Shown here piece by piece: positions 1-60,570 of a DNA stretch of 60,570 nucleotides. A program made the position numbers and the translations under genes. The notes beneath the pieces were generated by a model that saw nothing but the letters and a program-made list of their open reading frames with translations, did not search any database and was not told the DNA's origin. Origin of the DNA: Atractiella rhizophila (lineage: Eukaryota); the NCBI GenBank assembly GCA_021432655.1, contig MU271461.1, positions 1 through 60,570 on the forward strand, given 5' to 3'. Position 1 is the first letter of the stretch, and every line of letters begins with the position of its first letter.

Positions 1-918
1 TGGGGTATCGATAATGTATGCTACCATAGTGGGAAGACTCGAGCTGATGGCGTCTGTGATAATCGCTCCAGAAGCAGACCAGGTGAAAATCTCAATCTGG
101 CCGGGAGTATCAATTATTATATGACTGTCCCAACAGTTAACAACTTGAACTCCAGGAGTAGAGAGGGACAAAGTTGAAACAGGTACTCTACCGTGTTGGC
201 GCGCTTTTCCATGTAGGAGAGCACCTGGTCAAATTTCGTAGTAAAGAGGTTCAGAGACGTAAGAATCGCGCCGTTTGGTCCCAGATTGTACCTTCCAGAA
301 AAAGCAGTCAGGGGCGGGCTTTCGTTGGTAAGAGAGTTCAATTGCAGTCTAAGAGAAAGAAGCGCTGAAGTAACCTTCAGACAAAGTAGCATTACAGGGT
401 TCTCAAACAAATAAAACAAGATGGGTAATCCAGGGGAATGTGGCCGATTGTTGCCACGAAACTAACGTCACTCCTTAAAGGATACTTGTGGCGACGAAAA
501 GTATGCAGAAGAGCTGCTTTGTGTACGTAAGCAGAGCGAAAAATCCAATCGTTCAGTATACGAAGGTGTGCACACACCGCTCCACCCAATATCCAAACAG
601 TAGAGGAAGAGCAACTACTCACTCTTGCATGACCTTTTTATAATCCACCGTGTTCCTTATATCGATGCTAACAAAATCATCGTATCCCAATCTGCTCACA
701 GCAGGGTCAAGATTAATAAGATAAGGCGGCTTTATTTCTTCATTTTTCTTGCTTTTAGTGTGCAAGAAGGAGTTGAGACGCTGTATCATGGTCGACTTTC
801 CTGAGCCTGCCATCCCTATAACGATTATCGTCGTCGCTTGGTGCTCCGTCTTTTCTGCAGCTGCAGCGGGAGTCTCGACATCGGCGCGCTCTTTGCCTTT
901 CGAAGGAGAAGTACTCAT
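1..918 (-). CDS. GPN1: GPN-loop GTPase 1 (Npa3/XAB1), 3' end runs off the window
   Basis: Motifs GMAGSGKST (P-loop), [27 protein letters not shown] and [15 protein letters not shown] across exons. Intron 1 (622..292, GTGAGT...AAG) joins QE to YNLGPNG. Confidence 0.95.
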
Positions 919-1089
919 TGTCGCTGGTTGGCTGAAGTGTAGAGAAATATCGAAAATGTCGCTTCGTAGACTCACTCTTGCTCAGACTCGTGTTTAGGCT
1001 TTGCGGACGGAAATGCAACATTCTGGTTGTGGCCAGTGGCCAGATTGAACTTGTTCAGAGCTTCAGGAATCTCAAAAGTCAGGCTCAGT

Positions 1090-2521
1090 ATGCCTCCACT
1101 CAGTAAGACAGTGAGTGCAGCGACGCAAGCCCACCTCGCGGGACGGTTTCTCTCCCCCAGTCCGACACGTCTCACCAAAGCACTAACAGCCAACATCATA
1201 TACCATGGCTCTTCATTCCTTGTCCTTGCTAAGGATTCAGAGTCTTCGATACAGGCTCAAATTGGAAGTACGCAGAGGCAGAACTGGGAAAAAATGATAA
1301 ACGGTGTGTCAGTGTTATTTCCCCGTTTGTTCTCGCCAGGCTCACCTTTCTTTGGTGGTGCGAAGAGGCGAAAAAGACCTTGTCACTTAAAACGGATCCT
1401 ACGCCGTTAAGTAGGCTTGACAAAGTATGCTCTCTACTGCTGTAGCGCCTCACACTGATAGGATATAATTTTCCAAGTCTGTTACAGGTGCTATTCTCCT
1501 GTCCACTTCAAAACAGAAAACGCGACACCTTTCACGCGACCCCGAAAGCTCAACGGACCTTGTTAAAAATTACTTAGCCATTGTCATTGGAAAACCCGAA
1601 TTTAAAGATCTTGCTCAAGATCCAAGGACTGGCGTGAAGCGAGTGGTGGACGAGTCGACGCTAGAGGAAGAGGACACCTCGAAAAAGAAGAAGAAAAAGG
1701 TTGAGGTTGACGAGTCAAAGATTGAGTGGGAGGTCACGAGTACCATTTCATCGGATGGCTCAATATCTGATTTATCACGCAGTCTGCCTTCCTTCTATTT
1801 CTTTCGCGCACTTACTGACGAGGAAAGCATAGGTGGAAAAGAAAGCCGTACCGTGGTTCGGCTCCTTCACTCCACTCCTACCTTCTCTCTCCTCCACTTC
1901 CGTCTCCTCACCGGCCGCAAACATCAATTACGAGTACAGGCGACAGCTGTACTAGGAACACCTATTCTAGGAGACTTCAAGTATTCACCTCATTCAGCAC
2001 GACGGTCGAAAGATCGAAACTTTCAACAGGTCCAATACGGATTTCAATCGTATTATAATCTCCCTCAGAATAGGATATTCCTTCATTGCTACAACGTAGC
2101 ATTCCCTATATGGGAAAAGTCCTTCGTTGACGTTCAGCCAAAGGGCCAGAGTTTGAAGGCTGAGGAAGGTGTGGAAGCTGCGGAAGCTGCGGAAGCTAAA
2201 CTCTCCACATTGGGAAGAGAGGAGCCAAAAGAGGTGGAACAGGCTGCTACAGCTGAAGATGTGGGAGAGGGGATGATAAGTCGGGAGGAAAGGGATGTGG
2301 AGGACATGGAAACGGAAGAGCTGCAGCAACAGGAAGTGGGGTCAGAGCGTGCAACCTTTACAGCTGAGACATTGGGGGAAGAGCAAGGCTCGAAAAAGAA
2401 GGTGGTTACGAGGAAGCGAGTTGAGGTCTTCTTAGACGTGCCTAAGGAATTCAGGGATCTTTGTGAGAAGCTGAAGTTGGAATTGCCACGTATAGACACC
2501 GGATGGAGAACCGTGGAATAA
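1090..2521 (+). CDS. RluA-family RNA pseudouridine synthase, possibly mitochondrial
   Basis: Removing introns 1304-1365 and 1425-1477 gives PLSRLDKSVTGAILL, then KNYLAIVIG, LLTGRKHQLRVQ...LGTPILGDFKY and IFLHC, which are RluA motifs. There is an acidic low-complexity insert near the C-terminus. Confidence 0.85.
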
Positions 2522-3039
2522 TTATTCACCATTCAGGGCTCAAGCAGCATGCAACGGGACACATTCTTATCACATCTACTGATTCTGTATGTGATATACG
2601 ACTTCTTTCTTACCTAACAGGTAGGAGTAAAGGTTTCATACCACCTTTGAGCTTGAACAAATCAAAGAACCGAGGAACAGCATTGAAAAGGTCAGACAGG
2701 TCTGGTTGGACGAGCTGAAAGGTTGCACAAAAGTAGACAAAACAAACATTAAATCGTTCTAAGTGGGTTAGAAATACAAGATTGATGGATGGCAAGTTAC
2801 TTTTACAGGAACTGGTGGATTTGATGCTTGGAATGGACGCAAGGATAAGTAAGCTTTTGGAGCATGCCAGAAGAACTTCAACAACAAAACGCTCACTCAA
2901 CCAATCATCCACAAGCAATTTGAGAGGGATATAAAGCACACAAGGGAACAGCCCAGAAAAAGGCGGGTACGAAACAAGCCGCAAATGATGGGGCAATGCC
3001 ATCAAAAAAGCCACCATCGACCGGCGTATAGAAGGTGGA

Positions 3040-5490
<2,451 letters not shown>

Positions 5491-6857
5491 TGCAAGTTGT
5501 AGCAAACGCTGAAGGTATTCACTGGAGCTGGGCAGACGGCCAAAGCGTATGAGCAAGGGGCAGATCAGGGACTGTCGCTGTTGATGGGAACAAATGGGAA
5601 CGTCAGCGTCAGTAATATCAAGAAGACTTGATCGATGTATCGGAACCTTATATTGCCACGTGTGAATTCCTCCCCAACCCTTAGGTAATCAGGTATTCGT
5701 TCACAGCTCGTTAGCTTCCTTCCTCATCTTATTGTACTCCCGTTGACAAATATGACACGGTAAACGGCTAAGGGAGCGCCGATATTTCTAGCCATTTCGC
5801 CATTCGTCTGGTTGATCAATTTTCCTCTTATCGTCTCCTCCAATGATTTCAGCGGGCTCTGGCGGGCTGTAAAGGTTCTGCACATTTCCTTCGGGCAAAG
5901 AACTTCATCAGTACTCGGCCTGGAATTAGCAAAATGAAGGATCAGATCCTACATCAGGCTGTCCAATAGTATTTAGAGATTCGTTGACAGAAGAGTATTT
6001 CTCTCTTAGGATGAAGTACTCTTCGTGTGCAATTCAAACACTGACTGTCCCTACTATTCTTTTATTGCAACAACAAAGGTAGCTTCAAACGCAAAACTCA
6101 AGTGCTCATATTCCCACACTTGAGAGGAGGCTTTTGGCCGTCAGTACTCTTGCTCCTTCGATGTTCGTGCCATTGGGACACTCTACCACAATAAGACAGT
6201 ATCACTTGTATATTCTCTAGCTGGGTGACGGAGTAAAAGGAGAGAGCCTATTTTGTGCTGCACTTGGCGCACAAAAAGCGGCTCAGTTTCCCACAATTTA
6301 GTGATGAAATTCCCTTTAGGCGTGCGCCCGTTCTTCATTCCATGCGCTGCGTCTATAAGTACATATTCTTCAATCGTGCGACACCAGCTTTAGTGCTCTT
6401 CAGAGAAAAGGTCCTACTAGCCAGCTGGAGGCGAATCTATGTTCACACTTCACCCATCTTAACAACCCCACACGGAAATCTCGGCTTGAACGACAGATTC
6501 CCGAGCATCAGTTTATCGATATCACTTGCCGCAGTTCTCCAATATTCTATCAGCAGAATATGGCACAAGTTTGTCCTTATCAAGAAGCTGAAGCTGTTTG
6601 AGTTTGCAAAAGTTCTGACTCAGCAAATGCAAAGTGTCCTTGGGCACTGCTGTCTCCTTGGAAGTTAGGCTGATCAGCAAAAGCTTTTTGAGGAAAAATT
6701 AAGAGAGAAAGCGAAGAAGTTGCGAAGAGAAGGCAGCAGATTGTCGCACCCGAATCTAACCGAGTGACCTATCTCGACGCACTCATTTCACCTGCCTTTT
6801 CACCCTCAAGGATTGGCCTTTGGCGACCTCCCCCCGCCTTCAAATCTGCTGTCGCCT

Positions 6858-6994
6858 GATAAAGCTCATAGAATTCTTCCAGATTTTGACGGCCCATCCA
6901 ATTGGAGGTGGTGGTGATAATTCGGGGTTTCCCTTGGCAAACTTTGTCTTATCGCGTCGGCCAGTCGCGGGTTTTGCTTATCGCGCAACGATAA
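6858..6994. promoter_or_regulatory. Cluster of five GATAA/TTATC sites upstream of the ammonium transporter (nitrogen GATA-factor sites)
   Basis: GATAA at 6858, 6916 and 6990, and TTATC at 6949 and 6978, all 115-250 bp before the ATG at 7108. Confidence 0.7.
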
Positions 6995-7107
6995 AAAAGG
7001 ACACCTGCTTCACATAATTTTCCCTGACACTGCACTTTTCGCTAAGACAGCCCTAAAACCATCTAACGTCCAGGAGACTTTTTGCTTCACCAGATCAAAG
7101 TCTCAAG

Positions 7108-9122
7108 ATGGTGAACGTCACCTTCAGCCCAGTGAGCCTGTTTTTCGCTGTTGTTTTTCACAATACTGACGATGTTATTTCTGAATCTAGGAAAGAAATG
7201 TTAGGAAACTCCTTTTAGTGTTAATATACCCCATTTAACCTTCCTCTACAGGTCATCGGGGAAGACGGGACGCTATACAACAATGGAGATATCGCTTGGA
7301 TTCTCAGCTCTGCTGTATGTCGCATTTATGGTGTTTAAGGACCTGACTGACAGGTGATGATTGTTGGAAAGGCTCTTGTCATGATCATGACACCTGGGGG
7401 TGAGCATTTTTCTGTTTTCAATGGATGAAGTATGGGAATTGATGAAGATGTCCTCCGCTACAGTCGGGTTTCTGTACTCTGGCCTTCTGAGACGAAAAAA
7501 TGCACTGTCCATGCTTTACCTCTCCCTTGCAGTGTATGCTGTCATCACTTTCCAATGGTTCTTCTGGTACGTCAATTCACATCAAAGGCTCTGTACCGAC
7601 AGTAAAGGAACTGACCCTTTCATCACGCTTAGGGGATACTCACTCACTTTCTCTGCCACCGGTGGAGATTTCATCGGAAATTTGGACAACTTTGGGTTGA
7701 AGGGCATTTTGGACGAACCGTCTGCTGGTAGCGACAAACTTCCTGGCCTTACCTTCGTTATTTACCAGAGCATGTTCGCGGCCATCAGTGCGTCCATGAT
7801 TATTCATACATTTAAACTGTTAACTAATGACGTTGGTCAACAGCCCCCGCTATTGCAGTGGCTGGAATGGCAGAAAGAGGACGGATTGGACCTTGCTTGG
7901 TCTTCTGCTTTGCTTGGGCACGTGATCCACTCTTGTTTTCTTCCAGGTTTCTACGTTACTTACCTTTTCTGCCCATCAGGCAACGATAGTTTACGACCCA
8001 ATCGCGTGCTGGACGTGGGCCGCTAACGGATGGGGATTCAAGCTTGGTTCCCTCGATTTCGCTGGAGGTGGACCAGTCCATATGAGCTCTGGAACAGCTG
8101 CTCTCGCTTACTCTCTCTGGCTCGGAAAGAGGAGAGGATATGGAACTGACCGCCTTGCTTACAAACCTCACTCTGTCTCGCACGTCATCCTCGGTACCAC
8201 CTGTAAGTTACTCCAGTCTTTACATGAGAAAGAAGAAGAACTGATGGTGCATGAGAAGTCCTGTGGTTCGGATGGTTCGGATTCAACGGCGGTTCTGCTC
8301 TTGGATCAAACGTCAGGGCTACTCAAGCTTTTATTGTCACCAACATCTCAGCCGCCGCCGCCGGTCTCACTTGGTGCTTCCTCGATTATCGGCTCGAGAA
8401 GAAATGGAGCGCTGTCGGTCTCTGCTCTGGAATCCTCGCCGGGTTGGTAGGAATCACGGTACAGTTCCCTTATTTGTCCAAAGGTTGCTCATGATGTGCT
8501 CATGACTGTCAATTAGCCTGCCGCCGGTTTCGTCGGCTCTCCAGCTGCCCTCGCCATCGGTATTATCACTGCGTTCTTTTGCAACTTTGGCACGAAGCTC
8601 AAGTATCTCCTCCGCATCGATGACGCCATTGATGGCTTTGCTCTTCACGGAATCGGAGGATTTGTCGGCTCCATCTGCACTGGCCTGTTTGCTGATGCCC
8701 GCGTCGTGACCTTCGACGGCACGGTTATTGATGGAGGGTGGATCAACCACCATTGGGTTCAACTTGGCTATCAACTGGCAACATCTGTCGCTATCATCTC
8801 TTACACCTTCGTAGTCACATCCATTCTCCTCATTGCCATGGACAAAATTCCCGGTTTCAGTTTGAGGGTTTCAGAAGAGGCGGAGATTGTTGGCGTCGAT
8901 GAAGACCAGCTTGGAGAGTGGGGTTATGACTATGCGGAGACAACCAGGGATATCGACGGGCACATCGAAACAGAGAGTAGGGATTTGAAGAAGTCATCAG
9001 ACAGCGGATCTGCTTTCGAGGAGAAGCAGGCTGCTGGACATCCTAGGGATCCTCATAACTTCCCTCAACACGATGCCCTCGCTCATCCTCACCCTCACCC
9101 AAAGGAGGAAGATAGTGTTTAG
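7108..9122 (+). CDS. Ammonium transporter (Amt/Mep family), multi-exon
   Basis: MVNVTF start, GDIAWIL, ALVMIMTPGVGFLYSGLLRRKNALS, WATIVYDPIACWTW, DFAGGGPVHMSSG, WFGWFGFNGGS and IDDAIDGFALHGIGG (both pore histidines are present). Confidence 0.95.
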
Positions 9123-9610
9123 GTACCTTCATAAACGTGGGACGCTTTTTGTCTGTTCTCAGCTGTAGCAACCCTTCACGAGCGCTTCAATCTCCAGCTT
9201 CTTGTACCACTTTAGACGATCGATTGATTGATGGTTGTTTTCGCTCGCATACATTTCAGGGATAATAATACTAGATTGCGTTATACAGCAAGTCGTATGG
9301 TTCATTTATTCAAAATCCAAAACATGAGCTTGAACAGCTGCAATAAACGGCGCAGCTAAATCTACCTGTCACAATTAGGATTCAAAGTTCCCTTGCAGTT
9401 AATAGTGCACGGTACATCACGTGATACTCGTTGCTGACAACGTTTGATTTGCATCACGCTCCTCACCCACCAGCCTCACCTCCAGGCGGCATCGCTTGAC
9501 TGTGAGCTCAGACTCAGACCTGCTCTAACAATGTTACTCTAATGCTATCTGTATGAGGACTAGGACTCTCAGACCTCTACTGTAGCCTCTCTCGGCCTCA
9601 TCTGACCAAA

Positions 9611-11284
9611 ATGAGTATAGCTCGCTCGCACACAACTTCATGGAACAGCTTTGTATTCCCTCTATTGCGGCGGAAGGCGTCCAGTTTATCTCGCAAGTTG
9701 AATGTAGCCATTGTTGGAGGTGGCCCAGCAGGCTTTTACGCTGCTTCTCGTATTTTGGACTCTTCCAGCTTGACCAAGTTCACGGTCGACTTATTTGAGC
9801 TTTTACCAATGCCTTTCGGACTATCACGCTTTGGCGTTGCGCCGGATCACCCAGAGGTCAAAGTAACTATCTTTTCACTCAAACTCAAAGTGCCAGCATA
9901 GTGCTGATGTGACCGTGCCTAGAATTGCGAGAATAAATTCACGGAGACAGCGAAACATCCTGATTTTCGATTCTTCGGAAATGTACAAATAACGGGACCT
10001 ACCTTCGAATCGTCCCCTTCGAGTACTACTCCATTGGTCAACACCCAGCTATACCCTCACGCGGTTAAAGTTCCCTTTAAAGACCTCCAACTGCACTACG
10101 ACGCGATTCTCCTCTCTTACGGTGCATCGGTGGATCGTCATTTGGGAATTCCACGTGAAGATTCCTTCCCCAACGTAATCTCAGCCCGTGCCTTCGTCAA
10201 TTGGTACAATGGTCATCCGTATTCACCATACAAGGAAGGACTCCCTTTCGATCTTTCGTCAACTGAGGATGTGTCCATCGTTGGTCAAGGAAATGTTGCT
10301 TTGGACGTTGCACGCATTCTTCTGAAACCTGTAGAGGAGTTGGAGAGGACGGATATGCCTCAATATGCGTTAGAGACGTTGAGAAAAGCCCAAGTGAAGA
10401 AAATAGAGATTGTGGGACGGAGAGGGCCTCTACAAATGGCCTGTACGACGAAGGAGGTGAGGGAGTTAATGAACATCCCGCGAACGGCCTTTTTCCTGGA
10501 TGAAGTGGACAAGGGGCATCTCAAAACAGCTTCTGCAGAACTAGCTGAGAATGGTGACTCTGTCCAGAACGGCCGGATGATGAAACGCATTTTCGACCTT
10601 TTACAAAAAGGCTCAAAAGTTTCGCCAGAAGATTCCTCTAAATCGTGGACGTTCAAATTTCTCAAAGCACCACTTGGTCTGGTTGAAGAAGATGGAGGGA
10701 AAATGAAGGCAGTTCAGTGGGGCAGCAATCAGCTTCTGCACGACCGGCACAATTCTAAAGCGTCGAAGGTAACTGCAATTCCTGGCGTGGTGGAAACAAG
10801 GAAGGCCGATGTTCTGTTCAAGAGCATTGGATATCGCTCTGTGGGGATCGACGGACTACCTATGGATGAAAAAACGTCTACATACAAGAATGAAAACGGA
10901 CGGATCCTCGACCAAGCTGGCCGGCGGGTGGGCTTTCCTTCTGAAAAGGTTTTCGAGCTCATCTCTGTGGAGTAGGTTCCGGGCTTATATGCAGCTGGTT
11001 GGTTGGCGAGAGGACCAACTGGGGTCATAGCAGATACATTGTCCTACGCTTATGACAGCGCTGATTCATTGATCTTGGATTCGCGTTCATGTCGTAATCC
11101 ACATCGGACAGAGGACGCTTCGTTGGAAAATTATAGAAAGAAGCTGGAGAAAGACGGAGCGGTGATTTGGAAGGGATGGCAAGCGATCGATGCCGAGGAA
11201 AGGAGAAGGGGAGGAAGAATTGGGAAAGAACGGGTAAAGATTACGGATGTCCATGAGGCGCTGAAGGTTGCTCGTACCACCTGA
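9611..11284 (+). CDS. ARH1: Mitochondrial NADPH:adrenodoxin (ferredoxin) reductase
   Basis: IVGGGPAGFY, PFGLSRFGVAPDHPEVK, IVGQGNVALDVARILL, VGRRGPLQ and GWLARGPTGVI. Two introns. Confidence 0.95.
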
Positions 11285-11730
11285 GGGATGTAAGAAAATG
11301 GAAGTTCACGAAGCTTTGAACCAGCTCAAGTCACTCAGGTCGCTAATATCCAGCTCCCTTCTCCGCACCGCACTCGTACATTTCCACGCGTACTACTGCA
11401 AGCTACGCCTTACTTTGCGCTCAAATCCTCAAAGTTACTATCGCCATTATATGGCTGTAACAAATGAACGGTGTTCTAACGGAGGCAGCACAAGTACTGA
11501 TTTTCAGCGGCGAAGTAACCACAAAGCCAACAGTTCCCTTCCTCCACCAAGCGCACCAAGCTTCTCCCCTCAGCTAATTAGTGACTCCGACGCGTCGATG
11601 TCATCTCACAGCGTTGGTGTGGAGGCCCGTGTGGAATTTGGTGCATTTAAACCAGAACCTCCCAAAGCTTGAAAGGAGAAAGGGAAGTCCAGCGTCTACA
11701 TCGACCTGTCACGTTAGCTCAATTGTTGAA

Positions 11731-12462
11731 ATGGCGTCTCTCAAGCTCTCCAAACCTCTCTCCCTCACTTCAGCCTTCACACTCTCCTCCGGTCACTCCA
11801 TTCCAGCTCTAGGTATGTTGATCATACATCCGTCTCTGACTTCGCTCCGTCATGATCTCTTTCGAGCTCGACTTTGAATATTCCATTCAGCTTGAATAGT
11901 TGATGCTTCTCACAGGGCTCGGGTTCTTTGAAACGCCAAACGGAGCTCCAGCGCTTGAATCTTTCAAAGTCGGGTACAGGCACATTGACAGTGCTCGATA
12001 CTATCAGAATGAAGGGGAGATGGGTGTAGCGGTGCGTCAAAGGTACCGTGGACTTCAGTTTAAATGTCAGAGTTTGAAGTCGCCTCAATTGTTAGTGGTA
12101 TTCCTCGCGAACAAATTTTCTGCACCTCCAAAGTGTTGTCTGAGGACTATGCCTTCTCTCCCTCGATATCCGAAGCAGTCGTGAAGGCCGTAGAATCTTC
12201 TCTATCCAAGTTCGGATGCGATTACTTCGACCTCTACCTCTTGCACGACCCGGGTGCAGGTCCAAAAGGTCGAATCGAGGCGTGGAAAGGACTCGAGGTG
12301 GCCGTGGAGAAGGGATACGTTAAGAGCATCGGTGTGAGCAATTTCTGTGTCGAGCACCTCGAGGAACTTCTGGCTTCGAACCTCAAAATTAGACCTGCCG
12401 TCAATCAAGTGGAGCTGCATCCTTGGTATCAGCAAAGAGATGTTAAGGAGTTTTGTGACAAG
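11731..12462 (+). pseudogene. 3'-truncated copy of the aldo-keto reductase
   Basis: Matches 13949-14680 and is cut at the duplication junction after KEFCDK. Confidence 0.85.
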
Positions 12463-12463
12463 A

Positions 12464-13502
12464 TTTCGATCTTTCGTCAACTGAGGATGTGTCCATCGTT
12501 GGTCAAGGAAATGTTGCTTTGGACGTTGCACGCATTCTTCTGAAGCCTGTAGAAGAATTGGAGAGGACGGATATGCCGCAATATGCGTTAGAGGCGTTGA
12601 GAAAAGCGCAAGTGAAGAAAATAGAGATTGTGGGACGGAGAGGGCCGCTACAAATGGCCTGTACGACGAAGGAGGTGAGGGAGTTGATGAACATCCCGCG
12701 AACGGCCTTCTTCCTGGATGAGGTGGACAAGGGGCATCTCAAAACAGCTTCTGCAGAACTAGCTGAGAATGGTGACTCTGTCCAGAACGGCAGGATGATG
12801 AAACGCATTTTCGACCTTTTACAAAAAGGCTCAAAAGTTTCGCCAGAAGATTCCTCTAAATCGTGGACGTTCAAATTTCTCAAAGCACCACTTGGTCTGG
12901 TTGAAGAAGATGGAGGGAAAATGAAGGCAGTTCAGTGGGGCAGCAATCAGCTTCTGCACGACCGGCACAATTCTAAAGCGTCGAAGGTAACTGCAATTCC
13001 TGGCGTGGTGGAAACAAGGAAGGCCGATGTTCTGTTCAAGAGCATTGGATATCGCTCTGTGGGGATCGACGGACTACCTATGGATGAAAAAACGTCTACA
13101 TACAAGAATGAAAACGGACGGATCCTCGACCAAGCTGGCCGGCGGGTGGGCTTTCCTTCTGAAAAGGTTTTCGAGCTCATCTCTGTGGAGTAGGTTCCGG
13201 GCTTATATGCAGCTGGTTGGTTGGCGAGAGGACCAACTGGGGTCATAGCAGATACATTGTCCTACGCTTATGACAGCGCTGATTCATTGATCTTGGATTC
13301 GCGTTCATGTCGTAATCCACATCGGACAGAGGACGCTTCGTTGGAAAATTATAGAAAGAAGCTGGAGAAAGACGGAGCGGTGATTTGGAAGGGATGGCAA
13401 GCGATCGATGCCGAGGAAAGAAGAAGGGGAGGAAGAATTGGGAAAGAACGGGTAAAGATTACGGATGTCCATGAGGCGCTGAAGGTTGCTCGTACCACCT
13501 GA
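12464..13502 (+). pseudogene. 5'-truncated copy of ARH1
   Basis: Lacks the N-terminal FAD-binding GxGxxG region. It differs from the intact copy mostly by synonymous substitutions. Confidence 0.85.
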
Positions 13503-13948
13503 GGGATGTAAGAAAATGGAAGTTCACGAAGCTTTGAACCAGCTCAAGTCACTCAGGTCGCTAATATCCAGCTCCCTTCTCCGCACCGCACTCGTACATT
13601 TCCACGCGTACTACTGCAAGCTACGCCTTACTTTGCGCTCAAATCCTCAAAGTTACTATCGCCATTATATGGCTGTAACAAATGAACGGTGTTCTAACGG
13701 AGGCAGCACAAGTACTGATTTTCAGCGGCGAAGTAACCACAAAGCCAACAGTTCCCTTCCTCCACCAAGCGCACCAAGCTTCTCCCCTCAGCTAATTAGT
13801 GACTCCGACGCGTCGATGTCATCTCACAGCGTTGGTGTGGAGGCCCGTGTGGAATTTGGTGCATTTAAACCAGAACCTCCCAAAGCTTGAAAGGAGAAAG
13901 GGAAGTCCAGCGTCTACATCGACCTGTCACGTTAGCTCAATTGTTGAA

Positions 13949-15230
13949 ATGGCGTCTCTCAAGCTCTCCAAACCTCTCTCCCTCACTTCAGCCTTCACAC
14001 TCTCCTCCGGTCACTCCATTCCAGCTCTAGGTATGTTGATCATACATCCGTCTCTGACTTCGCTCCGTCATGATCTCTTTCGAGCTCGACTTTGAATATT
14101 CCATTCAGCTTGAATAGTTGATGCTTCTCACAGGGCTCGGGTTCTTTGAAACGCCAAACGGAGCTCCAGCGCTTGAATCTTTCAAAGTCGGGTACAGGCA
14201 CATTGACAGTGCTCGATACTATCAGAATGAAGGGGAGATGGGTGTAGCGGTGCGTCAAAGGTACCGTGGACTTCAGTTTAAATGTCAGAGTTTGAAGTCG
14301 CCTCAATTGTTAGTGGTATTCCTCGCGAACAAATTTTCTGCACCTCCAAAGTGTTGTCTGAGGACTATGCCTTCTCTCCCTCGATATCCGAAGCAGTCGT
14401 GAAGGCCGTAGAATCTTCTCTATCCAAGTTCGGATGCGATTACTTCGACCTCTACCTCTTGCACGACCCGGGTGCAGGTCCAAAAGGTCGAATCGAGGCG
14501 TGGAAAGGACTCGAGGTGGCCGTGGAGAAGGGATACGTTAAGAGCATCGGTGTGAGCAATTTCTGTGTCGAGCACCTCGAGGAACTTCTGGCTTCGAACC
14601 TCAAAATTAGACCTGCCGTCAATCAAGTGGAGCTGCATCCTTGGTATCAGCAAAGAGATGTTAAGGAGTTTTGTGACAAGGAAGGTATACTGGTCCAAGG
14701 GAAGCCTGCCCCTCAAAGGAACAGACGCAATCTTGATGAGACTTTCATAACAGCTTATTGTCCGCTCGTGAGAGGGCAGAGAATGACAGATCCCACACTT
14801 CAGAAGGTGGCGGAGCGGGTGCGTCATTCCTTTTCTTGTTCCGATCCTGAGATATATTTACCAGAGAGCAGCACAACAAGACGCCAGCTCAAGTGCTTGT
14901 GCGGTGGAGCCTGCAACATGATCTGAACCCACTTCCAAAGAGTACGAAAGCATCTCGAATCCGTACGCACACCGTCTCCACTTGTGTGCATGGTAACAAA
15001 TTATTGTAGGGGAGAACGCGGACGTTTTCGATTTCGAGTTGTCGAAGGATGACATGGAAGAGTTGGATGCACTGGATGCGGGAGAAGGTGGTGCAGTGAC
15101 GTGGGATGATTGGTGGGTGCCTCTCCATTTGACAAATTGGAGTCTGATCAAATATGTCCTGTTGGGTAGAATGTCCTTGACTGGAATGTTTCAATCTGCG
15201 TCTCGCCACCCTCTTCACATGAAGACGTAG
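13949..15230 (+). CDS. Aldo-keto reductase (AKR5-like); 3' end uncertain
   Basis: Catalytic tetrad in GYRHIDSARYY, TSK and LYLLH. Also KSIGVSNF, NQVELHPW, AYCPL, TPAQVLVRW, PLPKS and RIRENADVFDFELS. Confidence 0.9.
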
Positions 15231-15855
15231 CTTTCCGAGAGGGCAACCTCAGTGCTTTGAATTTGAGAATGTTAAGATTCTGTCTGTCTCCATCCCAATC
15301 TCGTCAAGTAAGAGTATTACACTCAAATTTGCACAATTTTTTGTGTCGGATTAATCGATTAGCACCTAAGACTGTGATAATGAGTGACATTGCAAAACGC
15401 CCTTTCCTCCTGTTTCATCACAAGGGCCTTACAAACGCGAAATTGAAAGGGAAAAATAAAATGCTTTGTCACGGCAATGCCGCTTGTGCAGACTGGGAGA
15501 ACAGGTGTCCATCAAAAGAAAGGGACATCGTCCGTCGCAAGAAGCAAAGATAGAAAGCGTGGCAATTTAACAAGATGGCCCGCCGAACGAGGAACAACTT
15601 TCCAGGAGAAGTTACAGACCGTGATCTCTGCCCAATGCGTATATCCCTTTGCGCAGCTCCACTGTCTTGCATCTCATTCTTTCAAAGTCTGCCTATTACC
15701 CTATTGACTGGTGTTCCTCACCTGTCTTTGCGCGCGTTGTCGCGGGGCGTCTCAGAGAACTCCGAAACTCCGGCGGTCAAAAATTTCGTGACGACCAACC
15801 GACCAAGACAAAGAGGCAGCCTGCGCACTGGCATCAGCACACGCCAGCCATCGCC

Positions 15856-17284
15856 ATGTCGCATCGCAACTCTTCCCGCAAGAGTTCCACGCCCGCCACC
15901 TCCCTCGTCTCTCCCCCGCAGCGGCCTCCTTCCTCCCTCGCCGGCGGCCGCAAGACGCCGTACAGGATGTCCCCCGAGCCTGTGCTGCCCGTGGAGGACC
16001 CGAGTGTGGACTATGCCTCGTTCGCCGCGTCGATGGTCGGCACGAGTCTTCCGGATTCGGAGGTGGATGGATTGGGAATGGGTGGTTTGACCGGAGGGAT
16101 GGGAGGGCTTGGATTGGGATTGGAGGGTCGGAAGTCCCCTAGAAGTGGACCAGGGAGCCAGGATGAGGTCACATCTTCTATGTCCAAGCTTCCCTTTGGT
16201 GCTTCCACCCGCCAACGCACGCCGTCGAGTAGTGATTCCAGTCCGCCTTCCCTCAACTCATCCGTTGCTTGGAACATGCCCGGCGGAGCCGCTTCTGCGT
16301 CAGGAAGGCTTTCGCGCGGCACATCGCCTTCTTTTCCCTCTCCAAGCAAGGTGCAACCCCAGCCTCTGGTCCCTAAAATATCTCCATCGTACACAAAGGG
16401 AGACTGTATCATCCTATCGGAGGATGGAATGCTTTTCCGCGTCTACCGAGCGGAGCTGTGGAAGAGTGCGCCATTGCTGGAGGATGTTTCGATGGGTGTG
16501 AGGATCAAACAAGGGATGGGGAATGACATCGCCTCCAATGTGTTGCCAGTGGAGGAATCGGGAACCACTGTGGAAACCTTACTCGGCTGGATCATCGTTG
16601 GTGGGAAGGTCGAGGAACGGAAGCCGGAAGAGCTCGGAGGGGCAATTAAAGCTGCGAGGGAGTGGGGATGCGATAGAGATGTGATTGATACCATGAAAGA
16701 GACGATTGTGTGCGTCATCTCTGTTTGATCGTTCTTCGATCTGTGGGGTGGGCCGTTAATAGCAAGGGGACAGTGCGATGGTCAAGACTCCTCTCGATGC
16801 TTTAAACCTATACATCCTCGCCGACTCTCTCCAAGACTCACACCTACTCTCCCATGCATCCCGTCTCACCGTTTCTTTTTCAACCGAAACTCCACTGTCC
16901 ATCCTAGAGTCAACACACCATCTCCTCTCCTCTTCCTCCATCTCTCCTCCCGCCCTGAACGCGCTCTGGTCCCTACACGCACTCCGCTCCGACCGCTCAC
17001 GGGCCATCCTCTCCACCCCTCTCTCCAACATCCCCATCGGCGAGACACGCCCTCACAACGGGTGCAAGAACCGGGAACCCCTCGAGTTGTATTGGGCAAA
17101 GACGCGGACTGTTTTGCTCGGTCAACAGGGTGCAGCGTTTGAACCGAGGGACCTCGTGCGAAAGCCTGGAGAAGGAAGCACGGGCATCACCTGCGTCGCT
17201 TGTTATAGATGCTTCCTCCATACGGTAGAGATGATGGAGCAGGAGTGGAGGGAGGTGCCGGCTCAGGTTAATTTGCGGTATTGA
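15856..17284 (+). CDS. BTB/POZ-like domain protein with a Ser/Pro-rich N-terminus
   Basis: DCIILSEDGMLFRVYRAELWKSAPLLED...LPVEESGTTVETLL fits the basidiomycete BTB pattern. One intron near 16708-16762 and a C-terminal CxxC. Confidence 0.6.
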
Positions 17285-17889
17285 GAGAGAGAATGGGAGT
17301 TTGTTCCGTGCAAGTTGACAGTGATGGCGTGCTGGTGTGTTATGTCTTGCTGCATGAGGTCAGCGGTCGGCCTGGACCTTGGATGATGAGTAAAAGGCTC
17401 AAGGAGAAGAGTCAGTGCTTTGGTTTACTGTTTTTGCTCAGCTTGGAACGGTCTGCTCGATTATATTATGACCTTTTTTATGGTGCTGCTTTCCAAAGTC
17501 TCGTTCTACGGTCTGAGTAGTCTTTTCAGTTCCTCATGTTGCGTTAAGGTGTTTTGTCTACTTGTCCACTTGCCTCCGTCTCGTCTCCTGCGTCCATCAA
17601 GTTTCTTATATACGTCTCGATTCGTTTTTTTGTCTCTGATATCTGTTGCACCACGTCCCTGCTCTACTTAATCCCGCTTGCTTGCCTGTTGAGAATCCGT
17701 TTATGATACATACGATATTCCTGTCATTATGATACCTGCAGTAATGATGATAATGCTTATACCTTGATGCCTCCAACTCCTGCTCTCCCAAATGTAAATG
17801 CAGATCTCCAGATGGCCAGATGAGTGAATACTTTCCACTCAAATGCGGAAGGTCAGGCAGGAGAAGAGATCCAGGCACCGACGACCACG

Positions 17890-18822
17890 ATGTCAACAGG
17901 CTATTCCCTCTCCGCCGTTGCCTACCACAAGGTGCTCCTCCATGCCACCAAGTATGCTCACAGCGACATCTGCGGTCTTCTCCTTGGACCGTCAGGATCG
18001 ACCAACGTGGTGGATGCCATTCCGCTCCTGCACCACTGGACCGCGCTCTCTCCCATGATGGAGGCGGGTCTTGAGCTCGTGCGCTCTTCTTCTCCCCGCT
18101 AGCATAAATACTAATCTCTTCTGTGGCTGGGTGTTGTTGGAATGCATAGGCGGAGGTGTATGCAAAGACGAAGGGATGGGATGTTCTGGGCTTTTATGAA
18201 GCTCGAAAGGGCATGGATGAGAATACAATCAGTGGGACGGGGAAGCAGGCTGCTTTGGCTATTGTGAAGAATAATGGTGGGAAAGGATTGGTGCTTGTGG
18301 TGCGTCATTTCGAATTGTTTTGTGACCCTCTAGAAGCAGAAATTTTGCTCATTCTCAAAACACGGTTATCATGAGACACATCTGTTAGAAGAATCTTTGC
18401 GTATACTATCTTTTTTTTCTTGAAATATTTATCGTCCCTACGTGATCTTAGAATACCACATTGTACCCTCTGTTTCACGTTACCAACATCAACGTAATCG
18501 CGGTGCCAGCTGACGAGTTTTTTATAGGTTGACAACACAAACATCGCAGTTGAGGATACCCCGTTCATCGTGAGCATCCTCCATACTTAGCTCGAGCTTT
18601 CTCTAACGATATCACCAGCCATATCTTCCTGCTGGAAGCAACGCCTTTGAACCCCGAATTTTTTCCTCCATCGTCACCCTCGCGGATCCCTCCTCTTGCA
18701 CAGCCGAACATTACAAGTCGTTAGTGAAGCGAAAAGAACATGAGAAGCTCTCTGACTTTGATGATCACCTCGAGGGGATATCAAAGGATTGGTTGAGGAA
18801 TGATTCAGTGCAAATCCTGTGA
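17890..18822 (+). CDS. EMC8: ER membrane complex subunit EMC8/9 (UPF0172)
   Basis: AYHKVLLHATKY...ICGLLLG...VVDAIPLLHHWTALSPMMEAGL and C-terminal DFDDHLE...DWLRN. Three introns. Confidence 0.9.
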
Positions 18823-18942
18823 TAGTATGATAGCGATACATGATGTTGCATTGCATAGTAGTCACCCATACTCACTACCACACAAGAGACTTACAAAGGA
18901 AAGGCGAAGGGGATTTCTCCAAGAGGGAGAGAGAGAGAGAGG

Positions 18943-20227
18943 TTAACAGGGAGCTTGATTCTGATATTGGCCACTGGTTTCTTGATATTCTTTGATGAAG
19001 AGGTACTGTTCCTCCCTTGTCATCCACCTGTTGGGCTATCAGGAACCTCTTTTCCATGTTTAGACAGAAACATACCTTAGAAAATCAGTGATATATTCCT
19101 GTAAGATGAGAATCGATTCGTTATCCATCCTCGTATGTGACATCATCTCTGGAAGATTGACAAAAAGCCGGAGAAGATGTTCTGCGCCATAGATCCCACT
19201 CATTTGGGCATCGCCACTCCCTGGCCCACTTGTGATTTGCTTTTGATTGGAGTATTGCAACCTCTCGAACTTGTACAAAAGATTTGTACCGAGAGATTTG
19301 TCGAAATACAACTGGAGACCAGCGAGGAACTCATGAGTAAGGTTAACCGGTCGTTGGGCTGTGTGAGGATTACTGGCGTGTCATTGTTATTGCGAAATGA
19401 TGTGACAGAGCAACAAACATACTGTAATGGATTTTTATCATCGATGAGGGAACGACGATACTTAGCCAGAATGTCCCGAACATTTGGTTTGCGGGGAAGA
19501 GGGACAACCTATGGTCACACACGTGAGAAAAATCTAACAAGGGAAAAACTTTGACAAATAGGAAACGGACCTGTTTTCGATGCGTAATCCATTCCCAATC
19601 GTCTACCAGTCGAACTTTCAAGGTGTCTGGAATCGCGATGTATATTTGTGGGCGAATATAATCCTCCGGCTAATTTCACAACATTCTGAGCAACCCGCTA
19701 AAGGAAGCAGGGAGATTGCTCACATATCCTCTTTCAAGAGCTCTCCTTTGATCGGAAATGCCCATTTGCGCAGTGCTCTCTCGTCCTCGCTTCGTACCCC
19801 TGCTATCCACGACGGGGCCTCGCTTTCCGGGAATAGAAGGTTTTGCTTCCCCACCCCTTTGAGCAGCCTGAAGCGCTTGCTGCTCAGCTGCATCTCTTTG
19901 CTTCTGAACCTCTTTCAGTTGCTTCTGGGCTGCAATATTTTCAGTCGTAAGCTTCAAGAGTCTCGTATTCGTGATCCACTCGTCCCAACTTTGAACAAGC
20001 ACACAAATTCCCAGCTCAACACAAATGCCCAATAATGTGGAACAAAAGAAAACGTACGATTGTTTCCATCCTTTATAATGAACAAAGTAGAAAGGTGGTT
20101 CAGACCCTGGATTAGTTTCCAGCGCTTCCGGCGCGTCGTTTGAGATCTTGAGGATTTTGGCTTCATACAACAATGGGCCGTGGTAGCACAGCACCCTCTC
20201 GCCTTCGATGAATTCTGTGTGAACCAT
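18943..20227 (-). CDS. EAF3: Eaf3/MRG15 chromo-barrel + MRG domain protein (intact copy)
   Basis: GERVLCYHGPLLYEAKIL, YFVHYKGWKQSWDEW, LVDDWE, YFDKSLGTNLLYKFERLQY and IYGAEHLLRLFV. Confidence 0.93.
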
Positions 20228-20708
20228 TTTCGCGGGAAAGTCGAGTTAACAAAACCTCGTCGTTCCTGAGCTGGAAGCGAAGCATGAATGGCGCACGTGC
20301 CAGTTCCTAACCTTGTCGCGAAAACATGTAAACTACGACAAACAATCTTCTAGGTCAACATCAAGGTCTTAATCCACCCCATATTCTAACTCACAGTGTC
20401 GCTTCACCTTTCCTGCCAAAATAAATCACTATGAATGCAACTTGTAGGACGGGACGGAGGAGGTAGTAGGGTGAGTTATTAGGCTTTCAAGTACATCGCA
20501 GGTGAGTTCATGCCACTGCCCCTCCTGTATCTCTGTACCCAGGAAGTTGTAACTCTTGTTTAGATGTATTCGTTTCCCTTGTTTTTGTGCTGAGCGTCAA
20601 TTGCCGGAGGAGATGGATCATCCAGCGAAACGTCAGAAAGATTGTTTGCATTATCCTAAAGGATGGAATAACCTGGAAAGGCATCTCTAGCAAAGATTCA
20701 GCGTGTTA

Positions 20709-21697
20709 TCACAGCCCAGACCGAGCAAGATTTTGATAGCCTCCTGGCGTCTCCTGGTACCTCTTTATGAAAAATGTGTCTTGCTCTTTCCTCATAAACC
20801 TACGGCGTTCTTCAGAATTTTTCTTCCACTTCAAAGAAAATATTACCTAATAAAGTCGCAGCAATAATCATACCAGTCAGAAGCGAAGTGGGGCTCCATC
20901 TTGCGTAGTACAAACTCTGGGATGTTGCACCAGAACCTAAGGAGGTGCTCAGCACCATAGATATCACTCGATCGTAGCTTCTCCTTGTTTTGGTGCAGCC
21001 GAGCGAATTGCAACCTTTCGAATTGATACAGTAGACTCTGCCCCAGCATCCAGTTGAAACTTGCTTCTAAACCTTGGAGGAAGTCATTGAGAGATTCAAG
21101 AGAGCGTTGTGTGACAGTTGGAGTGCTATCCAAGGCGTTAGGTTTGTTTAAATGAGGTTATTTGTTAGAAAAGAGCTGACTGAAAATGTGATGCTTTCCG
21201 AACAGAATTTCGGTATTGCTCCACGATATCGTGTACCGTTGGCTTTCTGGGGAGTGGGACCAACTTTCGCGTCCAGTCAACAAGAGCTGACTATCCCCAA
21301 CGAGAACTAACCTGAAGCCTGTTTGTGACCGCTTCCCAGTCATAAATCAATCTCAGTTTCAAGCTCTCGGGGAAAGGAAATTCCAAAAACGCTTCCCCAT
21401 CCTTCGAAGTAGTCTTGAGTACGCTTTCTGATACTTTGGCTGTATACTTAGAAACGAAAGCCTTCGATGGAGATGACTCGATAGGAGTTGGAATCGACTG
21501 AGGAGCCTTGGATGGTGTCATAGCGGGTTCGCCATTTACTTTCAGTGAATGGAAACCCGACTCGGGAGAACGTTGTGAACCGTCCACACTTCTTGTTGAG
21601 CTCTCCTTCCTCCTCTTTGTTTCGCTCGCCCCATCGGTCTGCTCGGTCGATAGCGTGGAGCTGGTAGATGGACTTCTCTTCCTCTTTCGCAACGTCA
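20709..21697 (-). pseudogene. 5'-truncated copy of the EAF3-like paralog
   Basis: Matches 23193-24181 and lacks the chromo-barrel exons. Confidence 0.85.
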
Positions 21698-22711
21698 CCA
21701 CTCCCTGGCCCACTTGTGATTTGCTTTTGATTGGAGTATTGCAACCTCTCGAACTTGTACAAAAGATTTGTACCGAGAGATTTGTCGAAATACAACTGGA
21801 GACCAGCGAGGAACTCATGAGTAAGGTTAACCGGTCGTTGGGCTGTGTGAGGATTACTGGCGTGTCATTGTTATTGCGAAATGATGTGACAGAGCAACAA
21901 ACATACTGTAATGGATTTTTATCATCGATGAGGGAACGACGATACTTAGCCAGAATGTCCCGAACATTTGGTTTGCGGGGAAGAGGGACAACCTATGGTC
22001 ACACACGTGAGAAAAATCTAACAAGGGAAAAACTTTGACAAATAGGAAACGGACCTGTTTTCGATGCGTAATCCATTCCCAATCGTCTACCAGTCGAACT
22101 TTCAAGGTGTCTGGAATCGCGATGTATATTTGTGGGCGAATATAATCCTCCGGCTAATTTCACAACATTCTGAGCAACCCGCTAAAGGAAGCAGGGAGAT
22201 TGCTCACATATCCTCTTTCAAGAGCTCTCCTTTGATCGGAAATGCCCATTTGCGCAGTGCTCTCTCGTCCTCGCTTCGTACCCCTGCTATCCACGACGGG
22301 GCCTCGCTTTCCGGGAATAGAAGGTTTTGCTTCCCCACCCCTTTGAGCAGCCTGAAGCGCTTGCTGCTCAGCTGCATCTCTTTGCTTCTGAACCTCTTTC
22401 AGTTGCTTCTGGGCTGCAATATTTTCAGTCGTAAGCTTCAAGAGTCTCGTATTCGTGATCCACTCGTCCCAACTTTGAACAAGCACACAAATTCCCAGCT
22501 CAACACAAATGCCCAATAATGTGGAACAAAAGAAAACGTACGATTGTTTCCATCCTTTATAATGAACAAAGTAGAAAGGTGGTTCAGACCCTGGATTAGT
22601 TTCCAGCGCTTCCGGCGCGTCGTTTGAGATCTTGAGGATTTTGGCTTCATACAACAATGGGCCGTGGTAGCACAGCACCCTCTCGCCTTCGATGAATTCT
22701 GTGTGAACCAT
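21698..22711 (-). pseudogene. 3'-truncated copy of EAF3
   Basis: Matches 19214-20227. It is cut after SGPGSG and runs out of frame into the paralog fragment. Confidence 0.85.
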
Positions 22712-23192
22712 TTTCGCGGGAAAGTCGAGTTAACAAAACCTCGTCGTTCCTGAGCTGGAAGCGAAGCATGAATGGCGCACGTGCCAGTTCCTAACCTTGT
22801 CGCGAAAACATGTAAACTACGACAAACAATCTTCTAGGTCAACATCAAGGTCTTAAACCTCCCCATATTCTAACTCACAGTGTCGCTTCACCTTTCCTGC
22901 CAAAATAAATCACTATGAATGCAACCTGTAGGACGGGACGGAGGAGGTAGTAGGGTGAGTTATTAGGCTTTCAAGTACATCGCAGGTGAGTTCTTGCCAC
23001 TGCCCGTCCTGTATCTCTGTACCCAGGAAGTTGTAACTCTTGTTTAGATGTATTCGTTTCCCTTGTTTTTGTGCTGAGTGTCAATTGCTGGAGGAGATGG
23101 ATCATCCAGCGAAATATCAGAAAGATTGTTTGCATTATCCTAAAGGATGGAATAACCTGGAAAGGCATCTCCAGCAGAGATTCAGCGTGTTA

Positions 23193-24686
23193 TCACAGCC
23201 CAGACCGAGCAAGATTTTGATAGCCTCCTGGCGTCTCCTGGTACCTCTTTATGAAAAATGTGTCTTGCTCTTTCCTCATAAACCTACGGCGGTCTTCAGA
23301 ATTTTTCTTCCACTTCAAAGAAAATATTACCTAATAAAGTCGCAGCAATAATCATACCAGTCAGAAGCGAAGTGGGGGTCCATCTTGCGTAGTACAAACT
23401 CTGGGATGTTGCACCAGAACCTAAGGAGGTGCTCAGCACCGTAGATATCACTCGATCGTAGCTTCTCCTTGTTTTGGTGCAGCCGAGCGAATTGCAACCT
23501 TTCAAATTGATACAGTAGACTCTGCCCCAGCATCCAGTTGAAACTTGCTTCTAAACCTTGGAGGAAGTCATTGAGAGATTCAAGAGAGCGTTGTGTGACA
23601 GTTGGAGTGCTATCCAAGGCATTAGGTTTGTTTAAATGAGGTTATTTGTTAGAAAAGAGCTGACTGAAAATGTGATGCTTTCCGAACAGAATTTCGGTAT
23701 TGCTCCACGATATCGTGTACCGTTGGCTTTCTGGGGAGTGGGACCAACTTTCGCGTCCAGTCAACAAGAGCTGACTATCCCCAACGAGAACTAACCTGAA
23801 GCCTGTTTGTGACCGCTTCCCAGTCATAAATCAATCTCAGTTTCAAGCTCTCGGGGAAAGGAAATTCCAAAAACGCTTCCCCATCCTTCGAAGTAGTCTT
23901 GAGTACGCTTTCTGATACTTTGGCTGTATACTTAGAAACGAAAGCCTTCGATGGAGATGACTCGATAGGAGTTGGAATCGACTGAGGAGCCTTGGATGGT
24001 GTCATAGCGGGTTCGCCATTTACTTTCAGTGAATGGAAACCCGACTCGGGAGAACGTTGTGAACCGTCCACACTTCTTGTTGAGCTCTCCTTCCTCCTCT
24101 TTGTTTCGCTCGCCCCATCGGTCTGCTCGGTCGATAGCGTGGAGCTGGTAGATGGACTTCTCTTCCTCTTTCGCAACGTCAAGGTTTTCTTCGATGGCAC
24201 AGGTAGGGAAGTTTCAGGTAGGGTCGCAGCTAATATTTCTCTCCTTCGCCGTCCAGTACGGGCTTGCTCTGGCATTGTGGCTTGTCGGGGACGGAGGCTG
24301 TCCTGCCGAGCAAGTGGAGCAGGTGGCTCGCTCTTCTTGTCCACTTTCGCCTTGTGTTCGCGATGAACTTCTTCATCTGCCTCTCTAAGTTCTTCCAGCT
24401 TGTCAGGTGTCGCCTTGTGGATTCTTTCGACAGGAATTGCGTAGTTTCTCTGAGTGGCCTGAACCCATTCCTTTGTCCTACACTCGGGCTGAGCGTTTGG
24501 CTTTGGATTAGGATATAGGACGTACTGGGCGTCATATCTCGCCCAACGAATGAAGTACTTTTCCCGATTCTTTCCGTTCTCTTCGGGCGATGGTAGCTTT
24601 CGAATAATTGCGACATATTGCTCCTGGTCCTTCTCCCAGTCGCAAACAACAATTTCTTGCAAGGAAAAGTTTGGGGAAGACGACAT
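23193..24686 (-). CDS. Divergent second MRG-family protein (degenerate chromo barrel + MRG)
   Basis: YVAIIRK...YFIRWARY...KEWV, LKLRLIYDWE, LLYQFERLQF, IYGAEHLLRFW, and last exon FMRKEQDTFFIKRYQETPGGYQN. Confidence 0.85.
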
Positions 24687-25982
24687 TGCTGAAGTTGTCT
24701 CGTTCAACAAGATGTGTGTGTATAACCAGCGCGAATATTAAACCCTGCAGGGCGTCCGTTCCTACTGCACAAAAAGAAGCAGGGTGGGGTAACTTGCGCA
24801 GGCTGGACGCCTTTAAATGCGAGCCCACGTAACAAGGGAAAACACAAGTCACTAAATGGGGTTACTGGGAATCAAGCAGAGAATACACTTCGCGAGTCAC
24901 TTGTAAACACTGGGGCAACGAAGTGGCTGGGGGGTGGCGGAATTAATACGTTCATTGAATATGGCGGTCTTTCCTTGATTGCAATTGCAGAAGCCCCGGC
25001 CAGGTCGGGGACTTCCAGAAGAGGAGGAAGTTTGCCACCAAGAAGCAGAATACTTTGAGATGCTGCTGCAAAGTCCGGCCTCGATTATATTCCCTCCCTT
25101 GGAGTACTTACCCGAAGCAAGGCTAAAGGTTGATTGGTTAAGATCTGAGATCTCAGAAGCCCGGCGTTGACTTTGGCACCTTCTGTCAAATCGCTTAGCA
25201 GGCGCTCAGGTCAAGCACGTTACAAGCAAAAGGAGGGGTCAACAATAGTTACGATGCATCTTCGTGAAGTGAAGCGAGAATGGCTACCTCACAGTAACAA
25301 GCATACAGCTTCTCACCTTGAGTATATATTCTTTCTTGTCCGGCGCGTAGTTCAGCCACTTACGGTCACTCTGGGTTTCTAGGATGAGTGTTAATAGAGA
25401 CCGGTCTCTTATTCAAATTGCACACTACAATTCTTCACAAGGTTTCATTCGAGAAGCCATACTGCTTCTGCTAATATCTGGCCGGAAGCAAAAAGAAACG
25501 AAGAAAATGCCTTTCGCCTTTGCTTCATTTTTCCATGCACGGTGCGATGATTCTGAGCGCTCATCTCTCCCTATATTGATTATCTGTGCGTCAACTGTTA
25601 TGAGCTTTTGATTCAGAGAAGGGCACGGAATCACTGCAGGACATGTATCCTGCCATCCTCCCAGTCTACGAGCATACGGAGGACGATCTTAGATCTTGCC
25701 TTACCTATTCACTCGCAACGACTCAGCTGCCAGCGTGCCAGTGTTTGCAGTCATCGGAATTTACGTTTCTAACAGGAAGTTCCACTCAGACCGTAATAGT
25801 ATAGATATTATGATTACACATGATCACAATTGTGTTGAGTGTGATAGCAGTGACAAGTCCAACTGATGAATGGTACATGTGAGACAAATGCAGGGACTAA
25901 AAATGTCTAGAGGAAACTGCAGATCAGGTCTGGCGCTGAATGTTCAATGAAAGTACGAAGGAGTCCATAATAATCCTCGAAA

Positions 25983-28900
25983 CTATCGCGTACCCTCTGC
26001 AGCGGCTTTGTACTTCTTGATGAGGTCTTGAAGCTTCGGATTTGAGGCAGGTGCTGGAATTCGATTTGCTGACCTCTCGCTCCCAGTGCTGCTGGAAGCG
26101 TTAGACATGAGGCCAGTGCTGGGAGCAGTGTTCAGGTAAGCTGGAGATGCGGAAGCCTTGTTCGGATTCGCAGGGGCAGGGGGTTCACTCAAGCGCTTGA
26201 GTTTGGTCGGAATTCCGCGACTCGACGGTGGGAGGTCAGAACCCTTTTCCATCATGTTATGCATTGCTTGCAGGGACAATCGGTGGTCCCCTTGCTTCGG
26301 TTTGTTGGGAGCGGCGGCTTTTAGGAAATCGTTGACCGATTTCGGTTTCATAGCATCTTCCGTTCCATCACCCTCCTCAATCATTCTACAAGTTTCTCAG
26401 ATACATATCAAGGAAAAGAGAGAACACGCACTGAGCCCACATGCCAGCAACCGCCGTCACAACACCGCCTCGGCCGCCTGACACAGACTTTGTAAGACGA
26501 CGGTATGGAATCTGGAGGAGCTTACCTCTTGCAGACCTTGCGTCATACTTAGGCTTGTATGGCCCCTCGATGTCTCTTGGAAGCTTGCCCTCAGGAGAAG
26601 ACGGTCGTATTGCTTTCGGTTTGATAAGACCAGGAACATCCAGCTTCGGATTGGGTAAGAAGTCGATAGAGGTTCTCGCGACTGGCTTGGTTGGCGTCTG
26701 CGGTGATAACGGAGGAGCGATGGAATTTAGGGCATGCAAGGATGGAGACGGTCGCGTGCTCGATGGAGAATTGATGGCATGAAGGTCCTGCATCGAGGTG
26801 TAGCGATGGCGCGTGGAAGGATCATTCGGCCCACGAATAGGGGCTGGCGCTGCCTGCGAAGTCGCCAGAGTCTTCCAAGGATCGATCGTTTTCGACTCTT
26901 TAGGTGTAGGATTGCCCAGATACGAGGACTGTGGGTGAGAAGGGGACGCAACCGTCGCATGACTTGATCCACTCGTTTCGACTGGAGAAGTCGACTGCGG
27001 CACCCTTGTGTTGGGTACAGCATTTGTGGGTGATGACGTCTGAGGAAGGATGGGAACGGAGGCGTCAGCTAGAACCTGCTTCACAGTTTTGTCGACTGCA
27101 AGCGGTTCCTTCCTTTCTTCCAAAGTCACAGGAGAGGCTGATCTAGTCTTTCGCATTCCATTGTTCTTTGAACCGTCAACCAGTGGCTGGGGAGAGATAG
27201 ACCGTTGGATCGATAGAACGTCCGGCTTGCGGTTGGGAACAGCTACCGCCGGCTTTTTCGAAACAGGTGAAGGGGTCGATTTCCTTGGATCAGCACCAGC
27301 AGAGCTTGGCCGTGTCCTGGACTCCACAGGAAGAGGCACCACTTTGGGGGCAATGCTGTAAAGCTCTTTGGTAGGACTCGATCTGGCTTTTGCCATATCC
27401 ATCGACTTTCTCCGCTGCTTCTCTTCCGGTGGTGGCGAAGGCGAACCAGCAGACCTTAACCAGTTTGCGACGCGATCGACGGCTTGATCCTTAAGCCTAT
27501 TCTGCTCACCGACATTGAGCACCTTTCTGCCATCCTGATATTCTTCTCGCACAAGCGAAGGTGCATTCGGGACATTCTTCACGATGACTGGACTGGCACT
27601 CGCTCGTGTCATGACTTCTTTGACGGGAGTAGGTGGAGCAGGAGGCTCAGGATCAGCGTAGGAAGAAATAGCAGCTGTCGAGAAGCTCTTGGCTCTCAAC
27701 GCACCGGCGCCCCCAACTCTCGCTGGTGAACTGGGTCGCATCGGTCCAAAGTCCGTGGGGAGCTCTAACGGGCGGGAGGAACTGTCGTTTTTGCCTCCCC
27801 GAGAAGAGGCGACACTCCTACTGACCTCTGGGGAGGTCGGCCTCGTCAACCTGGTTTCAAGCGACAACAACCCGGCGTCGGACCTTGACGAAGGCACTCT
27901 AACGCTCCTCGAGGCATCGCTGGTATCACTTTCCAGTCTCTGAGGAAAGATATTTTGAGCTTTGGGTTTCTGAGTTTCGTCCCTCTTCCGCTCCTCATCT
28001 TGCAGGACCATGTCCTCCAGCTGCTGAGCACTCGTACTTCTCTCTACAATGTGCAGACCGGTGACTTTCGGTTGTTCTTCCACCGCCCATTGCTTCACCA
28101 TCATCCTACTATTCATGGTCCCAGCCTGGCTCTCCCCATCTTCTCCGATGGTTTCTAAGGCAACATCCGCCTCTCTCGTCATAAACGTGCTTTGCTGAAC
28201 AAGGGGGGAGAATCGACTAGGTGCTGGTGGCGGGGTTGTGCTGGAGCGTCTGCCCGTTGAATTTCTCGACACTGGGCGCTCAGGAGCTATTGGGGGTTCT
28301 TGAGATGCTGGCGGTGCTGGAGGAAAATAACTGGCAGGAGGAAGGCTCTTGTGCTCGTTGACTGGACTGTGGTCTGGGCTAGGAGCCTGGTTCTGCATCG
28401 CTGTTGCAAAATCCATAGCTCCGCCAGAGTTTCTCCTATCTCTCGCTTCCAATACTCTCCTCACTTCTTCCGGTGTATCTGCCTGTCTTTCCCTCGTCTC
28501 CTCTCCCCCGATCATTGGCAAACCAGGAGCGGGAAGCGGTCCGGGTGAAGGAAGCAATTCGTTCATTACGCTCGTAGTGTTCATAGGACGAGCATACGGT
28601 TGGGGGCTCACAGCGGGAGCAAAACTAGCTGGTTTGGCGGAGGGTGAACGCGGGGGAGGGATAGGAGGGATGTTTGATTGGCGTGTCTGCCTTGATGCTG
28701 GACGGGGAGGAGGAATGGGAGGGCCGGTCAGACTGGCACCATGTTCCGGAGGCGTCGCAAGTGGTGGAGGGAGTGGTTCCAGGCTTCCAGGCAGAGGAAG
28801 CGGTTGCGAACCGCCTTGATATTGATGTGGATGGGTGTATGGGCCGGGAGATACCACGTTCTGGTGATGCTGAATGGCGCCGACAAGTTTTGAGTGCGTC

Positions 28901-30839
28901 AAATCCGGCATGGTAGGATCGAAAGATATGTACTGAGGTTGCGCTTGAGGATATGAATGTGGAGATGACGATGCAAAATTGTTGTACGGCTGCGGGGAGG
29001 AAGGTGATTGATAAGGTTGTGAGAACGGAACAGGGTAAGGCGCTTGCGCAGGGGATGAGGGAGGTTGATATGGGTGCTGATTTGAAGGGGGAGGTTTATA
29101 AGGATAGATATTCGGGCTACCTGGAGCTGGACTAGTGGGAGGAAGTGTGGGGGAATATGATCCTCCGTTCTGGTAGGCGAAAGGCGCTGTAGGAGGTTCT
29201 AAGGCTGGTGCCGAGACGGGAACTTGCATTGGAGAGTAGACAGGTTGGATCGGTGCTGGAGAGCTTGCGTAGCCCCTGGCAGCATCCCAAGGAGCAGGCG
29301 ATGGAGAGGGTCCCAAACTCCCGTAGTTGACGGATTGTTGGGGGATCTGAAAGTATTGTTGCCCGCCAGGAGAAAAATCTGTAGCACCAGGAGACTGAGA
29401 GTGATACGACACACTTCCAAAGGAATTCTGGTTGTAGCCAACGGGGCCGTGGTTGTATCCTTGCTGTAAGTCGGGGGAAGTGAGATTGGGATCAAACTTG
29501 TGGCCCTCTGGAGGGACGGCAAGAGGATGCAAGACAGTAATTGGCACTTCGACCGCCAGCTTTTTGTCGAACATTCCACCTCCCAGTTCGACTCCAACGT
29601 AACATCCGATCTCGAACAGCCGGCCCCCTTTAACTGTCCACAACTCTCCCTCTAACGATCCATTCTTCTGCCTTCCTCCAATTCGAGGTAGCTCAAGAGC
29701 AAGATGAACCTCCTTCCATTCACGAGAGGGAGGAAATTCAAAGGCGCTTCCACGGAATGGATGGGTTAGGACAACTTCGGTAATCTGTGGCGGGGGAGCG
29801 TTGCTGGTGTCGGAAGGAGGGAGGAGTAGGCGTCGTGAGAAACTCATGACCAATCCAGAGGCCTGCACTCCCCGAGTCAGTCACAAGCACGTTCAACCAA
29901 AAGACTGAAGATGCACAGTTTTCTTCCCGCCATTTCTAACTTGCACCACCAAATCAACTTTGCCATGTCTCCCCACCTCTCCACCGCTCGGACTTTCTTC
30001 TCCGTTCTCCAACCTTCCTGGTTGCCTCCAAAACGCGGACCTAAGCAGCCTGACTTTGACTTCTACCTGCTCTCCCCCGCGGTCCTTTCATGTCCCTTCC
30101 CTCAACGCTCTTCCAAAACCTCTCTTTCTTCCATTCACCCTCCCTCTGTCCATGCTCCCATCCCCAGTCCTCGACCACAAAAAATTTCTAACCGTTTCGT
30201 CACCAAACTCCTTTCTCCTCCTTTATTCCCTTCCGCCCCAAGTGGTAGACCGTCGGGACCAATCTTTACCCCCGTGAGGACTTGACAAGTTGCCCGTAGC
30301 TCCCAGCGAACATTCGCGTTTGCGCCGAGAGTGAACGTCCCGGGAGGACCGTAGAAAGTTTCTTGGGACTCTTCGGGGTCTTCGGAGGGAGCGAGGAAGC
30401 CGCTAGGTATAGGAAACTGAAATTGAAAGCGTGTTCGCCCTTTCAGGCCAGGATAGTAGTGACCGCCAATAGGTGACGTGGCCTTCACGGCGTTAGAGGG
30501 GGGGAGACCGTGTCCTTGAAAGAGGACAGTCCGAGTGTGGAAGGTGCGAGTAGAGCTGTGGTCCAGAGATCTCAGCTCTGGAAGATACGTAATGCACATC
30601 AACATCTCTGTCACGCCTGACTATTCGCAGTGTAATCTGAAGAGACGCGTACCTTCGATCCCCTTGAGCTCGATACCAATTTCTCCCAACCAAATAGCGT
30701 TGCTTTTCTCGCATCGGACCTCCAAAACACCATCGATTGTCAGGCCTGTCCTAGCTAGATACACGGCTCGCGCGGGTAAAACCGAAAGTTTGAGAAATGG
30801 GTGTGAGCCCATGGCGTTCATAGGCATTGAAGGCTGCAT
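25983..30839 (-). CDS. Arrestin-like N-terminal domain protein with a long Pro/Ser-rich disordered tail
   Basis: N-terminal beta-rich segments (IWLGEIGIELKGIE, GRTRFQFQFPIP, ANVRWELRAT, LFEIGCYVGVEL, VEVPITVLHP). A 1160-aa ORF and a C-terminal RGGRGGVVTAVAGMWA. Confidence 0.65.
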
Positions 30840-31699
30840 CGTGAAAGTCGTTATTCAGTAAAAAGGCCAATAAGCCCCTATTTATGGGTGTTGGTTGTTC
30901 TAAACTCGATTGGCTGTGGTTGTCCGTCCAAAGTCACGACTCGTCAACGTGACTTTCAAGGAAAGTAAACGAGAAGGCCTGGCAGAGTTTCCAGCACTTT
31001 TAAGCTAAACAGAAATATAGCAGGGAAGGAGATGAGCGGCAGTGAATTCTTATGGGAAGGAGATGGCAAGATAACCGCAGTAAGGGATGCTGGTACGTGG
31101 TCACTCAACTTCGCTTTCTTGTAGTTTATTACGCTGTCGAGAAGTACACCATGCAAAATGCATCATGACAGGTGTTTGCAGCAATTCCTTTATTTAAAGG
31201 CTAGGATTTCGACAAAATTGTTTTCTCTTACACGACCCCGCTTTTGTGGATTGTTGTAGGATGAACACTCATGCTGGGCAAAGCCAGAGCAGCTACAACA
31301 AACTGGCTTAGCTACGATTTGCCTAATCTCTGGCCTACTCTCGAGTTGATTGTGTTGTTACGTGAGATGAGCATCTTGTGGCTTCTCGAACCCTTATGTC
31401 ATAGTCTGGCATGTCTGGCATAGGCACTGATGTGAGTATGCGTAAACTCATCATTCTCATGTCGTTATTCATCCAAACTCAAGACTAGTCGACCCATGCG
31501 ATGCGCTTAGTATGAAATGAACATGAAATGACCACGAAGTGCCAAAAGTTGGAAATAATACCACTCATGAGTTTTCATGAGCATGACAATCTTGAATTTC
31601 ACGTCAAACTTCCCATATTGTAGAAGATGCCGGGTAGCCACACGACAGTTGGCACAATTTTTTGAAGGTTCCTCTTCTTCTTTCTCAATTCATAGAGCA

Positions 31700-31737
31700 C
31701 AAAGGAGGGAAGAAACTCCAAAGGAGGGAAGAAACTC
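31700..31737 (+). repeat. 19-bp direct tandem repeat CAAAGGAGGGAAGAAACTC x2
   Basis: Read directly at 31700-31718 and 31719-31737. Confidence 0.9.
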
Positions 31738-33627
31738 GGAATCCATGCTCAAACATCTCTGATGGCAAATCCAGGCTGGAATTGCAGGTATGATGCTAAC
31801 ACAATTCGATGCAACTGTCTGCTCTCAAGACAAAGGAAAGTAGGAATTGGATAATTGCCTGAATGACACGTCTGGCATGATTAATGCCTGTTTTCAGGAT
31901 CCGTACTCTGGAGTTATAACTGATGATTGATCATGAATTTCATGCCTTTTTCATGACCGTATCATGATTCCGTTGTATGGACATGATATGAACGTGAGCT
32001 CTGGAATGTTGCGAAAACACATGTGAATTGCTCACGAGTTCGTCATGACACACTCATATCAATCCCTGGTCTGGCAGCATCAGTTACCGCACCGGCTAGG
32101 ATTGCTAGTGGTTTCAGCAAGTACTTTGCAGGCATGTGTTGGTGCAGTCCCTCGTTTCAAGGACGAGTATTCGAATACTTTAATCTTCACTCATGAAAGT
32201 TACGTCGTCATGAGTTGTCATACCAAGTCCAATCAGAATAACGAAGATGAGCTGGAAGGGCAGACCGCAGCATGATAGCGCCGCTTTCGATCAGTGCTCA
32301 CTCACGTTAATTGTGTGAAATTTCCAGTTACATCTGCCTGAATAATAATGTGAACAATGCTGAAACCATAGAAGGTTACACAGAGCGTGATAGCTCTGGA
32401 TAGCTTGCTTTTGTCACTCCACACTAGCTCAGCTGCCCGTGCGGGCCTAATGGCTAAATTCCTCGCAATCATTTGATCGCTCCTTTAAGCATTATCAGGC
32501 TTTCCAAGTCTATTGCATTTCTTCTCACGGTCTGGCATTTCTCGGTTCCGAAGCGGAGCATCTCAATTGATCAGAAGACACGCTACAACCGCGTGGCAAA
32601 CCTGCAGCCACGTTTACCAGAGAGGCTTCCAGTCTTCCAGACCTTTGCAAACTGATTTCGAGCCATTATCAAGTTGGGAATCGACGGGGCTGACGGAGCC
32701 AGAAGCAGGGCAGTCCAGATTATTGAAGAACCCAGAGTTCCATCTTGTAAAGGAGCCCAAACCCAAACAGAGCGACCAAAGAGCTTGCTTTATTCTCCTG
32801 AGCAAATCTAGAGATCCCTTTGTCCTGGCTAAAGTTGAAGATTCAGATCTCGCAACGTGGTTTCCATGTGGAGAGATAGAATTCGAGGTTGGCATAACAA
32901 AAATCTCACTATAAGAGTAGCCCTTTCTTCTCTTCCCTTTCTTCTCCCACATCCCCTTCACGTCTTGCGGTGCTGTTGGTCAGGATACAGGTTCGTCGGG
33001 ATTCCCTTTCACGTCGTCTGTGCCTTTCCAAACAAATATTTATTTACTCCTTCCCCGTCCTCCAACGCATCCTTCCGAACCCTGATATGTTGTGACGACC
33101 ATTGTTATCCATATCATGGATCTTGTCTAGCCGTGCACCAGTAGATTAGTCCATGTGAACGGCCCATAAAAGACGATGGAGATCTCTCTGTCTGCACAGA
33201 GCTCCATTTTCAAGACCACAAAGGCACTCGTTTCCCTGTGCCTTATTCGCTTTGACTGTGCTCATCTCATTTGCACCTTTTGAAAGTGTATCTTTGTGAG
33301 CTCAGCGAAGGTGTTATCATCATTTTTTCATCCATGTGAGTACATAGCTCCGGTATCCTGCCCAGGCCCAATGTTTTGCTTCGAAGCAACCCGATTGACG
33401 AGCTTCGAGCAGGACGTGACATCAGGCTGGCAGTATAAACTGACATCTCACTTGCCTTCTCTTTTGCTTTCTTCCATTACTTCTCCACTGTCCTCGATTA
33501 CTGATCTAATCTGCTTACAGAATCTTATCCCTATCCTATCTGACGGTCTTCACAGAGTTCTCCTTGTCTCAGGTTTTGTGAGCTTTCTTCTCTCCATTTG
33601 ACATGCGACTGAGTTCATCGACAGACC

Positions 33628-35678
33628 ATGCCTCCTCGACATAGTACCCGCTCGACGCCTGATCCTCACTTCAACGCAACACATTCCGACCTTTATTATA
33701 TTCAGGGTTACCAAGGAGAGCAGGCTTTATCTTCGTCAGTCGGGACTTCGACGAAGCGACATCTCCAACAAAATCACGATACGGTGGGCTCCATCGAGCT
33801 CAATGCCCATGACTTGGATCTGGAATCGCCAGCGGCTCCTCTTCTTGTTCCATCTACGTCGGCTTCAGGTTCTAACCTCTCTCTTGCTTCCACCACGCCA
33901 TCTTCTTCTTGGTGTACCTCTTCAAATGCAGAAAGTCCTTCTATTCATGGATCTCAGATCGGCACAGTCGACAATGAGGTCGAAGTCGACTACGATTATA
34001 CGGAAGAAAGAAAGGCGTCGACCGCTACCGCTCGCCCTTTGAAGAAACCGAAATCCTCCCACGCAAGAAAGGTTCCGCCTAACCACATAAAACGCCCAAA
34101 AAACGCTTTCATACTCTATCGAAGCTGGTTCTGCTCTCAAGAAGGAATGTCGAAGGCTCACGGGGTTCATGACCATCGTGATATTTCCAGGATTGTTGGT
34201 CAGATGTGGAAACAACTTCCTGCGAGCGAGAAGAGGAGGTTTGAGGAAATGGCGGAAGAAGAGAAGGCGGAACACAAGCGACTCTACCCTGACTACAAGT
34301 ACAAGCCCGTGTATAAGAAGACTTTGGCGGACCAAGGCAGAAAACGGAAGAATAAGAGAGGCGCTGAGGAAGATTACGAGATCAACAGGAGATGCATGGA
34401 AATCGCGAATATCATTTCAGAAGAGTCGGTAGGGAACGATCCGGAGAGCTCAAACAGGGTTCGAGAGCGGGTGAAGAGAGAGGTGGGAGAGTTCCCATTG
34501 CCCGGTACGCTACTTCTTCTGTCTTAAAAGTCCAGTACCAATACTTGGGTGTAGAACGATTCGACAAACCTGGCGACATGGTGCACAACTTCGCTGATCC
34601 GACGTACTTCACTCCCCAAACAGCTTCGATGTCTGGGATGGACGACATCCCGGTCTCTGCGGTCGACTACGAAAATATGGAACAGAGCGTCACCAGTGTC
34701 GAGCAGCCAACAGCACGAGCGAAGCGAAGCCGGCAGGCCAAGACTTGGAACGTCGATTCCGTTGTCGCGCAGGACTACCGCTTTCCCACAGCTCCAATGG
34801 AGCCAACGGATCCTACCGCTTACCAGTATCCAACTCCAACTCCAGATTACTCTCTCGCAAACGGGTGGTATCCAGGAACGTCCGCTGACATGACATCTCT
34901 CCTCCAAGCCACAGCCCAAAACTTCGCCGCCGTCACTTCGATCCCACCGACTGCTACCACTGAGTCTGTTGCTCAGACCCTTCAGGCGTACAGTATCGTT
35001 GGACATCCTAATTGGAACGAGCTCCAGCTCCCTATGTCTACGAGCCACCTTTCCTCCGTTATTCCACCCTGTGCCACTATTCCTCCGTACGAATCATATC
35101 TATCCGCTCCACATCAACCTCAGGCGCAATACCCTGGCTTAAAGGAGCTTCCGTTGGTTGGACCTGCGGAAGGAGACAACAACCTCATGTTGCTCGACAA
35201 CGACTGGGCCAACAGGAGAGAAAGTGTTGTGGAGTGGAATCGCGTTGTTCACATGAATCTGGCGCAAGATGGAGGGAGTGTCTTTGGTATCGTCCCGAGA
35301 CCAAGAGAGGACAGCTACGTGAGGCAAGAACGGGCAATGGATGAGGTGAGCCACTCTTTCGACTGCTTTCTGCTAAATTAACAAATGGAATGGAAATAGT
35401 TCCTCAACTATGAAAGCGTAGCTTCGCCAAGTTCCCGTCAATCCTTTGCGGTCCCTGACTTCTCACAATTCCCAACTCAGCAACTCGTCGTCAATGGTGA
35501 ATCTAAAACCTACGTTTACTTGGATATGAAACAAGCACAAAATCCCTCTCTCGTCGAGCAAATCATGGCTTCTGGCAGTGCGTAAATTTTTTCAGCGCTT
35601 TATGTTATCATTGACTTAGTTCACACAGTGGGTGTTGCTTACGAGAATGATGATCCTGAAAGAAGAAATGTAGCGTGA
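33628..35678 (+). CDS. MATA/SOX-type HMG-box transcription factor
   Basis: HIKRPKNAFILYRS...ISRIVGQMWKQL...FEEMAEEEKAEHKRLYPDYKYKP. Three introns, starting near 34505, 35346 and 35578. Confidence 0.9.
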
Positions 35679-36484
35679 TGAACGTCGCCCATACCCCAAA
35701 CAGCAAGATCAGCAGTATCTCGTTACATTTCTTGTCAATGTGTTTTTCACTCGCATTTTCTTCTTTTGGGTCGTCGTTGTGTCATTTCTCTAAAGAAGAA
35801 TTCGGTCGAAATATCCTTTCATTCAGAAATGTTCTAGAAGTTTAGTATTCGTTTGTTTAACTTGTTCAAAAAGCGCAGTATTGCAGGTGAAGTTGTCTTC
35901 GTTTTCGTTTCAGTTGATCTACGATCTACTCTTTGTTCTCATGCTCTATTCCTTCCGCTCTGGAGAGGACTTTGTTCTGTTCGAATATTCCCAATCTTTG
36001 CTGTTATCCTCCACTTCGTTCTGAGATCCGTTTTGTTTGACATGATATCATAGCGCAAACATTCAACCACTTCAGTGTCAGTTATCAAGGAACTTACTTG
36101 ATCTGTTGAGAAATATTGTAGCCATATCTCCTATATACCTTGTCCTGTTATCAAATGATTGAAAGCTTACCTCTCTTCTCGTTCATCCCTGTAGTAGTAT
36201 CAGCAAGGTTTGACGCATCCCCTTCAAATATTCAAGTGAGCTAGGGATCTGACGGACGGCTTCCTCCTGGATTGAGCGGCAACGCAAAGTAAGTCCTTCA
36301 GATCTGATGCTCTGAAGAGCTCTGACCATTCATCTTTGCTCATCTTCTCTGTGATAACCAGAATGTCAATCAAAGGTAACTGAGGGAGCAGGAGATGAAA
36401 CGAAGTATTCGATGTCAATCCCACCAACAAGTCATTCCGCATAAAATTACACTCCGTATTTCGACATTTAGACCATACAATGAT

Positions 36485-37061
36485 TCATTGATTGGAAGCA
36501 ACTGGTGGGTCATATTTCCTCAGCAACGCCAAATCAACCGGCCACCTCTCCCCCATCCACACCGCCCTTTCGGAGTGATCCTTGACTGACTCTCCTTTTC
36601 CTACCCAATTGGGATGAACGAGTACGGAAAGAGGTCCACGATTGGCGACGAGGTATCCAAACAGCGCGCCGAAGTGTTCGGGAGTGAAGATGTTCACTTC
36701 GAACATCCCAGTCGGATGAGGACCGACGGGGCGTTCAAACACCTTATACACTCGTAGCTCGGGGAATTCGCGACGGATCGAGGCATGAAGCTGTTTTGCA
36801 TGTGCCGTCTCGACTTCTGAGGAGTGTCGGAAATAAATGTGGAAGTCGAAGGCGTTGTTCGACGTCTCGATCGGGGACTGGTACGTTTTGTACCAAGCAG
36901 AGGGGGTATCGCGCTTCGGGTTCACCAGGGACTTTCCGTCTGTCCACGCAGAATAGGTTAATGGACATACACACCAAAGAGTCAAGGGACCTGCCTGCGT
37001 TCACCTCCGTCGGTAAATCGTCAACTTGCTCGTTCAGATTTGCTGGAGTTTCTGGGGCCAT
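36485..37061 (-). CDS. DOPA 4,5-dioxygenase family protein
   Basis: FDFHIYF, IRREFPELRVY, PVGPHPTGMFEV, RGPLSVLVHPN and DHSERAVWMG. Confidence 0.88.
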
Positions 37062-37397
37062 TTCTTTCCACTGATTGCAGAAAATCAATCGATCAAGTCC
37101 AACACCTTTTAAAGGCAATCCGACAGGGAATGAGGCGAAAAAAGACGCTGAATAAGTGAAGGTCCCGTGTCGACCTGTCAATCACGACACTGAACTTGGA
37201 CCACTCATCCACTCCCCGCGATTACAGTATACTTGATTACACAGCTTTCATGACCCTCCTCACCGAGTTGCTTAGGCAAAGGTGTTAAGAAAATGAACCA
37301 CGAAGGCACCTGTATTTCAACGCTTGTGGGCAATGTGGCGCAAGAAACGACGACCACAAAATTTTTTTGGCCAGCCCAAGTCAACTTGCATTTCTTC

Positions 37398-40300
37398 ATG
37401 AGAACATCTATCGCTTTCTTAATCTCGCTAGCATTTCATCTTTCCTTTCTGTACTCAATATTCGACATCTACTTCATCTCTCAGGTTGTATCCGTGAACG
37501 AAAGATATGGAGCTCTAGATCTTAAGGAAGAAGAGCCGCTCGCAAGGAGACTGGTCCTTTTTGTTGGTATGATTTGTCTCTTTTTCTTGGGCAAGGGAGG
37601 GAAGGAATGATGCAAACATGGAGGTAGTGCGGTGGCCCTGTAGCCGTCAAGGCAGGGAAAGAAGGATAGATATCCATTTGTCAGGCAAAGAGATGGGTGT
37701 CTCAACGAGACACCTAGCCGCGTGCTACTTTTCTTACAAGTCACTACCTTTTGGCCAGTGGGAATGCAAGAGACTTGCTCCTGTTCAACTTCTCTTGCTC
37801 TCCTCGACGTCAACTATAGAACTATGCTTCCCACTTGCGAAGATTTCTGTGGATACTGAGCGAGCGAGCGTATCCTCCATCCAGCCACGTTCTCTTTGTT
37901 CTAGATTAAATCCTCTCATCTTTCTACGGTATGAGTTTATGCAGCCTTAGCAGCCACTGAAGCTAGTGAAGCGAACGCTTTACGAATAACCTTTGCCGAT
38001 CCAAATTGAACACGAGAAACAAAAGCGATGATGATTCAAACTGTTCTACATCTTGAGATTTCTGCCTGACCTTCCTTTCTTCGGAGAGGGAGGACGATGA
38101 AAATCTATGAATCTGAGCTTTACCATGCATCATGTTCCAGGTTTGTAACTTCGCCTGTTGGTAGCAAAACTGCTAAGCTGTAATATATGTACAGTACCAC
38201 TGCAATGCATTTTCATTTTCCATAGCCGCTTTACACGCCAATTCAATTCTCCCTAAAGCGCAACCGGACAGTAAAGCCTATGACACGTATAGTGCCTTTT
38301 TTGTTCATTTTGTCAAAGGTTGAGGACTCTCAACTGCACAATGCTCACCATACTTCATGCACTCTTTCAACGCATCGATTAACTGAGCGTTGGTGCGCAG
38401 GTGACGGTCTACGAGCGGACAAGCTCTTCCAACTCTACCCCTCCCCTCCGTTCACCAACATTTCCCCTCTACCTTCAAGCCTACAACCTCCTCCTCACTC
38501 ATCAGATCGACCAAATGGTCAAACAACGCCAGCTCCCTATCTTCGTTCCCTCATCGAAAATGGCATCGCTCGTTGGGGAGTTAGCCATACCCGTGTGCCG
38601 ACTGAGAGTCGACCTGGGCACGTCGCTTTAATCGGAGGAATGTACGAAGACGTTTCTGCGGTCCTTAAAGGTACTTAATTCTCTTGTCGTTGAGTGGTTT
38701 GAGACAGAGGGGAAGGAAGGATGGAAGCTTAACCCAGTCGATTTCGATTCCGCTTTCAACCAATCTACAGTCACGTACGGCTTCGGCAGCCCCGACATTC
38801 TCCCTATGTTTCGAGAAGGAGCACTGCCGAAAGAAAAGGTCAAAATTTGGACGTACGACGAAGAAGCGGAAGATTTCTCTTCCGACGCAGTTCAGCTGGA
38901 CATCTGGTCTCGAGACAGGATGGTGGCCCTTTTGGAGGAGGATCGACTGCCTTTACAAGAGAAAGGCACAATCTTCTTCCTTCACCTCCTTGGTCTTGAC
39001 ACGACGGGTCATGCCTATCGACCGCACTCTATGGAATATTATCGAAACATACAAGCCGTCGATTCTATCGTTTACGACGTTCAAAAGCGTATTGAAGAGT
39101 TTTATGGCGACTCAAGGACTGCCTATGTCTTCACCAGCGATCATGGAATGTCAGATATCGGAAACCACGGTGACGGTCATCCGGACAACACTCGCACCCC
39201 TTTTGTAGTATGGGGAAGTGGGGTTTCAGACACAACGGTGGCCCAGGAAACAAAAGAAACCTGGGGATTGAACGGAAGGATTGATGTAGAGCAGGCGGAT
39301 GTAGCTGGCCTCATGAGTAGCCTGCTTGGCATTAATGTACCCGCTAACAGTCAAGGACGTATTCCACTGGACTATCTAGCCGCTGATCGTGGGAGGAAGG
39401 AAACCATTCGTTGGAGTGGTGTGCAGCAGAGACTGCAGGAATTTGTCGCAAAGACTGGTACGTAGTCTTCCTAGCTAGGAATTCAAGGTTTTGATTTGCC
39501 ATAGATAATAAACTAAAGAAGAAAGGTCGAGGATTCATTCCATTCGAACCTCTGGCGCTCGAACGTAGGAAACAAAAAGTGCAGATTATTGAGCGCCTAC
39601 TTTCTGAGGAAAATTTTGAGGATGCGATGATTGCGATGGAAGAGCTGCATGGCTTGACGCAAGAGGGCTTGAGGTACCTGCAAACGTAAGTAGCTTGTTT
39701 CGTGCCAACCGGTAAACCAATGTGCGGGATATTGCATAGGTACGACTGGCTACTCCTGAAGTCACTCGTTATCGGCGGCTACACAGGGTCGATCGTGGCT
39801 ACTGCTTTATACGTTTACATCAACTTTGCCGCTTCGGACTCTACTGCCACATTCAACACTGCTTTTGGGGTTGGAGCGGCAGCCTTTTGTGCCATGACAG
39901 CGAAATTCGTGATCGAGGAGGCTCCAGCCACATTTTACCTTTATGCCTTCTTTCCTTGCTTGTTCTGGTCATACGTCATCTCCAACTTCAACACCTTTCG
40001 GCAGCTGTTAGGACGAACATCCGTACCCATGGTGATTCTCTCACTTGCCGCACTCGAATGCATGGTACTCGGCTACTTCAACAGGTCCATTTGGAGCGCG
40101 GCATTGTTTGCGACCTGCCTTTGGGCAAGTGTAGCCCTTGAAGAAGACATGGGGAGTGCCAATACTTCAGATGCTTACAAGGCCGTCGCACTTGTGACAA
40201 CGGCATTTCCATTACTCGATGTTAACAAGGAGGAAAATCTGCTGCTGATGTGAGTTTTGTCATGTTTGCTCCTGCGAACAAAGTAATGAAGAAACCATCC

Positions 40301-41301
40301 AGTTCAAGCGGTGGCCTCCTGTTCATCTCTCTTGGAATATATATACGATATTCTGCGAAAAAGCGGCTACGCAGAGTTCTGACGTATCAGGTTTGCTTCT
40401 CTGTACTGTCCAACGCCATAAATAACAAGTAGTCTAGATTATTTTGATTATAGCTTCTTTGATCATCACAAATTGGGCTGCATGGCGGTTAAGAAGGAAA
40501 ATTGGTCTTGGGCTAGTCACCCAATCGTTGGGATGGCTTGTCCTCGGTGCGTCCATCCAGTTCTCCACGAAAGAAAGTCTGAGGTAGCATCCCAGTGCTT
40601 TCTATCATCCTCCCGCTCTTTACTGGCTTTTGGAAGGCGCAACACTATCTCGATCGACTTTGCGTTCTCGTTCTTACTTTCGCTCCCTCCTTCGTCATTC
40701 TCTCGATCGCGGACGAAGTGCTATTCCTGTTCTGCTTCGCAGCTCTTCTCTATTGCTGGTTCAATGTGGAAATCATGCAAGTCAAGCCCATAAAGTATAA
40801 GGAGAAGGTGAGGAAGTTAGATAGCCATAGCGTCAGAATGGCCGTCTTCTTCCTCGGGTTCCTTCACCTTGCCTTTTTTGGCATGGGGAATGTTGCGAGC
40901 ATATCCAGCTTCTACCTTGAACGTGAGTTTCTATCAAACACTGTAAGAACTAGATACTGAATGGCTGACCAGCTGTTTACCGCTTGGTTCCCGTCTTCAA
41001 ACCGTTCTTGATGTCAAGCTTACTCCTTCTCAAGATATTCATTCCCTTTTTCTGTCTCTCTGCCGTCTTCACGATTCTCAACAGGAAGCTGCGCCTCCCC
41101 GCCTTCGCACTATTTTTCATCGTTTTGGCTCTGAGCGATGTGCTAAGCCTCAATTTCTTCTTCCTTGTTCGAGATGAAGGTAGCTGGTTGGAGATCGGAC
41201 AAACGATCAGTCATTTTTCGATATCTAACTTATTGATTCTCTTTACGACTGTTCTCTTTTGGCTAGGGGAAGGCTTGATGTCGTCCGCTTCCATATCCTA
41301 G
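37398..41301 (+). CDS. MCD4: GPI ethanolamine phosphate transferase 1 (PIG-N)
   Basis: [79 protein letters not shown] and [11 protein letters not shown]. Intron 1 is 37567-38400. Confidence 0.96.
38022..38121 (+). ncRNA. Intronic box C/D snoRNA in MCD4 intron 1
   Basis: Terminal stem AAAGC/GCTTT, box C ATGATGA (38028), D' CTGA (38066), a 10-bp C(UUCG)G hairpin (38070-38093), C' ACGATGA (38094) and box D CTGA (38113). Confidence 0.85.
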
Positions 41302-41483
41302 GCTTAGACTTGATTAATAAAGGGAACATAGAAGGGACAATCGCATCTGAAGGAAATGGAATAATCATATGAGATTAAATGCCACGTTTCATACAACAGT
41401 GAACCACCACAATCGAATGAGACTTCGAGCCTGGTACTTTTTATCGCTAAATTCTACAGGGTATCGAGGATCCGTGTACGCCC

Positions 41484-42853
41484 TCACTCTTCATGTCTGC
41501 CAACTTCTTCTGCACCTTGGACCAAGCAGATGACAGTAGTAATGTCGTCCTTTTTCCCGCCGACATAGTACATCCCCTCCTCCATGGCCTTTTGCTGGAA
41601 CGGAGAGGTGACTGCAAGCTGGTCCTCGCTCACAGCCTTCGCACGAGAGCATAACGCCTCTGATAAAGCTCGTGGCGAGAAAGGTCGTAGCTTAAGCTGA
41701 CCGGCGGCCGATGTGGAGGACGAGGCTGAAGTTGGAGAAGAAAACCGGAGGACTTCATCGAGGATATCGTCATCGAAGAGGTTATCGACGAGCCCATCAG
41801 ATGAAAGAACAATGATGTCGTCGCGTTGAACTTTGACGGTGAAATTTTGGGCATCTTTAGACGGTACTGAGGTCTTTTCCGAAAAGGTGGATAGCTGAAA
41901 TGGATAGTTGAAGCTGTGCTGCTGTTCTTCTAATCTGAAGATGTAGTCTCGACCACGAATGATAAAGCAGCAACAGTCTCCGATATTGGTTAACCGTAAT
42001 TCATCGTTGCGCAGAACAGCGAGAAGTGCCGTCGTACTGCCAACAATTCCCTATCAACCACATTAGGTCTGGAAGCCTCTTATGAATGTAAACATACCTC
42101 TTCTACTGCATCTCGCTTTGCTCTGTCAAACGCTCGCTGCAAAACGTCCTGTGGCTTCACCTCAGCCCAGCCGGCGAAGAGTTCGTCTTCCACATCTTCG
42201 TACCGACCTAACTCGGATGAACAAAGATGCATGATCTTCTTAGCCCACCGTCCAGGATCAGCAAACGCATGATTCCTCATCCCTCCAACTCCATCTGCTA
42301 TTCCCAAAGAATCCGAGCGGAGGAAAAACGCATCCTCTCCCACCTGCTCAGCGAAAGGGCTTTCCATCTCTCGCTCCTTCGCCTTCCCAGTATTTGATTT
42401 TGGGATTCCGAAGCCGCTCGCTTTCAGTACAAAGCCTCCATGATGCTTCCCTTGTTGACGACCTCGGGGAGAGACAGGCTTTGTGAACTCATTAAGCCAG
42501 CCCGTGCGGTGCCGATTAGCGCCTTGGAGATGTATAGGTGTTCCTGAACCTGATAGTTGTTGAAGCGAACTTCCAGGAAGAGAGCCTAAGAACGAAAAAG
42601 AGAGGTTGATTTTGGGTTGGTGTGACGATGAGGGTACAACGGACAGATCCTCTACAGGAGGATCCGAAGACGAAGAGGAGGTAGATGCGGAGGAGTTAGG
42701 GAAGAAGAATGGGTTTGCGCTCGTTGGAGACGATGGTGAAGCCACAGGTCCGTTGTGGAAGGTGCGCGAGGAGGACGAGGAGCTGTGTGAGGCTGACGCT
42801 GAACGTAACCGCGAGGCTAACGTTGCCAGCGAACGGTGATGAGATTTTGACAT
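41484..42853 (-). CDS. PTC7: PTC7-type PP2C protein phosphatase with a mitochondrial-like presequence
   Basis: VGEDAFF...LGIADGVGG, GSTTALLAVL, NIGDCCCFIIR, EEQQHSFNYPFQL and GGKKDDIT. Confidence 0.9.
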
Positions 42854-44120
42854 GGTGAGATGTGAGTAGGCCTGCAATATCCAAGTCAGTTCATTGGTTC
42901 GGCGGTTTCCGGAAAAAAGTTCTGAAGGCTGAGTGTGGAGCAGTGACGAATGTTCACGGAGTAGGTTCCAGATATTGTCGACACCCCTCCAATAGGTTGC
43001 AGTTGAAAAGTGGCTGGTACATAGTCAGACGACCTCAAGGGATCAACTTGGGCTGGTTCGATTCCAGAAAGGAATAAGAGCGAGCCATCGAGTCATTTGA
43101 TAACGACTTGGTAAATGCCCTCCTGTCTGTAAGGTTGGACGGCATAGAGCAGCGAGAGAAGGATTCAACTTGAATCACAGCAGGATTTACGATGTATAGG
43201 CAATGGGACGGAAGGCTCAACTTGAAACACTTTCCTCTCTCCAGGCTCTCCCATCGTCCAATATCCGCAATGCCAAAGTTTTGCTGTTGAAGCAGCAGAC
43301 ATATCCGTCGCCGTATGTTCACCATGATGAAGGCAGAAAGCCTTTAAATGCTCCAAAGATACTTCCTCGGCGAACCTCCCCGACAGTAATCGGCATTCAA
43401 CAACCCATATCTATGGGCGCGAATGCAAAGGAACAAAGTAGACCAACAGACAATGAGGAAACAGGTCTGTTTGAAGCAAAAGGAAAGGCGTCAAGCAAGT
43501 CTAAAGACATAATTGGGCAAGCATTCCATTGCTTAGTTCCCACTTCCGTCATCCCAACGCAGTGACACTTAAGGCGGCTAAACTTACCTCAGGCCACTTA
43601 GAACAGTTTATACCCTGAATGCAACCCTGCTTTATCCTTTTCCGAAGGCTGCTGGCAGTTGTTATCGTTGTTTCCTTGCCTTTGGTTGTGAATTTTCGTT
43701 GAGAAGTTGATGATAATTGATGAGCAAAGCTCTGACAACTGTATGACTCAGCTGGAGGTTGGTGGGTGCAAAAGGCTCCATGCGTTGTCCCATGTTCCCA
43801 CTTCCGAAGAAACTGACAAAACGTTTGAAGGTAAGCATTCCTGCTCAATCTGTCCGCTTGCCTAGTTATCCATGTTCTTTATAGACCAGGTTCTGGTGAC
43901 AATTAATCATCCACCAGATAATAAAGTGTTAACGAAGAAAGTTCACTTGCATATCTCAAGGAACACATAACAAAGTGACTTTTGAGGTGTCCTCAATTCT
44001 CGCCAAAAATAGTCCACGTCACTTTGACTCGCATCTCCCATCCTCCTCAAACCACTATGGTATTTGACGCCCGCTGTCATCGTCTCGAATTGTTCGTCGA
44101 ATACGGCTCAGAACCCAATT

Positions 44121-46838
44121 CCCCCCTTCAGCCGAGTGCACGTCCGATGCTTAAGAGATACTACGACTGAAAGAGCATCGTCTTTACAGTGCTGATCTCC
44201 AGGCCTGGATAAAGCTTGGAGTGGTCGACAGACACGGTGAAGGCCACGTCCAAAACACGGTGCAAGGCGTCGATATCGTACGTAGAGGGACGACGAGCTT
44301 CTGTCTGCAGGACACGTTCATCTCGCCCTCCCCATTGAAGTGGAACGTGTATTCCACCTGTATCTTTCTTTTCTCAGCAACCATCAGCCTCCCCTTCAGT
44401 CCGAGTACCGTATTCGATGGGATCATCTCCATATATGCTGTCGCTTCTTCGAACACTAACTGGATAGTTAGCGATTCCAGTTAGCGAATGCCAAGGTGGA
44501 CATGGTGGTCGGTTGTAAGACTTTCCCCCTATTACTTTCCGTTCAGAATTGACGGGAGTGATCCCGATCCTGTCAAGTCCACGTATGCGAGCAGGATTGG
44601 GCAAGTGATAGCTCAACATGATCTGAATGACTCGGAATGACACACTAGTACGCCATCATCAATGGTCAGACCAGTCAGACGGAACAGTGATAATGGAGAG
44701 AGAACTTGGATTGATTCTACTGTTCTCCACCGTGACATATTTTTCAATCCCACTATCCAGGAAGCCATGTTCTGTTTCGTTCGTCAGGAAATTCTGTTTC
44801 TTACTTCCAAGCATTCAAGCATCAAGCAATCAATGTTCCGGACTAAAGCCAGTCTAACCAAATACTTCTCGATTTATCTGGCGCACCTTACATGCTCCAA
44901 ACTTGTGGGTTGGGAAATTCTTTACATTCGCGTCTGTACTACTGCTGCAAGCTTACAAGTTCCCGTTCTCATTGCTTGTCGTTACGTTAGATACAGCCTT
45001 CATAAACTACTCCTTTAGGCGAAGATGGACAGCTTGGGCGACATCTGCGCATAAGTACAATCAGGACACTCACACTTGTAACAGAGGAGCTGAAGAAACG
45101 CACGCTAGACGGATCGTTAAACCTAACGTTACGATCTAAAGCGGTGATAGCGTTGATCTGTTCTTTTGACAGTTGGAAATCGTAGCATTTGAGGTTCTCC
45201 TCCAACCTCTTCTGGTTACTTGTCTTCGGGATAACAGCACAACCAAGGTCCAGAGCCCATTTGAGAATTACTTGCGCGGGAGTCTTGTTGGTTTCTTTCG
45301 CAATTGAAAGGATGGTTTGGTTCTCCATCAAAGTTCCCATATCCTTCGCTGCACCCAATTCGTACCATGAAGCTGGTCCGAACGTGGAATAACTCGTGAC
45401 AGCAATGTTGAAGGTCTCGCAGAGCTTGAGCAGCGGCAGTTGTGGGAGGTAAGGGTCTAACATCCATGGTCAGGGACCCCACCCTTCAACCGAGTGCACG
45501 TCCGATGCTTAAGAGATACTACGACTGAAAGAGGATCATCTTTACAGTGCTGATCTCTGGGCCTGGATAAAGCTTGGAGTGGTCGACAGACACGGTGAAG
45601 ACCACGTCCAAAACACGGTGTAAGGCGTCGATATCGTACGTAGAGGGACGACGAGCTTCTGTCTGCAGCACACGTTCATCTTCCCCTCCCCCTTGAAGTA
45701 AAACCTGTACGCCTCTCAATCCACCTGGGTCTTTCTTTTCTCAGCAACCATCAGCCTCCCTTCAGTCCGAGTACCGTGTTCGATGGGATCATCTCCATAG
45801 AAGCTGTCGCTTCTTCGAACGCTAACTGGATAGTTAGCGAATCCAGTTAGCGAATGCCAAGGTGGACATGGTGGTCGGTTGTAAGACTTTTCCCCTATTA
45901 CTTTCCGTTCAGAATTGACGGGAGTGATCCCGATCCCGTCAAGTCCACGTATGTGAGCAGGATTGGGCAGGTGATAGCTCAACATGATCTGAATGACTCG
46001 GAATGACACACTAGTACGCCACCATCAATGGTCAGACCAGTCAGACGGAACAGTGATAATGGAGAACTTGGATTGATTCTAGTGTTCTCCACCTTGACAT
46101 ATTTTTCAATCCCACTCTCCAGGAAGCCATGTTCTGTTTCGTTCGTCAGGAAATTCCGTTTCTTATTTCCAAGCATTCAAGCATCAAGCAATCAATGTTC
46201 TGGACTAAAGCCAGTCTAACCAAATACTTCTCAATTTATCTAGCGCACCTTACATGCTCCAAACTGGTGTGTTGGGAAATTCTTTACATTCGCGTCTGTA
46301 CTACTGCTGCAAGTGTACAAGTTCCCGTTCTCATTGCTTGTCGTTACGTTAGATACAGCCTTCATAAACTACTCCTTTAGGCGAAGATGGACAGCTTGGG
46401 CGACATCTGCGCATAAGTACAATCAGGACACTCACACTTGTAACAGAGGAGCTGAAGAAACGCACGCTAGACGGATCGTTAAACCTAACGTTACGATCTA
46501 AAGCGGTGATAGCGTTGATCTGTTCTTTTGACAGTTGGAAATCGTAGCATTTGAGGTTCTCCTCCAACCTCTTCTGGTTACTTGTCTTCGGGATAACAGC
46601 ACAACCAAGGTCCAGAGCCCATTTGAGAATTACTTGCGCGGGAGTCTTGTTGGTTTCTTTCGCAATTGAGAGAATGGTTTGGTTCTCCATCAAAGTTCCC
46701 ATATCCTTCGCTGCACCCAATTCGTACCATGAAGCTGGTCCGAACGTGGAATAACTCGTGACAGCAATGTTGAAGGTCTCGCAGAGCTTGAGCAGCGGCA
46801 GTTGTGGGAGGTAAGGGTCTAACATCCATGGTCAGGGA
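44121..46838 (+). repeat. Tandem duplication, period ~1362 bp (~44121-45476 / 45477-46838)
   Basis: Junction ...ggtcaggga|ccccacccttc.... The copies differ by many substitutions and small indels in the non-coding part and by two synonymous changes that I saw in the coding part. Confidence 0.95.
45015..45476 (-). pseudogene. 3' fragment of the xylose reductase gene
   Basis: Duplicate of 46377-46838 that begins inside an intron. Confidence 0.85.
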
Positions 46839-47800
46839 TTTTCAAAAGAGGAAGGGAATGACCGCACGAATTTCAACCTGCAGAACGGCTGGCTTGATCT
46901 TCGCGTAACGCAACAAGTCAAGGATCAAGGCTCCTTGGAAATTCGAGATGCCAATATTCTTCGCCTTTCCTGCAGCTACGATCTCCTCCATGGCAGCCCA
47001 AGTTTCGCTTATTGGCGCGTCCTCGATCTCGACCCTGTGGATAGAAAAAGGAACAAGTCAATGAGAGGACCTGATCCTACCAAGCAAAGTAACAACGTAC
47101 TGGGATTTTCCGTCATAGAACCATTCAGGAGGGAAGCGGACCTCATGAGAGACGTGTTTAAGGGCGACGGGGAAGTGCATCAAGTAAAGGTCTGATGTTC
47201 AATCCCATCAGACTGAGTTGCAGCACTAAGAGTAAGGCCAGAGAACGTACCGAAATAGTCCAACCCCCAGAGGTTCAGTTGATAATCAATACTCATCAGG
47301 ACATTTTCTCGCTTGTGATTCGTGTTCCACCTACATCATGTTGTCTATCAATTTGTCTTCTGTTGCTCAGAAAGTTGGAGAAGCGCACACTTTAGACGTG
47401 ATGAAAAGTTCCTCCCTTTTCACGAGTCCATCATCGATGGCCTTCTTGATACCTTCACCAGCTTCCTTCTCGTTCCCATCTGAGATCATTCAGAAATCAG
47501 TCGCTTTCTTATGCTCATGACATGGCAAACAACGAACAATCAGCAGCTCCATCGAACAAGCGATAACCAGTTTTGATCGCGTTATACACGACCTACAAAA
47601 GCGCGTCAAACGAGCTCTTTTGCATCAGTGCACGCTCACATCCGCACAAATATCCCTGGGGACTTTCCATAGACCATATCCGACAAGGGGCATCTATGGA
47701 CCATCGATCGAGAAATCAGCACATCGATTCTCCCATGATTTACGGTAAAGCCCACCTTTTGACCGGTGCCTGAAAGCGTGGTGGTGGGGACGTCAGCCAT
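46377..47800 (-). CDS. XYL1: NAD(P)H-dependent D-xylose/aldose reductase (AKR2B, XYL1/GRE3-like)
   Basis: [76 protein letters not shown] and a C-terminal LSIFA. Confidence 0.9.
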
Positions 47801-48301
47801 GGCTTAAATTTCTGAGTGGTGTTCTACAGCGTGCTTGTATAATGGAGCTGAGTGCTGAGAGGGGAATCATGAACGCGCGATTCTCCTCCTTTTATGGGAT
47901 GGCGGCTTTTTGTCGGCGGAAACTCACCAGCAGGGAACGGGTGCAAGGTAGAAATATCCGTCAAAGATACCTTCGCTGCAGAATATCATTGCAGTTCATG
48001 GGACCAGTCGATTGCATATTCCAGAGATAGTGGGGCACGAGAAGAGTGATTTTGTATTGCCTCAGTTAAGGACTGTCCATATAATTACATACACACAACA
48101 GCATAAGCATTGATCCATATTTCTATCTCTACTCCGTCTCACCTCAAACGAAGCATCCATGGAATAGATTTGACAAGCAAAGCACTAAACGTCAACGCTT
48201 CAGTGGGGACCGGGTGGAATTCCGCACGTAAGCGCCAGTACCGAAGACGAAGCAATCGAAATGTGTCAAAACCGAAAGGGTAGCGGGCCGTCTATCCTAT
48301 C

Positions 48302-50584
48302 CTATCCCTCTACATCTTCGATTCTCCTCTTCGTCGAACCCGAAGGACGGTCCTCATCATTTAGAGAAGGTTGACGGGGTCGCTTGTTGTTGCTACTCAT
48401 TTTCTCGTGCTCCCACTCTTTGTTAGTCACAATCTCTTGGTCTGGGTCTATTCTGTCCATGAACGCGGAGAGAGCCATGACGCTCGAGATAATCTTTGAG
48501 GGTCCTCCGGCTGGCGTCACCGTCTTCCCAGCTTCCTCGTTCTGTCAACAGACGCTAAGATCAGCAGCAGCTCTCCTATTGACGAAAATGAGGCCGAAGA
48601 CGGACCTGAGCAAGCTGAGGAACACCTAAAAAATTGCGTGACGCAAGTAAGAACTCTCGAACTTCGGATATGAAGCGAGAAAGTGGATATTTCGAGGATA
48701 GATTCCTGAGGTGACTTTCAAGCGTATCTTCGGTTGGGATATTGAGGAACTAGTCCACATTTTCTGTCAACTCAGTTCAAGGAATTAATCGGACAAGTGG
48801 CTTACCTCGTGCGTCCTGTCTCTCATCATTCTCTCAAACTCCGACTGATTCTGGTTCATGTTGCCAAACAAAAGTCTCGCAGCGTTATGAAGCTTCGTGA
48901 TGAATACAAACGTTTCCTTCGACTTCTCATCTTCCTCTTTTCGTCGCTCCTCTTCTCCGGTCTCGCTCTCCTCATCCTCACTGTCCATCTCGCCTTCTCG
49001 CTGCAAGTTCTCCATGCTTGGCAAACGACTCGCCCATCCCCTTCCTTCCCAACCTCCGCATCCGACACCAAACAAACATTCAACGGCATCCACTCCTTTC
49101 CATCCATGGACAAGGTAGCCTTCTAAACAAGCCGCAATGAGGAAGCTAGCGAGGAGGTTGTACCATCGAAGATGTAATTCGATCGGGATGGGCTCCGGCA
49201 TTTCCTTCTCCTTCCCCTTTGGTGACGATCCAAGGGTGGGAATTGTGTCGTTCGAGGTCGACCGTGTCATCGACCCACTCTTCAAGATCTCGTTCTCCCA
49301 ATTCTCCCACAACCCATCCTCCTTCTCCCCACCCTTCCCATTCCCGCTCGTCCCACGCCTAGATTCCATCAAGACGTCCGCGCTGAAAACGATGAAATCC
49401 GCCACAGCATCCACCAGAGCTTTCTTCCTCCCCATTGTTCCGGAAGGTGCGATTCCTTGCGCGGGAAGGTTCATATACCTCCTATCAAGAACGCTGACCA
49501 TCTTTCCCATCCCCGTCTTTCCTTCTCCAAAACAGCCTTCACAATTCTCAATCCGGTGCAAAGAGCACCAAGCCCCCTTCACTCCTGGACCGAAGACTAT
49601 GCGCGCTCGAGAACGCGCATTCTGAGTTTGCACGATCCGATAATCCATGTGAGGGGTCGAAGTTGCGCCAAAGAGGGGATGAGAGATGGTAGACCTTGTC
49701 GAGGATTCGGCGGCTGCCGTGGGAGTCGAGGAAGAGTCGGACTTTCGGAACTTTTGAGCGATGAGACCTTTAGTAAAGCTATTATCGGTGGTAGGCCTTC
49801 CGCTCGTATTAATGCTCGTCATCGAGGATTGGTACGTCTTGGAAGAGATGATGCCGAGTAGGTGAAGGGAGGGAGCGGGATCACTCCGTCTTAAGAGCTT
49901 GGTGAGAGAAATAGAATGAGAAGGACCGGAAGGAAGAATTTGGGAGCCGAAACCAAGGATGGCATCTATGAGATCGTTGAGCGCTATTCTCCTAGTAGTT
50001 TGCTTCGGCAGGCGTTTCTGGAGCTCTTTCGGGCAGCCAGTCTCCTTTTCGGGTTGAGCTGGGAGGCCAAAAGAAAGCGAATGTCTTCGCTCCACCATCT
50101 TTATAACTCGACTGCCTCCCTTTTCAGTCTTCATCATCGAGTGTATGAGGGACGATAATCCTTCAGCACGACGGCTGTCCAACTCAGCCTTCCTCAGATC
50201 CTCGGTCGGAAACTCGATTTCCATCCTACTCTCGCTCCCAGTCGCATTTCCCTGCGCTTGCTCTCTCCATCTCAACTCGGCTTCTATGACCACTGCCGCC
50301 TCCAGCCTAGCATCTCCGCACTGATAAGAGAGGTAATCGATGATATTACTCCTGGACGTCGTTTGGCGTGGAGGGATGTTAGCCAACAAACTAGAGGAGG
50401 CAGGAGAAGGGGGAACAGTCGTTTTGCGTTCGTGGTGAGCTTTGTGTGCGTTGTGTTTGGACACCCATTCGTCGTACGCTTCACGAGAGATGAAGTGCCG
50501 AGTGGAGCCTTGAAGAGAAGGCAGTCGGGTGGACTCGCCGAAGGAGATTATGTACGCTGGTGGGCCAATCGCTACTCGTTCCAT
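48302..50584 (-). CDS. Uncharacterized protein (multi-exon; start uncertain)
   Basis: 599-aa ORF ending at a GTAAGC donor, plus downstream exons. Contains CSLH...CEGC and WYNLLASFL...LEGYLVHGWKG segments. Confidence 0.7.
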
Positions 50585-51893
50585 TGTGCGTTGGTGGAAC
50601 AGATGGCTTTGATGAGATATTGAATGCGGTTCCTCTGTTTCCCCAAGAGACTGTCAGCTTGTCAAGCCAGACAGTGAACTAATTTGGGCAGGCAGATAAG
50701 AACGTTGGTGAACCCCGTTTACCCCACACTTTTTCGACAGCACTTTGCGAAAGAGGGGAAAGAGCGAGTTACTGCCTTGCAGGTCTCAAGTGGAAAGCAG
50801 AGTGTAAGGATATTATTCCCTTCAGCCCATTTGCTTATCGCATCGCATTGTAAGAGCTCTCCAGCAAACCCAATACAATACCAAGCAGCGATAAGGAACG
50901 TGAACGTACCAGGAGCCTAACCAATCGTTACAGGGGCTGAAATATTCCGCAAGATCCAGAGGGTCTCGAGCAACCAGCAAGACGCCACTTATAGCACACT
51001 TCGTGCGAAACCGCAACAACCCCTCCTTCGAATTCCGACTAGGAAAACAAAAACGTGGGACCCGAAGTGTAATAAACGAACCTGGCCCAATGCACTCGGC
51101 TATTTTATCGGTTGGAGTCTGATGACTGGCGACTAGTATCGAAGGCCAGTCTGGGTGATTAAGGCAGATTAAGCGAGGGGCAGCTGGTGGTTGGTGAGTT
51201 GCAGCTGCTGAACGGGGCAGCGTTCCTGGATCTCGCGAATGTCCAGTTCGTCTCGTGACCGATCGCGACTTAACGCCGGCGCATCGTGCACCAGTCCACG
51301 AATAATACACGTTTTCAGATGTTTCATGATGTCTGAGTGTGTTTGCTAGTTTTCATGGATGACAAGCGTGGGGAGCGACAACTTCATCCCTCCTTTTTTC
51401 TCGGCTGTTTTGGCTTTTTGATTGTTCCCTCCTTCATCGAGTTTCGAGTTGTGGCGGCTTGACAAGTCACAACTTGCATTGCCTCCTCAAATAAATAATC
51501 AATAACCTGAGACTTCGGCGGGTCGATGAGAAAGCTTTGGAACAAAGATGGACTATGATCACTTTTGGGTGGACATTTATCATTTAGCAACATAGTAAGG
51601 AAACTTGAAGGCATAATGCGCTTATGAGAACAATCCAATATAGCCGAGTTGTCACAAAGACAAATAGAGAATGAGAAAGGTAAATATACACAGGGAGAAG
51701 AATGACATATTTTACAACTTGCACTGCTCTGCTTTCGCTGGTAGACCTAATGGAAATGATGTAAAATATGAACAAAAACATCAATGAACCCATTCAACCA
51801 CAAGAAGATTCTGCATGTACCCTTTAAAGAGAAAGACCTGAAACAGTGAAGGAGTGAAAGAGGTCGACGGATGTAACACGCCATACTTTGGAT

Positions 51894-52644
51894 TCAGCAA
51901 GGCAACTCCTCCAACACTCCAACGGTGCCGTCATCCAAGACTCCTTCCTCCTCCAACCTCAGGCAAACATCGACCATGAAAGCCTGCACCTTCTTCCCTC
52001 TTCCCACCTCCCCATCCCTGACCGTAACCGGCACGTCCATTTCCTCCATGACTCTTTGGAAAGTGGCTAACTGAGCAGGAGTGAGAGAGCCGAGAAATTT
52101 TGAGCCTTTATACGCTGGGTCGGAGGTTGGAGAATAGGCGTTGACATCTGAGACGAAAACGGAGGGATTGCGATTCATCTGCAGCGATGCAGGAGAAGGC
52201 GTTCTGAGACCACCACCTCTGTTTGTCGAGGAGAACAGACAATCGTCGCCCAGGCTCGATGGGTGACCTTCTGCCCTCCGTAACTCAGCTTTCCTCTCCC
52301 TTTCCAACTCTAGCTCTTCTCCGATCGACACCTCCCGAGTCTCCAATCCAAGCCTCCTTCCCTTCTTGAACGTCCCACGGATAGGAAGAAAGAAGCACCA
52401 GTGAATAGGGACATTCTCCCCTTCCGCTTTGTAGTGCAGAATGTACAGATCATAGCCGACATGGGTGCTGGCGTTGGAGGCGGTTGTGAGAAGAGGATAT
52501 GGTGTTACGACTGGGTCGACTTCATGATACGCAGGAGTGGGACTATAAAGCAAGGAGTTCGGACCTCCCCCAGTAAATTTAGAGAAGAGCGTACAGTGGG
52601 TTCAAAGATTTCATATCCGCCAAAGAGGTCGGAAGTGCTGGCAT
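51894..52644 (-). CDS. Uncharacterized protein
   Basis: ATG at 52644. A phase-consistent GTACGC...TAG intron joins it to the 219-aa ORF. Confidence 0.6.
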
Positions 52645-53166
52645 GAGCAGAGAACCAGTGTGCGGTGTGAATCGTCTCGACGCCGTCATATTGAACAAGT
52701 GGAGAAGAACGATGGAGCTGATGAGATTGGGAGTGGATTATCGATGCTGTAGAGAATTGAAGAGACTTTGAAGGGATTTTCGAGAGACCTCGTCTTTATG
52801 ACGATCAGCAGGATCCTTTCTGATCCCGTGTGTCGGGTCCAAATTGCACCAGTCTTGCGGACAAAGCACCAGCATTACGGCACTCTCTAACATGCTGGGG
52901 TCACATGGGGGAAGGAGGAAAGGTTGGAGGCCTAAGGATCTACTAACATCAAAGTAGTTTGGTAAAGCATCAGATCATCAGATAAGCAGATACATCAAAT
53001 TTAGGGGAGCAGTAAGCTAGTAAACTGTGGCATTGCAGGGAATATAGGTAAATAAGAAACTGGTACACACACTTTTTCGTGTTCGAATCAATAACAACCA
53101 CGACACCGCTTTTAGACCAAGATAGGAAGAACCACACCGTGACATTATCATCAACGAATCGACAAA

Positions 53167-53644
53167 TCACTCTTTGTGCAAATTCCCTGCTCCGCCCCTT
53201 CCCGTAGAACTTGCCAGATGCTTCTCCCTCTCCGCCTGCTCATACACCTCCTTCACCTTCTTCTCTTCCTCCACAGCATCTAACTCAGGATTACCGGATA
53301 CGTTCTTCTTGAAGTTCCCAGCTCCTCCGACACCAAACCCTCGGCTTCTAGACCTTGATCCCGATTTTTCCCTCTCCTTCTTCAGTTCCTCTTCCGATTT
53401 GGTGGCCGTGCGTGGAGACAGAGAGCGCTCGACGAAGTTGCCAGCTCCACCCCGACCGCTCGTTGTGGGGTGAGTTGCACGTCCTCGTCTCTCGGATTCA
53501 TGGTCTCCTGTACACAAGAAGACGTTCAGCCAATTATTAACAGAAGAAGATTTAAGGAGACGAACCCCCGACATCCCTGCCTTCTCTATCACCTTTCCTT
53601 GACGGACTGATGGCGTCTCTAACTTTATCAACAATGCCGCTCAT
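53167..53644 (-). CDS. GRGGAGN-repeat protein (DUF3602 / Par32-like)
   Basis: Three motifs: SGRGGAGNF, FGVGGAGNF and STGRGGAGNL. One phase-1 intron and a TATA-like GTATAAAAAG at 53711-53720 (minus strand). Confidence 0.8.
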
Positions 53645-54817
53645 GGTCTTCTGTAGCGAGGGAGATCTCTGTCCTTCTGTCTGACTGGAGCCAGATTGCT
53701 GAGTGCTCATCTTTTTATACTTTGCCAAGCTGGTTCTTGATATCTTATCGTTATCGCAAGCGGTGGCGAAATAAATTTTCTCGATTACGTAAGAAGCGTT
53801 TGATTGACGATTTGGCAGGTGCCTGTGCCTGACTTCGGCCGTGCAGAATGGAGCTCTCTTCTGAGGAGGGTCGAGTTGTTTTGCGCTGTAGCGGAGGGTG
53901 GTGGCTTTTATGGAGGGCCATTTGGAAGTGACTTAGATCAGTTGACCATGATCACACCATCGTTGCCCCTCCCAAGGTCATTGGTGCGGAGAATGAAGGA
54001 ATCGACGGCTGAATCGACCAAATCTTAGACCAATCGAAGGAGGAATGAGAACAGAGAAACGTTCGGAAAGCTGTTCAAGTTGCACCATACTCACATCAGC
54101 TAACATTTCATGAATTCAGAGAACGTTGAAGTGTTTAGTGGTAGGTGCGGGAGCTTCAAGTCTGAGTGTGCAAGGAGGATCTGTACCTCCTCGCAGTTCT
54201 AAGCTGTGATGCCATTTCACTTGCTATCAGCAACTCAAGCCAAGCTCGCAAACGTGAGGCACTCATCGTAAAAATTGACAACCTGAAGACTCTTTTGGGC
54301 TGGGGGCCATTTAGTGCGAAAAGGTCACTGGACGCCGATCGACCAAGCCTGTTGAACTGATTGCTGGGAAAGTTCTTGAAAACTGGTTCAACACTTCAAC
54401 ATACAGGGAGAAGCTTGACTTGTTCATAACGGACGGTCGATGCTGGAATATTTCAGCATGTTGCAACAAAGCAAATAGATGTTGGAAGAGACCCGTTAAA
54501 ATAACATCCCGCTCTTGACGGTCTCGTTAACTATGCCACTTCTACCAATGCTCCAGATAGCTGAAGGAAGGCCCATCCCATGATACAGGCCTGATAAACA
54601 TTAGAAAGGTAGGAACCAGGTTCATCCATTATGCCGAAAGGAGGAAGTACCATGATAAAACCTGTGGTAGTGTCCCTTCCTCCCTCCGAGACCCATTCCA
54701 GCATTGACTGCTTGTTCATCAGTGTTTCGTTCTAGTCCAAAGTTCAGTAGCTTCAGTCTTCAGTACATTTCCGTTCAGTTCGAGGACAGACCTCGTCGCT
54801 ACATTTGCTTTCGAAAC

Positions 54818-55336
54818 ATGTTGACCATGTTCCTCCTCCCCCTCCTCCCTATTGCTTCCTTCTCTCTCCCCACAGGTCTCCTCACCCGTCAGAACGGCAA
54901 ATTCTTCCAGCTCCCAGTGCCCAGAGAGGTCATCGGCGTCCGGATCTTAAACAGGAACAAGAAGATGGGAGCGAAAAAACGGGCGGAGGAGCAAACGCAG
55001 TTTAGGCTCAGATTGCCGGAGCCCAAGGATCCATCAACTGAGGTAAGACCGTCCGCCTTCTTTGGTTGTGGTCTAAGTACTAACATTTGTGTCCCTGAGC
55101 AGGCGGGCCAATTTGCCATTTCCTACGCGTCCCTGTGGGCAACTCCCTACCCGCTGCCCAATCCGACACCGTCGCCAGGCTCTTTCATTGACAACCGCAG
55201 GCTCATCGAGAGAGATAACTTCCCAAAGAACCCACAAGGTGAATTGCCGATCTGGAAGTTTACAGATGAAGATGGCGGGATCCATACCGTTAGAGCTCAT
55301 CATTGGGATGCTCAGGTGAAGGACGAGAAGCATTAA
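54818..55336 (+). CDS. Small putative secreted protein
   Basis: Hydrophobic N-terminus MFLLPLLPIASFS-LP, a KKR site, and an in-frame GTAAGA...CAG intron at 55043-55102. Confidence 0.5.
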   Translation: MLTMFLLPLLPIASFSLPTGLLTRQNGKFFQLPVPREVIGVRILNRNKKMGAKKRAEEQTQFRLRLPEPKDPSTEVRPSAFFGCGLSTNICVPEQAGQFAISYASLWATPYPLPNPTPSPGSFIDNRRLIERDNFPKNPQGELPIWKFTDEDGGIHTVRAHHWDAQVKDEKH

Positions 55337-56047
55337 TGCGCCTTGAAGACGTCTCTTTATCACTTCTATTCGTGTAACTTTAAAATGTGTACAAGTAGTT
55401 CTGCAGGTGCTGAACTCTTGGAAGCAAACGAAACCTTCATTAGAAGTAGTGTCTGGGTAAACATTCGACTGTCTTTCCATATTTGAGGACTACCTACTCC
55501 ATGTAACTAATTCTCGGGATGAAACGCTCTTCGTCAGATTCAAAAGGTTCATACCATTGTTGTGCAGACTCCAAGAATCAGGAAATAGAAAGGGAGAAGT
55601 TCTGTTCAGCTAGGAGCCAGGCAAATCCGTAATCCGCATTTACTTTATGCTGGCAGTTCAAGCTGCACCATGGGAGGCTCTGAAACGGGAGAGTTGAAGG
55701 ACGCCGCAAGGACACTTTGCAGGTCCACGCCATAGCAAATACAAGGGATAACATCTAGGCTTCTAAAATAAGGTCGTCACAATTCAAAGTTTCCTTGCAA
55801 GTGATTCTTTGTCCTGCTGTCCCTTGTTCGGAGAATTGTAGTTGGAAGGATCCCCTTGTTGCCACGTGCGCCCTTGTTCTCAAGGGATGAATGTAGCGCC
55901 ATGGGCCATGGGCAAAGAAAGAGATTCCACAACAAGCAAACAAGGACAGGGGGATCGGCAGAGGGTATAAGAAGGGACAGCGCACCTCTTTGATCGCCAG
56001 TTCCCTTTAGACTTAGACATTACTATATCAAGAGCAGCGCTCGCCTC

Positions 56048-57961
56048 ATGCATCCCCAACTTCTCTTCACAATATTCTTGTTCAGCATCGTCTCAGCACG
56101 GGAGGGACTGGGAAAACCAGCCGTCCTCACTTCCCTTGCAGCAATAGAAGGATGCTCTAGATGTGCCAACCTTGCTCGCAACGCTGGCGACGCTCTCCTC
56201 GCCACCGCCGGGCCTTGTTCACAGCAAGAGGAAGCGGACCAAATGATCGAACTTGGCGGGTCTGAGAACCTGGATTCGAAAACGAAGGATTTATTGGTCA
56301 GCATCGCTGTCGAATATCGACAAGCCCAGCGAGAGGTTCCGACGCTCCCTGATGGCACGGAGAGGAACAGCCTCTTCTGTCAACAGCAAGCTAGGAGCAG
56401 TCAGTTGAGGTGCTTGATGCAAAAACAAGATTCAGACGTGGTGTCAAATCTCTTCTTCGATCCTTCCGCCCCTGGAGATGGAACTGTGAACGCGGGTAAG
56501 AATCAAGGTTTGTCCTTCTCTTTCTCTACTGTTTCTGCGATAGTGACACATGGAGTAGTGGGCACGATTGCGCCAAGCTTCGCCGCTTGTAAAGGTAGCG
56601 GAAAGGCAGTAAAGGCATCTGATGCCGGAGCTGAAGCTGGGAATACAGAGTCCGGCGCTTCAGTCGACGTAACATCAACGAGCGATACTTGTCCCAGCGA
56701 TGAGGAAAGCGGAGGCACGACTGCATCAACCACCGAGAACGAAGCCAGCTCTGCATCGGGAGATCCAGCCGACACCGTATCGGGGACAGGAGAAGAGGAG
56801 ACGTGTCCTAGCGACAGCGAAGGGACAGGTTCCTCCGCTTCGTCTTCTAGCTCCAACGATCCCACCGCTTCTGCTTCTGCCTCTGCCTCTGTCTCTGTCA
56901 CCACCCAGTTCAGCACAGTGTACCGAACTGCAACGACCGAAGCTGTCCAGACCAGAATTGCGACGGTCACTGTCACAGCTCCCCCTACAGGAGAGACAGT
57001 GGTTGGGATCGGCGCGAGCGTGATTGGACTCGCCTCCTCGTCCATACCCGGCGGAAGTGCAGCTGTCGTTTCCGATTCTCCAGCTCCCGCCTCTCCTCCA
57101 TCCTCAGGAGGAGTTCCAGGAACCAATCCTCGAGACTCATCCACCTTTAAGAGGCGAGAAGACTGGTCGGGAGTCGATGATGCTGCTGAGGAGGTTGAAA
57201 AGCCAAAGAAATGGTCGTTTGGCCCTCAACGCGCCTGGTTTGCCGCTCACGGTTCCTCTGCTTCCTCGTCTTCATCACCAGCTCCTTCTTCCACCCCGGC
57301 GTCGACTCTACAAAAGCGATTCTCCTTCTCCTTCCCTCCCCCAGGCAAGACGATGGAACCCTTCAACGAGACGTGGCAAGGTCCGACAGGAAGTCAGAAA
57401 TCGTCCAACGAGCTTCGTTCCGTCCATATCAAGCGTAACCGCGGTCCACCTGCTGGGGCTTTAAAGCTTCAACCGGTCAAACGGGACCTCACGAAAGCTC
57501 AACAGCTCTTCGGCGCTTTCGGAGGTGGTCTGAAGGGAGGTGCGGCGAAGCGAAACGTGTTGGCGGAAGGAGGGATCGGGGCGACTCCAGTCTCTTCCTT
57601 TTTCATTACCGCATCTGAGACTCCAACCCCCACCGCCACTGTCGACCTCGGCTTAAAGCCCGTCTCCGGCGGCCTCCTCCAAGCTTCATCTTCCTCTGCC
57701 GACTTGGGGCTCAAATTTGTCTCTTCCGGCAGCATCCAAGCGACTTCACAATCGCTTGGAGACTTCGTAAACGTCGGTCCAGCTCCAACTGCTGGTGCGG
57801 CTAGCCCTGCCAGAGCTGCAGCCGCCACGGACGGAGAGGACGAGGTCACCGTCGTGGTGGAGCATACGGTCACCAGTCGTGTTACCCATTTTGTGACTGC
57901 GACAGCGAAGGCAACAGTGACCGTGACGCAGACGGTGCAAGTTGAGCCGACTTCCCTCTAG
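56048..57961 (+). CDS. Secreted Cys-containing, Ser/Thr-rich protein with multiple KR sites
   Basis: Signal peptide MHPQLLFTIFLFSIVSA, a Cys-containing N-terminal domain, and a probable in-frame intron starting GTAAGA at 56496. Confidence 0.8.
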   Translation: MHPQLLFTIFLFSIVSAREGLGKPAVLTSLAAIEGCSRCANLARNAGDALLATAGPCSQQEEADQMIELGGSENLDSKTKDLLVSIAVEYRQAQREVPTLPDGTERNSLFCQQQARSSQLRCLMQKQDSDVVSNLFFDPSAPGDGTVNAGKNQGLSFSFSTVSAIVTHGVVGTIAPSFAACKGSGKAVKASDAGAEAGNTESGASVDVTSTSDTCPSDEESGGTTASTTENEASSASGDPADTVSGTGEEETCPSDSEGTGSSASSSSSNDPTASASASASVSVTTQFSTVYRTATTEAVQTRIATVTVTAPPTGETVVGIGASVIGLASSSIPGGSAAVVSDSPAPASPPSSGGVPGTNPRDSSTFKRREDWSGVDDAAEEVEKPKKWSFGPQRAWFAAHGSSASSSSSPAPSSTPASTLQKRFSFSFPPPGKTMEPFNETWQGPTGSQKSSNELRSVHIKRNRGPPAGALKLQPVKRDLTKAQQLFGAFGGGLKGGAAKRNVLAEGGIGATPVSSFFITASETPTPTATVDLGLKPVSGGLLQASSSSADLGLKFVSSGSIQATSQSLGDFVNVGPAPTAGAASPARAAAATDGEDEVTVVVEHTVTSRVTHFVTATAKATVTVTQTVQVEPTSL

Positions 57962-59163
57962 ACCAGGGACATGCTCGCACGGTGGACACTATATTTGTAT
58001 ATTTTTTTGCACAGTCGTTGGCATTGTTTCTTTCGTTCTCATCCGTCGCTCATTTAGTCTAGAAAGCAATTGCATTAGTTGGCTGTCGTGACTGTAAATT
58101 TTGTAGCATTAAACTAATAAATCACATCCGCATAATTCGCAGACGAGCTACCAACAGCGGGAGATAAGCGTTGAATGTGCCGCTTTAGCAGTAACTCAGA
58201 AAGACTTCGTTCTGCATTTACGGTGAACGAGACACGTATGTCTCACATTATACGCGTTGTCAGATCGGATCTGTATTTGCCATTGAAGCTGTGCCTGATA
58301 GCATCAGAGGAGTTGAGAGTGTCCACAAATGCAAAGTATGCAAATACTAGGAAGCAACTTTCAGTGAGCAATTTCAAGAGCTGCAACTGTGTGAAATGTG
58401 ACTACTTCTGCATAAATATTTCTTTATTTCTTCATTATATCACCTCGGTACCCTTCCAAGTTCAAGTAGAGGAGAAACAAACCTGAAGTTGTGACTTGAC
58501 GACTTCAAACATCCTCAAGCACGTCCAACATCGCGTCATACTTGATACATATAACTGTTGGAAATCGACGGGCTGAGGAGCGGAGCTAAGTACGACTTGG
58601 TTACGTTTGGCTGAGCTCTTGCAAACGCATGAGCACCAGGAAATGGAATTCTATGTGTTTATATAGCTTACAGCAGTGACAACTAGAAAATAGTAGAACA
58701 TTCCAGAAAACTAAAGGACTTTGCCACTGAGTGGCACGAAACTAGACTGCAAAATCCAACAATAACAACGTTTGCTATCACACTTGCTCACAGGATGTCG
58801 TCCTTGCGTCTGGTCAGATTGATAGAGTGCTGAGGAAGAGAATGCATGACGTGGCCAGCGGCAATGGTGATACCCGCTTTATTCACGCATTCTTCTGACC
58901 ACCAGACCACACAATCAGCAATCAGGACGACTTCCCAGTCCGCTCCTCCAGCTGTCCTCCACCAAAAGCAGCATCTGCTAGCAGACCAGCGAGATTGGAC
59001 ATAGACTACGCGTTGGATAAACAACATACAGGGTGAGCCATCCTCTCCTCGGCGTATTGGGAAGGGAAGTAAAGAAAGGACTGGAAAGAATCACTTCGAA
59101 TTTCGCTGTACAAATCTTTGCGACTTTTCATATCCCGCAACAATAATCCACAATCCAATCAGC

Positions 59164-60570
59164 ATGGCCGCCCAATCCAGCCTTCGTCCAGGTGCGAGAC
59201 AGCTGAAATACCTCCTTCCGCTGTTACTCGTCGTCTACGTCTTACGGAGGACTCGAAAGCGTCTCTTCTCCCTCCTTCCCACCGGAAGCCGAAAAACATC
59301 TCTTCCCGCATCGTACTACCTCGACACACCTCTCCGCGACCTCGCACAGCGAGACCTGTTCCGTCCTCTCGAGGACGGCTCGAGGGAGCTCCTGGTGCCT
59401 TACAAGAAGGGAGTGAGCAAGGTCCTGGTGAGACCGACAAAGGAGAGCACGTTTGATTTGCACGCGAAGATATTCAAGGAGGTCGGAGAGGAGAGCGTGA
59501 GATTGGAGAAGGCACGGTTGAAGGGAAAGAAGGGAGGTGTCGGAGTCGATAGGACGTTCATGAGACAGCTAAGAGCGATTCTGATGATCATCATCCCGAG
59601 AGTGGACAGCAAAGAAATGATCTTGTTGTTGCTCTCAAGCGGGTTTCTTGGTCTCAGAACTTGGCTCTCCGTTCTGGTTGCGAGATTGGATGGAAGACTA
59701 GTCGGAGATTTGGTCCGTCATTCCCACCTCCTTCTTGTCGCGGTATGATTGGGGCTAAAACCTTTTGGATAAAGGTATCGGCAAACGGACGCGGCTTCCT
59801 CGTCGGTCTGCTCTACTGGTTCCTCCTCGCCCTACCCTCATGCTACACAAACGCGATGATCCGCTACCTATCCTCCAAGCTCGCTCTCTCCTTCCGAACC
59901 CGCCTAACACGGTACGCGGACGACCTCTACCTCTCCTCCAACCTTTCCTACTCCAAACTGCTCTCTCTCTCTTCAGCGATCGAAAGCCCGGATCAGTATT
60001 TGACCAACGACATCGCCCGCTTCTGCGTCTCCCTCTCCAACTTGTACTCCAACTTGAGCAAACCCATCCTCGACCTCTTGATCTTTAACTTTCAGCTCTT
60101 CACTAACGTCGGTTGGAGAGGTTCTGCTGGACTCGCCGCGAATTATGTGGTCACGGCTGCGATATTGAGAGCGGTCACGCCTTCGTTTGGCAAGCTCGCG
60201 GCGGTGGAGGCGAGGTTGGAGGGAGAGTATAGGGGGATGCAGAGTCGGATAGTAACGAATGCGGAGGAGATTGCGTTCTATAATGGAGCGGAGAGGGAGA
60301 AGGGAATCTTGAAAGAGAGCTTTGAGAATTTGATCAGACACATTCATTCCATCTTCAAGGTATGCATATCCCACAATATTGCTATATGTTCTATATGATT
60401 GTATGTGAGAGTGCTGATTGGAATGTCGGAGCAGATTAGGATAGCTTATTCTATGACGGAAGACTTCATCATTAAGTACATGTGGTCGGCAGCAGGATAC
60501 GTACTCATCGCCCTACCCGTCTTCCTCGAAGAGGTAGTAGGCATACCCATGTCTTCCCATGCCTCCCCCT
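59164..60570 (+). CDS. PXA1: Peroxisomal ABCD half-transporter, runs off the window
   Basis: RTWLSVLVARLDG, LALSFRTRLTRY, PDQYLTNDI, YSNLSKPILD, LEGEYR and NAEEIAFYNG (EAA-like motif). Confidence 0.92.

Follow-up and report, generated by a model that had tools for sequence, protein, structure and literature searches.

A predicted box C/D snoRNA in an MCD4/PIGN intron of Atractiella rhizophila with extended complementarity to helix 84 of the large-subunit rRNA

The 60,570 nucleotides of Atractiella rhizophila contig MU271461.1 (assembly GCA_021432655.1) that were analysed here, which we call the window, contain inside a protein-coding gene a short segment with the boxes and stems of a box C/D snoRNA. 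The question raised by this locus is whether the segment is indeed such an RNA and, in that case, which nucleotide of the ribosomal RNA it would modify. We consider it probable that it is a single-guide C/D snoRNA that is released from intron 1 of MCD4/PIGN, docks on and opens helix 84 of the large-subunit (LSU) rRNA, and 2'-O-methylates A2678. The boxes, the stems and 20 base pairs with LSU 2675-2694 of the same organism are present in the sequence, and the coordinates of all these features are collected in Table 1.

Table 1. Features of the predicted snoRNA and of its host gene, in positions of the window (LSU positions in yeast numbering)
Feature	Position	Strand	Basis and remarks
MCD4/PIGN (GPI ethanolamine phosphate transferase 1), coding exon 1	37398..37566	+	Pfam, homologues
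MCD4/PIGN intron 1, 834 nt, GT..AG, phase 1 (predicted)	37567..38400	+	Homologue alignment
Possible inner intron, 266 nt	37929..38194	+	Motif scan: second GTATGA donor at 37929, CAG acceptor at 38192-38194
Predicted box C/D snoRNA	38022..38121	+	About 100 nt including terminal stem; boxes and stems read directly
Terminal stem, 5 bp	AAAGC 38022-38026 / GCTTT 38117-38121	+	Sequence and fold
Box C, ATGATGA, exact consensus	38028-38034	+	Motif scan; preceded by the usual unpaired G
Extra base-pairing element	38042..38049	+	Complements LSU 2687-2694 (helix 84 base and the nucleotides that follow)
D' guide	38052..38064	+	13 Watson-Crick pairs with LSU 2675-2687
Box D', CTGA, exact consensus	38066..38069	+	Motif scan; sole alternative register considered: CTGC 38062-38065
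Hairpin, 10 bp, C(UUCG)G-closed, linking D' and C'	38070..38093	+	-14.2 kcal/mol
Best box C', ACGATGA	38094..38100	+	Read from sequence; one change from RTGATGA; starts at the hairpin end
Weaker alternative box C', ATGAAAA	38097..38103	+	Two changes; overlaps ACGATGA
Segment before box D	38101..38112	+	Best pairing: 8 pairs, one of them G-U, around LSU A2845
Box D, CTGA (38113-38116), then 3' stem arm	38113..38121	+	Motif scan
MCD4/PIGN coding exon 2	38401..38670	+	Homologue alignment

The preliminary description of this locus had reported C, D', C' and D boxes, a terminal stem and a UUCG hairpin, and had taken them for a box C/D snoRNA with a split guide to the LSU rRNA. All of these elements are present at 38022-38121, and the assignment to the class holds on the boxes, the stem and the complement found in the organism's own rRNA. 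As in other members of the class, boxes C and D lie close to the 5' and 3' ends, respectively, and are closed by the stem, and there is an internal C'/D' motif made of an exact D', a C' with one change and the 10-bp UUCG hairpin. The GA and UGA of this C', which are the partners of D', are intact, and the C'/D' motif would be expected to take the geometry of a k-turn. The window has 13 C..D pairs, counting both strands; a stem of at least 4 pairs occurs in a single one of them, and so does a CTGA preceded by a 10-nt complement to the rRNA; in both cases it is the locus 38022-38121. In simulated windows generated with a Markov model, a C box, a D box, a stem and a 10-nt guide were reached together in one of 200. 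Folded as a whole, the RNA does not stand out (z -0.83, with 37 of 200 shuffles equally good), as expected for the box C/D class. Judged from these sequence features, a box C/D snoRNA of ordinary design, apparently unannotated, is a well-supported reading of the locus.

The guide was compared with 4,904 nt of the organism's own SSU, 5.8S and LSU rRNA, a set from which about 200 nt of the 5' LSU are absent. The genome carries CAGAAATCTCAAGTAGAACA at four places, all of them in LSU rDNA copies. Starting from position 2 before D', the snoRNA forms 13 contiguous Watson-Crick pairs with the LSU rRNA, the class being characterized by a guide that adjoins D or D' and forms at least 9-10 pairs with an rRNA or snRNA; the runner-up match in the rRNA has 6 pairs, and none of 300 shuffles gave a 13-pair match. 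Past a 3-nt bulge on the snoRNA side the pairing resumes, for a total of 20 pairs (13 + 7 or 12 + 8), and an extension of 8 pairs was obtained in 26 of 20,000 shuffles. An unanchored test of duplex energy is weaker, given that -26.4 kcal/mol was matched by 16 of 300 shuffles. The energy of the core duplex is -18.5 kcal/mol, and -25.6 kcal/mol with the extension, versus -5.6 kcal/mol for the hairpin of helix 84. The complement announced in the preliminary description is thus found in the organism's own rRNA and is longer than had been claimed. Only the snoRNA is interrupted, by the bulge; the two rRNA letters not assigned before turn out to be AA, opposite a TT of the snoRNA with which they pair, so that the rRNA side is a continuous 20-mer.

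It is worth mentioning that the guide fits the organism's own letters at LSU 2685-2686, two positions at which the Rfam consensus varies and Arabidopsis differs. Furthermore, positions 38053-38058 of the snoRNA repeat the 5' strand of the organism's own helix 84, and the snoRNA pairs with six of the seven loop bases and with the entire 3' side of the helix, its layout being taken from the Rfam alignment. In the segment before box D no rRNA target above chance was found (156 of 300 and 78 of 300 shuffles were as good), and against U2 and U6 it gave at most 4 pairs; this segment is probably idle.

Position D'+5 is T38061, which pairs with A2678 in yeast numbering (E. coli 2309), and this is, by the organism's own rRNA, the A after CAG that had been pointed out before. 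The LSU numbering was obtained with G2619 of the organism's own rRNA as the starting point, with no indel relative to the Rfam model over this stretch, and the expected letters appear at the published sites 2640, 2650/2651, 2724, 2729, 2791, 2793 and 2815. To our knowledge, A2678 is unmodified in S. cerevisiae and in human. The nucleotide belongs to the terminal loop of helix 84, C2675-A2679 (E. coli 2306-2310), which comes as near as about 3 angstrom to the P-site loop of L11/uL5 (PMC3001080, in part). A consensus C at the start of D' has been reported to fix a single +5 target (PMC5389607, in part).

The comparison of methylation sites comprised fungal, plant and amoeba lists and, for S. cerevisiae and human, the sites that these share with plants or Dictyostelium. 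By its S. cerevisiae number, the equivalent of A2678 is not in the mass-spectrometry table of S. pombe (PMC4605285, supplement 2), and the guide table of N. crassa has no guide at the equivalents 2636 or 2640, at an offset of -42 (PMC2780460). Nor is the A2678 equivalent among the methylated sites of Arabidopsis, tomato and tobacco in the available portions of PMC8583080 and PMC11542601, or in the site table of Dictyostelium in the available portion of PMC8817022, and the main text of the fungal snoRNAome, as far as available, gives no target at alignment positions 3895 or 3899 (PMC5824354). A text search of the 25S and snoRNA literature for the site names A2678, Am2678 and Am2679 found no occurrence, and the literature search found no RiboMeth data in basidiomycetes. 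Taken from sequence and from the lists checked, the predicted target would be new among these lists, four nucleotides from a known plant site.

In the likeliest of the alternatives, the target is the plant-type Cm2682, alone or besides A2678, selected through a degenerate D' box, CTGC at 38062-38065, in a fungal counterpart of snoR148. In this register position 5 (G38057) pairs exactly with C2682, whose equivalent is methylated in three plants, Arabidopsis, tomato and tobacco, as Cm2683, Cm2686 and Cm2685, respectively (PMC8583080, PMC11542601, in part), and is listed for Pyrococcus in a source available in part. A search of the organism's own genome for the plant-type register gave 17 matches, all inspected and none with C/D architecture, and hence no separate guide for C2682. 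Some yeast snoRNAs do use alternative C'/D' folds; yet the two-site snoRNAs of yeast have non-consensus motifs and sites that are 1-2 nt apart (PMC5389607, in part). The sheared pairs require a GA that CTGC does not have, whereas a perfect CTGA comes next and abuts the hairpin and C'. In addition, the guide of snoR148 sits at box D (PMC2875012, in part), with position 5 on C2682, and the guide of A. rhizophila is placed before D', with position 5 on A2678. Position 2682 has no mapped methyl in S. pombe (PMC4605285) and no listed guide in N. crassa (PMC2780460). We favour A2678 over C2682 on account of the box geometry, that is, the exact CUGA of D' abutting the hairpin and the C' with its GA-UGA intact, and we regard methylation of C2682 by this RNA as unlikely.

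For the methylation of A2678, the following sequence of events can be proposed. Expression, assembly and methylation would be as expected from the biology of the C/D class. The snoRNA would be released from intron 1 of MCD4/PIGN, and Snu13, Nop58, Nop56 and Nop1 would assemble on the C/D and C'/D' motifs, as established for C/D snoRNPs. The upstream extra element would dock on the base of helix 84, and the guide, a copy of the 5' strand of the helix, would displace that strand and pair with the loop and the 3' strand. Nop1 would then 2'-O-methylate A2678, five nucleotides from D', and the methyl might stiffen the loop that contacts the P-site loop of uL5.

A duplex of this extent could also be read as that of a folding chaperone, which would mainly hold helix 84 open through the 20 pairs during early assembly of the large subunit, with little or no methylation. 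Yeast snR190 is a precedent for a snoRNA that acts as a folding chaperone, and the pairing over the loop and the whole 3' side of the helix goes beyond the needs of a methylation guide, whose duplex is limited to about 10 pairs. Helix 84 and the assembly of the Rpf2-Rrs1/5S RNP co-occur in the literature, as far as it was available. However, the duplex begins at position 2 before a consensus D', which is the geometry of an active guide, and 4-11 bp of extra pairing are common in ordinary methylation guides (PMC3116282, in part). We therefore hold a mainly chaperoning function to be decidedly unlikely.

As regards the host gene, its protein presents the phosphodiesterase and PigN domains of Pfam, and all five homologues tested align on both sides of intron 1 with nothing between. 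The best 23 full-length relatives bear names of Microbotryomycetes and rust fungi, with 50-58% identity, and from their class we presume a Pucciniomycotina-like host fungus. The GPI-pathway gene recognized in the preliminary description is hence MCD4/PIGN, with the snoRNA in its intron 1. Its being an uncommon host is less of a surprise than had been supposed, given that intronic hosts are the rule in filamentous fungi; in N. crassa, 45 of 55 snoRNAs are intronic (PMC2780460). The terms GPI and MCD4 do not occur in PMC8476143.

The other introns of MCD4 are of about 50 nt, and for one of them (39686-39739) a contig shows the splicing. From the end of the snoRNA to the 3' splice site of the host intron there are 279 nt. 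The usual distance is about 70 nt, and 279 nt is far for an assembly linked to splicing, unless the inner intron is used. This candidate intron has a candidate branch site at 38172-38177, and its CAG is 73 nt past the snoRNA; it is a lead only, as such short motifs arise easily by chance and no read supports it. RNA contigs from four of the 24 runs listed (relatives or metatranscriptomes) cover 37748-37990 and 38137-38425 unspliced; with small query shares and none spanning the snoRNA, they give no evidence either way. A second copy of the snoRNA is located on contig C784, identical over the 100 nt and with flanks of 96.6% identity over 3.9 kb upstream and 99.6% over 0.8 kb. On this identity and the matching flanks, it is most likely the other haplotype. 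The identity of both copies adds little, because a nearby exon is equally conserved.

Some further observations on this gene and its surroundings can be recorded. A pyrimidine-rich TAG acceptor (37902-37904) is separated from the second GTATGA donor by 24 nt (37905-37928), which, spliced in after exon 1, would give an immediate in-frame stop; a poison micro-exon is one possibility, and the opening exon of a separate host transcript another. At 37687-37846 intron 1 has modestly stable folds (z about -2.3 in two 120-nt windows, with -2.4 for the best of 19), including a hairpin near 37690-37720, and the search for a second RNA in the intron gave no Rfam match. A gene of the DOPA 4,5-dioxygenase family (PF08883; 36488-37000, minus strand) is head-to-head with MCD4, their starts being about 400-450 nt apart. 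At 33613-34527 (plus strand) the window encodes an HMG-box protein with a weak score for the MAT alpha1 HMG-box (E 2e-4, below the cut-off).

An Rfam search, advised in the preliminary description, gave no match in the window at the gathering threshold and consequently no known family; with Rfam 15 the best score was 16.6 bits versus a gathering threshold of 45. The families snoR114 (RF01421), ceN65 (RF01648) and ACEA_U3 (RF01848) align weakly through the boxes and the terminal stem, but their scores of 13.8-16.6 bits are below gathering thresholds of 45-55, with E above 1, and the guides do not align; on these grounds membership in any of the three was rejected.

Pattern scans of metagenomes and viral contigs found no homologue outside this genome. 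The metagenome scan returned at least 113 stretches; in none of the matches listed was the guide followed by D', C' and D, and about 26 were one repeated AT-rich coding motif. The pattern demanded the extra element, so that homologues lacking it would be missed. In the viral contigs, the 25 matches, in 13 distinct contexts, included none that was snoRNA-like. Within the organism's own genome, a pattern of C box and guide core had 37 matches, 20 of which were inspected, and one of guide and D' with up to one mismatch had 29, which include the two copies and 27 others, 12 of them inspected; no second guide appeared among those inspected. The available portions of PMC8476143, PMC5040776 and PMC8216456 describe no such RNA.

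That the locus gives no stable RNA, being silent, decayed or merely arranged by chance like a snoRNA, would agree with the four runs, in which no contig spans it, with the scans that found no homologue, with the unusual distance to the 3' splice site and with the one simulated window in 200 with the minimal architecture, but is very improbable in view of the exact C, D' and D, the near-exact C', the perfect hairpin, a guide that fits lineage-variable rRNA letters and 13 + 7 pairs far beyond the 10-nt guide of the simulation, the identity of the two haplotype-like copies counting for little.

Other observations refer to the rDNA and to the genome in general. In G000:C109 (L007), at about 41000-42700, the region of helices 80-84 in an LSU rDNA copy is covered by a tandem repeat of about 285 nt, and non-rRNA sequence comes after the peptidyl-transferase loop; either this copy is decayed or interrupted, or the assembly is faulty here. 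In G000:C25 (45640-62492) there are rDNA pieces with single-base differences at conserved positions, and pieces of LSU and SSU are spread across several contigs; these scattered and divergent pieces suggest collapsed or degenerate copies. The U6 genes (L200-L202; G000:C38, C11) are of 118 nt versus a model of 105 positions, and at least 4 copies pass the cut-off. Many matches of the genome patterns have an almost identical partner on another contig, which would fit an assembly with two haplotypes.

As for its significance, this is a known class of RNA with a new predicted site, and no new mechanism is involved. The prediction is a precise one: an Am at A2678, in the loop of helix 84 beside the P-site loop of uL5. 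If true, it would add one more site to the eukaryotic modification map and would suggest that helix 84 is methylated in plants and, four nucleotides away, in this fungal lineage as well. A more far-reaching proposal is that of a snoRNA family confined to a basidiomycete lineage, in which strand invasion of the whole 3' side of helix 84, the methyl on A2678, the timing of the folding of the central protuberance and release through the nested 266-nt intron would be combined. If so, a loop nucleotide facing uL5 and the P-site tRNA would be methylated as in no eukaryote checked, and the output of the snoRNA would be tied to a two-step splicing of the essential GPI gene MCD4; we find this combination highly unlikely. 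According to the literature available in part, the snoRNA sets of basidiomycetes are annotated almost only by homology to ascomycete families, and lineage-specific guides are consequently invisible. In the survey of Canzler et al. (2018), innovations were within reach only along the branches that lead to its five starting species, and for this reason a family specific to a basidiomycete lineage would have been missed by it (PMC5824354, in part).

The nearest of the known guides, the Arabidopsis snoRNA AtsnoR148 / At5gCDbox136.1, directs 25S Cm2683 (old Cm2673; yeast 2682; PMC2875012, in part). It is similar to the predicted snoRNA in its long duplex with the same stretch of helix 84, of 18 bp compared with 13 + 7 here (PMC8583080, PMC2875012, in part). 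In contrast, and comparing by description, snoR148 has its guide at box D, measures 84 nt, is a single gene and targets a C four nucleotides downstream.

A parallel in design, with different sequence and target, is offered by the yeast snoRNAs with extra base-pairing. In C/D snoRNAs this pairing adds 4-11 bp and increases methylation up to five-fold in yeast, and it has been proposed that the extra pairs help to open structured rRNA (PMC3116282, in part). For this reason, what had been called a split guide is a feature already described. The predicted snoRNA has, adjoining the target of its guide, a second rRNA-complementary element of 7-8 pairs. The yeast snR75, snR76, snR47 and snR60 likewise combine C, D', C' and D boxes, a D'+5 target and a second element beside the target, and in snR47 and snR60 the extra element is flanked by the guide on one side and by box C or C' on the other, as in the snoRNA of A. 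rhizophila (PMC3116282, in part). Finally, intronic snoRNAs of 70-125 nt with a single D' guide are the commonest type in N. crassa (PMC2780460), and the predicted RNA, intronic, with a single D' guide and of about 100 nt, matches that type.

Follow-up and report, generated by a model that had tools for sequence, protein, structure and literature searches.

A probable snoRNA-hosting intron with two 3' splice sites underlies a structured segment of MCD4 in Atractiella rhizophila

The first intron of the MCD4 gene of Atractiella rhizophila contains a segment dense in potential helices, located at positions 37618-37880 of the 60,570-nt stretch of DNA that was analysed (the window). An earlier note, made from the sequence alone, raised the question of whether this element is an atypical large snoRNA or a cis-regulatory RNA and considered it the best novelty candidate in the window. 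The analysis presented here favours another reading, to which we assign a probability of about 0.62: the element would be the interior 5' third of an intron that hosts a snoRNA and possesses two acceptors, rather than a discrete RNA. In this model, splicing from the donor at 37567 to the distal acceptor at 38400, a join seen in RNA contigs, would yield the MCD4 mRNA and presumably release an intron bearing the C/D box snoRNA at 38022-38122. Splicing to a proximal acceptor, whose use is seen in one data set, would remove an intron of default size and produce a minor transcript whose reading frame ends prematurely after 163 aa and which is probably unproductive. Helices over 37620-37632 may passively lower the use of the proximal AG, while the fold as a whole would be a by-product whose side hairpins, like the motifs reminiscent of snoRNAs, are free to drift.

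The host gene and the snoRNA of its long first intron

The host gene, MCD4/PIGN, codes for GPI ethanolamine-phosphate transferase 1. Its coding exon 1 (37398-37566, +) is supported by a spliced join in contigs of the RNA data sets X7 and X2, by the alignment of residues 9-692 of the spliced ORF with protein P0001 (46%) and by matches to the PigN family, the best of which belong to Pucciniomycotina and show 50-58% identity. Intron 1 (37567-38400, +; GTATGA...CAG) is visible in X7 and X2 as a GT..AG skip of 834 nt and is followed by exon 2 (38401-38670, +), supported by RNA contigs and the ORF. Six further introns were placed, each of them measuring only 47-54 nt as opposed to the 834 nt of intron 1, in a gene model in which one late boundary is misplaced, with a stop at residue 701.

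Four of the seven RNA runs listed were compared (X7, X2, X1 and X4), among which X7 is a spliced data set, its library not being on record; all RNA evidence consists of contigs, from which neither transcript ends nor levels can be read. X4 covers exon 2 alone and X1 covers 37849-38043 alone, an intronic contig that may derive from DNA. In X7, the cover of the intron halts at 38227, just past a TATATGTA motif (38141-38230 region), and picks up again at 38400; intronic polyadenylation is a possible cause, which, coming from a single contig data set, is not weighed as evidence here. A second GTATGA donor-like site is present at 37929, where the RNA contigs contain no join. The upstream region exhibits a divergent ORF (36485-37000, -), which we take from its translation to be DOPA-dioxygenase-like, and, further upstream, another ORF (33613-34527, +) whose translation presumably resembles an HMG-box protein.

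The genuine small RNA of the intron is a canonical box C/D guide at 38022-38122 (+), which exhibits a terminal stem, a C box at 38028, a D' box at 38066, a C' box at about 38094 and a D box at 38113. A 13-nt guide and 8 nt of extra pairing match the LSU rRNA of the same genome (G000), and the D' guide predicts 2'-O-methylation of A 2663, within ACAGAAAUCUC, as numbered in the LSU copy on contig C109. This nucleotide presumably lies near A2678 in yeast numbering, and we know of no yeast modification at that site. Rfam returned weak C/D matches below the cut-off, leaving a snoRNA without an Rfam family, and its sequence is unchanged in a second genomic copy of the locus. In the LSU copy on C109 (L002), a segment of ~285 nt is duplicated and AAGUUACCACAGGGAU is followed by ~450 nt of inserted sequence, which may be a group I intron or result from faulty assembly. 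A metagenome pattern scan for the snoRNA led to eight loci, all eight of them long-ORF, prokaryote-like chance matches. Am25-Am27 are absent from the main text of the Neurospora crassa snoRNA paper (PMC2780460), and among the papers listed by a literature search none deals, judging by title and the beginning of the abstract, with an intronic snoRNA in MCD4.

A proximal acceptor within the multi-partner segment

Two loose ends in X7, each represented by one contig, define an alternative intron: in one, exon 1 continues directly into TGCGGTGGCCCT, and in the other, position 37627 is preceded by exon-1 letters. The proximal intron (37567-37627, +) has its donor in common with intron 1, ends in the acceptor TAG at 37625-37627 and, at 61 nt, is a GT..AG intron near the default intron size of MCD4; the two acceptors are 773 nt apart. 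Depth subtraction in X7 yields values of ~5 to 26 for the proximal isoform versus 123 for the main junction, numbers from which contigs cannot give a share. The C-box-like ATGATGC pointed out in the earlier note is present (37607-37613, +), though non-canonical and removed by this splicing event; at ~15-20 nt from the proximal AG, it occupies the zone expected for a branch site and may serve in branching.

The proximal AG (37626-37627) is located inside the very segment (37618-37632, +) to which three alternative partners and a switch-like character had been ascribed. All three partners exist, with predicted duplexes of -14.5, -14.3 and -10.5 kcal/mol, but segments with several partners are common: 29 of 60 random 263-nt windows contained a sampled 15-mer with at least three partners at -11 kcal/mol, the background value being the best of eight sampled 15-mers per window. 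The annotation is corrected here: the motifs reminiscent of a snoRNA constitute no gene, and what had been taken for a switch is a splice acceptor.

The remaining stems proposed for the element were likewise found where they had been placed in intron 1: CCCT-GCC/GGC-AGGG at 37636-37657, GGGTGTCTC/GAGACACCT at 37695-37715, AGTGGGAA at 37757 pairing with TTCCCACT at 37828 and enclosing GCAAGAGA/TCTCTTGC (37766-37798), and GGATAC/GTATCC at 37851-37875, together with AGATTTCTGT at 37841 and CTGA at 37856. Dense as they are, they produce a fold only slightly better than that of shuffled sequence (37618-37880: z -1.74, 11 of 200 shuffles equally good; 37600-37890: z -1.38, 15 of 200). When the ensemble of 37595-37905 is considered, AGTGGGAA/TTCCCACT and GGATAC/GTATCC pairing does not exceed 5%, whereas the hairpins at 37694-37716 (+; 10 bp) and 37766-37798 (+; GCAAGAGA/TCTCTTGC) occur at 0.95. 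The best-folding domain, a hand-trimmed five-way junction (37618-37735, +) closed by 37620-37636:37717-37732, attains z -3.26 (1 of 200 shuffles), a point against the favoured reading, but a value also reached by 3 of 513 untrimmed 118-nt windows on the same contig. Most likely, the G/A-rich 5' part and the C/U-rich 3' part fold together as such sequence does. The ranking as best novelty candidate finds no support.

A second version of the element in X7 allows the fold to be compared with the changes that occurred in it, on the basis of within-species changes alone. It differs by 12 substitutions and two indels in 233 nt (37639-37871), and the main X7 version lacks 2 nt at 37844; AGATTTCTGT is intact in neither. 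No compensatory pair was found among the changes of the second version. Six of them fall at positions paired with P>0.5 and three break a pair, two of these in the best hairpin (37694-37716); no change is listed in the hairpin at 37766-37798, nor elsewhere in 37609-37638 or 37731-37802, which counts against the favoured reading, although a gap of that size is unremarkable among 15 events (~0.1 by a rough hand estimate). At 37729 and 37871, on the partner strands of the acceptor segment, G-U pairs became G-C (37729 by inspection of the 5'-domain structure).

The genome contains a second copy of the 5' part of MCD4 on contig C784, 97.3% identical over 6,879 nt upstream. Compared with 29252-38822 of the window, this copy is near-identical, its differences being concentrated at 35500-36000 and 31250-31750, indicating that the two copies are separately assembled haplotypes. 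Because of this second copy, the second RNA version is probably the other haplotype, the element itself not being readable on C784. Divergence of the element (14/233) is similar to that of the short intron 2 (2/49; Fisher p=1) and lies far above that of the 3' part of intron 1 (1/379; p=1e-5), in a comparison that mixes RNA contigs with assembly and depends on the haplotype assignment. On that reading, the divergence of the element would be that of a short intron evolving neutrally. Over 38022-38400, only one difference separates the genomic copies, and the fold of 38260-38400 has z -2.5 (2 of 200 shuffles); constraint seems stronger on this 3' part of intron 1 (38125-38400) than on the element described in the earlier note.

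Masking of the proximal acceptor

Long introns with a C/D snoRNA and an alternative 3' splice site are known from fungi: alternative splicing has been described for the snoRNA host genes of clusters I and II in N. crassa (PMC2780460), an arrangement shared by MCD4 intron 1. In the present case, however, a protein-coding gene, MCD4, serves as host, and a truncated reading frame results from the alternative splice. A second parallel is the APE2 intron of Saccharomyces cerevisiae, in which a stem-loop occludes the proximal 3' splice site (PMC11585973; cf. PMC12637734). As in APE2, a used proximal YAG (documented in one data set by a single contig for either loose end) and a distal alternative are present in MCD4, a helix is predicted over the proximal acceptor, and the distal acceptor dominates. 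The APE2 alternative, in contrast, adds six residues and its control by temperature was demonstrated, while the sites in MCD4 are 773 nt apart and their masking is predicted.

Among the alternatives to a passive two-acceptor intron, a selected cis-acting splice switch fares best, and we consider it a tentative, rather unlikely explanation. Helices over 37620-37632 would hide the proximal acceptor and thereby favour splicing of the long intron, and their opening by temperature, elongation rate or a protein would divert transcripts to the truncated isoform, as in the case of the APE2 stem-loop. The position of a used acceptor within the multi-partner segment speaks for such a switch, as does the predicted fall of P(unpaired) for the TAG from 0.92 to 0.0 when the transcript end moves from 37660 to 37740. 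In addition, the proximal-junction record, among the records listed, carries the reference letter at 37639 and not that of the second version. However, predicted masking does not set this site apart, three of the six usual acceptors of MCD4 being likewise predicted unpaired at 0.11 or less, and multi-partner segments are common. Since both changes that touch the acceptor-covering helices convert G-U to G-C, passive or regulated, APE2-like masking of the proximal acceptor is possible, yet two compatible changes weigh little. Of the proposed cis-regulatory RNA, a weak form absent from the earlier note is retained, namely a used alternative 3' splice site in a multi-partner segment, which the helices are predicted to cover.

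Comparison with known RNA families

No match to the window was obtained at gathering score with Rfam 15. At E<=10, the region 37300-38500 yielded three matches, every one of them on the neighbouring snoRNA and none in the element. A paralogue search in G000 found one DNA match, five other exact 13-mer sites sharing at most 17 nt, so that no paralogue or homologue of the element emerged, and a viral scan of 120 loci gave no BLAST match at E<=0.01. Where no paper is named, the consensus motifs used below (boxes C and D, H/ACA boxes, Sm sites, branch sites) are those in general use.

It appears improbable that the element is an atypical long C/D snoRNA (~37602-37865), be it a chaperone of rRNA, a guide for acetylation or a decaying duplicate of its neighbour. 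C/D box snoRNAs carry a C box (RUGAUGA) near the 5' end, a D box (CUGA) near the 3' end and a guide of 10-21 nt directly upstream of D or D' in which the +5 nucleotide is base paired. The element contains a CTGA matching box D (37856-37859, +), one of five in the intron, and by inspection the core pairs of a kink-turn could arise between its motifs similar to C and D. It contains no RUGAUGA, its only candidate being the ATGATGC inside the spliced 61-nt intron, and no terminal stem flanks the motifs, G37605 facing G37860 on inspection, while the neighbouring snoRNA has one. The stretch AGATTTCTGT (37841-37850, +) is indeed a 10-nt complement to the LSU site that the neighbouring snoRNA targets and, in the assembly, a near-copy of its guide shortly before CTGA. 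However, it ends 5 nt before CTGA, leaves G37851 (+5) outside the duplex and is altered in both RNA versions. The rRNA antisense 10-mers of the element, three in number, are at background, as 39 of 230 windows contain as many. A 9-mer common to the element and the neighbouring guide is, taken singly, rarer than chance (2 of 457 windows), and so is a complement to U2 at 37650-37662, which measures 13 nt for one U2 copy (1 of 460 windows) and 11 nt for another (8 of 460), but both were picked from many comparisons and neither is kept in the second version, the 9-mer being absent from the main RNA version as well. The U2 complement is rejected, as an inserted G interrupts it in that version and 60 of 1,953 31-mers bind U2 as strongly. 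Descent from the neighbour by duplication is also rejected: its alignment to the element is not significant, 31, 132 and 35 of 359 background windows scoring equally under three schemes.

The snoRNAs snR4 and snR45 represent a further C/D layout, that of acetylation guides (PMC5464676; also PMC12848939, PMC9226516). The element resembles them in a long C-to-D span with internal helices and in some pairing near the helix-34 CCG of 18S rRNA, around which 37811-37827 can pair, its Watson-Crick score being equalled in 16 of 402 background comparisons. In contrast to snR4 and snR45, it lacks a guide upstream of its C-like motif, the sequence before 37607 being G/A-rich and the helix-34 match lying at 37811-37827, as well as a second guide between C and D. 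Its loop-out measures 3 nt instead of 9-11 nt, and bipartite pairing of the snR4 type is at background energy, being equalled by 134 of 202 windows at the helix 34 core and by 139 of 202 at helix 45. According to Canzler et al. (PMC5824354), Basidiomycota have no snR190 or U14 orthologue, which leaves room for diverged ones.

An intermediate between snoRNA and splice switch is suggested by SNORD86 in NOP56, described as a real, conserved snoRNA that controls donors in a snoRNP gene (PMC7038934). MCD4 intron 1 likewise combines C/D-like motifs beside alternative splice sites with competing folds; its boxes, however, are degenerate, an acceptor takes the place of the donors, and no link of the host to snoRNPs is evident. 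Given the overlap of the C-box-like motif with the branch zone of the 61-nt intron and the competing helices around the acceptor, binding of a snoRNP protein or refolding could select between MCD4 mRNA with snoRNA release and the truncated transcript, a scenario we regard as quite improbable.

Even less credence attaches to an alternative coding terminal exon giving a membrane-anchored 163-aa product. Proximal splicing does place exon 1 in frame with an open frame of 107 codons (37628-37950, +), but its product has no Pfam match and no homologue among four candidates (lengths of 68-219 aa only), both RNA versions carry indels, and five of the six substitutions outside the frame-shifted stretch are non-synonymous by inspection.

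H/ACA snoRNAs consist of a hairpin, an H box, a second hairpin and an ACA box, with the pocket 14-16 nt from the box. Six boxes were tested in the element, their best scores being reached by between 4 and 130 of 150 background boxes, and the two best pockets have upper stems of 2-3 bp that are hit by changes in the second version. Fungal SRP RNAs are products of Pol III genes with a UGUNR Alu motif, a long helix 5, helices 6 and 8 and a 3' U-tract. The element has a suitable size (~260-300 nt) and one UGUNR (37639), the latter lost in the second version; its fold is branched, shows no long rod and no 3' U-tract, and has no GNRA loop with a closing helix longer than 3 bp. In G000, the models RF01502 and RF00017 detected no SRP RNA at E<=1, which is expected since SRP RNAs of Basidiomycota evade Rfam, as one study reports (PMC4605306); the G000 SRP RNA is probably a non-canonical basidiomycete form. 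RNase P, RNase MRP, U2, U6 and U3 were located elsewhere in G000 (U3 below the cut-off). The two RNase P matches (L025 and L026) extend over 652 and 531 nt of sequence for a 301-position model, suggesting insertions or introns, and both U2 copies (L027 and L028) have AAUCUUUCCC at ~97-107, where a U-rich Sm site is expected. A diverged housekeeping RNA missed by Rfam, whether SRP or H/ACA, is the least credible of these explanations, given the lack of a rod fold and of any proper H/ACA pocket above background and the location in a Pol II intron.

As read here, the element has little significance, since a leaky inner acceptor is already known from long introns that host snoRNAs. Should the choice of acceptor be controlled by the helices, however, a genome with introns of ~50 nt could in this way splice an 834-nt intron bearing a snoRNA, and a route to regulate a gene of the GPI pathway would exist. 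If a SNORD86-like switch were at work, GPI-anchor synthesis would be coupled to ribosome biogenesis.
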